From an uncultured virus (IMG/VR IMGVR_UViG_3300027969_000081) (lineage: Duplodnaviria > Heunggongvirae > Uroviricota > Caudoviricetes): a DNA stretch of 64,000 nt. The stretch is from IMG/VR virus record IMGVR_UViG_3300027969_000081. The stretch is one strand, 5' to 3'. Shown piece by piece: positions 1 through 64,000 of the stretch (positions are counted from its first letter, which is position 1; each line of letters starts with the position of its first letter). Under the pieces are notes generated by a model. That model was not told where the DNA came from and did no database searches. It saw only the letters and a program-made list of their open reading frames with translations. Made by a program: the position numbers and the translations under genes.

Positions 1-1
1 T

Positions 2-208
2 GCTTTAATTGATATTCTTGTTGTTACCATTGGTGCAATCCATAGTATGGGTGCCGATGCAGAAGGCGCATGGAAAGAAGTCATGAGCACTAACTTTGCT
101 AAGATTGACAAAGAAACTGGCAAGGTCCGTAAACGTGAAGATGGTAAGGTTCTTAAACCTGTGGGTTGGAAATCCCCCGAACTTGCACAGTTTTTAACAA
201 AGAAATAA
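2..208 (+). CDS. MazG-like/phage nucleotide pyrophosphohydrolase, 3' part (5' truncated by window)
   Basis: Read by hand: ALIDILVVTIG...AWKEVMSTNFAK...REDGKVLKPVGW; the DGKVLKPxGW ending is typical of phage NTP-PPases; stop TAA at 206-208. Confidence 0.8.
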   Translation, partial: ALIDILVVTIGAIHSMGADAEGAWKEVMSTNFAKIDKETGKVRKREDGKVLKPVGWKSPELAQFLTKK

Positions 209-213
209 TCATA

Positions 214-891
214 GTGTCTTATTGTTTAAGACCCATGCTAGTAGAGGAATTGCAACAATTGGTCGGGCATTCCTTTATTAGCATGTTTCAGTTAGAGATG
301 GATGCATATCTTCAACCATACAGAAAGAATGTTATTAAAGGCAGGCCTCTTAGTATGGGCAAAGAGTTATGGGAATATGCCGTAGCAGATAGTATCGTCG
401 ATGCAGAATGGTGCGGTGCTGGTAAAGGAATTGCCGATGTTAGTCTTGGCGCAGATATTAAATGCGACGTTAAGAGTGTACAAATTATAAGCAAAACTAC
501 AACCGAAGCAAGTATGTATCAACCATTGGCATTACAAGAAGGTGCTTCAATTGACTTTACCAATAAAAATAAACAAGCATTATGGAATCTATTTGTAGGT
601 GGTTGGTTAAAAAAGGTATCTGAAATCAATGACTATTACATGTTAACTATTTTTCGAGATCATAAGCTCAATTGCTCATTGGCCGGATTTAAGGTAGATA
701 ACAGATCCATAAACTTTTTAGACAGCGACTGTAATTTTACAAAAAAGTCCATGAAAATTTCTTCAATCATTGATCCTGCATTTGCCAACATCAAAGCATA
801 TTTAGGTAAAACCAGATTGGAAATTAGAATCACAGACGCAATTTTTAATAATCCTGCGTATACCATGAACATATACAAATATGAAGCATAA
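214..891 (+). CDS. Putative PD-(D/E)xK nuclease, type II restriction endonuclease-like
   Basis: E-helix (KELWEY) followed by IADV...CDVKS motif spacing; GTG at 214 just after the upstream stop (ATG 235 is an alternative start). Confidence 0.45.
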   Translation: MSYCLRPMLVEELQQLVGHSFISMFQLEMDAYLQPYRKNVIKGRPLSMGKELWEYAVADSIVDAEWCGAGKGIADVSLGADIKCDVKSVQIISKTTTEASMYQPLALQEGASIDFTNKNKQALWNLFVGGWLKKVSEINDYYMLTIFRDHKLNCSLAGFKVDNRSINFLDSDCNFTKKSMKISSIIDPAFANIKAYLGKTRLEIRITDAIFNNPAYTMNIYKYEA

Positions 892-941
892 CGGCAAAAT
901 ATACTGTATACATATACTAACGGAGATGTTATAATACACCT

Positions 942-1964
942 ATGACCCAATCTTTTAAAAAAGCTGTCTGCTTTACAGACATACATTTTGGCCTACGAAA
1001 TAATAGTCGTAGTCACAATGACGATTGTGAAAACTTCATTAAATGGATGACACAAGAAGCCAAGAAGGAAGGTGCTGAAACTTGCATCTTCCTTGGAGAT
1101 TGGCATAATAATCGTGCAAACATTAATGTAAGCACTCTAAACTATACAACATCTAACATCAAATATCTCTCAGAGAACTTTGAAAAGGTGTATATTATTA
1201 TGGGTAATCACGATTTGGCCTATAGAGAAAAGCGAGAAATTAACTCACTTCCTTTTGGTGATTATTTGAATAATGTTGTACTAGTCAATGATGTGTTAAC
1301 TGTTGGCGACATGACTATTGTTCCTTGGCTAGTTGGTGACGAATGGGAGACAATGAAAAAGCTCAAGAGCCGTTATGTGTTTGGACACTTTGAACTGCCT
1401 CACTTTAAAATGAACGCCATGGTAGAGATGCCAGATCATGGAGGTTTAAACGAAGGACATTTTCCTAACCAAGAACTTGTGTTCTCTGGACATTTTCATA
1501 AGCGTCAACAACGAGGTAATGTAGTATACATGGGAAATTGTTTCCCGCACAACTATGCTGATGCATGGGATGACGAACGTGGATGTATGTTTTTAGAGTA
1601 TGGCGGTCAACCTGACTTTAGAATATGGCCGGCTGCACCAAAATTTAAAACTTTGACATTGACTCAGGCAATTGACCGTCATGAAGAACTGTTTGATAGT
1701 CAAACATTTGCTCGTGTTACCATTGACGTTGATATTAGTTACGAAGAGGCAAGCTATATCAAAGAACAATGGGTAACTACCTATAACATGCGCGAGCTTA
1801 GTTTAATTCCTGGTAAAACTGAGGAACATGCAACTGAGTGGGAAGGTGGAGAAATTCTCTTTGAAAGCGTAGATGCTATTGTACTAAATCAGATTCAAGC
1901 AATTGATAGCGATGTCATTGACAAACAAATTTTAACCAGCATATATCAAGGGCTCACACATTGA
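942..1964 (+). CDS. gp47: Recombination endonuclease subunit, T4 gp47/SbcD/Mre11-like
   Basis: Metallophosphoesterase motifs DIHFG, GDWH, GNHD, GHFH; directly upstream of gp46. Confidence 0.93.
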   Translation: MTQSFKKAVCFTDIHFGLRNNSRSHNDDCENFIKWMTQEAKKEGAETCIFLGDWHNNRANINVSTLNYTTSNIKYLSENFEKVYIIMGNHDLAYREKREINSLPFGDYLNNVVLVNDVLTVGDMTIVPWLVGDEWETMKKLKSRYVFGHFELPHFKMNAMVEMPDHGGLNEGHFPNQELVFSGHFHKRQQRGNVVYMGNCFPHNYADAWDDERGCMFLEYGGQPDFRIWPAAPKFKTLTLTQAIDRHEELFDSQTFARVTIDVDISYEEASYIKEQWVTTYNMRELSLIPGKTEEHATEWEGGEILFESVDAIVLNQIQAIDSDVIDKQILTSIYQGLTH

Positions 1965-3739
1965 TCACTTTTAAAAATTTAACAATCAAGAATTTTATGA
2001 GCGTGGGTAATGTTACTCAGGCTCTTCGCATGGATCAACATAGTTTGACTCTGGTGCTTGGTAATAATCTTGATTTGGGTGGCGATGGTGCCCGTAATGG
2101 CGTTGGTAAAACTACCATGGTCAATGCACTAAGCTATGCATTGTTTGGCGGCGCATTGACTAACATTCGTAAAGAAAATCTCATCAATAAGACCAATGGA
2201 AAAAATATGTTGGTCACTGTTGAGTTTGAAAAGAATGGCAACAAGTATATTATTGAACGTGGACGTAAACCAAACTTATTAAGATTTATTGTTGACGACC
2301 ACGAAGTTAACGAAGCAGGCACAGATGAAGGTGCTGGTGAAAATCGTGTTACTCAGGAAGCGATTGATCATGTGGTTGGTATGAGTGCTGACATGTTCAA
2401 GCACATTGTTGCTCTTAACACATATACACAGCCGTTCTTAAGTTTACGTGCAAATGAGCAACGTGACATTATTGAAGAATTGCTCGGTATCACATTATTA
2501 AGTGAAAAAGCTGACATCCTTAAAGAACAAATTAAAAACAGTAAGGAAATGATACGAGATGAGGAGTCACGTGTTAAAGCCTTACAAGAAAGTAATCAAC
2601 GAGTACAGACCAGCATTGATGATCTTGAAAGACGTTCGGGTGTATGGGCTCGAAAAAAGTCTGACGATATTAGAAATTTCAAAGCAGCCATCAACGAACT
2701 AGAAGGCACAGACATTGATGCAGAGCTTGATGCACATCGAGCATTGGTAACATTTAAAGAAAATGAAAGTCGCCTAAAGTTAGCCAATAAAGAACTTGCA
2801 AATCGTCAAAGCAATGTTAAAAAGTTAGAAGATGCACTTGCCGTAGTTTGTAAAAATTTAGAAGATATTAAAGAGCATCGTTGCCCTAGCTGTGGACAAG
2901 GTGTGCATGATGTACAGCACGATCAAATGACTGCATCAGCACAAGAATCAGTTTCTATAACTGAAAAGGCTCTTCGAGATGAACATGAGTTGCTGGCTCA
3001 AGCAATTTATATGGCACAAAGTATTGGCCAACTCGGAAACAGGCCAACTACAAAATATATCAGTGTTGAGGATGCTGCCGCTCATAAAAATAATTTAGAA
3101 AATATCAAGAAACAACTTGAAATCAAGAATCAAGAAGATGATCCTTATCAAGAACAAATTGAAGCAATGCGTAACACTGCCCTTGCTGTGGTCAGCTGGG
3201 ATGAGATTAATCGTGTAAGTAAACTTCTAGAACATCAAGAATTCCTGCTAAAACTGCTAACTAGTAAGGATTCGTTTGTTCGAAAACGTATTATTGAACA
3301 AAATCTGGCATACTTAAATCACAGATTGGGTCAATATTTAGATAGGTTACAATTGCCGCACCAAGTAATTTTTAAAAGCGATTTAGAAGTGGATATTAGT
3401 CAACTTGGGCAAAGCTTTGATTTTGATAATCTGAGCCGCGGCGAAAGAAATAGGTTAATTCTAGCACTAAGCTGGAGTTTCCGAGATGTGTATGAAAGCT
3501 TTACAGAGCCAATGAATCTTATGTTCATTGACGAGCTAGTTGATTCTGGGATGGATAGTGTAGGCATTGAAAACTCAATGTCTGTACTAAAATCCATGGG
3601 AAGAGAGATGAATCGCAATATTTTCCTTATTTCGCATAGGGATGAACTGGCAAGTAGGGTAAATAATGTACTCATGGTAGTCAAACAGAACGGATTTACC
3701 ATGCTGGACACCGATACACAGGTGAATGAAATTACATAA
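1961..3739 (+). CDS. gp46: Recombination ATPase subunit, T4 gp46/SbcC/Rad50-like
   Basis: Walker A NGVGKTT, coiled coil with CPSC zinc hook, LSRGE signature, FIDE Walker B, ISH. Confidence 0.95.
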   Translation: MITFKNLTIKNFMSVGNVTQALRMDQHSLTLVLGNNLDLGGDGARNGVGKTTMVNALSYALFGGALTNIRKENLINKTNGKNMLVTVEFEKNGNKYIIERGRKPNLLRFIVDDHEVNEAGTDEGAGENRVTQEAIDHVVGMSADMFKHIVALNTYTQPFLSLRANEQRDIIEELLGITLLSEKADILKEQIKNSKEMIRDEESRVKALQESNQRVQTSIDDLERRSGVWARKKSDDIRNFKAAINELEGTDIDAELDAHRALVTFKENESRLKLANKELANRQSNVKKLEDALAVVCKNLEDIKEHRCPSCGQGVHDVQHDQMTASAQESVSITEKALRDEHELLAQAIYMAQSIGQLGNRPTTKYISVEDAAAHKNNLENIKKQLEIKNQEDDPYQEQIEAMRNTALAVVSWDEINRVSKLLEHQEFLLKLLTSKDSFVRKRIIEQNLAYLNHRLGQYLDRLQLPHQVIFKSDLEVDISQLGQSFDFDNLSRGERNRLILALSWSFRDVYESFTEPMNLMFIDELVDSGMDSVGIENSMSVLKSMGREMNRNIFLISHRDELASRVNNVLMVVKQNGFTMLDTDTQVNEIT

Positions 3740-3751
3740 AGGAAAATTAAT

Positions 3752-3991
3752 ATGTCTACTCCAACTCATGCCGCACTTGTTGCTCTATTAGATACATACA
3801 AGGCAGAAAGCGAAAAGTTTAACAATGGTGCTGTCAAGGCCGCTGGAAGCCGTGCAAAACGTGCTCTACGCGACATTACAAAAATGGCTAAGGTTCGTAA
3901 GGATGAAATCCACACGATCACTAATCCAGAAGGTTCCGCTCGTCAAGCTGAGAAAAAGGCTGCTCGCGTTGCCGCTAAGATTGCCAAATAA
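3752..3991 (+). CDS. Small basic histone H1-like (Hc1-type) DNA-binding protein
   Basis: EKF..G.KAAGSRAKRAL..I.K..K pattern and Lys/Ala-rich tail; SD AAGGA upstream. Confidence 0.6.
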   Translation: MSTPTHAALVALLDTYKAESEKFNNGAVKAAGSRAKRALRDITKMAKVRKDEIHTITNPEGSARQAEKKAARVAAKIAK

Positions 3992-4006
3992 TCATTAACT
4001 TAGTTA

Positions 4007-4435
4007 ATGACTTGGTCATATCAAGGCACTGAAGTTATGGACTTACCCGACGACACCGTCGGGTTTGTCTACTTAATAACAAACACAGTTGACGGAAGAA
4101 AGTATGTAGGTAAAAAGTTAGCTAAGTTTGCTAAAACCTCCTACAAGGTAGTAAAGCTTAAAAATGGTACCAAGAAGAAGAAAAAGATTCGTAGCAAAAT
4201 TGATTCTGATTGGCGAGAGTATTATGGCTCAAACGATCACTTAAACAAAGATGTAGTAACCTTAGGCAAAGAAAAATTTACACGCGAAATATTACATTAC
4301 TGCAATTCAAAAGCAGTGTGTTCGTATATTGAAGCTCGAGAACAATTTGAAAGAAAAGTTTTAGAGTCAACTGATTATTATAACGGTCAAATTTCGGTTC
4401 GCGTACATGGCTCACATATCATAAACAAACTATAA
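4007..4435 (+). CDS. Stand-alone minimal GIY-YIG nuclease
   Basis: GFVY...YVG motif, YYGS, conserved Glu helix (YIEAREQF), YYN; poly-Lys insert; no C-terminal DNA-binding domain. Confidence 0.85.
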   Translation: MTWSYQGTEVMDLPDDTVGFVYLITNTVDGRKYVGKKLAKFAKTSYKVVKLKNGTKKKKKIRSKIDSDWREYYGSNDHLNKDVVTLGKEKFTREILHYCNSKAVCSYIEAREQFERKVLESTDYYNGQISVRVHGSHIINKL

Positions 4436-4885
4436 CACCGGCTCCTTTAGTTCCCATAGCGTCAATCGCACACTAACACAATACTCCATCTCTACCGATA
4501 GGCTTCGCGCAGGCCGGTTGTAATGCGCCCTAAACCTGGACACACGTATCGCAGGGACGGAAATTGTGCGCGGTAGCACAGACTTATCACCACTATCCTT
4601 AACAGGACGTAAGTCAAACGGTATGAAACTGGCTTGGTGTAAGAATTGCAAGACCAAAATGAGTAGGCTCTGTTGAACTATTACAACCTACAAGAATACA
4701 AGAACAGTTTGGATTGTTGTTGTGTTCTGCGTTATTCAAGTCTAGTGTAAAAAGGTACAGCGTAACCGCCTTTACTGTGCAAACAGTTGCTTAATCCAAA
4801 GTGGCATAGGGGTCTGAGTCAAGAACCAAATGTTTTCCTTAGCCTGTCAAGGCTAAGTGTGACTAGATAATCTAAGTCAAGTAAT
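4436..4885 (+). ncRNA. Candidate large structured non-coding RNA (~450 nt)
   Basis: No credible ORF; about ten stems found by eye, several needing G-U pairs on the + strand, plus an 8-bp long-range match 4708-4715/4793-4800. Confidence 0.6.
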
Positions 4886-5035
4886 CATAATGTTAGTAAA
4901 ATTTAAATCATATATCTGTATAAACAATACAAAATATAAACTGTAAAAATACTAATTAAAAAATGAAATGAATGAGCAATCACGAAGTGATGCGATATTC
5001 AAGGGCGAAGTACTTCGCCCGATTAAGATAATACA
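4886..5035. other. AT-rich tract plus GAA-loop hairpin and 18-bp palindrome; origin-like or bidirectional termination zone
   Basis: A/T-rich 4886-4970; ATCAC-GAA-GTGAT 4979-4991; GGGCGAAGTACTTCGCCC 5003-5020; lies where + and - genes converge. Confidence 0.4.
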
Positions 5036-5257
5036 TTATCTTCTAGCAATACCTTTCTTACCATACATTGTTTCTGTACGTTCTTTAATTGTTTCACTAA
5101 GGACTAATCTTTCTAAATATGTCATGTCCCATATGGTCTCTGGATTAATAGAACCCCATACACTTAGTTCTGACACTTCCCTTATTAAGGCTCTTGAGTC
5201 TGCTTCTATACCCTCGATAAAGCGAGCAATGCTGGCTCTATCAAGACCTAACATCAA
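5036..5257 (-). CDS. Small ORF after the gp26-like gene; probable -1 frameshift extension (tail chaperone 'T'-like)
   Basis: Overlaps the upstream stop, in -1 frame, no clear SD; IWDMTYLER resembles the C-terminal segments of tail chaperones. Confidence 0.6.
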   Translation of the reverse strand: MMLGLDRASIARFIEGIEADSRALIREVSELSVWGSINPETIWDMTYLERLVLSETIKERTETMYGKKGIARR

Positions 5258-6159
5258 GAGCCGATTTCGAAAAAACTTGTTGGATCAAACAACATGTCAC
5301 TGGTGTAGTCTTCACCGCAATAATCACAATGTACCTTAATTGTTTTAATGATACCATATTCGTTAAAACGTTTTACTTCTTGATCTAGTCGTTCATGACT
5401 TGCTCGATCTAAATTCTTAACCCATTCAGCGATATGGCTTGGGTTTGATACTTCTGTACCGTCGGGTAACATAACGCTAATGATACATTCACCCATTGTT
5501 TCCTGACTCAATGATACTAAATCATTGTAACCCTTGTTGGCAATTGCAGCCTTTTGATCAATTGTCATTCTTTCGTCTACTTCAGCCGCCTGTAATTGAC
5601 GCATGGTAGTAAATTGCACACGTAACAATTTACTTTGTGCTTCCAGTGTGTATGGTTTTAAATTCACTTTGATACCAGAACCTAATGTAACAATGCCAAC
5701 GTCATCGGGTACATTACGTAGTGTACCTAACACACTACCAAGTCCAACAACCACATGTTGACTTTTATTTTGATCTTTACTTTTACTTTGATTACATCCG
5801 TGATGAATGTTCAAGCTCATATCGTCACCATAGCTGGTCATACGCATTGCAACTAAAATTGCATCAACATCAGTTGTTGGAATTTCATTTACGTTTGCAA
5901 TGTCTGGACATACAGAAGTTATAACATGCTTCAATGCTTCGCCGTTGAGCAACGAATCTGGATTTTTTAAAATCAGCTCATCTTTAGCAGTCATTGGATA
6001 AACAGCCAATTCTCCGTTGTCGGAAAGCTTTGGCGGCGTTTTATAAAATCTCCCCTGGCTTGGAAGTTCAATATAGGTACCTGGTCGACGGTAATATTGT
6101 GACAACGGATTTGCCGAAGCTGACTTTATTGGTCTATTAAGTGGGTTGGAGTTATCCAT
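5254..6159 (-). CDS. Baseplate hub subunit/tail assembly chaperone, T4 gp26-like
   Basis: RRP.TYIELPS, MTAKDELILK, DVDAILVAMR..SYG, CDYC, ends SFF; ATG 6159 preceded by AAGGA. Confidence 0.75.
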   Translation of the reverse strand: MDNSNPLNRPIKSASANPLSQYYRRPGTYIELPSQGRFYKTPPKLSDNGELAVYPMTAKDELILKNPDSLLNGEALKHVITSVCPDIANVNEIPTTDVDAILVAMRMTSYGDDMSLNIHHGCNQSKSKDQNKSQHVVVGLGSVLGTLRNVPDDVGIVTLGSGIKVNLKPYTLEAQSKLLRVQFTTMRQLQAAEVDERMTIDQKAAIANKGYNDLVSLSQETMGECIISVMLPDGTEVSNPSHIAEWVKNLDRASHERLDQEVKRFNEYGIIKTIKVHCDYCGEDYTSDMLFDPTSFFEIGS

Positions 6160-6177
6160 GTAGTTAATCCTTGTTGG

Positions 6178-6217
6178 TAAATAGGCTATAGGTGCCAATT
6201 TATATTAAATGTATTTA
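6178..6217. promoter_or_regulatory. Face-to-face late-type promoters (+ TAAATA 6178-6183; - TAAATA 6212-6217)
   Basis: One motif on each strand between the divergent gp26-like and tape measure genes. Confidence 0.55.
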
Positions 6218-6252
6218 TGTGGTGTTTTAACCAATATTAGGACCAAATCTGA

Positions 6253-8961
6253 ATGAGTGATGGAATAACAAAAGACGAACTTAATGAATCCTTAGATAGA
6301 TTCTTTAAAAAGTTATCTGAATTGTCGTCTACTGTAGGCCGCGGTGGACCTACAGGCAATAAAGCTGGCTCAACTGGTGGAACTAAAGCAAAAACTCCCG
6401 ATACTCCAGAAGAACGTGCTTATGCAGAAAAAATTAAACGTCTAAATAAGTTACACGAAGCTGGTATTAAATTAAGTAGCGAAGATGCAGAAGCATTAAA
6501 AGAACATACCAAGCAAACAGAAGATCTAACTGATGCTACAAAAGACCTAGAGTCTAGCATGAAGTATACCAAGAAGCAACTGGTTGGCCTTGGTAAAGAC
6601 ATGCTGACAGGCAATGGCAGTTTAGGAGAAGCATCGGGACGATTGGCCAGTATATTTGAAGATAGTTCAAGTCGTGCAGGCCGTGCAATTTATGGATTTG
6701 CCGCTGGAGCCAGCTTTGCATTAGGCGCAATGGAGAATTTTGCTAAAAGTGCCGCTGACATGGGTGCATTTGCGGACCTTGGAGCATTCAGTGTTGGATC
6801 ACTTAGACAAGCCAAACTATTAAGTGGACTTGGTGATAGTTTTATTAAAGTTATTGAGAACAGCCAAGGCGGGTTCAAAGCATTTGGTTCAAACAGTCAG
6901 GCAGCAACAGAAAATTTAAGTAACTTGGCACGTGGCCTTCGTTTAGGGTCATATGCATTAAACAGTACACTACGTAAAAATCTTGGAACAGAACTGGTTG
7001 GAACCATGAACAAGGCTGCCAAGTCAACCGCAGCCATGGGACTAAGTCAAGAAGACCAAGCTAACTTGATGGGAACAATCTCCTCAAATGTACAATTGAA
7101 TGCAGAAAACGAACAAGATGCACAGCGTAAGTTGGTTAAACAATACGCTGAAACTGTAGATTCAGCACGTACACTAAGCAATACATTTGGTACCAGTGCA
7201 AAAGAAATCCTAAAAAGTATTGAAAACTTTAATAAGAGTACCGCAGGTAAAGCTGCCGCATTACAAGGTGTTTCTGGTGCTCAAGAAATTAAGCAAGCAC
7301 TGGCCGCTGCCGGTGTACAAGGCAGTGAAGAGGACATGAACAGAATGGCTCTTGCTTTGGCCAAAGGGCAAGGCATGGGTGTAGCTGGAACTTATACTAC
7401 TCCTGAATCAATGGCAAACTTGCAAGCAGTTTCAAATGCAGTTGATCAAGCTAAACAAGCAGGCGGCGGCAAAGTTACAGCAGAAGGTCTTAGCCAAGGA
7501 ATGCAGTCTCAGCGTGGTACATTTGAAGCAATTGGCCGACAACGTCAGGACTTGGGTGCCAAAGGTCAAGAAGGTTTATTTGACACTGGTGTTGCTGCCG
7601 CAGAACTTGCTAAAAAATTAGATTTACAAGCCAAAGCAGCCGCAGGTGATCAAAAAGCAAGAGACGAATTGGCCAAACAAGGTACAACTACCGAAGCAGA
7701 TAATATTCAAACCATGGATAGATTAACTGGTGCTCTTGATAGTTTACGTGGATTTATTATTGGATTAACTGCATCTGTAATAGGACTAACTGGCATGCTT
7801 GCCCCATTGGTATTAGGTGGCGCAGGCGCCTTAATTGGCGGATTAACAGGCAAAGGCGGCGGACTATTAGGTGGTTTACTTGGTAAAGGTGCAGGAGCCG
7901 CTGGTGCAGGAGCAGCCGGAGCCGCTGGTGCAGGAGCAGCCGCTGGTGGCGGCGCAGGTAGTGCTATTGGTAATACCTTAGGCGGATTAGGTACTGGGTT
8001 AGGAACATTGTTAGAAGGGTTAGGAAAAGGTATCGGAAAAGGTGCTTCTGCAATATTAGAAGGACTAGCAACTGGCCTTAAATTCTTTGCAGATCCAATG
8101 ATTTTATTAGGTGCCGCAATCCTTGGCGGCGCAATTACATTAATTGGCGCTGGTATTGCAGGTGCCACGTGGATATTAGGTAAAGCATTACCAACATTTG
8201 CAGAAGGACTTGCTTCGTTTGACAACATCAACGGTGACAATTTAATTAAAATTGGAGGCGGATTAGCTGCCATGGGTGCAGGTGCAGTTGTATTTGCTGC
8301 CGGTATGGCTGCGGCCACTGCTGGTAGTATATTAACAGGTATCATGGGCTTATTTGGGGCCAAGAGTCCATTGGAAAAGGTAATGGAATTTGTGCCTTAT
8401 GCAGATGCTATCAGTGCATTGGGGCAGGGTATGTTAAATTTTGGCAATGGTATCATTGCAATGAAGACTGGATTGGCTGGATTGGCTGGTGTTGATATAT
8501 CTAATTTAACAACCTTATTAAGTGACAAGGGTCCATTGAGTAAAATCAAACAATTTGCTGAAAACTCCAATAGTGTCAGTATATTAGGCAAAGGAATATT
8601 AGATTTTGGTAATGGTATCATTGCCATGAATACAGGATTAGAATCATTAGATGTAGAAAAACTAGCAAATTTCAAACAAAACTTAACTGAGATCAGTAGT
8701 TTAAATTTAGGAAACTTATCAAGCATTGGGTCAGTTATTGGATCTAATCAAGTAAGTGTTGATACATCTACTGTTCCTACTAAATTTGCAAGTGATGCTA
8801 TTAATTCAAACCCTAATGCTAGTAACATTGCTCAAAGCACAGTAACTCCGGAACTAATTGCACAATTTACCAGCTATCTTTCAAACATACAGAATGATTT
8901 GCAAGCAATTAGGGGTAATACAAAAGGATCACCTTCTGTTGCTCCGGTAAGATTATCGTAA
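6253..8961 (+). CDS. Tape measure protein
   Basis: 902 aa, Ala/Gly-rich helical, hydrophobic GLG repeats; adjacent to the chaperone-like gene. Confidence 0.8.
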   Translation: MSDGITKDELNESLDRFFKKLSELSSTVGRGGPTGNKAGSTGGTKAKTPDTPEERAYAEKIKRLNKLHEAGIKLSSEDAEALKEHTKQTEDLTDATKDLESSMKYTKKQLVGLGKDMLTGNGSLGEASGRLASIFEDSSSRAGRAIYGFAAGASFALGAMENFAKSAADMGAFADLGAFSVGSLRQAKLLSGLGDSFIKVIENSQGGFKAFGSNSQAATENLSNLARGLRLGSYALNSTLRKNLGTELVGTMNKAAKSTAAMGLSQEDQANLMGTISSNVQLNAENEQDAQRKLVKQYAETVDSARTLSNTFGTSAKEILKSIENFNKSTAGKAAALQGVSGAQEIKQALAAAGVQGSEEDMNRMALALAKGQGMGVAGTYTTPESMANLQAVSNAVDQAKQAGGGKVTAEGLSQGMQSQRGTFEAIGRQRQDLGAKGQEGLFDTGVAAAELAKKLDLQAKAAAGDQKARDELAKQGTTTEADNIQTMDRLTGALDSLRGFIIGLTASVIGLTGMLAPLVLGGAGALIGGLTGKGGGLLGGLLGKGAGAAGAGAAGAAGAGAAAGGGAGSAIGNTLGGLGTGLGTLLEGLGKGIGKGASAILEGLATGLKFFADPMILLGAAILGGAITLIGAGIAGATWILGKALPTFAEGLASFDNINGDNLIKIGGGLAAMGAGAVVFAAGMAAATAGSILTGIMGLFGAKSPLEKVMEFVPYADAISALGQGMLNFGNGIIAMKTGLAGLAGVDISNLTTLLSDKGPLSKIKQFAENSNSVSILGKGILDFGNGIIAMNTGLESLDVEKLANFKQNLTEISSLNLGNLSSIGSVIGSNQVSVDTSTVPTKFASDAINSNPNASNIAQSTVTPELIAQFTSYLSNIQNDLQAIRGNTKGSPSVAPVRLS
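7894..7941 (+). repeat. 24-bp perfect tandem duplication in tape measure gene
   Basis: GGAGCCGCTGGTGCAGGAGCAGCC twice (GAAGAGAA). Confidence 0.85.
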
Positions 8962-8993
8962 ATATAATAGGTAAGTAATTTAAAGGATAACAT

Positions 8994-10655
8994 ATGAGCT
9001 GGCGTAAACATTTTAAAATCTGGGACCCGGAGCAAGACCTAAGTCAAACCCAAGGTCGCCAGGGAGCCGGATCATCTGCAAAATTTTCAAGTTGGTTACA
9101 GGAAGTATATACTGGTCAGCCAAATCGTGTTGAACGATATGTTCAATATGACCAAATGGACATGGACAGCGAAGTAAATGCCGCATTAGATACCATTGCT
9201 GAATTTTGTACACAGGCAAATCCAAAAACAAATCTGCCGTTTAGTGTTGTATGGAAAGAAGATCCTACTGACAGTGAAAGCACCATTGTACAAGAATCAA
9301 TGAGAAAGTGGTGTGCAATTAACACTATTCATCAACGCATTTTTAGAATATTCCGTAGTACTATCAAGTATGGCGATCATTTCTTTTTACGAGATCCAGA
9401 AACATTTGAATTGTATTGGATAAATCCATGTGATGTTAAACGAGCAGTAATTAATGAAGCAGATGGCCGTGCAGTTGAACAATATGTTATTGCCAACATA
9501 CATCCAAACTTAGCAGTCAAAGTTGCTACAAAACCAATTGAAAGTGTAAAAACTCTTGCAAGCACTGCAACAACCAGTGCCATGGGTCCGTATTCAAATC
9601 CATCAAACTATTCAAAGCCAGGTAGTCAAGGTGGAGAAGTAGCAATTGATGCAAAACATATTATTCATATTACATTAAACGAAGGCTTAGATGTTAGTTG
9701 GCCATTTGGCGGAAGCATCTTAGATAGTATCTTTAAGATTTACAAGCAAAAAGAACTATTAGAAGATGCTATTATTATCTATCGTGTTCAACGTGCCCCA
9801 GAACGACGTGTTTTTTATATTGATACAGGTAATTTACCAGCGCACCAAGCAATGGCATTTGTTGAAAGAGTTAAAAATGAAATCCATCAACGACGTATTC
9901 CAACACGAACTGGCGGCGGCACAGCACTAGATGCAAGCTATAATCCATTGAGTATCTTAGAAGATTTCTTCTTTGCTCAAACAGCAGATGGTCGTGGTAG
10001 TAAAGTTGAAGTGCTACCAGGTGGACAAGGACTTGGAGAGATTGACGACTTAAAGTTCTTTACTAATAAAATGCTTCGTGGCCTACGTATTCCAAGTAGC
10101 TATCTACCAACTGGCCCCGATGACACTGGCGCACAATACACTGATGGTAAACTTGGAACAGCAATGATTCAAGAATTCCGTTTCAATAGTTATTGCCGCA
10201 GATTACAAGGGCTAATTGCACCATTTTTAGATAAAGAGTTTAAGGTTTTCTTAAAGAATCGTGGAGTAAACATTGATAGTTCAAGTTTTGACATTGATTT
10301 CTTAGAGCCACAAAATTTTAGTGCGTATCGTGAAATTGAAGTTAATAATGCTCGTGCAACTACATTTACTCAGCTTGCAGATATTGCATATCTAAGTCAT
10401 CGTTATAAATTGAAAAAGTTCTTGGGACTGGATGATGATGAAATCTTAGAAAACGAACGCTTATGGAAAGAAGAGAATGCTGACGAAAAAACAGCAGTTG
10501 CTGGTAATGAAAGTGCCGGATTCTCTGCTACTGGATTGTCAGGACCATCTGAAATAGACCTTGAAACAACGGGTAATTTAGAAGCTGGAGCCGAAGCCGA
10601 AACTGAAGCTGGTGCAGAAGGTGGCGCAGCCGAAGAAACTGTTCCACCAGTTTAA
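8994..10655 (+). CDS. gp20: Portal protein, T4 gp20-like
   Basis: LLEDAIIIYRVQRAPERRVFYIDTGNLP, EDFFF, LPGGQ.LGEIDD, LRIPSS. Confidence 0.95.
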   Translation: MSWRKHFKIWDPEQDLSQTQGRQGAGSSAKFSSWLQEVYTGQPNRVERYVQYDQMDMDSEVNAALDTIAEFCTQANPKTNLPFSVVWKEDPTDSESTIVQESMRKWCAINTIHQRIFRIFRSTIKYGDHFFLRDPETFELYWINPCDVKRAVINEADGRAVEQYVIANIHPNLAVKVATKPIESVKTLASTATTSAMGPYSNPSNYSKPGSQGGEVAIDAKHIIHITLNEGLDVSWPFGGSILDSIFKIYKQKELLEDAIIIYRVQRAPERRVFYIDTGNLPAHQAMAFVERVKNEIHQRRIPTRTGGGTALDASYNPLSILEDFFFAQTADGRGSKVEVLPGGQGLGEIDDLKFFTNKMLRGLRIPSSYLPTGPDDTGAQYTDGKLGTAMIQEFRFNSYCRRLQGLIAPFLDKEFKVFLKNRGVNIDSSSFDIDFLEPQNFSAYREIEVNNARATTFTQLADIAYLSHRYKLKKFLGLDDDEILENERLWKEENADEKTAVAGNESAGFSATGLSGPSEIDLETTGNLEAGAEAETEAGAEGGAAEETVPPV

Positions 10656-10682
10656 TTTTTAAACTTTTAGATAAGTAGTTTT

Positions 10683-10889
10683 ATGAGATTTAACGACTTA
10701 ATTAGAGCTGAAAATGAAATTGAAGAGGAGATTGATCCAGAAGTTGCATTCTATGGTGATCTCCGTCGAAAACGTCTGACCTTAGAGCATGTTAATCGTT
10801 TAAGAAAATTGCGCGACATGCGCGATTACGAAAATAAACAACGTTTAACACTAGTACGAAAAATGTATGCTAGACCCCCAGCGGTCTAA
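10683..10889 (+). CDS. Small prohead-associated protein (hypothetical)
   Basis: Between portal and core genes; TAAGTA 5 nt upstream of ATG. Confidence 0.6.
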   Translation: MRFNDLIRAENEIEEEIDPEVAFYGDLRRKRLTLEHVNRLRKLRDMRDYENKQRLTLVRKMYARPPAV

Positions 10890-11032
10890 TACATGATTTG
10901 TTAAAAAATTATTACTACTTTTGTCAAAAAAGTAGTTTTTTCTGCCTTTATACCTCATTTTCTGTGCGCCAATAGTAAGTAGTTATTGGTGCATTGGTAC
11001 TCTCGTACCCCTTAGCGCAAGGAGAAAAAACA

Positions 11033-11788
11033 ATGAGCAAAACCATTTTAGAGCAGGCACTTGATCATCTTCTAAATAAAGAAGAAGATAAAGCTAGTGC
11101 TTTGTTACATGACTACTATGTAGGCATTGGTCGTAAAGTATACGAAGACATTATGACTGATGATATGGCCTTAGAAGATGAAGATCACTTATCTGACCTT
11201 GATAATTCAATCGACGAAGTTGATGCTGATCTAACTGAAGAAGGCGAAGATATGGATATGGAAGCCGGTGAAGAAGCCGGTGAAGAATTAGAAGCCGAAT
11301 TAGGCGCAGAAGAAGCAGTTAGTGCTGATGCGGCTGATGTAGCTGATGCAATGCTAGATGTTGAATCAGCATTAGCAAAGCTAAAGGCAGAATTTGAAGA
11401 AATGATTTCTGGTACAGGCGATCACGACAGTGAAATGAGCGCACCAGAAGGTGAAGAAGAAACCGAAGAAGAAGTTCAAGACGAAATGGGCGAAAGCTTA
11501 GAAGAGTCATTGGAATTATCTAAAGTTTCAGCACCAGATAATAGCGACAAAGCTGATTCAACATCAAGCCCAGTTGCTAAACGCAATCCAATGATGGCTC
11601 GTCCAGCAACTAAGTTTGGTGGTTCAGCCAGTGGTGACGGTGTAGCTAGTGGTACTACCCCAGCTAAAGCCCCATCATCAAAAGATATGGCCAGCACAAC
11701 TCGCCCAGCTATGAGTAAAGTAGCTAAGCCAGGTGTAGCACCAGGTCGTGAAGCAGGCTCAAGTCAGTCAGACTTGCCAAGAGGTTAA
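11033..11788 (+). CDS. Acidic prohead core protein (gp67-like position)
   Basis: Very Glu/Asp-rich with many L-x-E sites; SD AAGGAG; upstream of protease. Confidence 0.65.
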   Translation: MSKTILEQALDHLLNKEEDKASALLHDYYVGIGRKVYEDIMTDDMALEDEDHLSDLDNSIDEVDADLTEEGEDMDMEAGEEAGEELEAELGAEEAVSADAADVADAMLDVESALAKLKAEFEEMISGTGDHDSEMSAPEGEEETEEEVQDEMGESLEESLELSKVSAPDNSDKADSTSSPVAKRNPMMARPATKFGGSASGDGVASGTTPAKAPSSKDMASTTRPAMSKVAKPGVAPGREAGSSQSDLPRG

Positions 11789-11791
11789 ACC

Positions 11792-12433
11792 ATGACGAAC
11801 CTTCAGCCACTACGTGAAAATTTAACATTTGATCAAGCAGGTATGGTTGTTGAAACCAAAGACACTGCTAGTGGCGGTAAGGATCTCTACATGAAAGGTA
11901 TTTTTATTCAGGGTGGTGTACGTAATCACAATCAACGTGTATACCCTGTAAACGAAATTGCCAATGCTGTAGAGAGCATTCGAAAACGACTAGATAGTGG
12001 TTTCTCCGTTCTAGGAGAAGCAGATCATCCTGATGATTTACAAGTAAACATTGACCGAGTAAGTCATATGGTTACTGAAATGTGGATGGATGGTCCCAAT
12101 GGATATGGTAAGTTAAAACTTATTCCAACACCAATGGGTAACATTATCAAAACATTACTTGAAAGCGGTGTTAAATTAGGTGTCAGCAGTAGAGGATCCG
12201 GTAACGTACAGGAATCTGGTAACGTTAGCGAGTTTGAAATTGTTACTGTTGACGTGGTAGCACAACCTAGTGCTCCAGAAGCCTATCCAACAGCAATTTA
12301 TGAAAGAGTAATGGGAAGTCGTCGTCGTGCCGCTCTAATGGATGTGGCCAGCGCGGTGAACCACGATAGGTCCGCACAAAAATATCTTGAAAATGAAGTT
12401 TCAAAATTCATTTCAAGTTTAAGAAAAGTCTGA
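11792..12433 (+). CDS. gp21: Prohead protease, T4 gp21-like
   Basis: GIFIQ...N.N.RVYP, GEADHP, LGVSSRG.G, DVVAQPSAP.A. Confidence 0.95.
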   Translation: MTNLQPLRENLTFDQAGMVVETKDTASGGKDLYMKGIFIQGGVRNHNQRVYPVNEIANAVESIRKRLDSGFSVLGEADHPDDLQVNIDRVSHMVTEMWMDGPNGYGKLKLIPTPMGNIIKTLLESGVKLGVSSRGSGNVQESGNVSEFEIVTVDVVAQPSAPEAYPTAIYERVMGSRRRAALMDVASAVNHDRSAQKYLENEVSKFISSLRKV

Positions 12434-12446
12434 GGAGATTACTATA

Positions 12447-13556
12447 ATGAGTCAATTTACAGAAATGCTCGGTTCAGTAGTTTTGTCCGAAGAGGTGCGA
12501 GATAACATCAACACCGCTTGGGAAAAACACTTAGCCGAAAGCCGCGAATCAGTAACGGCTGAATTGCGTGAAGAATTTGCAACACGTTACGAGCACGATA
12601 AAGGTCAACTTATCGAAGCTATGGATACGTTGATGCAAGATACCATCAATGCTGGCGCAACAGAACTAAAAACTCTACGCGAAGAAGCAGTAGCACAGCG
12701 TACCAAGTATGCCGCTAAAATTAAAGAAGATGCCAAGTTGTTACAAAAGTTAGTAACAGAAACTCTTGCAAAAGAGATTGCTGAACTACGCACTGATCGT
12801 AATGATCAGAAAGCAACAATTGGTCAACTTGAAGAATTTGCATTACGTAAACTAACAAGCGAATTAAGCGAATTACACGAAGATCACAAAGCTTTAGTAA
12901 ACGCTCGCGTTAAGTTAGTAACAGAAGGCCGCAAAGCCATCGAAGAAACACGTTCAGCATTCATCAAGAAAGCATCAGATAAAGTGAATGGTCTAGTAAC
13001 TGAATCGTTTAAGAAAGAAATGACACAGTTAAAAACAGACATTCGCGAAGCAAAAGAAAACAACTTTGGTCGTAAGATCATGGAAGCTTTTGCCGCAGAA
13101 TTTATGGCAAGTAAGTTTGCAGACGGTACAGCCGTTAGTCAGCTTACACGTAAAATCGAAGAAATACAATCAGAACTAACAGAGGCTCACAAAACAATCA
13201 CAACTAAAGAAGTACAAATTAGCGAGTCGCTTCGTCGTCAGCGCATTGCGGAAGATCAAGCACAGCGAGTTCGCGTAATGCAAGATTTATGTGCTCCATT
13301 GTCAAAAGACAAGAGAGGCATTATGGAAGAGTTACTAGAAAGCACAGATACGTCTAAGCTAAAAGATCAATTCCAGAAATACTTGCCATCAGTCCTTAAC
13401 GAAGAAATTCGTAAAGACAAGAAACAACTTGTTGAAGGACATCAATCACAGAAGACTGTGGTTACAGGCGACAAATCAACAACAGTTGATTCCGCCCCAG
13501 CCGATGCTGATGACACAATTCGTCAGCTACGTAAACTCGCTGGAATAAAGAATTAA
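12447..13556 (+). CDS. gp22: Prohead scaffolding protein, T4 gp22-like
   Basis: Long charged coiled coil between protease and capsid genes. Confidence 0.8.
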   Translation: MSQFTEMLGSVVLSEEVRDNINTAWEKHLAESRESVTAELREEFATRYEHDKGQLIEAMDTLMQDTINAGATELKTLREEAVAQRTKYAAKIKEDAKLLQKLVTETLAKEIAELRTDRNDQKATIGQLEEFALRKLTSELSELHEDHKALVNARVKLVTEGRKAIEETRSAFIKKASDKVNGLVTESFKKEMTQLKTDIREAKENNFGRKIMEAFAAEFMASKFADGTAVSQLTRKIEEIQSELTEAHKTITTKEVQISESLRRQRIAEDQAQRVRVMQDLCAPLSKDKRGIMEELLESTDTSKLKDQFQKYLPSVLNEEIRKDKKQLVEGHQSQKTVVTGDKSTTVDSAPADADDTIRQLRKLAGIKN

Positions 13557-13573
13557 TATAGGAGACATACAAA

Positions 13574-14785
13574 ATGTCACAAGCTCTATTTGAAGCAAAA
13601 AATTGGTCAGTTACTAAAGAAGCCCTTTTAGAAGGTCTATCTGGTCAACGCAAGACCACTATGGAAGTATGTTTAGAAAATACTAAGAAGTATTTGACAG
13701 AAAGTGCAACTGCCGGCGCAACAGCTAGCGGTAACATTTCTGTATTAAACAAGGTTATTTTACCAGTTATTCGTCGTGTAATGCCAACAACTATTGCTAA
13801 CGAATTAGTTGGTGTACAACCAATGCAAGGTCCAGTTAGCCAGATCCACACTTTACGTGTACGTTATGCTGAAGCTGCCGCTGCCGCTACAGGTGCTGGT
13901 TCATACGCTGAAGGTAACATTGGTAAGGAAGTTCTTGCAAATGATGAAGCTTTAAGCCCATTTAGCATTGCTAGCCAATATTCAGGTACAACAACTGGCC
14001 GTGCCGCTGCCACAAGTTCACTTGAAGGTCAAGCTGGTAAGAAAATGAACATTCAGATCTTGAAAGAGACTGTTGAAGCTAAATCACGTAAGTTAAGCGC
14101 ACGTTGGACATTTGAAGCGGCTCAAGACGCTCAAGCTATCCACGGTGTTGACGTTGAAGCTGAAATCATGGCTGCTTTAGCACAAGAAATTACTGCTGAA
14201 ATTGACCAGGAAGTTATTGGTTCTTTAATCAACTTAGCCGGCACACCATTTGGTACGTTTGACCAATCAGCAGTTAGCGGTACAGCTAACTTCGTTGGTG
14301 ACCAACACGCTGCCTTGGCAGTATTGATCAACCGTGCCGCCAACGACATTGCTAGCCGTACACGTCGTGGTGCAGGTAACTACATTGTTGTAAGCCCAAC
14401 AGCTTTAACAATTCTACAATCTGCTACTACTTCAGCTTTTGCTCGTACTACAGAAGGTACATTTGAAGCTCCAACAAACACCAAGTTCGTTGGTACATTA
14501 AACAGCTCAGTTCGTGTTTATGTAAACCATTACGCTGGCGATGCAAGTCCAGTTCTAATTGGTTACAAAGGTGCTAACGAGATGGATGCTCCAGCATTCT
14601 ATTGCCCATACATTCCATTGATGAGCTCAGGTGTTGTTTTAGATCCAAACACATTCGAACCAACTGTCAGCTTTATGACACGTTATGGTTATGTTGAGTT
14701 GTCAAACACAGCGTCATCTCTAGGTAACGCTGCCGACTACGTTAACACAATCGCTATCGATAGTGCAAACCTAAGCTTCATCTAA
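13574..14785 (+). CDS. gp23: Major capsid protein, T4 gp23-like
   Basis: RRVMP..IA..LVGVQPM.GP, VEAKSRKL.A.WT.EAAQD, FYCPYIPL, F.TRYG. Confidence 0.97.
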   Translation: MSQALFEAKNWSVTKEALLEGLSGQRKTTMEVCLENTKKYLTESATAGATASGNISVLNKVILPVIRRVMPTTIANELVGVQPMQGPVSQIHTLRVRYAEAAAAATGAGSYAEGNIGKEVLANDEALSPFSIASQYSGTTTGRAAATSSLEGQAGKKMNIQILKETVEAKSRKLSARWTFEAAQDAQAIHGVDVEAEIMAALAQEITAEIDQEVIGSLINLAGTPFGTFDQSAVSGTANFVGDQHAALAVLINRAANDIASRTRRGAGNYIVVSPTALTILQSATTSAFARTTEGTFEAPTNTKFVGTLNSSVRVYVNHYAGDASPVLIGYKGANEMDAPAFYCPYIPLMSSGVVLDPNTFEPTVSFMTRYGYVELSNTASSLGNAADYVNTIAIDSANLSFI

Positions 14786-14812
14786 TCTAACAAGATTAGT
14801 TAAGTTTAACTT

Positions 14813-14838
14813 GAAAAGGGCAGGCAACTGCCCTTTTC
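14813..14838 (+). terminator. Intrinsic terminator after capsid gene
   Basis: GAAAAGGGCAG-GCAA-CTGCCCTTTTC. Confidence 0.85.
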
Positions 14839-14855
14839 TATTGAGTAAATAAAGC

Positions 14856-15086
14856 ATGTTTACAAGTATGAAAATAAGATTAGAACGAGCAGGACATTGC
14901 CAAAAATGCGAACACTATCGTAGAAGTATAAAGCAGTGTGCTCAATGCGGATGTTTGGTTAATCTAAAAGTAACAATAGCAAACGAAGCATGTCCAATCA
15001 AAAAATGGGGTCCGGTTGAACCAGGCAATGATTTTATGGCTGATATTTCTAAAAAGGTACAAGAATTTTTAGTGTTAAAAAAGTGA
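14856..15086 (+). CDS. Small Cys-rich metal-binding protein
   Basis: CxxC...CxxCGC...CPxxKW. Confidence 0.65.
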   Translation: MFTSMKIRLERAGHCQKCEHYRRSIKQCAQCGCLVNLKVTIANEACPIKKWGPVEPGNDFMADISKKVQEFLVLKK

Positions 15087-15119
15087 TATTGGTAAATAAA
15101 GGAACAAGGAGCGGACCAC

Positions 15120-15566
15120 ATGCCTAAATTAGACAGCTACGACGATTCTGATGCATTTTCATCAGTAAGTCCATTTGCACAAAAAAGTATTGATACTAAA
15201 ATTGCCGCCGGCGGCTGGTCAAGTGCCGACGAAGCCGCAAAAACAAAGGCAGTAGCTGATGCCGCCGCTCAAGTAGCAGTCCAAGGTGCTACAAACACAT
15301 TAACCACAAACGACAAGTTTGGTGACTTTATCAATAGTAAATGGCGCCCAATGATGGCATTCATTTATATGATTACATGTGCCACAGACTTTATTATATT
15401 TCCAGTATTATGGAGTGTACTACAGGCTGTACAAGGTGGCCAAGTAACAAGCCAATGGAGTCCACTAACATTACAAGGTGCAGGTTTGTATCATATTGCA
15501 ATGGGTGCAGTATTAGGATTAGCCGCATACGGGCGTAGTCAAGAAAAAATTGCAGGAAAATCTTAA
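15120..15566 (+). CDS. Putative holin (GTA 3TM-holin-like membrane protein)
   Basis: KWRP followed by hydrophobic segments, ending LGLAAYGRSQEK. Confidence 0.65.
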   Translation: MPKLDSYDDSDAFSSVSPFAQKSIDTKIAAGGWSSADEAAKTKAVADAAAQVAVQGATNTLTTNDKFGDFINSKWRPMMAFIYMITCATDFIIFPVLWSVLQAVQGGQVTSQWSPLTLQGAGLYHIAMGAVLGLAAYGRSQEKIAGKS

Positions 15567-16675
15567 TGTCAATTAAAACAAACCACGTAGAGGAATCATT
15601 AACACCTCAATCTGGGGTCTTACAAGTCAGGGCGTCAGGTGCGTTTGGTTTACCAATTGGCACACAACAACAACGACCAACCGGAGTTGAAGGTTACATT
15701 CGTTATGCTACTAATTTTACATCACCTGAATTTTTTGATGGTAACAATTGGCAATTATTGACAAGTAAAGAATATGTTGACTCAGCAATGAGCAACATTA
15801 CACTTGATTCCTTGGTTGATGTTGAATCTGCGGCCCCAACAGATGGGCAAGTGATTACATATGATGCTAATCGAGGACAGTTTAAAACTCAAACTTTAGC
15901 TCTTAGCATTGTTACACGTTTATTTACAGGTGATGGTAACACACTAACATTTGATATTATTACCAGTGTCAGTTCAGTACAAGAATTAGTAGTAAGCATC
16001 AACGGTATATCACAAGAACCTTATTATAGTTACACAATAATTGATGGTCACATTATTAATTTTGATGAAGCACCAGAAGTTGGTGATAGAATTCAAGTCA
16101 AGATTTTAAAAAGTACAACTGCAACTGACAGACCACGTCCACGAATAAAACAAATTTCATATGGCAATGTATCAAATTTCACAACAATTTCTATTGTTGC
16201 AACAGACATTACATATGGCACTGGTGTAAAAATTGGCAACCAGGCAATTACTAGAATTGATTATCCAACCCCAGAAATGATTCAGGTCATGATTGAGACA
16301 GACAGGATGATTGACAGTATGTGGAACTCGCCGCAAGACCTGGTGCTAATAGACACCAGTGGCAACGAGTTTACATTTAAGAACTTAATTAATTATGGTC
16401 AGTCAAAACCAAACTGGTCTAATTCAAATGCCTATATAGGCACTTTTTCTGGTGGAGACACCATAAATTTTCCAATTGGCGTAAATAACGCTACAAGCCT
16501 ATCATTAGGGCCTGCTTATGCAGGTGAGTCTGGTATTTCTTGGCTAGCCATAAGTTACAACAACATTGTTGGAACGGCTCCAAACAATAGCAGTCCAAGC
16601 AGATATGAAATCTCTATTACGGCCACAAACGGTAGCGTTGCTATAACGAAAAACTACTGGTTGCTGGTAATTTAA
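15566..16675 (+). CDS. Virion structural protein (fibre/baseplate-associated)
   Basis: LP.GT..QRP..EGYIRY motif; FTGDG..F...INGI.Q.P domain shared with the C-terminus of the next ORF. Confidence 0.65.
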   Translation: MSIKTNHVEESLTPQSGVLQVRASGAFGLPIGTQQQRPTGVEGYIRYATNFTSPEFFDGNNWQLLTSKEYVDSAMSNITLDSLVDVESAAPTDGQVITYDANRGQFKTQTLALSIVTRLFTGDGNTLTFDIITSVSSVQELVVSINGISQEPYYSYTIIDGHIINFDEAPEVGDRIQVKILKSTTATDRPRPRIKQISYGNVSNFTTISIVATDITYGTGVKIGNQAITRIDYPTPEMIQVMIETDRMIDSMWNSPQDLVLIDTSGNEFTFKNLINYGQSKPNWSNSNAYIGTFSGGDTINFPIGVNNATSLSLGPAYAGESGISWLAISYNNIVGTAPNNSSPSRYEISITATNGSVAITKNYWLLVI

Positions 16676-16756
16676 AATTCTCAAGTTGGCCGGCACCATA
16701 CTTAAAAATGCCAAAAACAACAAGTTTCATTAGAAACTTTTTCAGAGGATAAAAAC

Positions 16757-19700
16757 ATGCCTTTAATTAAAGCAAGATCGAGTTCGATCATTAACTCAGT
16801 TGACCTACGTGGTACACCAACTGCTGTTACTGCTCCTGCTCATACTAGTACAACGCAACTAGCAACAACAGCGTTCGTTTCATCAGGAATTACAGACTTA
16901 ATTAACTCAGCACCAGCTTTGTTAGACACCTTGTCTGAATTGGCTGCTGCCATTGCCAATGACGAAAACTTTGCAACAACAATTGCTACTTCAATTGCAA
17001 CCAAAGTAAATCGTTCAGGAGATACAATGACAGGTTCATTGTATCTATTCCAAGATCCAACATCTCCAAGCGAAGCTGTTAATAAAAACTACGTTGATTC
17101 CCAAATCAACGCACAAATGATTTATGATACAGACGGACTTACAGAAGGTTCTTTAAACTTATATTATACAGCCGCTCGTGTACACAACGCTATCAGTTTA
17201 GCAAGTGACAACACAAATGTTCTTTCTTATAACTCAGCAACAGGTGGGTTTACCTACACACATCCATCAAGCGATGGTATTTTAGAAGGTCAAACTAACT
17301 TATACTTCACAGCTGGTCGTGTTCGTAATTCAATTAGCTTAAATTCAGATGACAATCAGATTTTAGGTTATAGTTCAACCACTGGCGAATTTACATTCAC
17401 AACTCCAGACACTGACAAGATTGTTGAAGGTACAACAAACAAGTATTTCTTAACAAGTCGCGCCCGTGATTCAATTAGCAATGGTTCAAATATTGATTAT
17501 GACTCAGCCACTGGTATTATCAGTACACAGGCTGCTGTTTGGTCAGTTAACGGTCAAACTCATGATGTAGTATTAGATACAGATGATATCAACGAAGGTT
17601 CAACAAACCTATACTTTACTAACGCTCGCGTAGGTGCCGCTATTAGTCTAACAACTGATAACTCAAACATCTTATCATACAGCTCGGGTACTGGTACATT
17701 TACATTTGTAACTCCATCAACTGATGCAATCAGTGAAGGTACATCAAACTTGTATTATACAGATGCTCGAGTTCGTGCCGCAGTAAGTGCAAGTGGCGAC
17801 ATTAGCTACAACGGTACTACAGGTAACTTCAGCTACTCAACACCAACAACTGATGGTGTAGCCGAAGGCGCAACTAACCTATACTTTACAAATGCAAGAG
17901 CCGCTGCCGCAATTAGCCTAACAACTGACAATTCAGATGCATTAAGCTATAACACTGCTACTGGTACATTTACATTCAGCGTATCATCAATTAACTCTGA
18001 TGAAATCACTGAAGGTGCAACTAACCTATACTTTACAACAGCTCGTGCTCGTGATTCAATTAGCACAAGTGGCTGGGGTAACCTAAGCTACAACAGTGCA
18101 ACTGGTGTAATTGCAATTAGTGCTCCAAGTACAGATGATGTAACAGAAGGTTCAAACTTATACTTCACAACAACTCGTGCTCGTGACAGCGTAAGCGCAG
18201 TTGATGCAGGCGGCGACGGTAGTTTCAGCTACGATAGTGCAACTGGTGCATTTACTTACACAGGTCCAAGTGCTAGCGAAGTTCGTGCTCACTTTAGTGC
18301 TGACACAGCAACTGGTGCTCAATACGATAATACAACTGGTACATTTAGCCTAGCTAGTATTCCAAATGCAAGCTTGACAAACAGTTCAGTAACAGTTAAT
18401 GGTGCTACAGTAAGTTTAGGCGGTTCAACAAGTTTTGGTACTGATTCCGTAACTGAAGAAACAAACTTGTACTTTACTAATGCTCGTTCACGTTCAGCTA
18501 TCAGCTTAACAAGTAACAAGACAAGTGTTTTAGATTACAACAGCACAACTGGTGTATTCACATTTGACTTAGGTAATCAAACTACTGATGATATTGCCGA
18601 AGGTACTACAAACTTATATTTCACAACACAACGTGCTCGTGACTCTGTAAGCGCAGTTGACGCAGGCGGTGACGGTAGTTTCAGCTACGATAGCGCAACT
18701 GGCGCATTCACTTACACAGGTCCAAGTGACTCAGAAGTTCGTGCTCACTTTAGTGCTACTACAGCTTCTGGTGTAACATATGACAGCGCAACTGGTGTAT
18801 TTGCTCTAAGTGCTATTCCAAATAGTTCATTAGCAAATAGCAGTATTACTATCCAAGGCTATAATACAGCATTAGGTATGAGCTTAACATTTGATACAAG
18901 TGATGTAGCTGAAGGTACAAACTTATACTACACACAGGCACGTTTTGATACAGCTTTGGCTGGTAAAACAACAAGTGATGTAGCTGAAGGTACAAACTTA
19001 TACTACACACAAGCACGTTTTGATTCAGCATTTGCCGCAAAATCTACAGCTGACTTAGCTGAAGATCCAAGTGCAACAGCAACAAGTGGTACACAATATT
19101 TCACACAAAGCCGCGCTCGTAACACACTAAGTGGTGGTACTGGTGTTACATACACAGCCGCAACTGGTGAAATTGCAATTGGTCAAGATGTTAGCACAAC
19201 AAGTAACGTTACATTCAACGATTTAGTTGTAAATGGTGACTTAACAGTTAACGGCACAATGACTGCTGTAAATTCTACAACAGTTACTATTGCTGACTTA
19301 AACATCACTTTAGCACAAGGTAGCTCAAATGCCGCTCAAGCCAACGGTGCAGGTATTACTGTTGACGGCTCAGGCGCCGCTATCACTTACCAAGTTGGAA
19401 TTGATGGCTGGTCATTTAACAAGCCAGTATCAGTTACAGGAACTATTACAGCCACTGACGAAATTGATGCTCCATTATTCCGTGGTCCATTGGTTGGTGA
19501 TGTCACAGGTAATGTTACTGGTGATTTGTATGGTAATGCTACATCCGCTACAAGACTACAAACAGCTCGTAACATTCAAGGCGTAAGTTTTGATGGTACA
19601 GGTAACATCACTGTTGTTACAGCAGGTACAGGTGTTACTGTTTCTGGTACTGAAGTTTCAATTGGACAAGCAGTTGGTACAGGCGATAGCGTTTCATTTG

Positions 19701-21658
19701 CTGGTGTAACATCAACATTTACTGGTAACCTAACTGGTAATGTTCTTGGTAACGTTACAGGTACAGTAAGCAGCCTAAGCAATCACTCAACTGATGACTT
19801 ATCTGAAGGCGTAACAAACCAGTATTTCTTGACATCACGTGCTCGTGATTCAGTAAGTGCTACTACAGCATCTGGTGTTACATACAACAGCGCAACTGGT
19901 GTATTTGCTCTAAGTGCTATTCCAAATAGTTCATTAGCAAACAGCTCAGTTACAGTCAACGGTGCAACTGTAAGCCTAGGCGGTTCAACAAGCTTTGGTA
20001 CTGATTCAGTAACTGAAGAAACAAACTTGTACTTTACTAATGCTCGTGCTCGCAGTGCTATTAGCTTGACAACAAGCGACAGTTCTACATTAAGCTACAA
20101 CAGCACAACTGGTGAATTTGTGTTTGACCTAGCTGGTATTAGCACAGACGAAGTTACAGAAGGCGTAACAAACTTATATTTCACAACACAACGTGCTCGT
20201 GATTCAGTAAGTATTGTTGATGCAGGCGGTGACGGTTCATTTGCTTATGATTCAGCAACTGGTGTATTCACATACACAGGTCCAAATGACTCAGAAGTTC
20301 GTGCTCACTTTAGTGCTGACACAGCAACTGGTGCCCAGTATGACACAGCAACTGGTACATTTAGCCTAGCAAGTATTCCAAACAGCAGTTTGGTTAATAC
20401 TACTGTTGAAATCAACGGTACAACAGTTACTTTAGGTGGCAGCAACAGCTTTGGTACAGACAGCGTTACTGAAGGTACAACCAACAAGTATTACTTAGAC
20501 AGTCGTGCTCGTAATGCCATTAGCTTAACTTCTGATAACTTAGATGCATTAAGTTATGATGCAGCCACTGGTACATTTGCATTCTCATTAGCAACAGTCG
20601 TAACAGATGAAATTACTGAAGGTGCAACTAACTTATACTTTACAACAGCTCGTGCTCGTGATTCAATTAGCACAAGCGGTTGGGCTAACCTAAGCTACGA
20701 TAACGTAACTGGCATTATCAGTATTAGTGCCCCAAGCACAAGTGATGTAACAGAAGGCACAAACCTATACTTTACTGAAGCTCGTGCTCGTAGTGCAATC
20801 AGCTTAACAACTGATAACACTGATGCATTAAGCTACGATAGCGTAACTGGTACATTTAGCTTCACATTAAACTCTGTTGATACAGATGAAATTGCTGAAG
20901 GCGCTACTAACAAGTACTTTACAACAGCTCGTGCTCGTGATAGCGTAAACAACGGTAGTAACATTGATTATGATTCAGCAACAGGTACAATCAGCACACA
21001 AGCGGCTGTTTGGAGTGTTAATGGTCAAACTCATGATGTAGTATTAGATACAGATAATATCAACGAAGGTTCAACAAACTTATACTACACAGATGCCCGC
21101 GCTGCCATGGCAATCAGTCTAACAACTGATAACTCAAGCATCTTGTCATATGCACAAGGTACTGGTACATTTACATTTGTAACACCAACAACTGATGCAA
21201 TCAGTGAAGGTGCAGTAAACTTGTACTATACAGATGCTCGTGCAGATGCACGTATTGGTAACGCAAGCGTATTTGATTTATCAGACGTTGCTCTAGGCGG
21301 TTCAACATTAACTGACGGTTATACACTTGTATGGTCTTCAGCTACTCAGAACTTTGTTCCACAAAACGTTGCTGTAACAGCTACAACGTTAAACTTCACA
21401 GGTGATGGTACTACATTATCATTCAACACTGGAGTTGAAGTAACATCAATTGACAACACGCAAGTTTATATTAACGGTTTGATTCAAGCCCCAACATATT
21501 CTTACACAATGTCAACAGTTAACGGTGAAACAAGTATTGAGTTTGATACAGCACCAGAAGCTAACGATTACATTTATGTTCGTGTAAGCGCAACATCAAC
21601 CTTAACAGCTGGTGGTGTTCTAAACGAAGCAAGTAATATTGATGGTGGTACATACTAA
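16757..21658 (+). CDS. Giant repetitive fibre-like virion protein (1633 aa)
   Basis: N-terminal TQLATTAFV/APALLDTLSELAAA fibre motifs; about 22 TDx(I/V)xEGxxNLY(F/Y)TxxR repeats; Ser/Thr-rich. Confidence 0.8.
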   Translation: MPLIKARSSSIINSVDLRGTPTAVTAPAHTSTTQLATTAFVSSGITDLINSAPALLDTLSELAAAIANDENFATTIATSIATKVNRSGDTMTGSLYLFQDPTSPSEAVNKNYVDSQINAQMIYDTDGLTEGSLNLYYTAARVHNAISLASDNTNVLSYNSATGGFTYTHPSSDGILEGQTNLYFTAGRVRNSISLNSDDNQILGYSSTTGEFTFTTPDTDKIVEGTTNKYFLTSRARDSISNGSNIDYDSATGIISTQAAVWSVNGQTHDVVLDTDDINEGSTNLYFTNARVGAAISLTTDNSNILSYSSGTGTFTFVTPSTDAISEGTSNLYYTDARVRAAVSASGDISYNGTTGNFSYSTPTTDGVAEGATNLYFTNARAAAAISLTTDNSDALSYNTATGTFTFSVSSINSDEITEGATNLYFTTARARDSISTSGWGNLSYNSATGVIAISAPSTDDVTEGSNLYFTTTRARDSVSAVDAGGDGSFSYDSATGAFTYTGPSASEVRAHFSADTATGAQYDNTTGTFSLASIPNASLTNSSVTVNGATVSLGGSTSFGTDSVTEETNLYFTNARSRSAISLTSNKTSVLDYNSTTGVFTFDLGNQTTDDIAEGTTNLYFTTQRARDSVSAVDAGGDGSFSYDSATGAFTYTGPSDSEVRAHFSATTASGVTYDSATGVFALSAIPNSSLANSSITIQGYNTALGMSLTFDTSDVAEGTNLYYTQARFDTALAGKTTSDVAEGTNLYYTQARFDSAFAAKSTADLAEDPSATATSGTQYFTQSRARNTLSGGTGVTYTAATGEIAIGQDVSTTSNVTFNDLVVNGDLTVNGTMTAVNSTTVTIADLNITLAQGSSNAAQANGAGITVDGSGAAITYQVGIDGWSFNKPVSVTGTITATDEIDAPLFRGPLVGDVTGNVTGDLYGNATSATRLQTARNIQGVSFDGTGNITVVTAGTGVTVSGTEVSIGQAVGTGDSVSFAGVTSTFTGNLTGNVLGNVTGTVSSLSNHSTDDLSEGVTNQYFLTSRARDSVSATTASGVTYNSATGVFALSAIPNSSLANSSVTVNGATVSLGGSTSFGTDSVTEETNLYFTNARARSAISLTTSDSSTLSYNSTTGEFVFDLAGISTDEVTEGVTNLYFTTQRARDSVSIVDAGGDGSFAYDSATGVFTYTGPNDSEVRAHFSADTATGAQYDTATGTFSLASIPNSSLVNTTVEINGTTVTLGGSNSFGTDSVTEGTTNKYYLDSRARNAISLTSDNLDALSYDAATGTFAFSLATVVTDEITEGATNLYFTTARARDSISTSGWANLSYDNVTGIISISAPSTSDVTEGTNLYFTEARARSAISLTTDNTDALSYDSVTGTFSFTLNSVDTDEIAEGATNKYFTTARARDSVNNGSNIDYDSATGTISTQAAVWSVNGQTHDVVLDTDNINEGSTNLYYTDARAAMAISLTTDNSSILSYAQGTGTFTFVTPTTDAISEGAVNLYYTDARADARIGNASVFDLSDVALGGSTLTDGYTLVWSSATQNFVPQNVAVTATTLNFTGDGTTLSFNTGVEVTSIDNTQVYINGLIQAPTYSYTMSTVNGETSIEFDTAPEANDYIYVRVSATSTLTAGGVLNEASNIDGGTY
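17120..21250 (+). repeat. Dispersed internal DNA repeats of the fibre gene
   Basis: Near-identical blocks, e.g. ~17440-17775 vs ~20910-21245; GDG-SF block at ~18160, ~18620 and ~20180; 72-nt-period tandem at ~18895-19025. Confidence 0.85.
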
Positions 21659-21688
21659 TTAATAACTGTTAGTTATTAAATAGGTACA

Positions 21689-21722
21689 AAGAAGGGTGTA
21701 GAAATACACCCTTCTTCTTTTT
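21689..21722 (+). terminator. Intrinsic terminator
   Basis: AAGAAGGGTGTA-GAAA-TACACCCTTCTT plus T tract. Confidence 0.85.
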
Positions 21723-21730
21723 GCCCATTG

Positions 21731-21738
21731 TATAAATA
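21731..21738 (+). promoter_or_regulatory. T4-type late promoter TATAAATA
   Basis: Exact T4 late consensus upstream of the 21796 gene. Confidence 0.7.
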
Positions 21739-21795
21739 TAATGCAACAACAATCAACAGATAGCCCAATGGTTAACTAGCAAATCAGGAATAACA

Positions 21796-22350
21796 GTGCC
21801 CATTTTTCGTGGTAAAAACTTTGTCAGCGCAGTATCTGATTACAAGGACAGCGTCCGAGTAGTATTGCGTTCCAATATTCAAATTAATGGAACCGTTTCT
21901 CAAATTGATGGAGTAGTATTAGAAGATAAGGATAGAGTACTGGTTGTTGGCCAATCAACCACATCAGAAAACGGAATTTATGCATGGGCAACCGGTACGC
22001 AAAAACTAACCAGATCTAACGATGCAGATTCTATATTTGAGTTAAGCACTGGTGTTAAAGTTTTTGTTGCTGAAGGAACTAATAATGCCAGATCTTCTTG
22101 GGTATTAATAACAAATGGTGTTATCAATCCTGGTGTTACAGGTCTAGTATGGACAAAAGAATTGCAATCTGGCAACGTTGCCAACGTTGGTGTATTTGGA
22201 GACAGCACCAAAACATTAAAAATTACAGTTGATGAAACTGGACAAGTAGATAGTGTTGAGGAAATTACTTTGAATGCAGATAACATTGCAGAAGGACAAA
22301 TCAATCGCTTCTTTACCAACTATAGTAGTGTAGACGGCGGCGAATTTTAA
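21796..22350 (+). CDS. Fibre-associated structural protein
   Basis: K.SVRV...IDGV.L...DRVLV..Q....ENGIY domain common in phage fibres; ends DGGEF. Confidence 0.7.
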   Translation: MPIFRGKNFVSAVSDYKDSVRVVLRSNIQINGTVSQIDGVVLEDKDRVLVVGQSTTSENGIYAWATGTQKLTRSNDADSIFELSTGVKVFVAEGTNNARSSWVLITNGVINPGVTGLVWTKELQSGNVANVGVFGDSTKTLKITVDETGQVDSVEEITLNADNIAEGQINRFFTNYSSVDGGEF

Positions 22351-22458
22351 CACCCAAAATACTTCTTATCAGTAAGATTATACATCAGTCAGGTAAATAG
22401 ACACGGAAGAGCAAGACCGATCACCTTGCTATAACCCCAATATGGAGTAAATACTCAA

Positions 22459-25400
22459 ATGGCCAATACAATCGTATTAAAGCGTAGTGCAACACCTGGC
22501 AAAACACCAACAGCCAATCAGTTGTCACTAGGCGAAATTGCTATCAACACCTATGATGGCAAAATTTTTATCAAGAAAGACAATGGTACGCCTAGCGTTA
22601 TTGAAATTGGTGGCTTAACATCAGTTAACAGTATGACTGGCGCTGTTGTTTTAGGCACTGACGACATTGCCGAAGGTTCAAACCACTTATATTTTACAAA
22701 TGCTCGTGCTCGTAGCGCAATTAGCGCAGGTGCAGGCATCAGTTATAACAGCGCAACAGGTGTTATTACTGCAAACATCAACAGTTCAGCACCAACATTC
22801 TCAACTTTAACGTTGACTGGCGATGCTACTGTTAAAAACATTATCCCAAGCGCAGATAACACATACAGCTTAGGTAGCCCATCAATGCAATGGAAAGACG
22901 TTTTCGTCGGTCCAGGTTCTTTATACATTAACGGTAAAGAAGTTGTAAGCGAATCTAGCGGTACAATGACATTCAGTGCTGACACTGACCAGAACATGCG
23001 TATTACTACAACTGGTACTGGTTTATTACAATTAGGCTCAAGCTCAACAGGTGTTAACGTTGACGGTACACTACAAATTGCCGCAGGCAAACGTATTACA
23101 TCAAGTGATGGCGTTAAAGTTCAACTAGGTGATGACTTAGAATTAAATGGTAACAAAGTTATCGGTCTTGGTGCTCCAAGTGCCAATACAGATGCTGCCA
23201 CAAAGAAATATGTTGATGACTCAGTTAGTGCAATTAGCACATCATCACTAAGCCAAGGAAACTCAAACGTTCAAGTTGTTGACACAGGTACTGGTCAAGT
23301 AACAGTTACAGTTGACGGTAATACTGCATTGACAGTTACAAGCGCAGGCGTTGTAATTGCTGGTAATATGACAGTTAACGGTACAACTACTACTGTAAAC
23401 TCAAACACAATCGCTTTAGCTGACAACATTATTACTTTAAACAGTGATACAACAGGCGCTCCAACACAAAACGCTGGCGTTGAAGTTGAACGCGGTGACG
23501 AAGCTAACGTTCAATTACGTTGGAACGAAGGTTCGGGCAAGTGGACATTCACAAACAACGGCGCTGTATACTACCCAATGGCAGTTGGTACAGATGACTT
23601 AGTAGAAGGTTCTACTAACTTATACTTCACACAAGGTCGTGCTCGTAACTCATTCAGTGTTACAAGTAACACTGGTTTAAGCTATAACAGCGCAACAGGC
23701 GTATTTGGTTTAGGTAGCATTCCAAACACATCACTATCTAACAACAGCATTACCATCAACGGTGCTTCTGTTGCATTAGGTGGTACACGTACATTGGGTA
23801 CAGACGATGTTGCTGAAGGTTCAACAAACTTATACTACTCAAACACTCGCGCACGTGGTGCAGTAAGTGCAACTGGTACAGGTTTAAGCTATAACAGCAC
23901 AACTGGTGTATTCAGCTCAAATGCTACTAACTTGAGCACAAATAGTGCAATCGTTGCACGTGATGCAAGCGGCAACTTTAGTGCTGGTACAATCACAGCC
24001 GCATTAAGCGGTAATGCAAGTACAGCAACAGCACTAGCCAACAGCCGTACAATTGCCTTAACAGGTGATGCAACAGCCAGCGGTTCATTTGACGGCAGTG
24101 CAAACTACAGTCAAGCATTGACACTTGCTACAGTTAACAGCAACGTTGGACAATTTGGTTCAGCAACAGCTATTCCAGTAGTTACAGTTAACGCAAAAGG
24201 TTTAGTAACAGCAGTTTCAACAACAGCAGTTTCTATTCCAAGCGGTGCTTTAACATTCACTGGTGACGTAACTGGTACAGGTACAACAGGTAGCTCAACA
24301 GCGTTGACAATTTCAGCACTAGCAGTTACTAACGGTATGTTAGCTGGTTCAATTGCCAACAGCAAGTTATCAAACAGCAGTGTTACAGTTGGTACAACAG
24401 CAATCGCATTAGGTGCAAGTTCAACAACATTGGCTGGTTTAACAAGCGTTACATCAACAGCTTTCGTTGGTGCTTTAACTGGTAACGCAAGTACAGTAAC
24501 TAACGGTGTTTATACAACAGACACAGGTACAGTTACAAACACAATGTTAGCTGGTTCAATTGCTACAAGCAAGATTACTGGTTTAGCCGCATCTGCTACA
24601 ACAGATACAACAAGTGCTACAAACATTACAAGTGGTACATTACCAAGTGCTCGTTTAAGCGGTTCTTATACTGGTATTACTGCGGTTGGTACACTAACAG
24701 CTGGTTCAGTTCCTGCTAGCTTAATCACTGGGTTGTCATCAAGTGCTACAACAGATACATCTAATGCAAGTAACATTAGTTCTGGTACATTGGCAAATGC
24801 TCGTACAACAGCTACTAACTTAAACACAGCAAGTGCTATTGTTGCACGTGATGCAAGCGGTAACTTTACAGCTGGCACAATCACAGCCGCTTTAACAGGT
24901 AATGTAACTGGTAACGTAACAGGTAACACAGCTGGTACACATACTGGTGCAGTAGTTGGTAATGCAAGTACAGCAACTGCACTACAAACAGCTCGTACAA
25001 TCAGCGGAACAAGTTTCGACGGTAGTGCAAACATTACGTTGACAACAGCTGGTATTACAGAAGCAACAAACTTGTACTTTACAGATGCTCGTGCAGTTAG
25101 TGCTAACGCAAGTGCTATTGCTACTGCCAAGAGTGAAGCGATCAGTACAGCCGCAGCCGATGCAACTAGTAAAGCAAATGCCGCTCAAGCAGCCGCTATT
25201 GCCGCAGTTACAAACGGTGCAGGTGCTGCCTTTGACACATTGAAAGAAATTCAAGATTTAATGGCCACTGATGCTGAGTTGTCAAGTGCTATTTCTGCTA
25301 TTACTAACGTACCAAGTGCAACTAAATTGCAAACAGCTCGTACAATTCAAGGCGTAAGCTTTGACGGTACAGCGGCAATCACAGTTGTTACAGCTGGTAC

Positions 25401-26163
25401 AGGTATCAGCGTAAGTGGTACAGCAGTTACTAACACTGGTATTTTAAGTATTACTGGAACAGCTCCAGTTAGTGCAAGTACAACAAGTGGTGCAACTACA
25501 ATCAGTATGGCAGCGGCAACAGCCAGTGCAAACGGTTATATGACAAGCACATACGCTAGTAAGTTAGACGGTATTGCCGCAGGTGCTACTAACGTAACTA
25601 ACACTAACCAGTTAACTAACGGTGCTGGCTATATCACTGGTATTACAAGTGGTAACGTAACAACAGCATTGGGCTTTACACCATATAACAGTACTAACCC
25701 AAGTGGATATGTAACATCATCTATCTTGTCTAGTACACACACTGGTGCATTGTCAACAAGTAGTGCTTGCTCAACAGGTGGCTTAACAGTTACTGGTGGT
25801 ATTACAGCAACTGGTGAAGTTACAGCTTACTACTCAGACGCACGTTTGAAGAAAGATGTTGCTCCAATTCATGATCCGATTGGTAAGGTTAAAGCACTTA
25901 GCGGTGTTACATTCCGTCCGAATGATGCTGCCTTAGAACTAGGCATTGTCGATCGTGAAGAAGTTGGTGTAATTGCTCAAGATGTTGAAGCAGTATTACC
26001 ACAGTTGGTAGTTCCAAGTGCATTTGCTGGTTACAAAACTGTTCGATATGATAAGCTAACAGCTTTATTACTAGAAGCGGTCAAAGTACAGCAAATAATG
26101 ATTGAGAATCTACAAGCTGAAGTAACAGCTATGAAGATCACAGCGGCTAACGATAGCCTATAA
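22459..26163 (+). CDS. Tail fibre with C-terminal intramolecular chaperone (peptidase S74-like)
   Basis: N-terminal LKRS..PGK.P...GEIAIN.YDGK; C-terminal YYSDARLK...GVIAQDVEAVLP...V.YDKL.ALLLEAVK plus coiled coil. Confidence 0.85.
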   Translation: MANTIVLKRSATPGKTPTANQLSLGEIAINTYDGKIFIKKDNGTPSVIEIGGLTSVNSMTGAVVLGTDDIAEGSNHLYFTNARARSAISAGAGISYNSATGVITANINSSAPTFSTLTLTGDATVKNIIPSADNTYSLGSPSMQWKDVFVGPGSLYINGKEVVSESSGTMTFSADTDQNMRITTTGTGLLQLGSSSTGVNVDGTLQIAAGKRITSSDGVKVQLGDDLELNGNKVIGLGAPSANTDAATKKYVDDSVSAISTSSLSQGNSNVQVVDTGTGQVTVTVDGNTALTVTSAGVVIAGNMTVNGTTTTVNSNTIALADNIITLNSDTTGAPTQNAGVEVERGDEANVQLRWNEGSGKWTFTNNGAVYYPMAVGTDDLVEGSTNLYFTQGRARNSFSVTSNTGLSYNSATGVFGLGSIPNTSLSNNSITINGASVALGGTRTLGTDDVAEGSTNLYYSNTRARGAVSATGTGLSYNSTTGVFSSNATNLSTNSAIVARDASGNFSAGTITAALSGNASTATALANSRTIALTGDATASGSFDGSANYSQALTLATVNSNVGQFGSATAIPVVTVNAKGLVTAVSTTAVSIPSGALTFTGDVTGTGTTGSSTALTISALAVTNGMLAGSIANSKLSNSSVTVGTTAIALGASSTTLAGLTSVTSTAFVGALTGNASTVTNGVYTTDTGTVTNTMLAGSIATSKITGLAASATTDTTSATNITSGTLPSARLSGSYTGITAVGTLTAGSVPASLITGLSSSATTDTSNASNISSGTLANARTTATNLNTASAIVARDASGNFTAGTITAALTGNVTGNVTGNTAGTHTGAVVGNASTATALQTARTISGTSFDGSANITLTTAGITEATNLYFTDARAVSANASAIATAKSEAISTAAADATSKANAAQAAAIAAVTNGAGAAFDTLKEIQDLMATDAELSSAISAITNVPSATKLQTARTIQGVSFDGTAAITVVTAGTGISVSGTAVTNTGILSITGTAPVSASTTSGATTISMAAATASANGYMTSTYASKLDGIAAGATNVTNTNQLTNGAGYITGITSGNVTTALGFTPYNSTNPSGYVTSSILSSTHTGALSTSSACSTGGLTVTGGITATGEVTAYYSDARLKKDVAPIHDPIGKVKALSGVTFRPNDAALELGIVDREEVGVIAQDVEAVLPQLVVPSAFAGYKTVRYDKLTALLLEAVKVQQIMIENLQAEVTAMKITAANDSL

Positions 26164-26190
26164 TCCGCAAACTGAAGGAGGAGACAAAAA

Positions 26191-26385
26191 ATGGCAATTC
26201 TTCCAGCAACCGGATCGGCTATTGTTATGGGTGGAGTTTATAGAGCATACTATAACTCCGTAGCTGGCGCTGGTACTAACGTGGCTCTTCGTAGCACACT
26301 TGGTAGCAGAATCAGTATCAGTACTGGTGCAATCAGTCTAAGTTCAAACTTTGGCGGACGCACTACACCATACACATATCCATAA
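26191..26385 (+). CDS. Small fibre-tip/adaptor-like protein
   Basis: Strong SD GGAGG; GAISLSSNFGG motif; follows the fibre gene. Confidence 0.55.
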   Translation: MAILPATGSAIVMGGVYRAYYNSVAGAGTNVALRSTLGSRISISTGAISLSSNFGGRTTPYTYP

Positions 26386-26407
26386 TAGGGATTGATGTAA
26401 GTCAGGG

Positions 26408-26437
26408 AAAGGGTGGATTATTCCACCCTTTCTTTTT
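26408..26437 (+). terminator. Intrinsic terminator
   Basis: AAAGGGTGGA-TTAT-TCCACCCTTT plus T tract. Confidence 0.8.
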
Positions 26438-26492
26438 GGTTAAATTTTCTACTAGTCCGGTGATATATAGTGCATTAAAGGAGAGATATCTC

Positions 26493-26999
26493 ATGCCATC
26501 ACAGAGTGAAATTTTAGCTAAAACAACAAACTTGCTAAAGCAGGTTCCTTATCGTACTACATTTGAACGAGACAATTTTTTACTTGGTACCTTAAGTGGT
26601 CCAAGATTACTTGTTGAACTTTGCCACGAAATTGAAAAATTAACAGTAGAGTACAACAGCAATACACAGGATTGGAAGAAAGAAATTGTGCTTGAAGAAA
26701 TGAATATCATTAATGCTAAAATTGATGATATATTAACTGAAATTGGTACTACGGATATTCGTAAAGCATTAGAAGACGCAGAACCAGATCACTGGGTTGA
26801 ATTGTTGGCACGCCGAGCTTCAATTGAGGCATTATGTCAAGAAGTTACACCACAGAATATGTCTGACATGCTAAAGCTTCCTGCAGAACTATACGAATCG
26901 TCTATTACAAAAACTCAGCAATTCTTAAATATTATCAACAAAACAACTAGAATTGCAGAACGAAAAGCAAACATCAGTAACATTCAGGATGATGAATAA
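26493..26999 (+). CDS. Hypothetical helical protein
   Basis: ATG with SD AAGGAG; coiled-coil-like composition. Confidence 0.65.
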   Translation: MPSQSEILAKTTNLLKQVPYRTTFERDNFLLGTLSGPRLLVELCHEIEKLTVEYNSNTQDWKKEIVLEEMNIINAKIDDILTEIGTTDIRKALEDAEPDHWVELLARRASIEALCQEVTPQNMSDMLKLPAELYESSITKTQQFLNIINKTTRIAERKANISNIQDDE

Positions 27000-27639
27000 T
27001 ATTCGTCGCAATAGTATATTTGATAAAACACTACCTACCAGTTCAATGGTAGTGGTGTGTGTGCCAACAAACGGACTAGTACACGCTCGGTTTACCTATT
27101 GCTTAACAGCACTAATGGATTATACACGTACTCAAGGAGTTCCAATTATTTTAGAAATGGATGAAGGTACAGTATTAAGCAATCAACGTCAAGTCTTACA
27201 GGACAGAGCTATTAAAGAGTACAATGCAAACCATATCATGTGGCTTGATAGTGACATGACATTCCCTCCACAAACTGTTATCAAACTATTATCTCATAAT
27301 AAACAAGCAGTTTGTGCCACTTACTCCAAACGAGTTCCGCCATTTCATTCAACTGCATTTGAAAGTATTGATCCAGTAGTTCCGGTTGATGTTTCCCCAG
27401 GCGGCCTAATCAGTACCAGGTACGCCGGGATGGGGTGTATGCTAATTAATTCAAATGTGGTATCTCAAATACCTCGCCCACACTTTCCATTGAAGTGGCA
27501 TGAGCAATCATCAACCTGGCACGGTGAAGATATGGGCTTTTGCGATTTACTGCAAAAGGCAAATATTAATTTGTATTGTGACTTGGATCTTAGTAAGAAG
27601 TTGGGTCATTTAGGTCTACAAGAACATCGATTGAATTAG
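26992..27639 (+). CDS. GT-A fold (family 2-like) glycosyltransferase
   Basis: VVCVP, WLDSD (DxD), GMGCMLI, GEDMGFC, LGH. Confidence 0.8.
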   Translation: MNNIRRNSIFDKTLPTSSMVVVCVPTNGLVHARFTYCLTALMDYTRTQGVPIILEMDEGTVLSNQRQVLQDRAIKEYNANHIMWLDSDMTFPPQTVIKLLSHNKQAVCATYSKRVPPFHSTAFESIDPVVPVDVSPGGLISTRYAGMGCMLINSNVVSQIPRPHFPLKWHEQSSTWHGEDMGFCDLLQKANINLYCDLDLSKKLGHLGLQEHRLN

Positions 27640-28021
27640 GTAAGCTTGTAAAGAATGCACACCATTTAGTAGTCTTCTTTAAATTGACACTTGCAGATAT
27701 TTGATATTGTGGAAATTCATTTGTAGTAAGTACACTACGCATCAAAGCACCATCAATGATGGTGCTTTTTACTAATTCTGTTTTTAACTTAGAATCATAT
27801 ATTATACTTTGTAGTAGCGGATGATGCCAGTTGCCTTTGTTAATAATACTACGAACTTCTAAGTACCAACGTTCAGTGAAACAAATTGATTCTTTATATA
27901 ATTTATTAAGCAACGGGTTATTCAACGGCGGGTGCCAACATGCTTGGAATGAAAGTTGATGATGCGGTCCCAAGTAACAGTTATATTCTAGATTACTTTG
28001 ATTTTTAATTACTCTTAACAT
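27590..28021 (-). CDS. Hypothetical protein
   Basis: 143-aa ORF coupled to the Nudix gene; overlaps the GT gene tail-to-tail. Confidence 0.6.
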   Translation of the reverse strand: MLRVIKNQSNLEYNCYLGPHHQLSFQACWHPPLNNPLLNKLYKESICFTERWYLEVRSIINKGNWHHPLLQSIIYDSKLKTELVKSTIIDGALMRSVLTTNEFPQYQISASVNLKKTTKWCAFFTSLPNSIDVLVDLNDPTSY

Positions 28022-28436
28022 TACCTAATAGACCCTCTAACGCCAAGCGAAATCCTTTACTTCCAAACATCTTAGCTGTATTTGTATGTAATGGTTGCGG
28101 CCAACATCCAATATCTACCCAACAATACCCTGCACTTTCGTTATCTAAGGTTGGAACAAATTCATCTTCGCATAAAATTAGATAGCTTACATGTCTAAAT
28201 CTTTTATCTCTGGTAATAAAAGTATAAACATGACTAATTGCAATAGTATTGGGTACGCCTGGATATCCTAATTCTTCACATAACTCACGCTGTAACCCAT
28301 TAAGATCACCTTCTTCGCGTTCTAGTTTTCCTCCCCAAGTTCCCCATGATAACCCATGTGTTTCCTCAGGACTACGTAACTGCATCATAGCCCTTCCAGT
28401 ACGTTTACTAACAATTAATGCGCCAACTGCTCTCAT
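28005..28436 (-). CDS. Nudix hydrolase
   Basis: WGGKLEREE....GLQRELCEELG Nudix box. Confidence 0.88.
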   Translation of the reverse strand: MRAVGALIVSKRTGRAMMQLRSPEETHGLSWGTWGGKLEREEGDLNGLQRELCEELGYPGVPNTIAISHVYTFITRDKRFRHVSYLILCEDEFVPTLDNESAGYCWVDIGCWPQPLHTNTAKMFGSKGFRLALEGLLGNVKSN

Positions 28437-28444
28437 ATATTAAT

Positions 28445-29803
28445 TTAGTTCACAATACGCCATGAACCTTGCTCATAAATGCCTTCAATTGCAAGTATCC
28501 AATCGTTGCCATTGAAAAATAATTTTTTCATGGTATTTGCATTGGTAGTATATGCAGTAGCATTTACTGATTGTGCATTAAAGCTAACAATCCAATTACT
28601 GCCATTATATTCAATAATATCATTTGCATAGGCAACAAGTGTGCCCCACAGTCCATTTTGTACAACTTCACTAGTGATCAAATATCGTTGACCCAGTGCC
28701 GCAGTTGGAATATTGCCAACTCCCGGTGCACCTCTACTTGGATCTATTATACCATTGATCATCTGAATTGTATCTGCTGGCAATGTTGAATTGTCAATTG
28801 AGTATTGGAGTACGTTTTCATTTCCAGTTACTTCGCTTACACGTAAAATAACTTCATGCGGGTCTAATAGATCGCCTAGTTTTAATCTAATCTCTGTAAT
28901 GCCATTGTTTAACCCACCGTAATGAGCCATATGCTTGATCCAGCTTAATGTGCCACCACCTTCAATACTACTGGCATCAACAGTTCCATTAGAACGATTT
29001 AATAACTGAATAAAATCAGAATTGACCTTTATATGCCTATCTTCAAATGTAATAAATTTTCTATTTTGATAATTACTACCAATAACAATGTCATCGATAA
29101 ATCCTACATCGCCATCATTACCGCTTAGACTATTAATGATTGTATGAATCAAGACTTGGCGTTTAACCTTTGCAGGCGGAGTTAAGAAAATTGGTAAAGA
29201 AAATATTAAACTAGACACATCAATGATATCATCTGTGCCTTGTGGAATACTACGTGCAGTCCATGTACTGTTTACCAGTTCAACAACTGCCAAACTGGTC
29301 CAGTCATAAGGATTTTGACTACTTTGCAAGTTAACACTTGGATTGAATAAAATTAAAATTTGTTCAAGTAATTGTAGCTTTTGCTCGGTATTACTGGTCC
29401 AAATATCTACGTTAATAGTAAGATCAAATGGAATTGGACTAGTTCTTTCCAGTGTATAAGTCTCCCCAACTGCATCCTGTCTGGTCCCAGCAGTTGGATC
29501 AAATGCTTTTTCGTAAATTTGTACACTGTCTTGAAAAGTTGGAGTCATTCTTCTATCTGAACTTGGCACAAGTTCTGCAATATAACAACTAATTGCAGGC
29601 ACACTTAAAATAGTATTTTCACTGTTCTGTCTTAGAATGTGTTGACTCATACGAGTAGTATCGCCATAACGAACAGGAACCTGATGATAGTGATCATTAC
29701 CTGCATTATCCTTGCCCATTTTAACACTAAATCCCCCAAACAAGCGCATGAACTGCAATAGCCATCGTCTTATTTGTTGGTCATAAAAATATTGTTGACT
29801 CAT
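28445..29803 (-). CDS. gp15: Tail sheath stabiliser/terminator, T4 gp15-like, with C-terminal extension
   Basis: YFYD.QIRR, VPVRYG, P.PFDL.INVDIW, LQLLEQIL.LFNP. Confidence 0.75.
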   Translation of the reverse strand: MSQQYFYDQQIRRWLLQFMRLFGGFSVKMGKDNAGNDHYHQVPVRYGDTTRMSQHILRQNSENTILSVPAISCYIAELVPSSDRRMTPTFQDSVQIYEKAFDPTAGTRQDAVGETYTLERTSPIPFDLTINVDIWTSNTEQKLQLLEQILILFNPSVNLQSSQNPYDWTSLAVVELVNSTWTARSIPQGTDDIIDVSSLIFSLPIFLTPPAKVKRQVLIHTIINSLSGNDGDVGFIDDIVIGSNYQNRKFITFEDRHIKVNSDFIQLLNRSNGTVDASSIEGGGTLSWIKHMAHYGGLNNGITEIRLKLGDLLDPHEVILRVSEVTGNENVLQYSIDNSTLPADTIQMINGIIDPSRGAPGVGNIPTAALGQRYLITSEVVQNGLWGTLVAYANDIIEYNGSNWIVSFNAQSVNATAYTTNANTMKKLFFNGNDWILAIEGIYEQGSWRIVN

Positions 29804-30906
29804 TAATTATCTGCCTTAGGTTTTGTAAACACTTTGCTCAATGGTTGTTGTTCAGGCATTGGCTTTGCATTGGGAGTTTGATTGTTTGATGATACAAAAA
29901 GTGTATTGTTAATAAATGAACCTGCATTAACTGTGGCTGTTTTCCAACCAAGCTCATTGACACTATCCATAATTCGTTGCCAACGTTTACCTCGATAAAC
30001 AAAAAGACGATTTGGTTGAAAATCCATTCTTAGGAAATAGTCACCAGGCTCTGGGCTTTGTGGAAAACTTAATCCACTTTGCACATTACTAACATCACCT
30101 TGTGACACTGCATGTTCGGTTGTATTAACAACAATATCAGAACTTCCACTTCCGTCAAACCCATTGATAGTTGGAGTAAATGATGTTGCATTTACTATTG
30201 GATTATTGTATCCAGCCGCAGGCGTAACAATTTCTGCACTGGCAAGAATGGCGTTAGAAATTTCCATTTCTTTATTATATGTGCTAAGTGCATTTTTTAA
30301 ACTATCTTCATCTTCGGGGTTACCAAGTAATCCTCGATATTCTTGTGCGTCGTTGATAGGGCTTACTTTTACACGCCATAAATGTGGCCACCATGTTGGA
30401 CCAAAACCCTCTGCGGCCCTTGACGCATCTTGTACTGCATAAAATTTATTAATGCTTTTTGCGGTAGCATCAAGTAATAAATCATCATTCAAATGCGGCA
30501 ACTCAATTACATCACCGGGCATAAGTTTACGGCCAATGTGATTAACCATATTGTTGGTATGAAATGTAATAAACAGTGTGTCTGCATTTAAAAATAAACC
30601 AAATTGACTTAGATCAAAGTCTTGGTCAGTTACATTATATGTGCCTCGTAGTTCGTAAATATCAGTGTCATATACGCGGTCACGATTTTCCATAAACAAG
30701 ATATCTTGAATGTCTAATTCAGTAATTTGGTCCTTTGCACCTAAATTGGGCTTTGCAGGATCACTTCCATCCTCAACTGCGGCTGGGCCAAGATATTTGT
30801 GGACCAACATGGTAGTACCGCCAGCGTCAATTGCTTCGCGAATGATTCGGTCCTGAAAATGGTAATCCTTAGTCTTTGCGTTTTTCCAAAGTGATATTTT
30901 TGGCAT
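29803..30906 (-). CDS. gp14: Neck protein, T4 gp14-like
   Basis: LSQFGLF...D.LFITF, GDVIELP; adjacent to gp15-like gene. Confidence 0.7.
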   Translation of the reverse strand: MPKISLWKNAKTKDYHFQDRIIREAIDAGGTTMLVHKYLGPAAVEDGSDPAKPNLGAKDQITELDIQDILFMENRDRVYDTDIYELRGTYNVTDQDFDLSQFGLFLNADTLFITFHTNNMVNHIGRKLMPGDVIELPHLNDDLLLDATAKSINKFYAVQDASRAAEGFGPTWWPHLWRVKVSPINDAQEYRGLLGNPEDEDSLKNALSTYNKEMEISNAILASAEIVTPAAGYNNPIVNATSFTPTINGFDGSGSSDIVVNTTEHAVSQGDVSNVQSGLSFPQSPEPGDYFLRMDFQPNRLFVYRGKRWQRIMDSVNELGWKTATVNAGSFINNTLFVSSNNQTPNAKPMPEQQPLSKVFTKPKADN

Positions 30907-30935
30907 AATTGTTAACTGGTCCTTGTTTACTAGCT

Positions 30936-30974
30936 TATTTACCGCTTGACAGGTTCTAAGAGATAAGTTATAAT
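30936..30974. promoter_or_regulatory. Back-to-back promoters: - strand late TAAATA (30936-30941) and + strand sigma70 promoter
   Basis: TTGACA (30946-30951)-17 bp-TATAAT (30969-30974), perfect consensus. Confidence 0.8.
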
Positions 30975-31005
30975 GTCCATGTTAGGTAAACTTTTAGGAG
31001 CAAAA

Positions 31006-32250
31006 ATGGCAACAGGAACAGCAACAAAATCACGTGCGATAAAAGCGCCAGCAAAACGCAAGCCAGTGCCGCGAGCCAGGGCCGTTCGTCAACCAGCAAA
31101 ATTTGATGCGTCTGGTCAAATCAAACTAACACCAATTGCGGCTTCTGATACCAAACACTTAGGATTTGAGCCAACTTGGGAAAACATTGCAGACCTCAGT
31201 GAGGAAGCTCGTAAAATAGCTAAGATTCGTGCATTTAATTGGTACAATTATAATTGTGATAGCAAACAATCACGTAGTTTCTTAGAATTGTACTTTAGTA
31301 CAAAAGAAGAATTTGCACATCTTCCGGCGAAATTTAAGCCTCTGTCTGACACTGCATTTAGTAGTACAGCTGGATGGCTGTCTCGAATGATTATGTCAGG
31401 CTTCACTACAACTGATTCCGAAGATGCATTTATCTTTAAGACAATTGATGCACTTGAAGCTCGGCTATCAAAAATTGAAGTTCCAAAAGAAACAGCGCCT
31501 ACGCCAAAAAAAGAAACAATACAAGATCGTTTGGCTGAAAAGTTTAGCGAAGCAATGGGCGAAATTGAAGGGGCAATAGATGAGTTTGTATTAAACAAGA
31601 CCGAATTTTCCACTTACCGATTCTTACAAGAGCAAAATATTGCAGTACAGTACATAAGCAAGATTCCTGAACTTATTAAGCCACGTATTGATGAACTAAA
31701 CGAACTGCTAGAAGGCAAAGATGCCCAGCTTCTTGAGGGTTATAGACTCTACAGCAAGCGCGACATTAAGGCTCATATTAAATTTTACGAGTCAATTATC
31801 AACGATGCAATGGCTTATAAGACCAGTAAGATTGCCACTCGTGCCAAGCCAAAACGCAAACCAGTGCCACCTGAGCGTCAAGTTAGAGGCCTTAAATATC
31901 TTAAAGAGTTTGCAGAACTTGGGCTTAAAAGCATTAACCCGACTGAGATTTTAGGCATGAGCGAGCTATGGACCTACAACACAAAAACTCGCAAACTAGG
32001 ACGGTTCGTAGTGTCAATGCATGGCGAAATGACAATCAGTTTGCTTGGTGTTAAGGGTAGTGCAATTACCGGATTTGACGAGCTTAAGAGTACTTGCAAA
32101 ACACTTCGTAAGCCGTCGGAAAAGCTTGCAGAATTCAAGACTCAAGGCAAACCAGGATTGCGTAAATTCATGGACACTATTAAATCGGTTGAAACCAAGC
32201 TTAAAGGACGCATTTCTCCTGAGACAATACTGCTTCGGGCAATCAAATAA
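31006..32250 (+). CDS. Hypothetical basic protein, early-type expression
   Basis: Long ORF with SD AGGAG; Lys/Arg-rich ends; C-terminal KTLRKP...GRI motif. Confidence 0.7.
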   Translation: MATGTATKSRAIKAPAKRKPVPRARAVRQPAKFDASGQIKLTPIAASDTKHLGFEPTWENIADLSEEARKIAKIRAFNWYNYNCDSKQSRSFLELYFSTKEEFAHLPAKFKPLSDTAFSSTAGWLSRMIMSGFTTTDSEDAFIFKTIDALEARLSKIEVPKETAPTPKKETIQDRLAEKFSEAMGEIEGAIDEFVLNKTEFSTYRFLQEQNIAVQYISKIPELIKPRIDELNELLEGKDAQLLEGYRLYSKRDIKAHIKFYESIINDAMAYKTSKIATRAKPKRKPVPPERQVRGLKYLKEFAELGLKSINPTEILGMSELWTYNTKTRKLGRFVVSMHGEMTISLLGVKGSAITGFDELKSTCKTLRKPSEKLAEFKTQGKPGLRKFMDTIKSVETKLKGRISPETILLRAIK

Positions 32251-32256
32251 ACTTTG

Positions 32257-32299
32257 CATAGGTATCTCCATTAGATAAATAATACAGGAGATACCTATG
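32257..32299 (+). promoter_or_regulatory. RBS/ATG-sequestering hairpin with late promoter in the loop
   Basis: CATAGGTATCTCC (32257-32269) pairs with GGAGATACCTATG (32287-32299); TAAATA at 32276-32281. Confidence 0.85.
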
Positions 32300-33046
32300 G
32301 CAGACCTTACTACACAACGTTCTAAAGCAATCAAGTACATCGAGTTACAACTTGGTGGAGGCATGGTTGATGTTGAATTAGACAGAGAACACTACGACAT
32401 GGCAATTGATAAAGCCATTGCAAAATTTCGTCAACGTTCAAGTAGAGCGTTCGAAGAAAGTTTTATGGTATTAAATTTAACAGTTGGTGAGAGTGTGTAT
32501 ATATTACCACAGGAAGTCATTGATGTTAAGGTAATTTATCGACAAAGTGCAGGTGGTGTTAGTACAACAGCCACAAACTTTGAACCGTTTGAAGCCGGTT
32601 ACTTAAACATGTACATGTTAAACGCCGCACGTGGGCAGGGTCTAGCTACATTTGAAATGTGGATGGGACAACGAGAATTACTTGGTAAAATGTTTGGAGC
32701 CTATGTAACTTTCCAATGGTCAAACACCAGCAAGCGACTGCACATTGATCGATATGTAAAAGCTGGCGAACCAGTAATTCTTCATACCTATAACTATCGT
32801 CCAGATGAGGATCTGTTGTCAGATATAAGTGCTGGGATTTGGTTAAAAGATTATGCACTTGCTAACTCTAAGTTAATGCTAGGCCAGGCCAGAAGTAAGT
32901 TTGCTTCTTTAGCAGGCCCCCAGGGAGGAGTTACCTTAAACGGTGCCGAACTAATTAACCAGGCAACAGCAGAGATTGAGCGACTTGAAGAAGAATTAAA
33001 AACTTATGTTGATGGTGGTACGCCACTTGGTTTTATTATTGGTTAA
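32297..33046 (+). CDS. gp13: Neck protein, T4 gp13-like
   Basis: LG..MVDVEL, WLKDYALA..K..LG..RSKF....GPQGGVTLNG. Confidence 0.85.
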   Translation: MADLTTQRSKAIKYIELQLGGGMVDVELDREHYDMAIDKAIAKFRQRSSRAFEESFMVLNLTVGESVYILPQEVIDVKVIYRQSAGGVSTTATNFEPFEAGYLNMYMLNAARGQGLATFEMWMGQRELLGKMFGAYVTFQWSNTSKRLHIDRYVKAGEPVILHTYNYRPDEDLLSDISAGIWLKDYALANSKLMLGQARSKFASLAGPQGGVTLNGAELINQATAEIERLEEELKTYVDGGTPLGFIIG

Positions 33047-33054
33047 ATTTCTTC

Positions 33055-33083
33055 TTGCTTTTTCTGTCATATTTTGTTAATAT
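33055..33083 (+). promoter_or_regulatory. sigma70-like promoter, leaderless for dNMP kinase
   Basis: TTGCTT-17-TAATAT with TG extension, ATG 6 nt downstream. Confidence 0.55.
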
Positions 33084-33089
33084 CAACTT

Positions 33090-33713
33090 ATGAACACACA
33101 AATTATTGGCGTATGCGGTTTTATTGGTAGCGGCAAAGACACTGTCGCAGATTACCTGGTCAACTTTCACGAATTTCGACGAGATTCGTTTGCGGCAACT
33201 CTTAAAGATGCTGTATCCTCAGTATTCAATTGGGATCGGGAACTCTTAGAAGGCCGCACAAAACAAGCCCGTGAATGGCGCGAACAAGTAGATTCTTGGT
33301 GGGCCGAGCGGTTGAATATGCCCAATTTAACACCTCGACTAATTTTACAATTATGGGGTACAGAAGTTTGCCGTCGCGGATTTCATGATGATATTTGGAT
33401 TGCCAGCGTAGAAAATAAAATTAGAAATTCTAAAGATAATATTGTAATCAGTGATTGCCGTTTTCCAAACGAAATTAAATCTATTAAAAATGCAGGCGGG
33501 AAAGTAATATGGGTACAACGAGGTGTATTGCCGCATTGGTATGATATTGCTTGTCAGGCAAACAAAGGATTACCAAGCGCGGCAACCTGGCTTAAAAACG
33601 AAGGAATCCATGCAAGTGAAACTGCCTGGGCCGGTACCGATTTTGATGTTGTTATTAACAATAATGGGACAATTGAAGAACTATACAATCAACTTAAAAC
33701 GATTGTCCTGTAA
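33090..33713 (+). CDS. Deoxynucleoside monophosphate kinase, T4 gp1-like
   Basis: GFIGSGKDT, TPR.ILQ.WGTE, ISDCRFPNE, HASE. Confidence 0.92.
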   Translation: MNTQIIGVCGFIGSGKDTVADYLVNFHEFRRDSFAATLKDAVSSVFNWDRELLEGRTKQAREWREQVDSWWAERLNMPNLTPRLILQLWGTEVCRRGFHDDIWIASVENKIRNSKDNIVISDCRFPNEIKSIKNAGGKVIWVQRGVLPHWYDIACQANKGLPSAATWLKNEGIHASETAWAGTDFDVVINNNGTIEELYNQLKTIVL

Positions 33714-33818
33714 AATTAAAATAATAAGTTTCCGCTAAATAGGTTCAAAAAAATAATTTAAGCTAAATATTTCTGTTATAGGGAATGAACACTCCCTTTA
33801 GTTTACGGAGATATTATA

Positions 33819-36197
33819 ATGGCTCAGCTAGTTTCCCCAGGCGTAAGCGTATCAATTATTGATGAAAGCGCATACGCATCTGCAGGTAACGGTACTGTAC
33901 CTGTTATTGTTTTAGCTTCTCGCTCAAACAAGAAAGCGCCGGACGGAACAGCCGCGCTATACACTACAGCACCTTACGCCACGCGACCACTAATCGTTAC
34001 AAGTCAACGAGAGTTGGTACAATTATATGGCGAACCAAAATTCACTATTGTTGACGGTACACCAGTACACGGGCATGAATTAAACGAATACGGCTTATTG
34101 GCCGCGTATTACTATTTAGGTGTTGCTAATCGTGCAATTTTAGTACGTGCAGACTTAGATTTAGCTCAATTAGAGCCACAAGCAACAGAACCAGTGGGCC
34201 CAGCAACCAATGGACAATATTGGTTAGATACAAATGATAGCGTATGGGGGCTTTTTGAAGCCGACGGTACTAAATGGAATGCAGTATCAGTGACACCATT
34301 TGATGGTGTGCCAGGCGCCGGCGTAGGAGCCAATGGGGACTATGCAGTTGACGCAAGTTCATCAGTTAAGAAATTCTATAAGAAAGTTGCAGGTGTGTGG
34401 TTACCAGTAACTTCATCGGCACTTAGTAAAACAGTTACAGTTGCACCTCACTATAATGTGCCTACTCCAACATCTGGTACAGTTTGGTTTAAAACTACAA
34501 GTCCAAATGCTGGTTTTAGTCTAAAGCTAAAAAAGTACAATAGTAAGACACAAAGCTGGTCATTACAAACTGTTGGCGCAGGTAAGAAGCATGGCAATGT
34601 TGTTTATGTAGATAATGCAACAGCAATAGCTGATTTTGGTTCCGAGTTAACAACCAATGATGTTTACATTAAAGTCAGTGACAACACTAAAGCTGAATTC
34701 CAAGTTATGCGTTGGGACGGTGCCCAGTGGTCTGCAATAACTCCAAGTGCCAGCAATGACGCACCTACAGGTGCAACACCAAATGGTACATTATGGTATG
34801 ATGCTGGTAACATGGTTGACATTTATATTAAAGACACTGTTGGGCCTAATGCAATTTGGCAACCTGTTGAAAATGTAACAGTAAACACAGAAGAGCCAAG
34901 CGGACCAAGCAATGGCGATGTATGGGTTGATACCAACGACATGGTAAACTATCCACTGATTAAAGTATACGACGGCAGTGATTGGATTGCACGTGATAAT
35001 GCAGACCAAACTACACAAACTGGTGCATTATTTGCTGATCTAACTGCAACTCCTGGTGATACAAGCGGAACAGGTGGCGGCGCAACAGCAATGGACAGTG
35101 AAGCCCCTAATCCAGCTTTTTATCCAGAAGGAATGATTTTATGGAATTCAGCAGTAAGTTCTGGAAACGTTAAAATGTATAACGCTACAGCAGGACACTG
35201 GCAAACTGAATCAGGTAACATTGATAGTGGACCAAAAGCAGGCGCTCCATACATGTTTGACAAAGCACAACGTCGTGTTGTTGTTAAGCGTTTACAGGCT
35301 GCATTATCAAGTAACGAAGATTTACGTGCAGAAACATTGACATTTAATATTATTTCTACACCAGGCTACGTCGAATGTATTGATGAGATGGTTACATTAA
35401 ACTCAGACCGTAAAGATACCGCATTTGTGATTGCTGACACTCCAATGAAGTTATCAGACAAAACTACTGATGTTGTAAATTGGGCACTGGGCGCAGATGC
35501 TGGCACAAACGGTGCCGATGGTCTAGTAACACGCTCTGGTAGTGCCGCAATTTATTACCCAAGTGGTTTATCAACTGACTTGAGTGGAAACGATGTAGCA
35601 GTACCAGCAAGTCACTCAGTTCTACGTGGCATTGCATACAATGACCAAATTGCTTATCCATGGTTTGCCCCAGCTGGTTTAACTCGTGGTGCATTAAGCG
35701 GTATTAGTAATCTTGGTGTTGTAACTAGCGAAAATGAATTTAAATCATTGGCATTGAATCAAGGTCAACGTGATGCTTTATATTTGAAGAACATTAATCC
35801 ACTAGTAAACTTCCCAGGACAAGGTTTGTATATTTGGGGTCAGAAGACATTATATCCATATGATTCTGCACTAGATCGAGTTAACGTTGGTCGTTTATTG
35901 GCTTACTTGCGTGAACGTTTTGATGTAATTGCTCGTCCGTTTATCTTTGAACCAAATGATCAAAAGACACGTGATCGTGTTTTAGCAGTGTTCAATAACT
36001 TCTTAGCTGACATGTATTCAAAACGTGCAGTATACGACTTCTTGGTTGTATGCGACAAGTCAAATAATACACCAGCACGTATTGATAAAAATGAATTGTA
36101 TATTGACGTGGCAATTGAGCCAGTTAAGGCAGCAGAATTCGTTTACATTCCAATCCGAGTTGTTAATACTGGCGCAATTGCCAACAACACTAAATAA
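33819..36197 (+). CDS. gp18: Contractile tail sheath protein, gp18-like
   Basis: LVSPGV..S.IDES, WFAPAG..RG, RD.LY...INP, WGQKTL, FEPND, IDKNEL. Confidence 0.95.
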   Translation: MAQLVSPGVSVSIIDESAYASAGNGTVPVIVLASRSNKKAPDGTAALYTTAPYATRPLIVTSQRELVQLYGEPKFTIVDGTPVHGHELNEYGLLAAYYYLGVANRAILVRADLDLAQLEPQATEPVGPATNGQYWLDTNDSVWGLFEADGTKWNAVSVTPFDGVPGAGVGANGDYAVDASSSVKKFYKKVAGVWLPVTSSALSKTVTVAPHYNVPTPTSGTVWFKTTSPNAGFSLKLKKYNSKTQSWSLQTVGAGKKHGNVVYVDNATAIADFGSELTTNDVYIKVSDNTKAEFQVMRWDGAQWSAITPSASNDAPTGATPNGTLWYDAGNMVDIYIKDTVGPNAIWQPVENVTVNTEEPSGPSNGDVWVDTNDMVNYPLIKVYDGSDWIARDNADQTTQTGALFADLTATPGDTSGTGGGATAMDSEAPNPAFYPEGMILWNSAVSSGNVKMYNATAGHWQTESGNIDSGPKAGAPYMFDKAQRRVVVKRLQAALSSNEDLRAETLTFNIISTPGYVECIDEMVTLNSDRKDTAFVIADTPMKLSDKTTDVVNWALGADAGTNGADGLVTRSGSAAIYYPSGLSTDLSGNDVAVPASHSVLRGIAYNDQIAYPWFAPAGLTRGALSGISNLGVVTSENEFKSLALNQGQRDALYLKNINPLVNFPGQGLYIWGQKTLYPYDSALDRVNVGRLLAYLRERFDVIARPFIFEPNDQKTRDRVLAVFNNFLADMYSKRAVYDFLVVCDKSNNTPARIDKNELYIDVAIEPVKAAEFVYIPIRVVNTGAIANNTK

Positions 36198-36214
36198 GGG
36201 TAAGGAGAAATAAA

Positions 36215-36832
36215 ATGGCAGTCAATTTAGACAAATTTAATGTACCAAACCCAGATGGTGGCTTTGGTGTTTTGGTTCAGCCAAAACTAAGCTATCGTTT
36301 CCGTGTTAGAATGGCTGACTTTGGTGACGGCGATACTATTGAACTAACAAGTCAAGTTGTTAGTGTTACTCGTCCAAGTTTAACACATGATGATATCACT
36401 CTTGATGTTTATAACTCAAGAATTTATCTAGCAGGTAAACATACTTGGGACCCAATTACCATTACAGTACGTGATGATATTACAAGCAGAGTAGCTAGAT
36501 CAATTGCGGCTCAGTTACAACGCCAAGTCGATCATGCTGATCAAGCATCGGCAAATTCAGGAAGTGGATATAAGTTTGCAATGTCGATTGAAAACTTAGA
36601 CGGCGGCAATAGTAATCCAACAGTGTTGGATTCGTGGCAATTGGCTGGTTGTTATATCCAAAATGTAAACTACGGTGAAAACAACTATTCAACCAGTGAT
36701 GCATTGACAATCACTATTGCTATCAAGTATGATAATGCTAACCACATGATTGACGGTACGGCTGCATTAGAAGGCGGCCTAGGCGGCAATGGTGATTCAC
36801 CAAGTTCAGGCGGTACAGCACCAGAAGCTTAA
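36215..36832 (+). CDS. gp19: Tail tube protein, gp19-like
   Basis: Follows sheath; YLAGKHTW.PITITVRDD, W.L.GC, I.YDNA. Confidence 0.88.
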   Translation: MAVNLDKFNVPNPDGGFGVLVQPKLSYRFRVRMADFGDGDTIELTSQVVSVTRPSLTHDDITLDVYNSRIYLAGKHTWDPITITVRDDITSRVARSIAAQLQRQVDHADQASANSGSGYKFAMSIENLDGGNSNPTVLDSWQLAGCYIQNVNYGENNYSTSDALTITIAIKYDNANHMIDGTAALEGGLGGNGDSPSSGGTAPEA

Positions 36833-36896
36833 TATACAGCTTTAATTTAAAGTGATAAGTAAGTGCAAGCAGAGATGCTTGCCCTAACATAGAAGA

Positions 36897-36920
36897 TAAA
36901 GGGCGAGAAATCGCCCTTTA
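36897..36920 (+). terminator. Hairpin/terminator between tube genes
   Basis: TAAAGGGCGA-GAAA-TCGCCCTTTA. Confidence 0.65.
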
Positions 36921-36931
36921 TTATTGGACAC

Positions 36932-38272
36932 ATGTATACTAACCTTGCAACAAAGTTATTTTTAAACGGAAAAGATTCACATGCAGAGAACTCACCTCTG
37001 GAAGATGGGATGATTTTTGTAAAGTATGCATGGGAAGTTAAAATAACTGGCGATGGAGAATCAGGACTGGCAAGTGCACCTCCAATGGTTGCCAAGACAT
37101 GTGATTTACCAAAATGGCAAATTGATACCCAATTGGTAAATGTGTACAATCATAAGACTATTGTACAAACAAAAATGACATATGATCCGTTGACCATGAC
37201 TTTTTATGATCAAGCGGGCGGGGAAGCAGAAGCATTAATAATGAATTTTATTAAGGCTCAATTTGATTCCACAGATGCAAGTAAAGCACCAACACAAAGT
37301 CCATTAACTATTGAGATTAAAATGAAAAATCTCAGTGGTCCTGGCGCAACTGATAAAGTTTATACATTAAACAATGCTTACATCACTGATGTTCAACATG
37401 ATACATTAGATTATTCAGCAAGCGATGCGGTTATGTGGACTATTACTGTTCGTTATGAAGATTTAGTAACTGCTGGATTTGATACACCACCACCTAAGGT
37501 AGGAACTGGTATTGCGTCAAAGCCAAAACCACCAAAGCCAAAACCACCTGTTACAGTAACTCCAGTGGTTAAACCACCTCCTGCTGATGCAGTTAATAAC
37601 GAAATACCCTACGGTAATCCAATGGGCGATAATATTGGTGGAGGTTACGATGGACAAGGGTTAGGTATAGGTGATGCAATTATGTCTAATAGGAATAATG
37701 CTCCTGTAAAATCTACCCCAGCTAAAGAATGGCCAACTCCCGCAGTTACTGGAAACAGTACATATCCTGCAAATGCAAGTGCTCCAGTTGCGGCCCGTCC
37801 AACAGAAGGATGGAAAGCTCAGCAGGTGTGGGATTCAAAATATGCAAGTGGATGGAATGCCGACGGTTCGTCAAAGATTGGAACAGCGGCAACACCAAGC
37901 ACCGGAGCTCCAACAGCAAATACGCCAAAGACATTGCCTGACAGTTATACAAATTCTCCTTCGGGATTTAACCCAGAGTGGCAAAAAGCCAGGGATGATT
38001 ATTTGAAAGCACATCCACCGTTGACCAATTCTCCACAATCAAAACTGGCAGCAGAGCATGTTGCGGATGCGGCAGCACTAAGAGTTGCACCTAGATATGC
38101 CGCTCAAACAAGAACTGTACAATCAGACGGCACCATCGTAGATCGTGCAAATCTTTCACCAGGTGGAATGAATTCGACCACGACATCACAGGGGCAGTCA
38201 ATTGCCAACACACAGGCACAGCGTGAGCAATTGGCTCAACAACAAAAAGCAGGTCGAGGCAAAGATTATTAA
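36932..38272 (+). CDS. Tail-tube paralogue (gp19/gp54-like) with long Pro-rich C-terminal extension
   Basis: K.CDLPK...N.YN.K...QTK..YDP..MTFYD, HDTLDYS, ITVRYE; then low-complexity tail. Confidence 0.7.
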   Translation: MYTNLATKLFLNGKDSHAENSPLEDGMIFVKYAWEVKITGDGESGLASAPPMVAKTCDLPKWQIDTQLVNVYNHKTIVQTKMTYDPLTMTFYDQAGGEAEALIMNFIKAQFDSTDASKAPTQSPLTIEIKMKNLSGPGATDKVYTLNNAYITDVQHDTLDYSASDAVMWTITVRYEDLVTAGFDTPPPKVGTGIASKPKPPKPKPPVTVTPVVKPPPADAVNNEIPYGNPMGDNIGGGYDGQGLGIGDAIMSNRNNAPVKSTPAKEWPTPAVTGNSTYPANASAPVAARPTEGWKAQQVWDSKYASGWNADGSSKIGTAATPSTGAPTANTPKTLPDSYTNSPSGFNPEWQKARDDYLKAHPPLTNSPQSKLAAEHVADAAALRVAPRYAAQTRTVQSDGTIVDRANLSPGGMNSTTTSQGQSIANTQAQREQLAQQQKAGRGKDY

Positions 38273-38274
38273 TT

Positions 38275-38562
38275 ATGGCATATAAAGTAATTCCCCAAAT
38301 TGAGTTTGACAAAGCAGTACAGCAGGTACTAATAACCGGTATAGCTAGAACTCCAGCTGAGAATATTGTTATTGCTTTTTGGAAAGCCAGCATTGACTTA
38401 AACAAGAATTTTAAAATTCTAATAGAAAAAGCAACAGCATCAGGTAAGCTTAATGTTGATCAGGACGTACTAGATCATATCAATACTACGTTACCTAATA
38501 CAATCTCTTATCATGTAAAAACATTAACAACTGTTCCTCCTATTGCTAGACGTGAATTATAA
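38275..38562 (+). CDS. Hypothetical protein
   Basis: 95-aa ORF tightly packed in the operon. Confidence 0.6.
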   Translation: MAYKVIPQIEFDKAVQQVLITGIARTPAENIVIAFWKASIDLNKNFKILIEKATASGKLNVDQDVLDHINTTLPNTISYHVKTLTTVPPIARREL

Positions 38563-39011
38563 TGGCAAACAACTATTCGCAAGGTTTTTACACAGTACTT
38601 CATCCTGAAAAATATGTAGGAAAAGGCGCCCCTAAATATCGCAGTGGATGGGAACTTACATTTATGAGATTCTGTGATAATCATCCAAGTGTGGTAAGCT
38701 GGGCAAGTGAAGGCGTAAGAATTCCTTATCGTAATCCTTTTACTGGTAAAGATACTTTTTATGTGCCTGACTTTTTTGTAACATATCAAGTTAACGGTGT
38801 CAGGAGAGCAGAGCTAATCGAAATTAAACCCAAAGCACAGGCAGTTATGGAACTGGCTCGAAGTCAACAAGAAAAAGCCGCTGTGGCACTTAATATGTGT
38901 AAATGGGCCGCAGCCAAAATTTGGTGTAAACGAATGGGTGCAACTTTTCGCATTTTAACTGAAGAAGACATCTTTAATAACACCAATCCGACACGTAAAC
39001 GACGCAAATAG
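38562..39011 (+). CDS. gp4: Head completion nuclease, T4 gp4-like (TnsA-type)
   Basis: PEKYVG, YRSGWE..FM.FCD, WASE...IPY, YVPDF, IEIKP, ILTE. Confidence 0.9.
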   Translation: MANNYSQGFYTVLHPEKYVGKGAPKYRSGWELTFMRFCDNHPSVVSWASEGVRIPYRNPFTGKDTFYVPDFFVTYQVNGVRRAELIEIKPKAQAVMELARSQQEKAAVALNMCKWAAAKIWCKRMGATFRILTEEDIFNNTNPTRKRRK

Positions 39012-39025
39012 TCATAAGTAAATAC

Positions 39026-39535
39026 ATGACTAAGAAATTAGAGGAAGTCTTTGGTTTTCCGCCTATTGAGGAAATTACAGCTTCCGTTGACACACAAGAA
39101 GATATTCAGATTCCCGTAGAAATACAGGAAGAGTTAACCATGGCTAACGCTACTATTGACATGGCAAATCGTGTCGATATTGCATTGCCAACTGTTACCG
39201 ACATGGCAAGTGCAGAGCGTGAATTAGACAAGTTAGCAAATACAGCGCAAGAACAAAGCGAGCGTTTGATGGACTTGGGATTTAACGTTGATGATAGAAA
39301 TGCAGGTAAAATTTTTGAAGTTGCCGCACAGTTATTAAAAACTGCGGTAGATGCCAAAACAGCCAAGCTTGATAAAAAGCTAAAAATGGTTGAATTGCAA
39401 CTTAGAAAAGCCAGGCTTGATAAGGATGCAGTTAACGATTCAAGCAATGTTATAGATGCAACTGAATCTGGTATTACTGGCAACAGAAATGATATACTCA
39501 AAGCTATCCTGAATAGTGTGGGTCAGAATAAATAA
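39026..39535 (+). CDS. Putative terminase small subunit
   Basis: Helical; IFEVAAQLLK and GNRNDIL motifs resemble gp16-like proteins; upstream of terL. Confidence 0.55.
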   Translation: MTKKLEEVFGFPPIEEITASVDTQEDIQIPVEIQEELTMANATIDMANRVDIALPTVTDMASAERELDKLANTAQEQSERLMDLGFNVDDRNAGKIFEVAAQLLKTAVDAKTAKLDKKLKMVELQLRKARLDKDAVNDSSNVIDATESGITGNRNDILKAILNSVGQNK

Positions 39536-39556
39536 GTCATATGAGAGGATTTAATC

Positions 39557-40186
39557 ATGCCCACTTTATTAGAATATATTAATCAATTACAACAAGAACA
39601 TCGCTATCGCATTAAGATGGCATTTTCACCAACTGAGCGTCAACTTGAAAGCCTAGAGCGTCATATGAAAAAATATGATGCCCTTGAAGTTGGTCGTCCA
39701 GAAAAACTAATGTTACAAGCACAACCAATGGATTTCCCGCAATTGGGCGGCCATGAAATTGTTATTGTTGATGTTGTTACACGTTTACCAGTTAGTACTC
39801 CAATGCTAGAAGCTGAACTTCGTTCTTTGCTATTTGTGACTGAAAGTGTTTTAAAGGTGTTTGGAAGAGACACACCATTGGAGCAACAAATTGAAGACGA
39901 CAAAGAGCCAAATACAGAAGCAAAGCTAGGAACAGAATACACTGAAAACGAAGCTAATCCAGTAAAGGCAGATGATGCCGCTGGTGACAAGTATGTGCAA
40001 AACATTTTAAAAGATTTAGATAAAAGCCGCGCCGACGCAAAAGCTAATATTGTTAAATCTGCAACTAAGTCTGATGCTAAAATGAGCGACCCTACATGGG
40101 AAGTTCCAGCTGATGGCAAAACAAGTCCAGTTGGAACCAAACAACAAAAGGTTCCTTATCCAACAAAGACAGGAGCCAAAAAATGA
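39557..40186 (+). CDS. Hypothetical virion/head protein
   Basis: Late motif TAAATA 39529-39534 and SD GAGGA. Confidence 0.6.
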   Translation: MPTLLEYINQLQQEHRYRIKMAFSPTERQLESLERHMKKYDALEVGRPEKLMLQAQPMDFPQLGGHEIVIVDVVTRLPVSTPMLEAELRSLLFVTESVLKVFGRDTPLEQQIEDDKEPNTEAKLGTEYTENEANPVKADDAAGDKYVQNILKDLDKSRADAKANIVKSATKSDAKMSDPTWEVPADGKTSPVGTKQQKVPYPTKTGAKK

Positions 40187-41541
40187 AAAACAAAAAATTA
40201 AATGAAGGTATTCGAATTGCCAAAGAGGGCATCGACGAATGCTGGGATGACATGGACACCATGAATCAAACCACACAATCTGGCGAACCAATGACAGTTA
40301 CATTGTCAATGCCAGGCAAGAATATCAGTGTTACCACTGACAGCGCCGATGAAATTGCAAACGTATTACGTTTAGCAGGCATTGAAGTTGGTAATGCTAC
40401 AAGTGTGCCAGGAGACGTTGACGGTGATGGCGACCATGATATTCATGATCACGAAGCTGAAGTAGCTTATGTTGGAGTAGGGTCAGAATCTGAGCCTAGC
40501 GTACCCGAACAGGCAGAAGAAGAACAAACTGAAGAAGCTGTTCAAACTCCTGCTACATGGACTGACAAACAAGGTAACACACATCCTGCTACTCGTGTCC
40601 AGGGTGACCGTTACGGTAATCAAGAAGAAAAAGAAAAAGACAAAGAAGTTGACGAAGGTAACGAGTTCTCTGGTGCCAGAGCCGAAGCAATTCGTAACGG
40701 TAAAGATACATTTACCGTTGACGGCAAAACATATGACGTCATTGAGGAAAATGAAACCGAAGAGGACAACGAAGATTACTATTCATTGCCTATGCCAAAC
40801 GGAGACCGCGAAGACAAAGAAGTTGACGAAGCTATTAATACAGGTGCTTCTTTAAAAAGATTTAAAGACGATCCTAGAGGTAATGAAAAATTACCAGCAA
40901 AAGAAGTTGATGAAAGTGCAATGACTGAAGACGACCATCCAGCAGTAGGCGCAATTACTAATCGCATTATTCGCCAACATCCAGATCTATTAGCAAAATT
41001 TGGTCCAGTTAAAGTAATGGCAGCTATTGATAGTCTTGCTTCACACTTAGATGAGTTAGATGAAATTGGAACCAGTGATGTTAGTATATGGGTAAAGCGT
41101 GTAATTGAAGAATTAGAAGCTGGTGATTTTGATCATGTCGATGAAGCAACTCAAACCAATAAACCATGGACTGATATGAGTGGTAAGCAACAACCGGGTA
41201 CCGCTGTTAAAGGTAAGAGCTATGGTAATCAAGAAGAAGAAAAAGACAATAAGGATAAAGAAATGGATGAATCAGCTAGAATCATTGCATTGTCTGGGGT
41301 AAACGAATGGGCAAATAGCCCAGAAGGTAAAGCCAAAGACAAAGGTACTGTGAGTAACAGTTTACCATCAGCTAAAGGTACAGGCAAAGGAAGTCCAGAC
41401 TTTGGTGCAAATCGTGCCAACGGCCAAGGTGAAAATCCAATGGGCGATGGTTCGCACACAGTTAGTGTTGAAGAGCAGTTTGAAAGTGCAATGGGTGAAT
41501 ATCGCAAGTTTGTTGCAGAAAACATTGCTCGTAAAAAGTAA
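40183..41541 (+). CDS. Acidic modular protein, probable internal head/core protein
   Basis: Repeated VDE/MDE junctions; duplicated WTD..G...P.T.V.G..YGNQEE module. Confidence 0.6.
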   Translation: MKNKKLNEGIRIAKEGIDECWDDMDTMNQTTQSGEPMTVTLSMPGKNISVTTDSADEIANVLRLAGIEVGNATSVPGDVDGDGDHDIHDHEAEVAYVGVGSESEPSVPEQAEEEQTEEAVQTPATWTDKQGNTHPATRVQGDRYGNQEEKEKDKEVDEGNEFSGARAEAIRNGKDTFTVDGKTYDVIEENETEEDNEDYYSLPMPNGDREDKEVDEAINTGASLKRFKDDPRGNEKLPAKEVDESAMTEDDHPAVGAITNRIIRQHPDLLAKFGPVKVMAAIDSLASHLDELDEIGTSDVSIWVKRVIEELEAGDFDHVDEATQTNKPWTDMSGKQQPGTAVKGKSYGNQEEEKDNKDKEMDESARIIALSGVNEWANSPEGKAKDKGTVSNSLPSAKGTGKGSPDFGANRANGQGENPMGDGSHTVSVEEQFESAMGEYRKFVAENIARKK

Positions 41542-41554
41542 ATAGGAGCCCTTT

Positions 41555-43105
41555 GTGGCTATTGAAAATACTTTTGTAAAATCACCATTTCGGGTAGAAA
41601 AGTTCACGGACGATAATGTCCGTGAACTTGCCATTTGTGCTCACGATCCTGTTTACTTCATTGACAACTATTGCTGGGTCCAACATCCAACCAAGGGTAA
41701 AGTTAAATTTAAGTTATTTGATTATCAAATTGATTTAATTAACTGTTATCACAATAATCGTTACAGTATCAACATGCTGGGACGACAAATGGGTAAGACA
41801 GCGTGTGCGGCAGCTTACTTGGTATGGCGAGCAATGTTTATGCCTGATCAAACAATTCTTATTGCCGCGCACAAGTTTGCCGGTGCTCAGGAAATTATGC
41901 AACGTGTTCGTTACACATACGAAACACTTCCTGAATTTTTAAAAGCAGGTGCTACAAGTTATAACAAAGGTAGCATTGACTTTGACAACGGCTCTCGCAT
42001 TATTTCAACTACAACAACAGAAACAACTGCTCGTGGTATGTCATTGTCATTGATCTACTGTGACGAGTTTGCATTCGTTAAACCACGTATTGCTAGTGAG
42101 TTTTGGACTTCTATCAGTCCTACACTATCAACTGGTGGTAAGTGTATTATTACTAGTACACCTAACCAAGACGATGACCAGTTTGCACGTATTTGGAAAG
42201 ACGCTACCAAGAACATTGACGAATACGGTAATCCGCAAAAGCTAGGACGCAATGGATTTGCAAGCATTAAATTTATTTGGAGTTCTCATCCTGACCGTGA
42301 TGACACTTGGGCACAAACAGAACGCATTAAGATTGGCGAAGAGCGTTTCCTACGTGAACACGAATGTGAATTTGTTATTGCTGACGAAACACTAGTTAAC
42401 TCAATGAAGTTGATTACTATGGAAAGCAAAGATCCAAATGGAAAAATGGGTCAGGTTAGAATTTACAAATATCCACAACGAGGGTCTACCTATGTGGTTG
42501 GATGGGACCCAAGTTTGGGAACAGGTGGAGACCCATCAGCTATACAGGTATTTAGATTGCCTGACCTAGAGCAAGTTGCTGAATGGCAACACAATAAAAC
42601 TGATATACAAGGACAATTACGAACTCTTGTTTCTATTTTAAAGTGGCTCGAAGATGAAACAGGTAGTGCCAGTGAATTATACTGGTCTGTAGAAAATAAC
42701 ACAATTGGTGAAGCGGCACTAATTAGTATACGAGAATTTGGTGAAGAACGTATACCAGGAACGTTTGTACAAGAAATCAGACGTACAGGACAAAGTCGTG
42801 GACGCAGGGGCTTTAATACCAGTCATAAGACAAAAATTACAGCATGTATGCGCCTTAAGAACTATGTAGAAAGTGATAAAATGACAATCTACAGTCATAA
42901 CTTGTTACGTGAGCTAAAGAACTTTATTGCACGTGGTGCAAGCTTTGCAGCCAAAGACGGCGAAACTGACGATTTAGTAATGGCAACAATACTTGTACTT
43001 CGAGTAGTTGAAGTAGTTATGACATGGGATACCAAAACGTATGATAGGTTAATTAGCGCAGAAGTCAATGAAGTCCTCAAGCCCATGCCTATTGGCTTCT
43101 TTTAA
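41555..43105 (+). CDS. gp17: Terminase large subunit, T4 gp17-like
   Basis: RQMGKT, YCDEFAF, ITSTPN, GWDPS, VENN, DDLVMA; GTG start with GGAG. Confidence 0.95.
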   Translation: MAIENTFVKSPFRVEKFTDDNVRELAICAHDPVYFIDNYCWVQHPTKGKVKFKLFDYQIDLINCYHNNRYSINMLGRQMGKTACAAAYLVWRAMFMPDQTILIAAHKFAGAQEIMQRVRYTYETLPEFLKAGATSYNKGSIDFDNGSRIISTTTTETTARGMSLSLIYCDEFAFVKPRIASEFWTSISPTLSTGGKCIITSTPNQDDDQFARIWKDATKNIDEYGNPQKLGRNGFASIKFIWSSHPDRDDTWAQTERIKIGEERFLREHECEFVIADETLVNSMKLITMESKDPNGKMGQVRIYKYPQRGSTYVVGWDPSLGTGGDPSAIQVFRLPDLEQVAEWQHNKTDIQGQLRTLVSILKWLEDETGSASELYWSVENNTIGEAALISIREFGEERIPGTFVQEIRRTGQSRGRRGFNTSHKTKITACMRLKNYVESDKMTIYSHNLLRELKNFIARGASFAAKDGETDDLVMATILVLRVVEVVMTWDTKTYDRLISAEVNEVLKPMPIGFF

Positions 43106-43117
43106 CTAAATATAACT

Positions 43118-43969
43118 ATGAGCACATTAGAAGAACTATCTAAAGAAATTGCCGCATCTATCGCAGGGTTAAGTCACGACGCTAACTTTAAAACAGTTGA
43201 TGGAGAAGACACATTAGATCATGAAACTGCAATTTATCAGTACTTGCCAAAACAAAATGTAATGGTCATGATTAATGCTGAAAACCAAGATGTAGAAATT
43301 TGGTATGATCCGCAAAAAACAAATAAGGATTGGTTTGAGAAATCTTTTAAATCTAGGATTAACAATATTGCTCGTCGATATCTATTTGGTACAACTGTGC
43401 GTAGTTATGCAGGTGATATTGAACCAAAAAATATGGTTCATAGAACAGATTACGAGCTAAAAGAAAGTCGTAATACTACAAAGACTAGCTACCATCCATT
43501 GGGCGGCACCAAAATTATTCTGCGTCATACCAAGCCAGTTACTGAAGAAAAGCCAGGGTCTCGTAGTCGTAACATTGGTTCATTGTTTATTGAACATGCA
43601 GGAGAAAGATTTCGCTTTCCTTATAACCACTTGCTAGGTGCTAGAGTAATGGCGTTACATGTGGAATCTGGTGGCAAACCGTGGGATGAAAACGGAGAGA
43701 AGATTTTAGAAATTAGCAGACGTCGTAAAGATGTTATGGAATTACTTCGCTGGAGCAGACGTTTAGAAGAAACTGAACAAGTAACCGAAATTCGTACTCG
43801 CGGCAAAAGCGAAGTAATTATGCTTAAACGTATGATGGAACGTGCGGCCCGCACAGGAGATCTAAGTAGCATTACATCATATATTCCATCTAAGGACGTT
43901 ACCAACCAAACCATGGTAAGCGAGGCAGTGGCCAATTTAAGCACAGCGTTAGATCATCTATTAGATTAA
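43118..43969 (+). CDS. Hypothetical protein (late)
   Basis: 283-aa ORF; TAAATA 5 nt before ATG. Confidence 0.65.
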   Translation: MSTLEELSKEIAASIAGLSHDANFKTVDGEDTLDHETAIYQYLPKQNVMVMINAENQDVEIWYDPQKTNKDWFEKSFKSRINNIARRYLFGTTVRSYAGDIEPKNMVHRTDYELKESRNTTKTSYHPLGGTKIILRHTKPVTEEKPGSRSRNIGSLFIEHAGERFRFPYNHLLGARVMALHVESGGKPWDENGEKILEISRRRKDVMELLRWSRRLEETEQVTEIRTRGKSEVIMLKRMMERAARTGDLSSITSYIPSKDVTNQTMVSEAVANLSTALDHLLD

Positions 43970-43989
43970 TCAATCTTGTCAACTGCTAC

Positions 43990-44013
43990 AAAGGTTCCAT
44001 CTTGGAACCTTTT
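43990..44013 (+). terminator. Intrinsic terminator
   Basis: AAAGGTTCCA-TCT-TGGAACCTTT plus T tract. Confidence 0.75.
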
Positions 44014-44014
44014 C

Positions 44015-44117
44015 ATTTGTCCAGATCTGGACAAATTAATCTATTTTGGCTATTGCTTTTTACCTGCAGGTATAAGTATAATACAACACATGCAAAGACA
44101 ATCTAAGCATGTGTTGT
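44015..44117 (+). promoter_or_regulatory. gp32 control region: 22-bp palindrome, composite sigma70/late promoter and 5' hairpin
   Basis: ATTTGTCCAGATCTGGACAAAT; TTGCTT-18-TATAAT with overlapping TAAGTA; stem ACAACACATGC/GCATGTGTTGT. Confidence 0.65.
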
Positions 44118-44172
44118 TTGGCTCACCAGAGACTAAAACACTAACATTGGCTAATACAAAGGAAAATTTATT

Positions 44173-45165
44173 ATGGCTTCTTTAGCAGAAATTCGCGCTC
44201 GCTTAGCCGAGCAAGCACAAAAATCAGGTGGCACTAATGCTACCGGCACCGGTGATAATGCAATCTTTGCACACTGGAACATCCCAGAAGGTTCATCAGC
44301 AACAGTTCGTTTCTTACCAGATAGCGACGATACTAATACATTCTTTTGGCGTGAACGTCAGATGATTCGTATTCCATTCGCAGGCGTCAAAGGTCAAGAT
44401 GAAAACAAGAAAGTTGTTGTTCAAGTACCTTGCATTGAAATGTGGGGAGAGACATGTCCAGTACATGCAACTATCCGTCCTTGGTTCAAAGACCCAAACA
44501 TGGAATCACTAGGTCGCACCTATTGGAAGAAGCGTAGTTACGTATTCCAAGGCTTTGTTGTCAACAGTCCAGTTGACGAGCAAAGTCTTCCTGAGAATCC
44601 AGTGCGTCGCTTTATCATCAGCCCACAGATCTTTACCCTGATCAAACAAGCACTGATGGATCCAGAAATGGAAGAGTTGCCAACCGACTATCAACGTGGT
44701 ACAGATTTCCGTATCAACAAAACACAAAAAGGTGGCTATGCTGACTACTCTACAAGTGGTTGGGCACGTAAGGAACGTGGCTTAAATGAAACAGAATTGC
44801 AAGCAATTGCTACACATGGTTTGTTTAACTTAAACGACTTTATGCCTAAGCGTCCTGGCATCGACGAAACTCGTGCTATTATGGAAATGTTTGAGGCTTC
44901 AGTTGCTGGCGAACTATACGATGCAGATCGTTGGGGCAAGATGTATCGTCCAAGTGGCGTACAAATCCAAGGCGCAACCGGCGCCGCGGCAGACGCAGAT
45001 GAAGATACTTTGTCTGTTAAGGCTGTAGCTCGTGCAAGCGCACCAGCACCAGCCCCTAAAGCAGAAGTTACTGCAACCGCAAGCGTTGCTGATACAGCTA
45101 CTCCAAGTGGTGAAAAGCCTAGCGTTGACGACATCTTGAAGATGATTCGTAACCGCCAGAAGTAA
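44173..45165 (+). CDS. gp32: Single-stranded DNA-binding protein, T4 gp32-like
   Basis: VRFLP, C...GETCPV, YWKKRSY, G.DF.I.K, GYADYS.S; VDDIL tail. Confidence 0.88.
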   Translation: MASLAEIRARLAEQAQKSGGTNATGTGDNAIFAHWNIPEGSSATVRFLPDSDDTNTFFWRERQMIRIPFAGVKGQDENKKVVVQVPCIEMWGETCPVHATIRPWFKDPNMESLGRTYWKKRSYVFQGFVVNSPVDEQSLPENPVRRFIISPQIFTLIKQALMDPEMEELPTDYQRGTDFRINKTQKGGYADYSTSGWARKERGLNETELQAIATHGLFNLNDFMPKRPGIDETRAIMEMFEASVAGELYDADRWGKMYRPSGVQIQGATGAAADADEDTLSVKAVARASAPAPAPKAEVTATASVADTATPSGEKPSVDDILKMIRNRQK

Positions 45166-45173
45166 TTTTCAAT

Positions 45174-45201
45174 AAGGGTGCGGAGTGAATTCGCACCCTT
45201 T
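45174..45201 (+). terminator. Hairpin/terminator after gp32
   Basis: AAGGGTGCG...CGCACCCTT. Confidence 0.65.
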
Positions 45202-45227
45202 CACTTCTCAACATTTTGGAGGCTAAT

Positions 45228-46322
45228 ATGGCAAAAGCATTTGACGTAAGTAAATTTAGAAAAAATATCACAAAAAGCATTGAAGGACTAAGCGTAGGCT
45301 TCAATGATCCAACCGACTGGGTATCTACAAATAACTATGCCCTAAACTATCTAATCAGTGGAGACTTTAGTAAAGGGATTCCTCTTGGTAAGGTAACAGT
45401 ATTTGCTGGCGAATCTGGCGCAGGAAAAAGTTTTATCTGTTCAGGTAACATTGTAGCAAACGCACAAAAGCAAGGCATTTTTCCAATCTTGATTGATACT
45501 GAAAATGCGCTTGACGAAGCATGGTTACATGCACTAGATGTTGATACCAGTCCTGACAAGTTGTTAAAACTTAACATGGCAATGATTGACGATGTGGCAA
45601 AAATGATTAGTGAGTTTGTTAAGGAATATAAAACATTGCCTGAAGGTGAACGTCCCAAGGTATTGTTTGTACTTGATTCATTAGGTATGTTGTTGACACC
45701 AACAGACGTTAATCAGTTCCAAGCAGGTGACATGAAAGGTGACATGGGTCGTAAGCCTAAAGCACTGACCGCATTAGTTCGCAATTGCGTAAACATGTTT
45801 GGTAGCTTAAACTTAGGGTTAGTTGCAACTAACCATACCTACGCAAGCCAAGACATGTTTGATCCGGATGACAAGATCTCCGGCGGACAAGGCTTTATCT
45901 ACGCTAGCTCTATTGTAGTTGCCATGCGTAAATTAAAGTTAAAGGAAGACGAAGACGGCAACAAGATTTCAGAAGTTAAAGGTATCCGTGCCGCATGTAA
46001 AATCATGAAGACACGTTACAACAAGCCTTTTGAAAGTGTGCAAATTAAAATTCCTTATGAAACAGGTATGAATCCCTACAGCGGCCTTACTGACTTAATC
46101 GAGGGTAAGCAAATGCTTAAAAAGGAAGGCAATAGTCTTGTTTACACCACAATTGATGGCGAACTCATCAAGAAATTCCGCAAAGGATGGGAACGCAATG
46201 ATGATGGATGCTTGGATAAAGTAATGGCAGACATTACTGCGAATCCTCATGTTGCACCGTCAACTCCATTAGGCGATGCCCCTGATGAGTTACTAGATGA
46301 ATCTGCAGAATTAGCAGAGTAA
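45228..46322 (+). CDS. uvsX: RecA-like recombinase UvsX
   Basis: AGESGAGKS, IDTENA, VLDSLG, NHTY, SGGQG. Confidence 0.93.
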   Translation: MAKAFDVSKFRKNITKSIEGLSVGFNDPTDWVSTNNYALNYLISGDFSKGIPLGKVTVFAGESGAGKSFICSGNIVANAQKQGIFPILIDTENALDEAWLHALDVDTSPDKLLKLNMAMIDDVAKMISEFVKEYKTLPEGERPKVLFVLDSLGMLLTPTDVNQFQAGDMKGDMGRKPKALTALVRNCVNMFGSLNLGLVATNHTYASQDMFDPDDKISGGQGFIYASSIVVAMRKLKLKEDEDGNKISEVKGIRAACKIMKTRYNKPFESVQIKIPYETGMNPYSGLTDLIEGKQMLKKEGNSLVYTTIDGELIKKFRKGWERNDDGCLDKVMADITANPHVAPSTPLGDAPDELLDESAELAE

Positions 46323-46323
46323 C

Positions 46324-46746
46324 ATGTCAACAGACCATGAACAATGGTTAAGGAAGCAGGGTGTAAAGATCACAGGTCGGCACACTCTGCGCCGCGCTTC
46401 TACTCCTAGTTTTATGAATTGGGCAAATGATCTAGAACATGATCGCATCGACTGGTCTGAACAATTCACCACAACAGAAGAACAAGTGTACCAGGTTGAA
46501 CTTGATGAACGCACAATTGGAAAGTTTGAACGTTTAGAATCAACTGTCCAGTACGCACTTGAGTATATGAATCGTAAACATGGAGGTCAAAGGCCTTCTG
46601 CCCCATCAAACGATGTTGCTGATTATTACTTTGACAACAAAGAACGTCATCTTAAATTACTACAAGAAAATTCAATGTACCGAGATGCATGGAAAGAGTT
46701 TCAGACCATTCGAGTCTTACTTGGCGAAACTTCCCATTGGCCTTGA
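46324..46746 (+). CDS. Hypothetical protein
   Basis: 140-aa ORF coupled to uvsX. Confidence 0.6.
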   Translation: MSTDHEQWLRKQGVKITGRHTLRRASTPSFMNWANDLEHDRIDWSEQFTTTEEQVYQVELDERTIGKFERLESTVQYALEYMNRKHGGQRPSAPSNDVADYYFDNKERHLKLLQENSMYRDAWKEFQTIRVLLGETSHWP

Positions 46747-46770
46747 TCAATTTTTCTGTTATACTGAATT

Positions 46771-46983
46771 ATGTTGATCAAAGATCTAATAGAACAGCTT
46801 CAAACATTGTATGAAAAAGAAATGATTCATGCTGATGTTATGGGCGAGCCAGAGATAATGATTGACTGCTTTAAGAAAATTGAACAAGGCGTATTCCAAT
46901 ACGCAGGCTTTAGTAATCAAATAAAGATTGAAAGAAGCGCAGATGGAGTGTATCCTATAATAAGTGGGTTTACAGATGATTAA
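46771..46983 (+). CDS. Hypothetical protein
   Basis: 70 aa; extended -10 TGTTATACT 5 nt upstream of ATG. Confidence 0.55.
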   Translation: MLIKDLIEQLQTLYEKEMIHADVMGEPEIMIDCFKKIEQGVFQYAGFSNQIKIERSADGVYPIISGFTDD

Positions 46984-47443
46984 AAAACTTATGCAACGAC
47001 TAGGGCGTCACAGAATTATATTGGATCGCCAAAGTAATGAACCATTGCTCGAACGCTATTACATATTTCTAAAAGATCGTACAAAATTTCCTTTCAATGT
47101 CTTTGTGCATAAGTTTTGTAAAAGCGACCCTGATGATTTGCATGATCATCCTTGGCCGTATGCTACATTAATTTTAAAAGGTGGATATTATGAATGGGTT
47201 CCAGAATTTGATTCTACAGGTAAAATATTTTGTGAGAAGCGTCACTGGCGTGGGCCCGGACATTTTAGGATATGCGGCGCTACTAGCTATCATCGCATTG
47301 AATTGGATCCTAGCGTAACTGCATGGACATTATTCATGCCAGGGCCGCAAACACGTGAATGGGGTTTCATGAGTAACGGTACATGGATTCACAACGACAC
47401 CTATTTGTCAAATATGGCAAAACAAAACAATATGACTGACTAA
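46976..47443 (+). CDS. Cupin-like phage protein
   Basis: H.F..SD.D.LHDHPW...ILKGGY.E...HRIEL...WTLF. Confidence 0.7.
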   Translation: MIKKLMQRLGRHRIILDRQSNEPLLERYYIFLKDRTKFPFNVFVHKFCKSDPDDLHDHPWPYATLILKGGYYEWVPEFDSTGKIFCEKRHWRGPGHFRICGATSYHRIELDPSVTAWTLFMPGPQTREWGFMSNGTWIHNDTYLSNMAKQNNMTD

Positions 47444-47487
47444 GTATCAAAGTTATCTTTTGATACCTTTTACTATGGAGATTAATT

Positions 47488-47733
47488 ATGAATGATGATG
47501 GTGAAATGTTGGTGGAATTGTGGTTAGCACTAAAACCATACATTGATAAAAAAGAACGTAACGATGCCGCACTAGGATTTCTGCGAGCGGCAGAGAATTA
47601 TGTTGATCTTGAAAAAGCTCGTGAAGACGCAGACGGATCTGATAATTCACTTGATTTTGCATTTGATGAAGTCCTTGGTGGAATTGAGTCAGATGAAGAA
47701 GATATTTTTGGCGATGAAGAGGACGACTATTAA
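47488..47733 (+). CDS. Small acidic hypothetical protein
   Basis: SD GGAG; acidic C-terminus; coupled to uvsY. Confidence 0.65.
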   Translation: MNDDGEMLVELWLALKPYIDKKERNDAALGFLRAAENYVDLEKAREDADGSDNSLDFAFDEVLGGIESDEEDIFGDEEDDY

Positions 47734-48194
47734 TGAGTTTATGGTTTGGTAAGGTCAAGGCTGATTTAAGCCACCTACCTGATTGTATAGCTTTTTATGA
47801 AAACGAGCTTTACGATGCCAGGCGCGAGTTAAAACTTGAAGGCAATCTTGAAAAAGCTAGCCGAGAAATGCCTGGCATCGTAGAGTATCGTTTTAACCAG
47901 CTTCAGGAAATTGAAGCAATCCTTCAGCATTTAAATATTAAACTACGAGAGCTTCGTAGCATTAAATTTAGACAATTTACCGAGCACTACAACAGAACGT
48001 TGAGTAGCAGGGATGCTGAAAAGTATTCAGACGGTGACCCAGACGTAGTCAGTATGGATTACTTGGTTAATGAATTTGCACTTGTCCGTAATAAATTCAT
48101 TGGACTTACTAAAGCAATTGATAGCAAGCAATTTCAGATCAATAATGTTACAAAGTTGCGAGTTGCCGGTATGGAAGACGCAGATTTGTTCTAA
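47733..48194 (+). CDS. uvsY: Recombination mediator UvsY-like
   Basis: Helical; EKY.DGD.DV, KAIDSK.FQI.N..KLR.AG. Confidence 0.8.
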   Translation: MSLWFGKVKADLSHLPDCIAFYENELYDARRELKLEGNLEKASREMPGIVEYRFNQLQEIEAILQHLNIKLRELRSIKFRQFTEHYNRTLSSRDAEKYSDGDPDVVSMDYLVNEFALVRNKFIGLTKAIDSKQFQINNVTKLRVAGMEDADLF

Positions 48195-48220
48195 AACTGC
48201 TTAAAAACTAGACAATTTTA

Positions 48221-48252
48221 AAGGTGTTGTACAAATACAACACTTTTTTTTT
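48221..48252 (+). terminator. Terminator/inverted repeat upstream of early promoters
   Basis: GTGTTGTA-CAAA-TACAACAC followed by a long T run. Confidence 0.7.
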
Positions 48253-48272
48253 GGCAAAAATTTTAAAATCAG

Positions 48273-48301
48273 TTGACGTTTGGGCCTATTTGCCATATAA
48301 T
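48273..48301 (+). promoter_or_regulatory. sigma70-type early promoter
   Basis: TTGACG-17-TATAAT with A-rich upstream element. Confidence 0.75.
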
Positions 48302-48330
48302 AGTTACATACTAAGCAAACAGGGATAAAC

Positions 48331-48510
48331 ATGCAATACACACTGATTACAAAATCTGGTAAAGTAATGCAGTTTCACATTAAAGCGGTTGCTGAGTTGT
48401 ATCAAACGCTCAATGGTGGTGTTGTAATTACGCCACAAGTGCTGAAAATACAGGAAATTTTACAAAAAGAGGCAGAAAACGGTTGCTCTTTGAGCCAAAC
48501 CGCAGTATAA
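48331..48510 (+). CDS. 59-aa early hypothetical protein (absent from ORF track)
   Basis: MQYTLITKSGKVMQFHIKAVAELYQ...; AGGGA SD; right after the promoter. Confidence 0.6.
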   Translation: MQYTLITKSGKVMQFHIKAVAELYQTLNGGVVITPQVLKIQEILQKEAENGCSLSQTAV

Positions 48511-48511
48511 T
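48483..48511 (+). promoter_or_regulatory. Second sigma70-type early promoter
   Basis: TTGCTC-17-TATAAT. Confidence 0.65.
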
Positions 48512-48552
48512 CAATACTGTAGCAAGTTAATTAATCCACGCAAAGGAAAACA

Positions 48553-49605
48553 ATGTCAGCTTACATCACTATCAAACGCGGTACATATCGCAATTTTAAT
48601 ATCAACAACCAAACATTCCAGCTTGTTGCCGACTACAAAGAAGGCACCAAAGGCGGATATGTTACTGTAATTGGTGACGCATCTCTTGGTGAATTTGAAG
48701 GCCGCGAAGTTCGCGTTAAAGTTTCTTCTATGCGCGATGTTGAACCCGCAAGTGCGGCAGATTGCGTTACTGGTGTTGAAGGTAACTATAACACACCAAC
48801 AAAGAAGGAGCCAAAGGTGGTTGAGTCTGATGAACAAGCAATTGAACGTATTCGTGAGCGATTCGACATTCTAGAAGAAATGACAGAAGGTTCTGTTGAC
48901 GGCTCTGTTCGTGCAATGATTGTTGTTGGCCCTCCAGGCGTTGGTAAGAGCTTTGGCGTTGAGAAAGTGCTCAACAAGGCCGCTATGTTTGACAACATTG
49001 CTGGCAAACGTCCGCGTTACGAAGTTGTTAAAGGTGCAATGAGTGCAATTGGTTTGTATTGCAAATTGTATAACTTTAGCAATTCAGGTGATGTACTAGT
49101 GTTTGACGACTGTGACAGCATTTTGCTTGACGACTTGAGCTTGAATATTTTGAAAGCCGCACTGGACAGTTCTAAGAAGCGTACTATCTCTTGGAACACT
49201 GACAGCCGTATGCTTCGTAGCGAAGGTGTGCCAGATAAGTTTGACTTCAAAGGTTCTTGCATCTTCATTACCAATATCAAGTTTGAGCACGTCAAGAGTG
49301 CTAAGTTGAAAGACCACTTGGGTGCGCTGGAAAGCCGTTGCCACTATTTGGATTTGACACTGGATACCACTCGTGACAAGATGTTGCGTATCAAACAAAT
49401 TATGATGGATGGTATGCTTGACAGCTACGAATTTGAAGAAGGTGCCAAGCAAGAACTGTATGATTATGTTGACACAAACAAAGACAAGTTGCGCGAGCTG
49501 AGTCTGCGTACTGTTATCAAGATTGCAGACTTGAAGAAGATGTCAGGCCCAGGTGAGCGTTGGAAGCGCCTGGCAGAAACTACTGTTATGAAGCGAGCCG
49601 CCTAA
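48553..49605 (+). CDS. AAA+/P-loop ATPase
   Basis: GPPGVGKS, VLVFDDCD, IFITN, ALESR. Confidence 0.85.
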   Translation: MSAYITIKRGTYRNFNINNQTFQLVADYKEGTKGGYVTVIGDASLGEFEGREVRVKVSSMRDVEPASAADCVTGVEGNYNTPTKKEPKVVESDEQAIERIRERFDILEEMTEGSVDGSVRAMIVVGPPGVGKSFGVEKVLNKAAMFDNIAGKRPRYEVVKGAMSAIGLYCKLYNFSNSGDVLVFDDCDSILLDDLSLNILKAALDSSKKRTISWNTDSRMLRSEGVPDKFDFKGSCIFITNIKFEHVKSAKLKDHLGALESRCHYLDLTLDTTRDKMLRIKQIMMDGMLDSYEFEEGAKQELYDYVDTNKDKLRELSLRTVIKIADLKKMSGPGERWKRLAETTVMKRAA

Positions 49606-49656
49606 GTTACCAACTACGGGCAGTGTCAATAAGACCCGTTTGTTAAGGAGTTATAA

Positions 49657-50691
49657 ATGCGTAAGATGGCAACCATTAGAAAGATTGATGCACTGCGACC
49701 CATTGAAGGTGCAGATACAATTGAGTGCGCTATTGTAGGTGGATGGACAGTGGTGGCCAAGAAGGGCGAATACACCGCAGGCGATCTGGCAGTGTATTGC
49801 GAAATTGACAGCTTCATACCTACTGCTATTGCACCGTTCTTGACCAAGGCTGGACAATACCCTAAGACTTTTGAGGGTGTTGAAGGCGAACGTCTTCGCA
49901 CTATGAAGTTGCGCGGCCAACTATCACAGGGACTGCTGTTACCGCTGTCTGTTTTGACCATGGTAGACTCGTTGTTATTTGAAGGACTTGATGTATCAAT
50001 TCCACTTGGTATTATCAAGTATGAAGCACCCGTCCCGGCACAATTGGCTGGCGAAGTGCGAGGTATGTTTCCTTCATTCATGCCAAAGACTGACCAAGAG
50101 CGTATTCAGAATCTAAGTGCAGAATTTGCTCAATGGCAAACCAACAAGCTAACTTGGGAAGTTACCGAAAAGCTTGATGGTTCGTCAATGACGGTTTATG
50201 TTAATGGCGATGACCATGGAGTATGTAGCCGCAATCTAAATCTAAAAGATACAGAAGGTAATTCACTTTGGAAGGTGGCTCATCGAGATCAAATTATTTC
50301 TGCTATCTTTGAAAGCGGTCGTAATCTTGCAGTACAAGGGGAGATCGTAGGAGAAGGTATCCAAGGTAATGCATACAAGATTAAAGGTCAAAGTTTTTAT
50401 GTTTTTGACATTTATGACATTGATGCAGGCCGCTACCTTAATCCAGTTGAGCGCAAGGAGTTTTGTGACCTGTATGGCATAATGCATGTACCAGTTCTTG
50501 CATACAAGGCAGAATTATATGACACCTTGGGTATTGCTACAATTGAACAAGTCTTAAAGTTTGCTGAAGCAAAATCAGTAATGGGAGACATTACTGGTCC
50601 AGAACGTGAAGGTCTTGTGTTCAAGTGTCACGAACGTGAAGTATCGTTTAAGGCCATTAGCAATAAGTTTTTGCTAAAGACCAAGGACTAA
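49657..50691 (+). CDS. RNA ligase, Rnl2/DRB0094-type
   Basis: N-terminal RKMATIRKI..L.PIEGAD.IE; TEKLDGSS, QGE, FYVFDI, REGLVFK, KAISNKF. Confidence 0.9.
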   Translation: MRKMATIRKIDALRPIEGADTIECAIVGGWTVVAKKGEYTAGDLAVYCEIDSFIPTAIAPFLTKAGQYPKTFEGVEGERLRTMKLRGQLSQGLLLPLSVLTMVDSLLFEGLDVSIPLGIIKYEAPVPAQLAGEVRGMFPSFMPKTDQERIQNLSAEFAQWQTNKLTWEVTEKLDGSSMTVYVNGDDHGVCSRNLNLKDTEGNSLWKVAHRDQIISAIFESGRNLAVQGEIVGEGIQGNAYKIKGQSFYVFDIYDIDAGRYLNPVERKEFCDLYGIMHVPVLAYKAELYDTLGIATIEQVLKFAEAKSVMGDITGPEREGLVFKCHEREVSFKAISNKFLLKTKD

Positions 50692-50739
50692 AACTTTAAC
50701 ATCGACAGCTGACTATTTGCGTGGAATGAAGTCGATGGG

Positions 50740-50772
50740 AAAAGCTCTTGTATAATGCAAGAGCTTTTTTTT
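50740..50772 (+). terminator. Intrinsic terminator
   Basis: AAAAGCTCTTG...CAAGAGCTTTT plus T run. Confidence 0.75.
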
Positions 50773-50785
50773 GATAAGTATCAGT

Positions 50786-51922
50786 ATGAAAATTGTACCA
50801 AATTCAACAATTTGTGCCCATCCGTGGAACGAAGCCGCTGTCAAAGTCAACGGAGATGTAGTACCATGCTGTAAATATCTCAGCATAGAAGGAAGTACAC
50901 TTTGGACCACTGATGTAAGGAACACACAACATTGGCATCAACTTAGGGAAAACATGCTGGCCGGAATTGAAACACCAAATTGTGTTTCGTGTTATAACCA
51001 TGACAAGAATGGCCGACAAAGTATGCGTAGCACTTCATTGAAAAACTTTATTCCTATTGAAAATAAAGTTGAACCACTGACAAGATTAGAAGTTACATTC
51101 AGCAACCTTTGTAACCTTGCTTGCGTTAGCTGTAGTTATAAGTTATCCACTACATGGTATACAGAGGATGTAAAGGCCGGAAGAATTAAAAAAATTGGCA
51201 TAATTGAACACAACTATGATTACAGTAAACTTGACCTGTCTGCTCTTACATTTTTAAAAGTAATTGGCGGCGAACCTTTTATGGAACAGCGTAGGATTGT
51301 TAATCTGATCAATGGCATTGATTATGAAAACAAACTATCGTTTATGGTAAACACAAATGGTACAATTATACCGTCTCCGGAAATGCGTAACATAATAGAA
51401 AAGTGCAAGCAATCTACTATATTTGTTAGCCTTGACGGATTAGGTACTGTAAATGATTGGTATAGATGGCCAAGCAAATTTAATGAAGTCATCGAGAATA
51501 TGAAAGTATTTGATCAATGGTGGGGCAACAATCCTTCTATATTATTAAAGATGCATTGTGTTGTCAACATATTCAATGTGTTTGATTTAGAAGAAATTGT
51601 AAAATTTATGGCTACCAATTTTCCAAATTGGTATGTGGATTTCGAATGGATATACTCTCCACAATGGCAAGCTCTTGGATCATTGCATAGAACAGCCAAA
51701 CAACATCTAATAGAAAAATTTAACGCAATTGAATTCAACGACGACAAGATGGTTCCTTCAAATCCTTTTAAATATTCGTTGACCTTCTTGGAAAGTGGTA
51801 CTAGCATAATACCATGGTCTGAGATTAAACAAAAAATAACTGCGCTGGAAAGTGAACGCAAATTAAATTTCTTAGAAATGGTTCCAAACTTTAAACCATT
51901 CTGGGACCTGCCAGACGAATAA
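50786..51922 (+). CDS. Radical SAM protein with N-terminal twitch/SPASM-like Fe-S domain
   Basis: CAHPW...GDVVPCC, CVSC, CNLACVSC, GGEP, NTNGT, SLDG. Confidence 0.88.
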   Translation: MKIVPNSTICAHPWNEAAVKVNGDVVPCCKYLSIEGSTLWTTDVRNTQHWHQLRENMLAGIETPNCVSCYNHDKNGRQSMRSTSLKNFIPIENKVEPLTRLEVTFSNLCNLACVSCSYKLSTTWYTEDVKAGRIKKIGIIEHNYDYSKLDLSALTFLKVIGGEPFMEQRRIVNLINGIDYENKLSFMVNTNGTIIPSPEMRNIIEKCKQSTIFVSLDGLGTVNDWYRWPSKFNEVIENMKVFDQWWGNNPSILLKMHCVVNIFNVFDLEEIVKFMATNFPNWYVDFEWIYSPQWQALGSLHRTAKQHLIEKFNAIEFNDDKMVPSNPFKYSLTFLESGTSIIPWSEIKQKITALESERKLNFLEMVPNFKPFWDLPDE

Positions 51923-52021
51923 AGTTTATATTCTGGCAAAATTGCTTTTAAAAACTGAGCATTTTATGATAAGTAGCTAGTCTACATAAAAACAAATGTA
52001 ACCTGATTGGCAAATTAGTAT

Positions 52022-52050
52022 TAGACAAAGCCGATTGTTTATGCTATTAT
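52022..52050 (+). promoter_or_regulatory. sigma70-type promoter, leaderless for uvsW
   Basis: TAGACA-17-TATTAT with TG extension; ATG 6 nt later. Confidence 0.6.
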
Positions 52051-52056
52051 ATAAAA

Positions 52057-53514
52057 ATGCCAGGAATAACTAAATTAGAAATACGCGACGAAGTCAACGT
52101 AAAGTTTCATGACCTTGATCCAAGTACAAGGCGACGTTGCGAAGCAAAACTCAAATACCAGTTACCATATGCATTTCATGTACCTGCTTATCGCTTGGGT
52201 CGATGGGATGGCAAAGTTGGTTTCTTTACCACAGCCGGATCAACATATCTTAACTTGTTAGACCGAGTGCTACCTATCCTAGAAGAAGAAGGATGGCAAA
52301 TTGAAATTGAAGACAAACGCCAAGAGCATAATCTTAGTTTTGATGAAGTTACCGAAAACGCATTTAGTCATATAAATTGGCCTGTTGGTCATCCGGCAGC
52401 CGGACAGCCAGTTGTAATTCGTGACTACCAGGTAGAAATTATTAATAGATTTTTATCTAATGCACAATGCGTACAAGAAATTGCAACAGGTGCCGGCAAG
52501 ACACTAATGACTGCGGCAATGAGTTTGTGTTGTGAAAAGTATGGCCGCACATTGGTCATTGTACCAAATAAAGATCTGGTAAGACAAACTCATGCAGATT
52601 ATGTTAACTTAGGACTAGATGTTGGTGTATATTTTGGCGATGAAAAAGATCTAGGACATACACATACTATTGCTACATGGCAAAGTATTAATACCTTACT
52701 TAAACGTTTTAAGGAAGGATTGTCAGCTGTAGGTCCAGACGTATTAACAGACGATCTGATTGCAGTTATTGTTGACGAGGTGCATATGGCCAAAGCAGAT
52801 GTATTACGACAAATGCTAACTGGTATGTTTGCCAATGTACCAATACGATGGGGATTGACAGGTACTATTCCAAAAGAAGAACACGAGTACATCAGTCTCT
52901 TGGCAAGTTTAGGTCCTGTGATGCACAGACTGGCTGCTAGCGAACTTCAGGACATTGGGGTACTTGCTAATTGTCACGTGAAGGTGCTACAATATGATGA
53001 CCAAGTAGACTTTAAGAATTATCAAGAAGAACTTAGTTATCTTACTACTAACGAAAAAAGAATTAATAAACTTGCTCAAAAGATACTAGAAATTTCCGAA
53101 TCTGGAAATACACTGGTGCTGGTTGACCGAGTAAAGTGCGGCCAAATGTTATCGGAACAAATAGCGGATAGTGTGTTTGTATCTGGTACAATGAAATCCA
53201 AGGATAGGAAAGAAGAGTATGACGAAGTTTCAACTAGTGACAAGAAAGTTATTATCGCAACATATGGCGTCGCGGCTGTCGGTATTAATATTCCTCGCAT
53301 CTTTAATATGGTTCTTGTTGAGCCTGGTAAGTCGTTTGTTCGAGTTATTCAATCAATAGGACGAGGCATTAGAAAAGCTGAAGATAAAGATTTTGTACAA
53401 ATTTGGGATATAACCAGTACAGCAAAATTTGCCAAGCGACATTTAGCTAAACGAAAGAAATTTTACGATGATGCAAGCTATCCGCATAAAACAGAAAAGG
53501 TAATTTATAAATGA
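52057..53514 (+). CDS. uvsW: SF2 helicase UvsW
   Basis: WDGK, RDYQ, ATGAGKT, VDEVH, GLTGT, QSIGRG.R. Confidence 0.92.
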   Translation: MPGITKLEIRDEVNVKFHDLDPSTRRRCEAKLKYQLPYAFHVPAYRLGRWDGKVGFFTTAGSTYLNLLDRVLPILEEEGWQIEIEDKRQEHNLSFDEVTENAFSHINWPVGHPAAGQPVVIRDYQVEIINRFLSNAQCVQEIATGAGKTLMTAAMSLCCEKYGRTLVIVPNKDLVRQTHADYVNLGLDVGVYFGDEKDLGHTHTIATWQSINTLLKRFKEGLSAVGPDVLTDDLIAVIVDEVHMAKADVLRQMLTGMFANVPIRWGLTGTIPKEEHEYISLLASLGPVMHRLAASELQDIGVLANCHVKVLQYDDQVDFKNYQEELSYLTTNEKRINKLAQKILEISESGNTLVLVDRVKCGQMLSEQIADSVFVSGTMKSKDRKEEYDEVSTSDKKVIIATYGVAAVGINIPRIFNMVLVEPGKSFVRVIQSIGRGIRKAEDKDFVQIWDITSTAKFAKRHLAKRKKFYDDASYPHKTEKVIYK

Positions 53515-54017
53515 ACATATTAACAGTAGACAATGTCACCTATGACTTAGATAGGTTACCTGATGAAATTGGTGAGGATCTAAGATACGGAGTACTTGAC
53601 TACAGTAATCCAGCTGATGTAGATTACATTTTTGTACCATTGGTATTTTTAGAAAGTTTTAGTTGTCCAGCCGCGGTACTGCGTATTGGTAATCGAGAAC
53701 TTAAAGTACCACTGGACTGGTCGTTAATTATTGGAGAACCAGATCATGGAGACCCTGAGGTAATTAACGTTATGAGTATCAACGATAGAGGATTTAGTGC
53801 ATTTGTTTTTAATCCTATTAATGGTTACAAGCCAGAGTGGCATAAAGTTGAAGTAGTAAACATTTATCAAGAAGTCAAATGGTATGTTCCTAAGTTAAAA
53901 TTTGGACATGTATTAACTGTTCCATTAACAGCAGGTATGGACCCACCATGTGCATTTTTTCTTAAAGAGACAAATAAGATTCCTGAAGTACTTGACCTAA
54001 ACAAAATTTGGTTTTAA
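53511..54017 (+). CDS. Hypothetical beta-rich protein
   Basis: 168-aa ORF coupled to uvsW. Confidence 0.65.
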   Translation: MNILTVDNVTYDLDRLPDEIGEDLRYGVLDYSNPADVDYIFVPLVFLESFSCPAAVLRIGNRELKVPLDWSLIIGEPDHGDPEVINVMSINDRGFSAFVFNPINGYKPEWHKVEVVNIYQEVKWYVPKLKFGHVLTVPLTAGMDPPCAFFLKETNKIPEVLDLNKIWF

Positions 54018-54025
54018 AATACTAC

Positions 54026-54517
54026 ATGGTCACTAAAAAGAAAACACCAGCATCTGCAACATACAAGCTACCCATTGAACAGGTGATGGCAGCCATAGAT
54101 CTACGCAAGGGCGACTATTATAGCAATCTCAGCAACGAAGATGAAAAGTCATTAAGCACTTACATGTCGCAGAGATGGGCCAGTCAAGTACAAGGTAGTA
54201 GAGATATACAAGAACATTATTTGGTTACAATTAACGAATTATCAAATATTGATTATATTGCAACAACAAGTAAACACGAAGAGATGCGCTGGCGTGTAAT
54301 GGCGTTAGTAGGCCTGGGACAAAAATTAAGACATGAGTTCATACCACCCAAGGGTGCAAAAAAGGACAAGCTGGCATCGTGGTTAATAGAACAATTTCCA
54401 CAACTCAACGATGACGAGATTGAACTATTTCGAGAAGTCAATGGCATGGATGTGTTAGAAGAAATTGCTCAGGCTAAAAACATGGGTGATAAACAAGTTA
54501 AGGATTTATTTAAATAG
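54026..54517 (+). CDS. Hypothetical, possibly clamp-loader small subunit (gp62-like)
   Basis: YM.QRW.S...N...N pattern loosely like gp62; replication context. Confidence 0.4.
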   Translation: MVTKKKTPASATYKLPIEQVMAAIDLRKGDYYSNLSNEDEKSLSTYMSQRWASQVQGSRDIQEHYLVTINELSNIDYIATTSKHEEMRWRVMALVGLGQKLRHEFIPPKGAKKDKLASWLIEQFPQLNDDEIELFREVNGMDVLEEIAQAKNMGDKQVKDLFK

Positions 54518-54518
54518 T

Positions 54519-55208
54519 ATGTTGGATTATCAATGTCGATTCTGCAACAAGAGTTTTACAAGAGAACGTACATTGAGTAGTCATATGTGTGAGCGAAAGC
54601 ACAGATGGATGGCGAAAGATGATCCACCAAGCCGTATTGCTTTTAGTGTATGGATTGACTTTATGAAATATGTCAGCCCAAACTCAAAAAAAGAAAAAAG
54701 CTTGGATGATTTTATTAAAAGTCCAGACTATATTGGATTTTTAAAATTTGCTAATTATTTGATCGAACTTCGACCAGTTGACAGTGATAAATTTGTACAC
54801 TGGTTGTTTAAAATGGGAGTAAGATTGGGCGATTGGCAAAAACCTGGCACATACCAATTATATGTTCAGGAAGCTGCCAAAAAGGAGACAGCTGAAAGAG
54901 CGTTAGAAAAAACTATACTTACCATGCGAGAGTGGGGTGAGTCAACTGGAGAACCTTGGACTCAATTTTTTAATAAAATTGCACCTGCGTCAGCAATGAA
55001 CATGGTAGTAATGGGCAGACTAAGTCCATGGATTATCTATTCAGCAGAGGCAGCGCAAGACTTATTAGATCGAATGGAACCGGGTCAAATTGAAACAGTT
55101 GCTAAACATGTGGATACAGAATGGTGGATAAAAAAATTAAAAACAGCGTCAGTAGAGGCACAGTGGATAAACACGACAATGAAGCAGGTTTTAGATTTGC
55201 AGAATTAG
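54519..55208 (+). CDS. Protein with N-terminal C2H2-like zinc finger
   Basis: YQCRFCNKSFTRERTLSSHMC. Confidence 0.65.
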   Translation: MLDYQCRFCNKSFTRERTLSSHMCERKHRWMAKDDPPSRIAFSVWIDFMKYVSPNSKKEKSLDDFIKSPDYIGFLKFANYLIELRPVDSDKFVHWLFKMGVRLGDWQKPGTYQLYVQEAAKKETAERALEKTILTMREWGESTGEPWTQFFNKIAPASAMNMVVMGRLSPWIIYSAEAAQDLLDRMEPGQIETVAKHVDTEWWIKKLKTASVEAQWINTTMKQVLDLQN

Positions 55209-55321
55209 AAGAACGACTGAAACTGCTTATTACTCGGATGGAGGCTATGACCACAGCTATGGCCGAGATGAAAGCTGAACAAGATAATTTAGTTGAATTA
55301 ATTAAAAGAAAGTTGCTTTAA
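55121..55321 (+). CDS. Small coiled-coil hypothetical protein (start uncertain)
   Basis: Stop overlaps the ATG of the next gene. Confidence 0.45.
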   Translation: MVDKKIKNSVSRGTVDKHDNEAGFRFAELEERLKLLITRMEAMTTAMAEMKAEQDNLVELIKRKLL

Positions 55322-55908
55322 TGAGCCAACCAGACATTGACATTGACTTTGCAAATAGAGAAGAGATTTTAAATCTATTAGACCATGTGCCTGCTATGCA
55401 ATTGATGCAAAATGGTACAAAACAAAAACACAAAACTGGTGTGTATTTTCATCCGGTACCAATTAATCCATTCACTGGTTGGTGTGAAGTGGATTATCAA
55501 ACAGCTGAAGAGCTTGGATTTTTTAAAGTAGATCTGTTAAACGTTAGCCTATACCAACAAGTAAAAAGCAAAGAACATTTAGATCAACTTGCAAGCCAGG
55601 AGCCATTATGGGACCTGTTACAGCAAGATGAGTTTGTAAATCTGTTATTTCATTTAAACGGACACGGAGATGTACTGAGAAAGACTTGCCCTACTTCTGT
55701 GGAACAATTAGCTGCCGTTCTTGGAATGATACGCCCGGCAAAACGTTATCTGATTGGAAAGCCATGGTCGACTATTATGAAAGAAGTCTGGATTAAACCA
55801 ACATCTGATGATTATTTCTTTAAAAAGAGTCACGCCACTGCTTATGCAGTTGCTATTGTTGCACAAATGAATTTGATTTGTGAGCAAATAAGCTACGGTT
55901 ATAGTTAA
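55321..55908 (+). CDS. Miniature DNA polymerase III alpha (DnaE)-like catalytic core
   Basis: PDIDIDF, KH.TGVYF, GFFKVDLL, MIRP, YFFKKSHA.AYA in DnaE order within 195 aa. Confidence 0.85.
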   Translation: MSQPDIDIDFANREEILNLLDHVPAMQLMQNGTKQKHKTGVYFHPVPINPFTGWCEVDYQTAEELGFFKVDLLNVSLYQQVKSKEHLDQLASQEPLWDLLQQDEFVNLLFHLNGHGDVLRKTCPTSVEQLAAVLGMIRPAKRYLIGKPWSTIMKEVWIKPTSDDYFFKKSHATAYAVAIVAQMNLICEQISYGYS

Positions 55909-56279
55909 TCCATTCTACGTACAAGGCTAATTTGCCGCCGCTTTGTACGCTTGGTAATAACATTTGTAAGACTAGTTTGATGGCCGTACAGTACTTCAAA
56001 GTCTTTAGTTGAATATGTCTTCAATGCGTATGAAAATCTTCGCATTGGTTCCTTTAGTACAATATTAATAGGAATTATTCGGTTTGACCCCCACCACCAT
56101 TCTGCACCTACACTTAAAAATTCTGTTTTATCTAAGTCGTCCCGTAAAAGATTGTAAATATACATAGTAACAACAACAGCATCGCTGTTTTGAATAATGC
56201 CTACAAGTTCTTGGTCGCCATAACGAACCAAACTCATAAATGGGAATCTTTCTAAGAACTCTCTAATTTTATTGTCCAT
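55905..56279 (-). CDS. Hypothetical protein (late, minus strand)
   Basis: 124 aa with WWW.SNR.IPIN motif; TAAGTA on - strand at 56287-56292. Confidence 0.7.
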   Translation of the reverse strand: MDNKIREFLERFPFMSLVRYGDQELVGIIQNSDAVVVTMYIYNLLRDDLDKTEFLSVGAEWWWGSNRIIPINIVLKEPMRRFSYALKTYSTKDFEVLYGHQTSLTNVITKRTKRRQISLVRRMD

Positions 56280-56329
56280 GGTATATTACTTAGTGTTTTG
56301 ATCATAGGGGTGTCCGGCTAAATAAACGT

Positions 56330-57142
56330 ATGGCAAATTTAAATACATCCATTCCAACAGCTTCTCTGAATTATTCCGGCGCTGGCACTGGCCCAAGTGC
56401 TACAAGACATGCACCAAGCTACACCGACCAACGCATTGTTTGGTTTAAAGGGGTTGACAACCTATTAGATTTAACTATTTCCGGAGGCGATCGACGCCCG
56501 GTGAGCTTATTGCGTAGGGAAGTAACAATTACATTTTGGGATAGATCGTCAGGTACAACAATTTTCCGTCGTCGTGCAATGCCAACCGTTGCCGAAAATG
56601 GGCAAGCCAGATTAACAGTATATGCCAGAGATTTAATGATGCTAAGTTCGGGAATATACACTCTTAGTGCAACATTTGTTGATGGAAACGGATTAGAAAC
56701 TGCTTTAACATGGAATCGCGCACAACAGGCTGGATTTGATGTAGAAGTAAAAGATGAAGTTATTCCAACTTCTAGAAGTACTCAGATCATAACAAACTTC
56801 ACTGAAGTTAGCACAGAAAATACCAATAGCCTTTTAGTATCAAGTGCAGTCAATGGACCTTTATTTTATCGTAAAGACACGGCGCTATTTACAGTTGGTG
56901 TGTATGCTAGCAATTGGACAGGGACACTGATTGTACAAGGTACTTTTGATGAAGTAGTAACCGGGTTAACATTATGGGCAGACTTGAAGCCACAAGATAC
57001 CAGCTCTGTATCGTTGACGCTTAATGGGTTTACTGGCATTGACCCATATAATTATTATGCCAGTATTCGATGGCTACGAGTTATTAAAATTAACTCACGA
57101 AGTAACGCAGGAACACTTGACAAGATCTTAATAAGAGTGTAA
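56330..57142 (+). CDS. Putative structural protein (beta-sandwich, baseplate-upper-like)
   Basis: Late motif 5 nt upstream; beta-rich; ends GTLDKILIR. Confidence 0.55.
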   Translation: MANLNTSIPTASLNYSGAGTGPSATRHAPSYTDQRIVWFKGVDNLLDLTISGGDRRPVSLLRREVTITFWDRSSGTTIFRRRAMPTVAENGQARLTVYARDLMMLSSGIYTLSATFVDGNGLETALTWNRAQQAGFDVEVKDEVIPTSRSTQIITNFTEVSTENTNSLLVSSAVNGPLFYRKDTALFTVGVYASNWTGTLIVQGTFDEVVTGLTLWADLKPQDTSSVSLTLNGFTGIDPYNYYASIRWLRVIKINSRSNAGTLDKILIRV

Positions 57143-57156
57143 TATATACACTCAAC

Positions 57157-58125
57157 ATGAGTCTTATTGAATCCACTATTCGGGCACATCTGCCCATCGT
57201 AAAGTCAACAACTAACGGTTGGATGACTGTGAATTGCCCTATGTGTGTACAGAACGGGCAAGCCCGTCCTGATACCCGACACCGTGGCGGCTTTAGATTT
57301 GATAGTGGCAAGGTGGCATATCAATGTTTTAATTGCCACATGATAACCGGATGGCACCCTGGCAGTAGATTGGGATTTAAACTAACCAAATTAATGCGGG
57401 CATTTGGCATTGACGATGGTGAGATACAACGATTAAAAATTCAACTGTGGGACCAAGTAGTTGAGGATGACACATTTGTTGAAGAGCCATTTAAAAAACC
57501 AAACTGGGGAGAAATTGAGTTTCCGTGGGAGATACAAGACATAACACTAGCGGCAGCAGAGTATTTGGACAGTCGCGGAGTATTAGAATTAACTGATTGG
57601 TTTACTAGTACAAGTAGCATACAAGGAATGAACAATCGTGTTATACTTCCATATGTAAGCGATGGAAAGATTGTTGGTTATTCTGCCAGGTGGATTGGTG
57701 ATGTGCCTGACAAGAAAACTGCAAAAATGATTGCAAGTAGACCATCAAACTTTGTTTTTAATCTTGATCATCAAAATACATCTCGCAAGTATACATTAGT
57801 AGTCGAAGGCGAATACGATGCACTAACATTAGATGCAGTGGCCATAATGACTAATAATATTAGTCCAGAACAGGCCAAAATCATTGAAGATATTGATAAT
57901 GACCCAGTTATACTACCTGACCGAGATCGCGCAGGGCTACAATTAGCATTACAAGCGGCCGAATTGGGATGGTCGGTAAGTTTTCCAGACTGGCCAGATG
58001 GAATTAAAGATGCCAATCAGGCTGCTCAAGAATTTGGCAGAGTGGCCACATTACAAAGTGTGTTAACGGCAATAGAGCACTCACCATTGAAGATTAAATT
58101 ATTAGCAAGGCGGTGGTGTGTATAA
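57157..58125 (+). CDS. gp61: DNA primase, T4 gp61-like
   Basis: CPMC...CFNC zinc finger, GYSAR, TOPRIM VVEGEYDA and PDRDRAG, KDAN. Confidence 0.9.
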   Translation: MSLIESTIRAHLPIVKSTTNGWMTVNCPMCVQNGQARPDTRHRGGFRFDSGKVAYQCFNCHMITGWHPGSRLGFKLTKLMRAFGIDDGEIQRLKIQLWDQVVEDDTFVEEPFKKPNWGEIEFPWEIQDITLAAAEYLDSRGVLELTDWFTSTSSIQGMNNRVILPYVSDGKIVGYSARWIGDVPDKKTAKMIASRPSNFVFNLDHQNTSRKYTLVVEGEYDALTLDAVAIMTNNISPEQAKIIEDIDNDPVILPDRDRAGLQLALQAAELGWSVSFPDWPDGIKDANQAAQEFGRVATLQSVLTAIEHSPLKIKLLARRWCV

Positions 58126-58315
58126 AATTAAACTTGATTGGAAACTTGGCCAAGATACTGACGAATGGTGGAACCATGTATGTGCATGGGCAATTGAAGA
58201 ATTTGGATTACCAGGTGACACGTACAAAACAGAACTAACAGAAGATTATATGATTTTTAATTTCAACAAAAAAGAAAATGCCGCACTAATGGCCTTACGA
58301 TGGGGGAATAACTAA
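58118..58315 (+). CDS. Small hypothetical protein
   Basis: W..E.FG...F.F...E.A..MAL.W; coupled on both sides. Confidence 0.6.
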   Translation: MYKIKLDWKLGQDTDEWWNHVCAWAIEEFGLPGDTYKTELTEDYMIFNFNKKENAALMALRWGNN

Positions 58316-59784
58316 TGGCAAATGATATAAAAGAATATGGCTATGAATTACAAAAACTATTTTTGGACTTCTTGGTCAGTAATAGAGACCTGGCTGCCAG
58401 ATGCCAAAACGTATTAGATCCAGAACATTTTGATCGTAGGTTGCGTGCCGCGGCTGAATTTATTAAGACGTATGTAAGTGAACATGGCAACATTCCAGAT
58501 ATTACACAAGTCAAAGCAACAACAAACACAGATCTTTCAAACCTAGAAACTCAGGCAATTGAACACAGCTCATGGTTCTTAACTGAGTTTGAAGGCTTTG
58601 CAAGACACAAGGCGTTAGAAAAAGCAATCTTACAAAGTGCAGATCTGCTAGATAAGAGTCAGTACGGATCAGTTGAAAAGCTTATTAAAGAAGCAGTACA
58701 AGTTGGGTTGCCAAAGACATTTGGTACAGATTACTTTGCAGATCCAAAGGCAAGATTAGAAGCACTCAAAGACAACAACGGACAATTGACTACAGGTTGG
58801 AAGACACTTGATGACAAACTATACGGTGGGTTTAATAGAGGTGAGTTGAATATCTTTGCAGGTGCATCTGGTGCAGGTAAGAGTTTGTTCTTACAGAACT
58901 TGGGCTTGAATTGGGCAATGGCAGGACTGAATACTGTTTACTTTTCGTTAGAACTTTCAGAGGGGTTGTGCAGTATGCGTATGGATGCTATGCTAACAGA
59001 CACACCAACTCGTGAAGTATTTAAAAGATTAGATGATGTTGATCTTAAGGTTCGCATGAACGGAAAGAAGGCTGGCATATTACAAATTGTGCAGTTAACA
59101 AACGGTATTACTGCCAATGATATTTTAGCATGGGTACGAGAATTTCAAACTCAACGCAAGATTAAGGTAGATGCCATCTTGGTTGATTACTTGGACCTAA
59201 TGATGCCAGCAAGTCAAAAAATTAGCGTGAGTGACATGTTTGTCAAAGACAAGCTGGTAGCAGAAGAATTACGTAATCTTGTGGTCACAGAACAATTACT
59301 ATTAGCAACAGCATCTCAGTTAAATCGTAGTGCAGTTGAAAGTGTTGAATTTGATCATTCAATGATTGCTGGTGGTTTAAGTAAAATCCAAACAGCTGAC
59401 AACGTTTTTGGTATCTACAGTACTCCTGCAATGCGAGAGCGGGGAATGGTTCAGCTTCAGTTTATGAAAACACGTAGTTCAAGTGCAGTTGGGCAAAAGA
59501 TTGATTTGAGTTTTAATCCTGATACTTTGCGTATCAGCGATTCTACAGAAGACACTGCCCCAAGCACCTACAGCGCCGCATCTACATACAATAAAATCCA
59601 AAGAAAAACCAATGTTGGAACCACTGTCAATACTGCATCCACATCATGGGAAAAACCAACTGGTACTCATGCATGGGATAAACCCATGGTAACATCAGAA
59701 ACAACAGCCAAATCTATGCCTGTTTCAACAGGTGTGTCAGACGCAAGGAAGCAATTAACAGCAATTGTAACTCGTGAAATCTAA
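58315..59784 (+). CDS. gp41: Replicative helicase, T4 gp41/DnaB-like
   Basis: GASGAGKS, SLEL, VDYLDL, ASQLNR, KTR. Confidence 0.93.
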   Translation: MANDIKEYGYELQKLFLDFLVSNRDLAARCQNVLDPEHFDRRLRAAAEFIKTYVSEHGNIPDITQVKATTNTDLSNLETQAIEHSSWFLTEFEGFARHKALEKAILQSADLLDKSQYGSVEKLIKEAVQVGLPKTFGTDYFADPKARLEALKDNNGQLTTGWKTLDDKLYGGFNRGELNIFAGASGAGKSLFLQNLGLNWAMAGLNTVYFSLELSEGLCSMRMDAMLTDTPTREVFKRLDDVDLKVRMNGKKAGILQIVQLTNGITANDILAWVREFQTQRKIKVDAILVDYLDLMMPASQKISVSDMFVKDKLVAEELRNLVVTEQLLLATASQLNRSAVESVEFDHSMIAGGLSKIQTADNVFGIYSTPAMRERGMVQLQFMKTRSSSAVGQKIDLSFNPDTLRISDSTEDTAPSTYSAASTYNKIQRKTNVGTTVNTASTSWEKPTGTHAWDKPMVTSETTAKSMPVSTGVSDARKQLTAIVTREI

Positions 59785-59808
59785 ATTTAATTGGATAAAT
59801 AACTTACT

Positions 59809-60060
59809 ATGCGTAAACAGACACGAAGTATTTTAGACGAAATTACCGGCTTGGTACCGAAGCAAGATAAACACCTATTGGTTGAAGGGCTAGCAACTCA
59901 GGCTATTGCACGAGTTATTAACTTAATGGAAGTTATACAACAAAACTATCCTCCTCATCAAGCAGAAGAGCTAGTTCGTCGATTGCAATTGGCCATTAAA
60001 AATGGTGATACTGCTAAGTTTACTCGCGGAGTAAGAGCTATAAAGGAAAGCGAGCAGTGA
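59809..60060 (+). CDS. Hypothetical protein (late)
   Basis: TAAATA 59796-59801 upstream. Confidence 0.65.
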   Translation: MRKQTRSILDEITGLVPKQDKHLLVEGLATQAIARVINLMEVIQQNYPPHQAEELVRRLQLAIKNGDTAKFTRGVRAIKESEQ

Positions 60061-61262
60061 AAATTAAAGAACTACAAAAAGTAAGCCTAGAAGAAGGGTT
60101 CATTGACAATTTAATTGCCAAAGTCAAAAACATGGCTGGCGAAGATGGTCCAACTGGTGTAGTTAGGGCATTAATGGGTAACAACGCCGCTTTGAATAAA
60201 TTTGCAGATACCATTGCAAATACAGCTACTCCTAAAATTACTCAGAGACTTGGTAATCAACTTAATGCTATAAAAAATGCCTCAACTCCAGTTCCATTGA
60301 GTATGATTTACAAGCAAGTAATGCAGGTAGGTATACAGCTTGCGGCCAAAGACAACAATGAAGTAACTGCAACTGAAATACAAGGCACTATTAGAGCAAA
60401 TAAAGATGCTGTATTAAAAATGTTGCTTAATGGCTCGGTTGCAGACGATAATAGAGTTCGAGATATATTCCAAGCTATCCTGACTAACTCTGCTACAATT
60501 GATGGCGACTTTGATGTTACTATTAAAACAGTCAGTTTAATTGTTGCTGGTACTATTATTTTTATTCAAACAGAAAAAGAAGATTCAGATTCTGAAACAT
60601 CATTGGATGCTGGGTTAAAAACTAAATTTGAGCAAGAAGGCGAGCAGTTTAATAAAGAAGTACTAGATCCAACTACTGGTATCTTTAAAACATTGAACCC
60701 AAATGAAAAATTTAAAGACAATATGGAAACTGTGATAGTTCAGCTGGTCAAGACAATTCAAGACAAATACTTGCCAATGCCAACTGATAAGTTAACATCA
60801 TTGACAACAGCCGTCCCGCCATTGTTTAGTCCAGTGCAATTAAAGACACTGATTGCATCACATGACAATGCCTTGGATGCAACTGCAATTGCAACAGCAC
60901 AAGATAAAATTACAGCATTGCTACAGGCTCAGTTTACTACATGGCTAGCACTGGCAGCTAAAGAATCAACAAATGGGCGTAAAGCAGACCATTCTTTTGA
61001 TCTTTATAGAGAATGGGCAAAGAGTGCATTAGGCCTTATTGATAATATGAATATCAGCGGTACACAGTCATCGGCACCAGGAACAAAGCCAAGTGATCCA
61101 GCAGTTGAAGATGCCTTTGAAAAAGCACACGACGCAGGAGAAGCCGCTCGCCGACGAGTAGTTCCAAACACAGGTGAGAGCAACGAGGACTTTATCAACA
61201 GAGCCAATGCTGAATATGAACAGGCAAGAGTTGATTATCTAAAGGCGCACACACCACCATGA
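60057..61262 (+). CDS. Hypothetical, probable internal virion protein
   Basis: MKIKEL...LEE N-terminus; late operon. Confidence 0.55.
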   Translation: MKIKELQKVSLEEGFIDNLIAKVKNMAGEDGPTGVVRALMGNNAALNKFADTIANTATPKITQRLGNQLNAIKNASTPVPLSMIYKQVMQVGIQLAAKDNNEVTATEIQGTIRANKDAVLKMLLNGSVADDNRVRDIFQAILTNSATIDGDFDVTIKTVSLIVAGTIIFIQTEKEDSDSETSLDAGLKTKFEQEGEQFNKEVLDPTTGIFKTLNPNEKFKDNMETVIVQLVKTIQDKYLPMPTDKLTSLTTAVPPLFSPVQLKTLIASHDNALDATAIATAQDKITALLQAQFTTWLALAAKESTNGRKADHSFDLYREWAKSALGLIDNMNISGTQSSAPGTKPSDPAVEDAFEKAHDAGEAARRRVVPNTGESNEDFINRANAEYEQARVDYLKAHTPP

Positions 61263-62443
61263 AGATTTTTGAAATAGCAACACCTAAGAAAACAATGGTA
61301 GTTGAGGCCAAGTCTCGCATTGACCATCCTGAAGATATTATGTTTGATGAAAATGGTCTGGCTGGGGCACAACGTGCGCTTTCTGCAATTGTACATTCTG
61401 CAACTGATCATGCAGGTACAACTACAATAAAATGGGACGGAAGTCCGGCAGTGATATTTGGTTGGGTTGATAAACAGAATTTCATTGTTACAGATAAAGC
61501 AGGTATAGGGGCCAAAAAGTATAATGGGCGCCCAACCAATGCTGAGGAAGTTACAGCAATGATCTTTAATAGAAAACCTGACCAACCAGGGCGTGATGTA
61601 TATGCACAGCGATTTGGGCAAGTTTATGATTTATTAAAGCGAGCAACACCAAATAGTTTAGTTGGCCAGATGATCCAAGGTGATATGTTATGGATGGATA
61701 ATTCAGATATTTCAACCACTAATGATGTTGTTAATTTTAAAGCGAACAAAATTCCATACAGCGTTGACAGCGGCATTGACCTTGGCAAGAAGATTGCCAG
61801 AAGTAAAGCAGGAATTGTTGTACATAGTGTGTTTCCCACGGTTGACGAAGCAGCCAGTGCAGAAGGAGAACCAGTACCTACAACACCAGTTCAATTAGGT
61901 CTTAAAGATGTACCTGGCCTTGTAGTTGTAGGACCAGAAACAAAAATTGCCAGCGATGTGAAAATTAAATTACCCAAGGCTGAGATAGAAAAAGTCAAGG
62001 CTTTAATTTCAAGCCCTGCGGCACAACGTATCAATGACATGCTAGATCCGTTTACAATTGGAAATTTAAAAATCTCCAATTTTCCAGATATTTTTAAAAG
62101 TTTCATTAATTACAAGGCCGGACAAGGTCAAGAAATTACAAACGGTAATGCCATTGCAAATGAATTCATTAATTGGGTAAAAGGCCCAAGCGGCTTAACA
62201 GCAAACAAACAAGAAAATGTGTTAAAACATATTAATGAGTTCAACGATGCATTCCACACAGCCTGGGACATTGTTGCAGGGATTACAATAGTTAAACATA
62301 AAATTAAAGACCAATTGGATAAGCTATCAGGCCAAAGTCAAGATTCAATTCGAACAGCACAAGGCCACGAGGGGTTTGTATCTGCTACACCACACGGTAA
62401 AATTAAATATGTTAACCGTCCAGTGTTCATGAAAAAAGGTTAA
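61259..62443 (+). CDS. Phage protein with nucleotidyltransferase/ligase-like motifs (DUF6267-like)
   Basis: IDHPED, TIKWDGSPA.IFG, QGD, HEGFV, K.VNR..F. Confidence 0.6.
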   Translation: MKIFEIATPKKTMVVEAKSRIDHPEDIMFDENGLAGAQRALSAIVHSATDHAGTTTIKWDGSPAVIFGWVDKQNFIVTDKAGIGAKKYNGRPTNAEEVTAMIFNRKPDQPGRDVYAQRFGQVYDLLKRATPNSLVGQMIQGDMLWMDNSDISTTNDVVNFKANKIPYSVDSGIDLGKKIARSKAGIVVHSVFPTVDEAASAEGEPVPTTPVQLGLKDVPGLVVVGPETKIASDVKIKLPKAEIEKVKALISSPAAQRINDMLDPFTIGNLKISNFPDIFKSFINYKAGQGQEITNGNAIANEFINWVKGPSGLTANKQENVLKHINEFNDAFHTAWDIVAGITIVKHKIKDQLDKLSGQSQDSIRTAQGHEGFVSATPHGKIKYVNRPVFMKKG

Positions 62444-62445
62444 AC

Positions 62446-63195
62446 ATGGAAGATTTTAGTTTTATCAAAGAAAACTGCAATGAAAGCAAGATGTTCCGCA
62501 ATAATAGTTTAAGTCAACTTACATTGCGCGATGCGGCTGACAGTGTTTTTTTAAATTTATTAACATTATACTTGTTAAGTAAAGAATTTGAAACACGACC
62601 ATTTGCACAAGATTATGCAACTAGAACGATTGGGTTTGGAAATTTTACAAGGCCTCGGGTAAGCGGAACTGACCTTTATCAAGGTTTGCACATTATCACA
62701 AACCCCGGAAGCAACACCGCACAGATGCTAAAAGCAACAGAACAAAATTCAGTTTTGTCATCCCAGCTTCATACAAATGTTAAAATGGTAAAAGATTTTC
62801 TTCATGGTATATCATATGGCAACATTGATAGAACTACTGCAATTAGATTAATGTATAGGATAGAAGGACAAATGGGAGTTGATGTTAGTAATTACAAAAG
62901 CCTGCGCCGATTAATTACAGATTGGGAAAACTTGTCATCGCACCAACGTCAGTTATGTGTAACTAGATTATTGCAATATTATAGAGTTCGTGGAAAACGA
63001 AGCGACTTATTACCAATGATTGAGAATCTTGCTAGAAACAAAAACTGGGAATTAGAAACATCACATAATGCTGAAGTGTCAGCATTTGGGGCTGGTGTAG
63101 TTTCTGGATCAAGAAGCAGTAACGGATTCTTGTCAAGTGTTGCCAAAGTGGGTGCCGCTGCCGCAATTGGATATGCAGTCGGTAGGCATATTTAA
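62446..63195 (+). CDS. Hypothetical protein (late operon)
   Basis: 249-aa ORF; Gly/Ala-rich hydrophobic C-terminus. Confidence 0.65.
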   Translation: MEDFSFIKENCNESKMFRNNSLSQLTLRDAADSVFLNLLTLYLLSKEFETRPFAQDYATRTIGFGNFTRPRVSGTDLYQGLHIITNPGSNTAQMLKATEQNSVLSSQLHTNVKMVKDFLHGISYGNIDRTTAIRLMYRIEGQMGVDVSNYKSLRRLITDWENLSSHQRQLCVTRLLQYYRVRGKRSDLLPMIENLARNKNWELETSHNAEVSAFGAGVVSGSRSSNGFLSSVAKVGAAAAIGYAVGRHI

Positions 63196-63198
63196 TTT

Positions 63199-63618
63199 AT
63201 GTCAGAAAAAAAATCCTGGTCAGTTCCTGGGGCACATTTTGGATCCGATCCTGAATTCTTTACTGCTTGGACATTGTACGACATTGGACCACTAAGCGAA
63301 GGCAGTAGAGAAAATCTTAATAATTTAATGCGAGTAATTAATAGCAGGGGACAACCATTGCTGGCTGGAATTGAGTGCATTGAGAATCAAGATATTGACA
63401 ACAGTTTGTTTGGCGAAAATTTAAATGGTCTAAATCGAGTTTGGTGCTTCAAGTGGATTGCCAGTGCCATTGGTCAAATGTCTGAAGAAACCCTTACATC
63501 CGAAGCCCATGGATTACAAATGGTTACTGGACTAAATGAAACGTTACCATTAAATGGTACCATTTTAACAAATGGACCAGACAAAAATACGTTTTTTATC
63601 CGCCACGATTCTTTTTAA
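63199..63618 (+). CDS. Hypothetical protein
   Basis: 139-aa ORF in operon. Confidence 0.6.
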   Translation: MSEKKSWSVPGAHFGSDPEFFTAWTLYDIGPLSEGSRENLNNLMRVINSRGQPLLAGIECIENQDIDNSLFGENLNGLNRVWCFKWIASAIGQMSEETLTSEAHGLQMVTGLNETLPLNGTILTNGPDKNTFFIRHDSF

Positions 63619-63736
63619 TTTAGCTAAATATAATTGAAACACAAACGTCACTTATAACTCACCTAGGCTCATTTTGTTAGATTTAACCACAGTAAGCTAG
63701 AGCTTGGCTGTGATTTACCAATGATAGTAACCTGAA

Positions 63737-64000
63737 ATGAGCGACGTACCAATTACCGAAAACACAAGCCTTGAGATGCATGTTGAACTATGTGCAGAGA
63801 GGTATAAACGATTAGAAGAAAAATTCGACCTAGTAGAGAGTAGAATTGACCACTTACATGTTGATTTCTCATCGTTTAAAGCAGAAAATCAAAAAAATCT
63901 GTCTGAAATTAAAACTATGTTAACCAATGCCAAAGATGAAAAATTTAAAATCATGGTTACATCAACAGCAACCGTTATTGTTGGACTGCTAGCTATGTTA
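63737..64000 (+). CDS. Coiled-coil plus C-terminal TM protein (XhlA/holin-like), 3' truncated
   Basis: SLEMHVELCAERYKRLEEK... then hydrophobic TATVIVGLLAML; TAAATA 63625-63630 upstream. Confidence 0.6.
   Translation, partial: MSDVPITENTSLEMHVELCAERYKRLEEKFDLVESRIDHLHVDFSSFKAENQKNLSEIKTMLTNAKDEKFKIMVTSTATVIVGLLAML

What the first reader, a model, noticed from the sequence alone, without database searches (positions are those of the whole stretch)
4007..4885. Minimal GIY-YIG nuclease directly followed by a ~450-nt structured, pseudoknot-capable RNA: candidate nuclease-RNA system
Seen: this is the only long non-coding stretch in the window, and it starts 1 nt after the nuclease stop. Stems found: ACCGGC 4437-4442/GCCGGT 4513-4518 (closing a ~70-nt weakly paired segment); CCTG 4535-4538/CAGG 4552-4555; TGTGC 4565-4569/GCACA 4576-4580; GACTTA 4581-4586/TAAGTC 4610-4615 with nested TCCT/AGGA; TTGGT 4634-4638/ACCAA 4653-4657; GTAGG 4663-4667/CCTAC 4687-4691; AGAATACA 4693-4700/TGTGTTCT 4721-4728; AAAGG/CCTTT around 4751-4773; CTTAGCCT 4838-4845/AGGCTAAG 4850-4857. 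G-U pairs favour a + strand RNA. Known: homing GIY-YIG enzymes such as I-TevI carry separate DNA-binding domains, whereas this 142-aa protein has only the catalytic domain and a KKKKKIR insert; IscB/HEARO and TnpB show compact nucleases partnering adjacent RNAs. Inference: the RNA may supply specificity or a scaffold (the 4444-4511 segment is a guide candidate), be a ribozyme, or act as a replication preprimer. I do not recognise it as a named family.
Basis: partly seen in the sequence, partly recalled or inferred. Interest (0 to 1): 0.92.

Follow-up and report, generated by a model that had tools for sequence, protein, structure and literature searches.

The report
Large structured RNA beside phage nuclease
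A folded RNA of about 400 bases and unknown function, whose front third is an already catalogued RNA family, lies just after a small DNA-cutting enzyme gene in many freshwater T4-like phages, but the two look like conserved neighbours, not obligate partners.

Summary
The ORF and the non-coding stretch are real. ORF 4007-4435 is a 142-aa SegE-type GIY-YIG nuclease. Window 4502-4641 (+) is a full-length member of Rfam RF01718, the Polynucleobacter-1 RNA (94.7 bits, cut-off 37). That family was described in 2010 and its function is unknown.

The Rfam model covers only the 5' third. A conserved, covarying 3' domain follows, reaching about 4893: a hairpin with a UAC..AACCG loop, then two identical 8-nt boxes on either side of another hairpin. 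No Rfam model matches it. It occurs in phage loci with or without the RF01718 part, and in Polynucleobacter chromosomes.

The linkage is tight. 110 of 118 RNA-anchored viral loci have the GIY-YIG gene just upstream, and 5 have a PD-(D/E)xK nuclease instead. But it is one syntenic locus of one phage lineage. The nuclease family is single-copy in 458 GenBank phages, and the two complete genomes tested lack the RNA. Bacterial copies lack the nuclease. The proposed guide (4444-4511) is a spacer of variable length, nearly absent in most relatives.

Best reading: an autonomous large non-coding RNA, not an RNA-guided nuclease. The two boxes change together, and nothing so far explains this.

The parts
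3752..3991 (+). Hc1-like (histone H1-like) small protein gene, last gene before the nuclease in the Mre11/Rad50-like operon
   Evidence: Pfam PF07432 Hc1, E 3.8e-06. An ORF family at the same syntenic position is present in 50 related loci.
4007..4435 (+). 142-aa GIY-YIG nuclease: catalytic domain only, with a Lys-rich beta-hairpin insert
   Evidence: PF19835, E 1e-32. phrog_447, E 1.9e-36, full length. GFVY, Y33-x-G35, R62, E94 and N126 are invariant or nearly so in homologues. AF2 model pLDDT 91.5. The weak best sensible fold match is the I-TevI catalytic domain.
4436..4491 (+).
   Evidence: The gap from stop codon to Rfam-model start is 56 nt or less in 47 of 50 relatives. Length and sequence vary among the closest relatives. 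No match longer than 10 nt elsewhere in the window.
4492..4501 (+). Conserved leader (ACUACYGAUAGG), likely 5' boundary of the RNA
   Evidence: Conserved in phage relatives and as ACUACUG in bacterial copies, where a TAnAAT-like box precedes it in 5 of 8. The boundary is inferred.
4502..4641 (+). 5' domain = Rfam RF01718, Polynucleobacter-1 RNA
   Evidence: 94.7 bits, gathering score 37, model positions 1-141 of 141. Covariation.
4642..4750 (+). Middle region: conserved A-rich linker, hairpin 4663-4691, variable long hairpin 4693-4728, conserved GCGTTAT..AAGTC block
   Evidence: Alignments A4 and A5 with compensatory changes.
4751..4773 (+). Hairpin hp2: 5-bp stem with conserved loop UAC.G...AACCG
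   Evidence: A regex finds it in 113 of 265 sources, and the stem covaries. It lies a fixed 141-166 nt from the CTATCC core, 191-204 nt in 3 loci. Pair counts.
4813..4823 (+). Box R1 (TCTGAGTCAAG)
   Evidence: It co-varies in parallel with R2.
4838..4857 (+). Hairpin hp3 (CTTAGCCT / AGGCTAAG)
   Evidence: Conserved with compensatory changes across phage classes and bacteria.
4859..4881 (+). GTGAC motif, 7-nt spacer, and box R2 (TCTAAGTCAAG, 4871-4881)
4882..5020 (.). A/T-rich tail and inverted repeat GGGCGAAGTACTTCGCCC (5003-5020), between the convergent transcription units
   Evidence: Similarity to relatives ends near 4893 and resumes at 4966-5039. The scan called no canonical terminator. 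A role as a two-way terminator is inferred.

Best explanation
Window ~4492-4893 (+) encodes one large structured non-coding RNA of about 400 nt. Its 5' third is the known Polynucleobacter-1 RNA (RF01718). Its 3' two-thirds is a conserved domain that no Rfam model covers: hairpin hp2, box R1, hairpin hp3, a GUGAC motif, and box R2.

In this phage lineage the RNA sits at the end of the Mre11/Rad50-like recombination operon. It is most likely made by read-through from the nuclease gene (inferred). In bacteria it appears to have its own promoter (inferred).

I read it as an autonomous, trans-acting RNA carried by mobile elements of freshwater Burkholderiales: T4-like phages and chromosomal islands. 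On this reading the two identical 8-nt boxes set its specificity, by binding a protein or by pairing with a nucleic acid supplied in trans (inferred).

The neighbouring GIY-YIG protein is a conserved single-copy nuclease of this phage group and works without the RNA. The adjacency is conserved gene order.
For: RNA identity and structure.
- RF01718 match: 94.7 bits, full length.
- On 98 copies, 94.5% of cells are paired against 68.5% in shuffles. 25 of 29 pairs show double changes. Covariation score is 0.672 against 0.212; slid controls stay at or below 0.10.
- Conserved G-U pairs (GU in 68 and UG in 58 of 95 rows) point to the + strand.

The RNA is larger than the Rfam model.
- hp2 lies at a fixed distance from the core.
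- A 43-sequence alignment gives 42 predicted pairs, 31 with compensatory changes.
- The 3' domain aligns across class A phage loci, class B phage loci and bacterial loci. There 81.6% of cells are paired against 68.2%, and 10 of 17 pairs show double changes, on an unfitted alignment.

Independence from the nuclease.
- 21 of 25 true RNA hits in bacterial assemblies have no GIY-YIG.
- RF01718 is found in 18 of 151 genomes of the genus sample, 17 over the family's cut-off.
- 5 of 8 nuclease-less viral RNA loci have a PD-(D/E)xK gene in that position.
- Of the 25 GIY-YIG loci without RF01718 that have enough DNA downstream, 21 carry one of two other 5' domains, classes B and C.
- The GIY-YIG family occurs once per genome in 458 GenBank phages. 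Melnitz-3 and S-SRM01 have no RF01718 and only 148- and 88-nt gaps after the gene.
- In an unbiased Rad50-anchored sample, 68 of 71 loci carry a small nuclease here: 58 GIY-YIG and 10 PD-(D/E)xK. This is a resident gene, not a sporadic one.

Twin boxes.
- The first 7 nt of R1 and R2 are identical in 57 of 63 RNAs. There are 26 distinct cores. Mean distance is 3.24 of 8 between rows, and 0 of 10,000 permutations do as well.
- Mutual information between corresponding R1 and R2 columns is about 1.0 bit. No other column exceeds 0.62.
Against: No transcript data. The one RNA run that held any of the stretch covered only 3700-3737 and 3811-3958. Expression, ends and processing are therefore unshown.

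The adjacency is very tight. 110 of 118 RNA-anchored loci have the nuclease, and the RNA often starts at the stop codon.

In both contexts the RNA sits beside a DNA-cleaving or DNA-joining enzyme that has only a catalytic domain: GIY-YIG or PD-(D/E)xK in phages, and in bacteria a ~190-aa tyrosine recombinase 0.66-1.6 kb downstream for 16 of 21 copies. This is what a functional link would also predict.

The trans partner of the boxes is unidentified. The 'trans-acting' claim rests only on finding no cis partner. The phage loci are phylogenetically non-independent, and the two locus sets overlap.
Confidence: 0.55

Rival explanations
1. Nuclease-RNA system. The RNA binds the small neighbouring DNA enzyme and acts as guide, scaffold, activator or inhibitor. 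The enzyme would be the GIY-YIG nuclease, or elsewhere a PD-(D/E)xK nuclease or a catalytic-domain-only tyrosine recombinase.
For: Adjacency on the same strand holds in 110 of 118 RNA-anchored loci and 50 of 80 protein-anchored loci, with a gap of 56 nt or less in 47 of 50. The protein has no DNA-binding domain beyond the catalytic fold. Three unrelated DNA-enzyme families lie beside the RNA. The twin boxes vary between lineages and look like specificity elements.
Against: The nuclease family is widespread without the RNA. The RNA occurs without the nuclease. Very similar nucleases (68-82% identity) sit beside three different 5' domains. No single-stranded variable segment of guide length lies at a fixed position; the proposed one is a dispensable spacer. 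Box cores do not track nuclease type: L090, which has the PD-(D/E)xK gene, carries box-region sequence like the window's. No complement of the boxes was found in the 64-kb window or in 20-kb bacterial loci. The bacterial recombinase family is mostly found without the RNA (77 of 151 genomes against 18).
Confidence: 0.17
2. Cis-acting element of the transcript or of the DNA. Candidates are a 3'-UTR stabiliser or processing platform at the end of the operon, a replication-origin pre-primer, or a packaging or replication signal shared between phages and host islands. In the DNA versions the twin boxes would be repeated binding sites (iteron-like) for one protein.
For: It sits at the 3' end of an operon where two transcription units converge. 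Parallel co-variation of direct repeats is the behaviour expected of repeated binding sites for one co-evolving protein. The same element occurs in phages and in islands of the probable host genus, as satellites share helper signals (analogy, recalled).
Against: More than 40 covarying base pairs and many conserved unpaired bases are far more than a stabiliser or terminator needs. G-U asymmetry argues for RNA and against duplex DNA sites. The scans gave no excess of promoter- or terminator-like sites. The boxes are not repeated elsewhere in the window.
Confidence: 0.2
3. A free-standing homing endonuclease parked next to a conserved RNA gene that serves as its cleavage target, as with Seg or Mob genes beside conserved genes in T4.
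For: The protein matches the SegE GIY-YIG Pfam family. Two nuclease families alternate at the same site. Conserved RNA genes are classic homing targets (recalled).
Against: Occupancy is 68 of 71 loci, not sporadic. There is one copy per genome in 458 phages, including genomes without the RNA. The protein lacks the C-terminal DNA-binding domain typical of Seg enzymes and I-TevI (142 aa; domain architecture recalled). No site with the RNA and no nuclease was seen among phage loci of this lineage.
Confidence: 0.05
4. Remnant or variant of a group I intron carrying its endonuclease ORF.
For: A GIY-YIG ORF next to structured RNA in a T4-like phage recalls the td/I-TevI intron (recalled). A CAGAGACU-like stretch resembles the intron R element (recalled).
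Against: No group I intron hit at E up to 5 in 3900-5300. No interrupted gene: the upstream gene ends at 3991 and the genes downstream are convergent. The RNA occurs in bacteria in an intergenic region without the ORF.
Confidence: 0.02

Closest known systems
Polynucleobacter-1 RNA motif (Rfam RF01718; Weinberg et al. 2010, PMC2864571)
   Same: Window 4502-4641 matches the whole 141-position model at 94.7 bits. The helices and the conserved unpaired bases are the same.
   Different: The published motif rests on 16 sequences from Burkholderiales and fresh-water or estuary metagenomes. It is marked as a probable RNA, possibly cis-regulatory, function unknown (main-text table row and supplement passages). 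Here it is the 5' domain of a ~400-nt RNA with a conserved 3' domain. It is abundant in T4-like phage contigs and lies after a gene, not in front of one. I could not read the paper's Additional file 3, which may comment on gene context.
OMEGA-type nuclease RNAs (IscB/HEARO, TnpB)
   Same: A compact nuclease gene is immediately adjacent to a large structured RNA on the same strand. For TnpB the RNA starts at the end of the ORF (recalled; the TnpB abstract PMC10690162 was seen in a search listing).
   Different: Co-occurrence is not obligate. The nuclease fold is GIY-YIG, not RuvC or HNH. No guide segment was found. The element is not a transposon but a fixed syntenic locus.
Large phage-associated ornate RNAs (GOLLD, ROOL)
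   Same: Large, multi-domain RNAs of unknown function, carried by phages or prophages and found by comparative genomics (the PMC12286853 abstract was seen in a listing).
   Different: No sequence or model similarity: Rfam gave no such hit. This RNA is smaller. The tRNA-neighbour context recalled for GOLLD and ROOL is absent (no tRNAs). Oligomerisation is untested.
T4 Seg endonucleases and I-TevI; T4 endonuclease II
   Same: GIY-YIG catalytic core: Pfam SegE family and a weak fold match to the I-TevI catalytic domain. T4 EndoII is likewise a short stand-alone GIY-YIG enzyme with no extra DNA-binding domain (recalled).
   Different: There is no C-terminal DNA-binding domain. The gene is single-copy and near-universal in its phage group. 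No sequence hit to any solved GIY-YIG structure reached E below 0.1.

Membership tests
Rfam RF01718 Polynucleobacter-1 RNA | Covariance-model score at or above the curated gathering score, over the full model | tested here: met
   94.7 bits against 37, model positions 1-141 of 141, + strand.
Rfam RF01718 Polynucleobacter-1 RNA | Helices kept through compensatory changes in relatives | tested here: met
   25 of 29 pairs show double changes, and 94.5% of cells are paired (model-fitted alignment). RNAalifold on unfitted MAFFT alignments recovers P1, P2, P4 and P5.
GIY-YIG nuclease superfamily | GIY and YIG motifs plus conserved Arg, Glu and Asn of the active site | tested here: met
   PF19835, E 1e-32. 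G19-F-V-Y22, Y33-x-G35, R62, E94 and N126 are invariant or at least 90% conserved. The assignment of these residues to catalysis is recalled.
GIY-YIG nuclease superfamily | GIY-YIG alpha/beta fold | tested here: inconclusive
   The model is confident (pLDDT 91.5). Foldseek gave no match at E 0.001 or better. The I-TevI catalytic domain entries 1ln0 and 1mk0 reach probability 0.82 and 0.75, with TM-score (normalised by target) 0.57 and 0.66.
Free-standing homing endonuclease (Seg type) | Sporadic presence or absence among close relatives | tested here: not met
   A small nuclease is present in 68 of 71 Rad50-anchored loci. There is one copy in each of 458 phage records.
Free-standing homing endonuclease (Seg type) | Separate DNA-binding domain joined to the catalytic domain | tested here: not met
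   The protein is 142 aa, and the Pfam domain covers residues 3-129. The model shows one domain with a beta-hairpin insert.
RNA-guided nuclease system (OMEGA-like) | Obligate co-occurrence of nuclease and RNA | tested here: not met
   The RNA occurs without the nuclease. The nuclease occurs without the RNA.
RNA-guided nuclease system (OMEGA-like) | Variable guide segment at a fixed place in a conserved scaffold, matching a target | tested here: inconclusive
   The proposed 4444-4511 segment is a dispensable spacer. The 8-nt twin boxes are variable and fixed in place, but no target was found in the window or in bacterial loci. Host genomes were not searched.
Group I intron | Match to the intron core model, and an interrupted host gene | tested here: not met
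   No hit at E up to 5. No split gene.

The most novel reading that the evidence does not exclude
The RNA is a programmable specificity module for small DNA enzymes. Its two identical, lineage-specific 8-nt boxes, each held in a conserved frame (GUGAC, spacer, YCU, box), pair with the two arms of an inverted-repeat target, one box per strand. In doing so they position a dimeric enzyme that has only a catalytic domain and is encoded beside the RNA. That enzyme is a GIY-YIG or PD-(D/E)xK nuclease in phages and a ~190-aa tyrosine recombinase in Polynucleobacter islands. This would be an RNA-guided system built on enzyme folds not known to use guides.
Probability: 0.08. Interest if true: 0.92.

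Novelty: new variant of a known kind. Interest (0 to 1): 0.6.

Why it matters
RF01718 has had no known function since 2010, and was catalogued as a 141-nt bacterial motif.

This analysis shows three things. It is shared with islands of the likely host genus.

That gives the motif a biological setting, namely phage infection, in a place next to the recombination genes. It also gives concrete handles for experiments: two 8-nt boxes that always change together. A complex RNA this conserved in lytic phages probably acts in host takeover, defence evasion or DNA transactions.

If the twin boxes prove to be programmable, the interest would be much higher. The result also corrects a tempting over-reading: a small nuclease next to a structured RNA is not by itself evidence for an RNA-guided nuclease.

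Tried and rejected
- Own assembly not held.
- blastn of 3700-5300 against GenBank phages found no match.
- Expression: the only RNA run holding any words (X11) gave two contigs, at 3700-3737 and 3811-3958. There was no cover on the nuclease gene or the RNA, so nothing can be concluded.
- Promoter and terminator scan of 3600-5400: 2 promoter-like sites against a shuffle mean of 4.8, and 0 terminators. Uninformative.
- MFE z-scores were not significant on either strand.
- Rfam at E up to 10 on class B and C loci gave only two junk hits.
- Cis partner for the twin boxes: a complementarity scan found only weak, G-U-rich candidates near the P4 3' strand, and mutual information found no covarying complementary column.
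- Box motif in the window, both strands: 4 matches against 1.77 expected, of which two are the boxes themselves. The longer pattern was at chance level. In three 20-kb bacterial loci there were only the two boxes plus one chance 8-mer.
- 'RNA gene as integration site': no repeat of 14 nt or more from the RNA region elsewhere in three 20-kb bacterial loci, apart from one 14-mer on the opposite strand in one locus. The windows may be too short.
- A regex for twin boxes was mis-framed and missed even the window. I discarded it and used alignment columns instead.
- Sequence search of solved structures gave nothing below E 0.1. Foldseek was weak.
- Literature: only Weinberg 2010 contains 'Polynucleobacter-1'. 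Four further searches found no paper linking it to phages, GIY-YIG or a larger RNA. The library lacks most subscription journals.
- tRNA scans were negative in the window and in 16 bacterial loci.
Full report
**What is at the coordinates.** The window is part of a T4-like myovirus. It holds a Gp20-type portal (8994-10655), a T4 baseplate protein (5254-6198, minus strand), and an Mre11-like phosphoesterase and a Rad50-like ATPase (942-3739). ORF 4007-4435 (+) encodes 142 aa matching Pfam PF19835, the SegE GIY-YIG domain, at E 1e-32 over residues 3-129. The GIY and YIG motifs and the R62, E94 and N126 positions are invariant or nearly so among relatives. An AlphaFold model is confident (pLDDT 91.5) and shows one domain with a long Lys-rich beta-hairpin. 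Foldseek gave no strong match; the only sensible ones are the I-TevI catalytic domain. From 4436 to 5035 there is no credible gene, and the next genes converge from the minus strand.

**The RNA is partly a known family.** Rfam places 4502-4641 (+) in RF01718, the Polynucleobacter-1 RNA, at 94.7 bits (gathering score 37) over the whole model. That motif was published in 2010. It rests on 16 sequences from Burkholderiales and fresh-water or estuary metagenomes. It is rated a probable RNA, possibly cis-regulatory, with unknown function. (I read the main-text table row and supplement passages of PMC2864571; Additional file 3 could not be read.) In the held library it is the only paper that names the motif. 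Four further searches found nothing that links it to phages, GIY-YIG enzymes or a larger RNA.

**Is it more than chance?** Thermodynamics alone says no. The MFE z-score of 4436-4900 is -0.99 on the + strand and -0.65 on the - strand. Comparison says yes.
- I built a covariance model (R1) from 16 copies and aligned 98 copies to it.
- 94.5% of cells are paired against 68.5% in shuffles.
- 25 of 29 pairs show changes on both sides.
- The covariation score is 0.672 against 0.212, and sliding the partners by 1-3 columns drops it to 0.10 or less.
- The alignment is fitted to the model, which favours it. But RNAalifold on plain MAFFT alignments recovers the same helices.
- Conserved G-U pairs (GU in 68 and UG in 58 of 95 rows in one helix) show that the + strand is the folded one.

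**The RNA is much larger than the Rfam model.**
- About 90-100 nt after the motif lies a hairpin (hp2, window 4751-4773) with a covarying 5-bp stem and a conserved loop UAC.G...AACCG. A regex finds it in 113 of 265 sources. In all but three loci it lies 141-166 nt from the CTATCC core.
- A 43-sequence alignment running from the motif to 170 nt past hp2 shows conserved blocks throughout. It gives 42 predicted pairs, 31 with compensatory changes.
- After hp2 come a GUGAC-like word, box R1 (4813-4823), hairpin hp3 (4838-4857), GUGUGAC, and box R2 (4871-4881).
- In the window's closest relatives, similarity runs to about 4893.
ACCGGC/GCCGGT and GACTTA/TAAGTC do not.

**Twin boxes.** R1 and R2 are direct repeats, not complements, and they change together.
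- In 63 RNAs from phages and bacteria, the first 7 nt of the two boxes are identical in 57. The window's row is scored low only because of a one-column misalignment; its boxes differ at 1 of 8 positions.
- There are 26 different cores among the rows. The mean distance between rows is 3.24 of 8.
- None of 10,000 permutations did as well.
- Mutual information between corresponding columns is about 1.0 bit. No other column in the alignment exceeds 0.62.
- I found no complementary partner in cis, none in the 64-kb window, and none in three 20-kb bacterial loci.
- Something outside the RNA seems to read both boxes. I cannot say what.

**How tight is the link to the nuclease?**
- At least 584 viral-contig stretches encode close relatives of the protein (68-82% identity in the 80 kept).
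- Of those 80 loci, 50 carry the RNA on the same strand. Four of the 30 misses have fewer than 200 nt after the gene.
- The gap between the stop codon and the Rfam start is 56 nt or less in 47 of 50. It is 66 nt in the window.
Of these, 110 have the GIY-YIG gene upstream on the same strand, 2 have too little upstream DNA, and 8 have none.
- Of those 8, five have a 173-aa PD-(D/E)xK nuclease (PF24608) in that position, one (L158) has an unrelated context, and two are chance pattern matches.
- These samples overlap each other, and they come from one virus lineage.

**The link is conserved gene order, not a mobile cassette.** The flanks are the same almost everywhere: Mre11-like, Rad50-like, often Hc1-like, nuclease, RNA, about 300 more non-coding bases, then a convergent 72-aa gene and the baseplate gene, or a DUF6614 block.

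For an unbiased view I anchored on the Rad50-like protein. Of 78 loci, 71 had enough downstream DNA. Of these, 58 have GIY-YIG, 10 have PD-(D/E)xK, and 3 have neither. RF01718 is present in 50, hp2 alone in 4, and neither was detected in 17, several of which are cut short. A nuclease present in 68 of 71 loci is a resident gene, not a sporadic homing endonuclease.

**Each partner occurs without the other.**
- The protein family is present exactly once in each of 458 GenBank phage records. Most are cyanophages of the Kyanoviridae; the best match, a Methylophilales phage, is 50% identical.
- Two complete genomes, Melnitz-3 and S-SRM01, have no RF01718. Only 148 and 88 nt follow the gene in them.
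- 25 GIY-YIG loci have enough downstream DNA but no RF01718. Of these, 21 carry other conserved non-coding blocks of 350-450 nt in the same place: 15 are class B and 6 are class C. The other four (L054, L058, L063, L072) have ORFs or a different context after the gene.
- Class B has a different 5' domain that also covaries, joined to the same hp2-R1-hp3-R2 domain. Class C differs again but keeps R1, hp3 and R2. Neither class has an Rfam hit even at E up to 10.
- In bacterial assemblies, 25 pattern hits are true RNAs. Four have the GIY-YIG gene and look like phage contigs. The other 21 do not have it.

**The bacterial context.** In a sample of the genus, 18 of 151 genomes have the RNA (17 over the family's cut-off), in one or two copies. 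That is an accessory element. It lies between a divergent DUF6641 gene and, for 16 of 21 copies, a ~190-aa tyrosine recombinase 0.66-1.6 kb downstream on the same strand. The recombinase has a catalytic domain only. The region looks like a small island that ends at a second, full-length integrase. The bacterial copies carry the 3' domain too, with their own box cores. The small recombinase family is far commoner than the RNA: 77 of 151 genomes, up to 6 copies each.

**The guide hypothesis.** Most of the segment 4444-4511 is a spacer. In most relatives the gap it fills is far shorter than the window's 66 nt (17 nt or less in 25 of 50), and among the closest relatives it ranges from a few nt to over 100 nt. 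It has no match longer than 10 nt elsewhere in the window. Its 3' end lies inside helix P1. It cannot be an essential guide.

**What I conclude.** The reading as an RNA-guided or RNA-dependent nuclease is not supported.

My best explanation (0.55) is an autonomous large non-coding RNA of mobile elements. In phages it is transcribed from the end of the recombination operon, and it acts in trans through its twin boxes.

A functional tie to neighbouring DNA enzymes stays possible (0.17). The RNA sits beside catalytic-domain-only DNA enzymes in both of its contexts.

A cis-acting role keeps about 0.2: transcript processing, an origin or a packaging signal, with the boxes as repeated protein sites.

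Expression is unshown. The single RNA run that shared any words covered only the upstream genes.

Noticed in passing
L009:3430-3650 (class B); L007:3430-3800 (class C): Two further conserved, structured non-coding 5' domains occupy the place of RF01718 after the same nuclease gene. Neither has an Rfam hit, even at E up to 10. Class B has 14 of 44 predicted pairs with compensatory changes among 11 sequences.
   Followed up: partly
window 3752-3991: A histone-H1-like (Hc1, PF07432) 79-aa protein gene lies between the Rad50-like gene and the nuclease. It is conserved in about 50 related loci. This is an unusual gene for a T4-like phage.
   Followed up: no
G-handle genomes of the Polynucleobacter-genus sample; e.g. 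L207:3756-4334: A family of ~190-aa tyrosine recombinases with only the catalytic domain is present in 77 of 151 genomes. There are up to 6 copies per genome, and several have in-frame stops. This looks like a multicopy small mobile element.
   Followed up: partly
window 4007-4435 and phrog_447: The best PHROG family for this GIY-YIG protein is labelled 'NAD synthetase', and many GenBank phage records repeat that label. It looks like a propagated misannotation.
   Followed up: partly
L056:3700-3760, L084, L027 (alignment A5, columns 410-470): Some RNAs carry an optional A/T-rich insert of short tandem repeats (TATAGTCAAC-like) just after hp2.
   Followed up: no
window 10656-10993, 26164-26435, 43970-44172, 48195-48552: Four other stretches of 203-358 nt have no ORF of 70 aa or more under a crude cover. 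None has an Rfam hit at gathering score.
   Followed up: no
window 6253-8961: A 902-aa protein with long Gly/Ala-rich low-complexity stretches and no Pfam family at E up to 0.01 lies between the baseplate and portal genes.
   Followed up: no
L217:4035-4699: A Fic/Doc toxin and a MazE-like antitoxin pair lie about 1 kb downstream of one bacterial copy of the RNA.
   Followed up: no
L090:2715-3236 and 9 further loci: The PD-(D/E)xK protein that replaces GIY-YIG matches a PHROG family annotated as a RusA-like Holliday-junction resolvase. This hints that the slot after Rad50 holds a recombination nuclease, filled by non-orthologous enzymes.
   Followed up: partly
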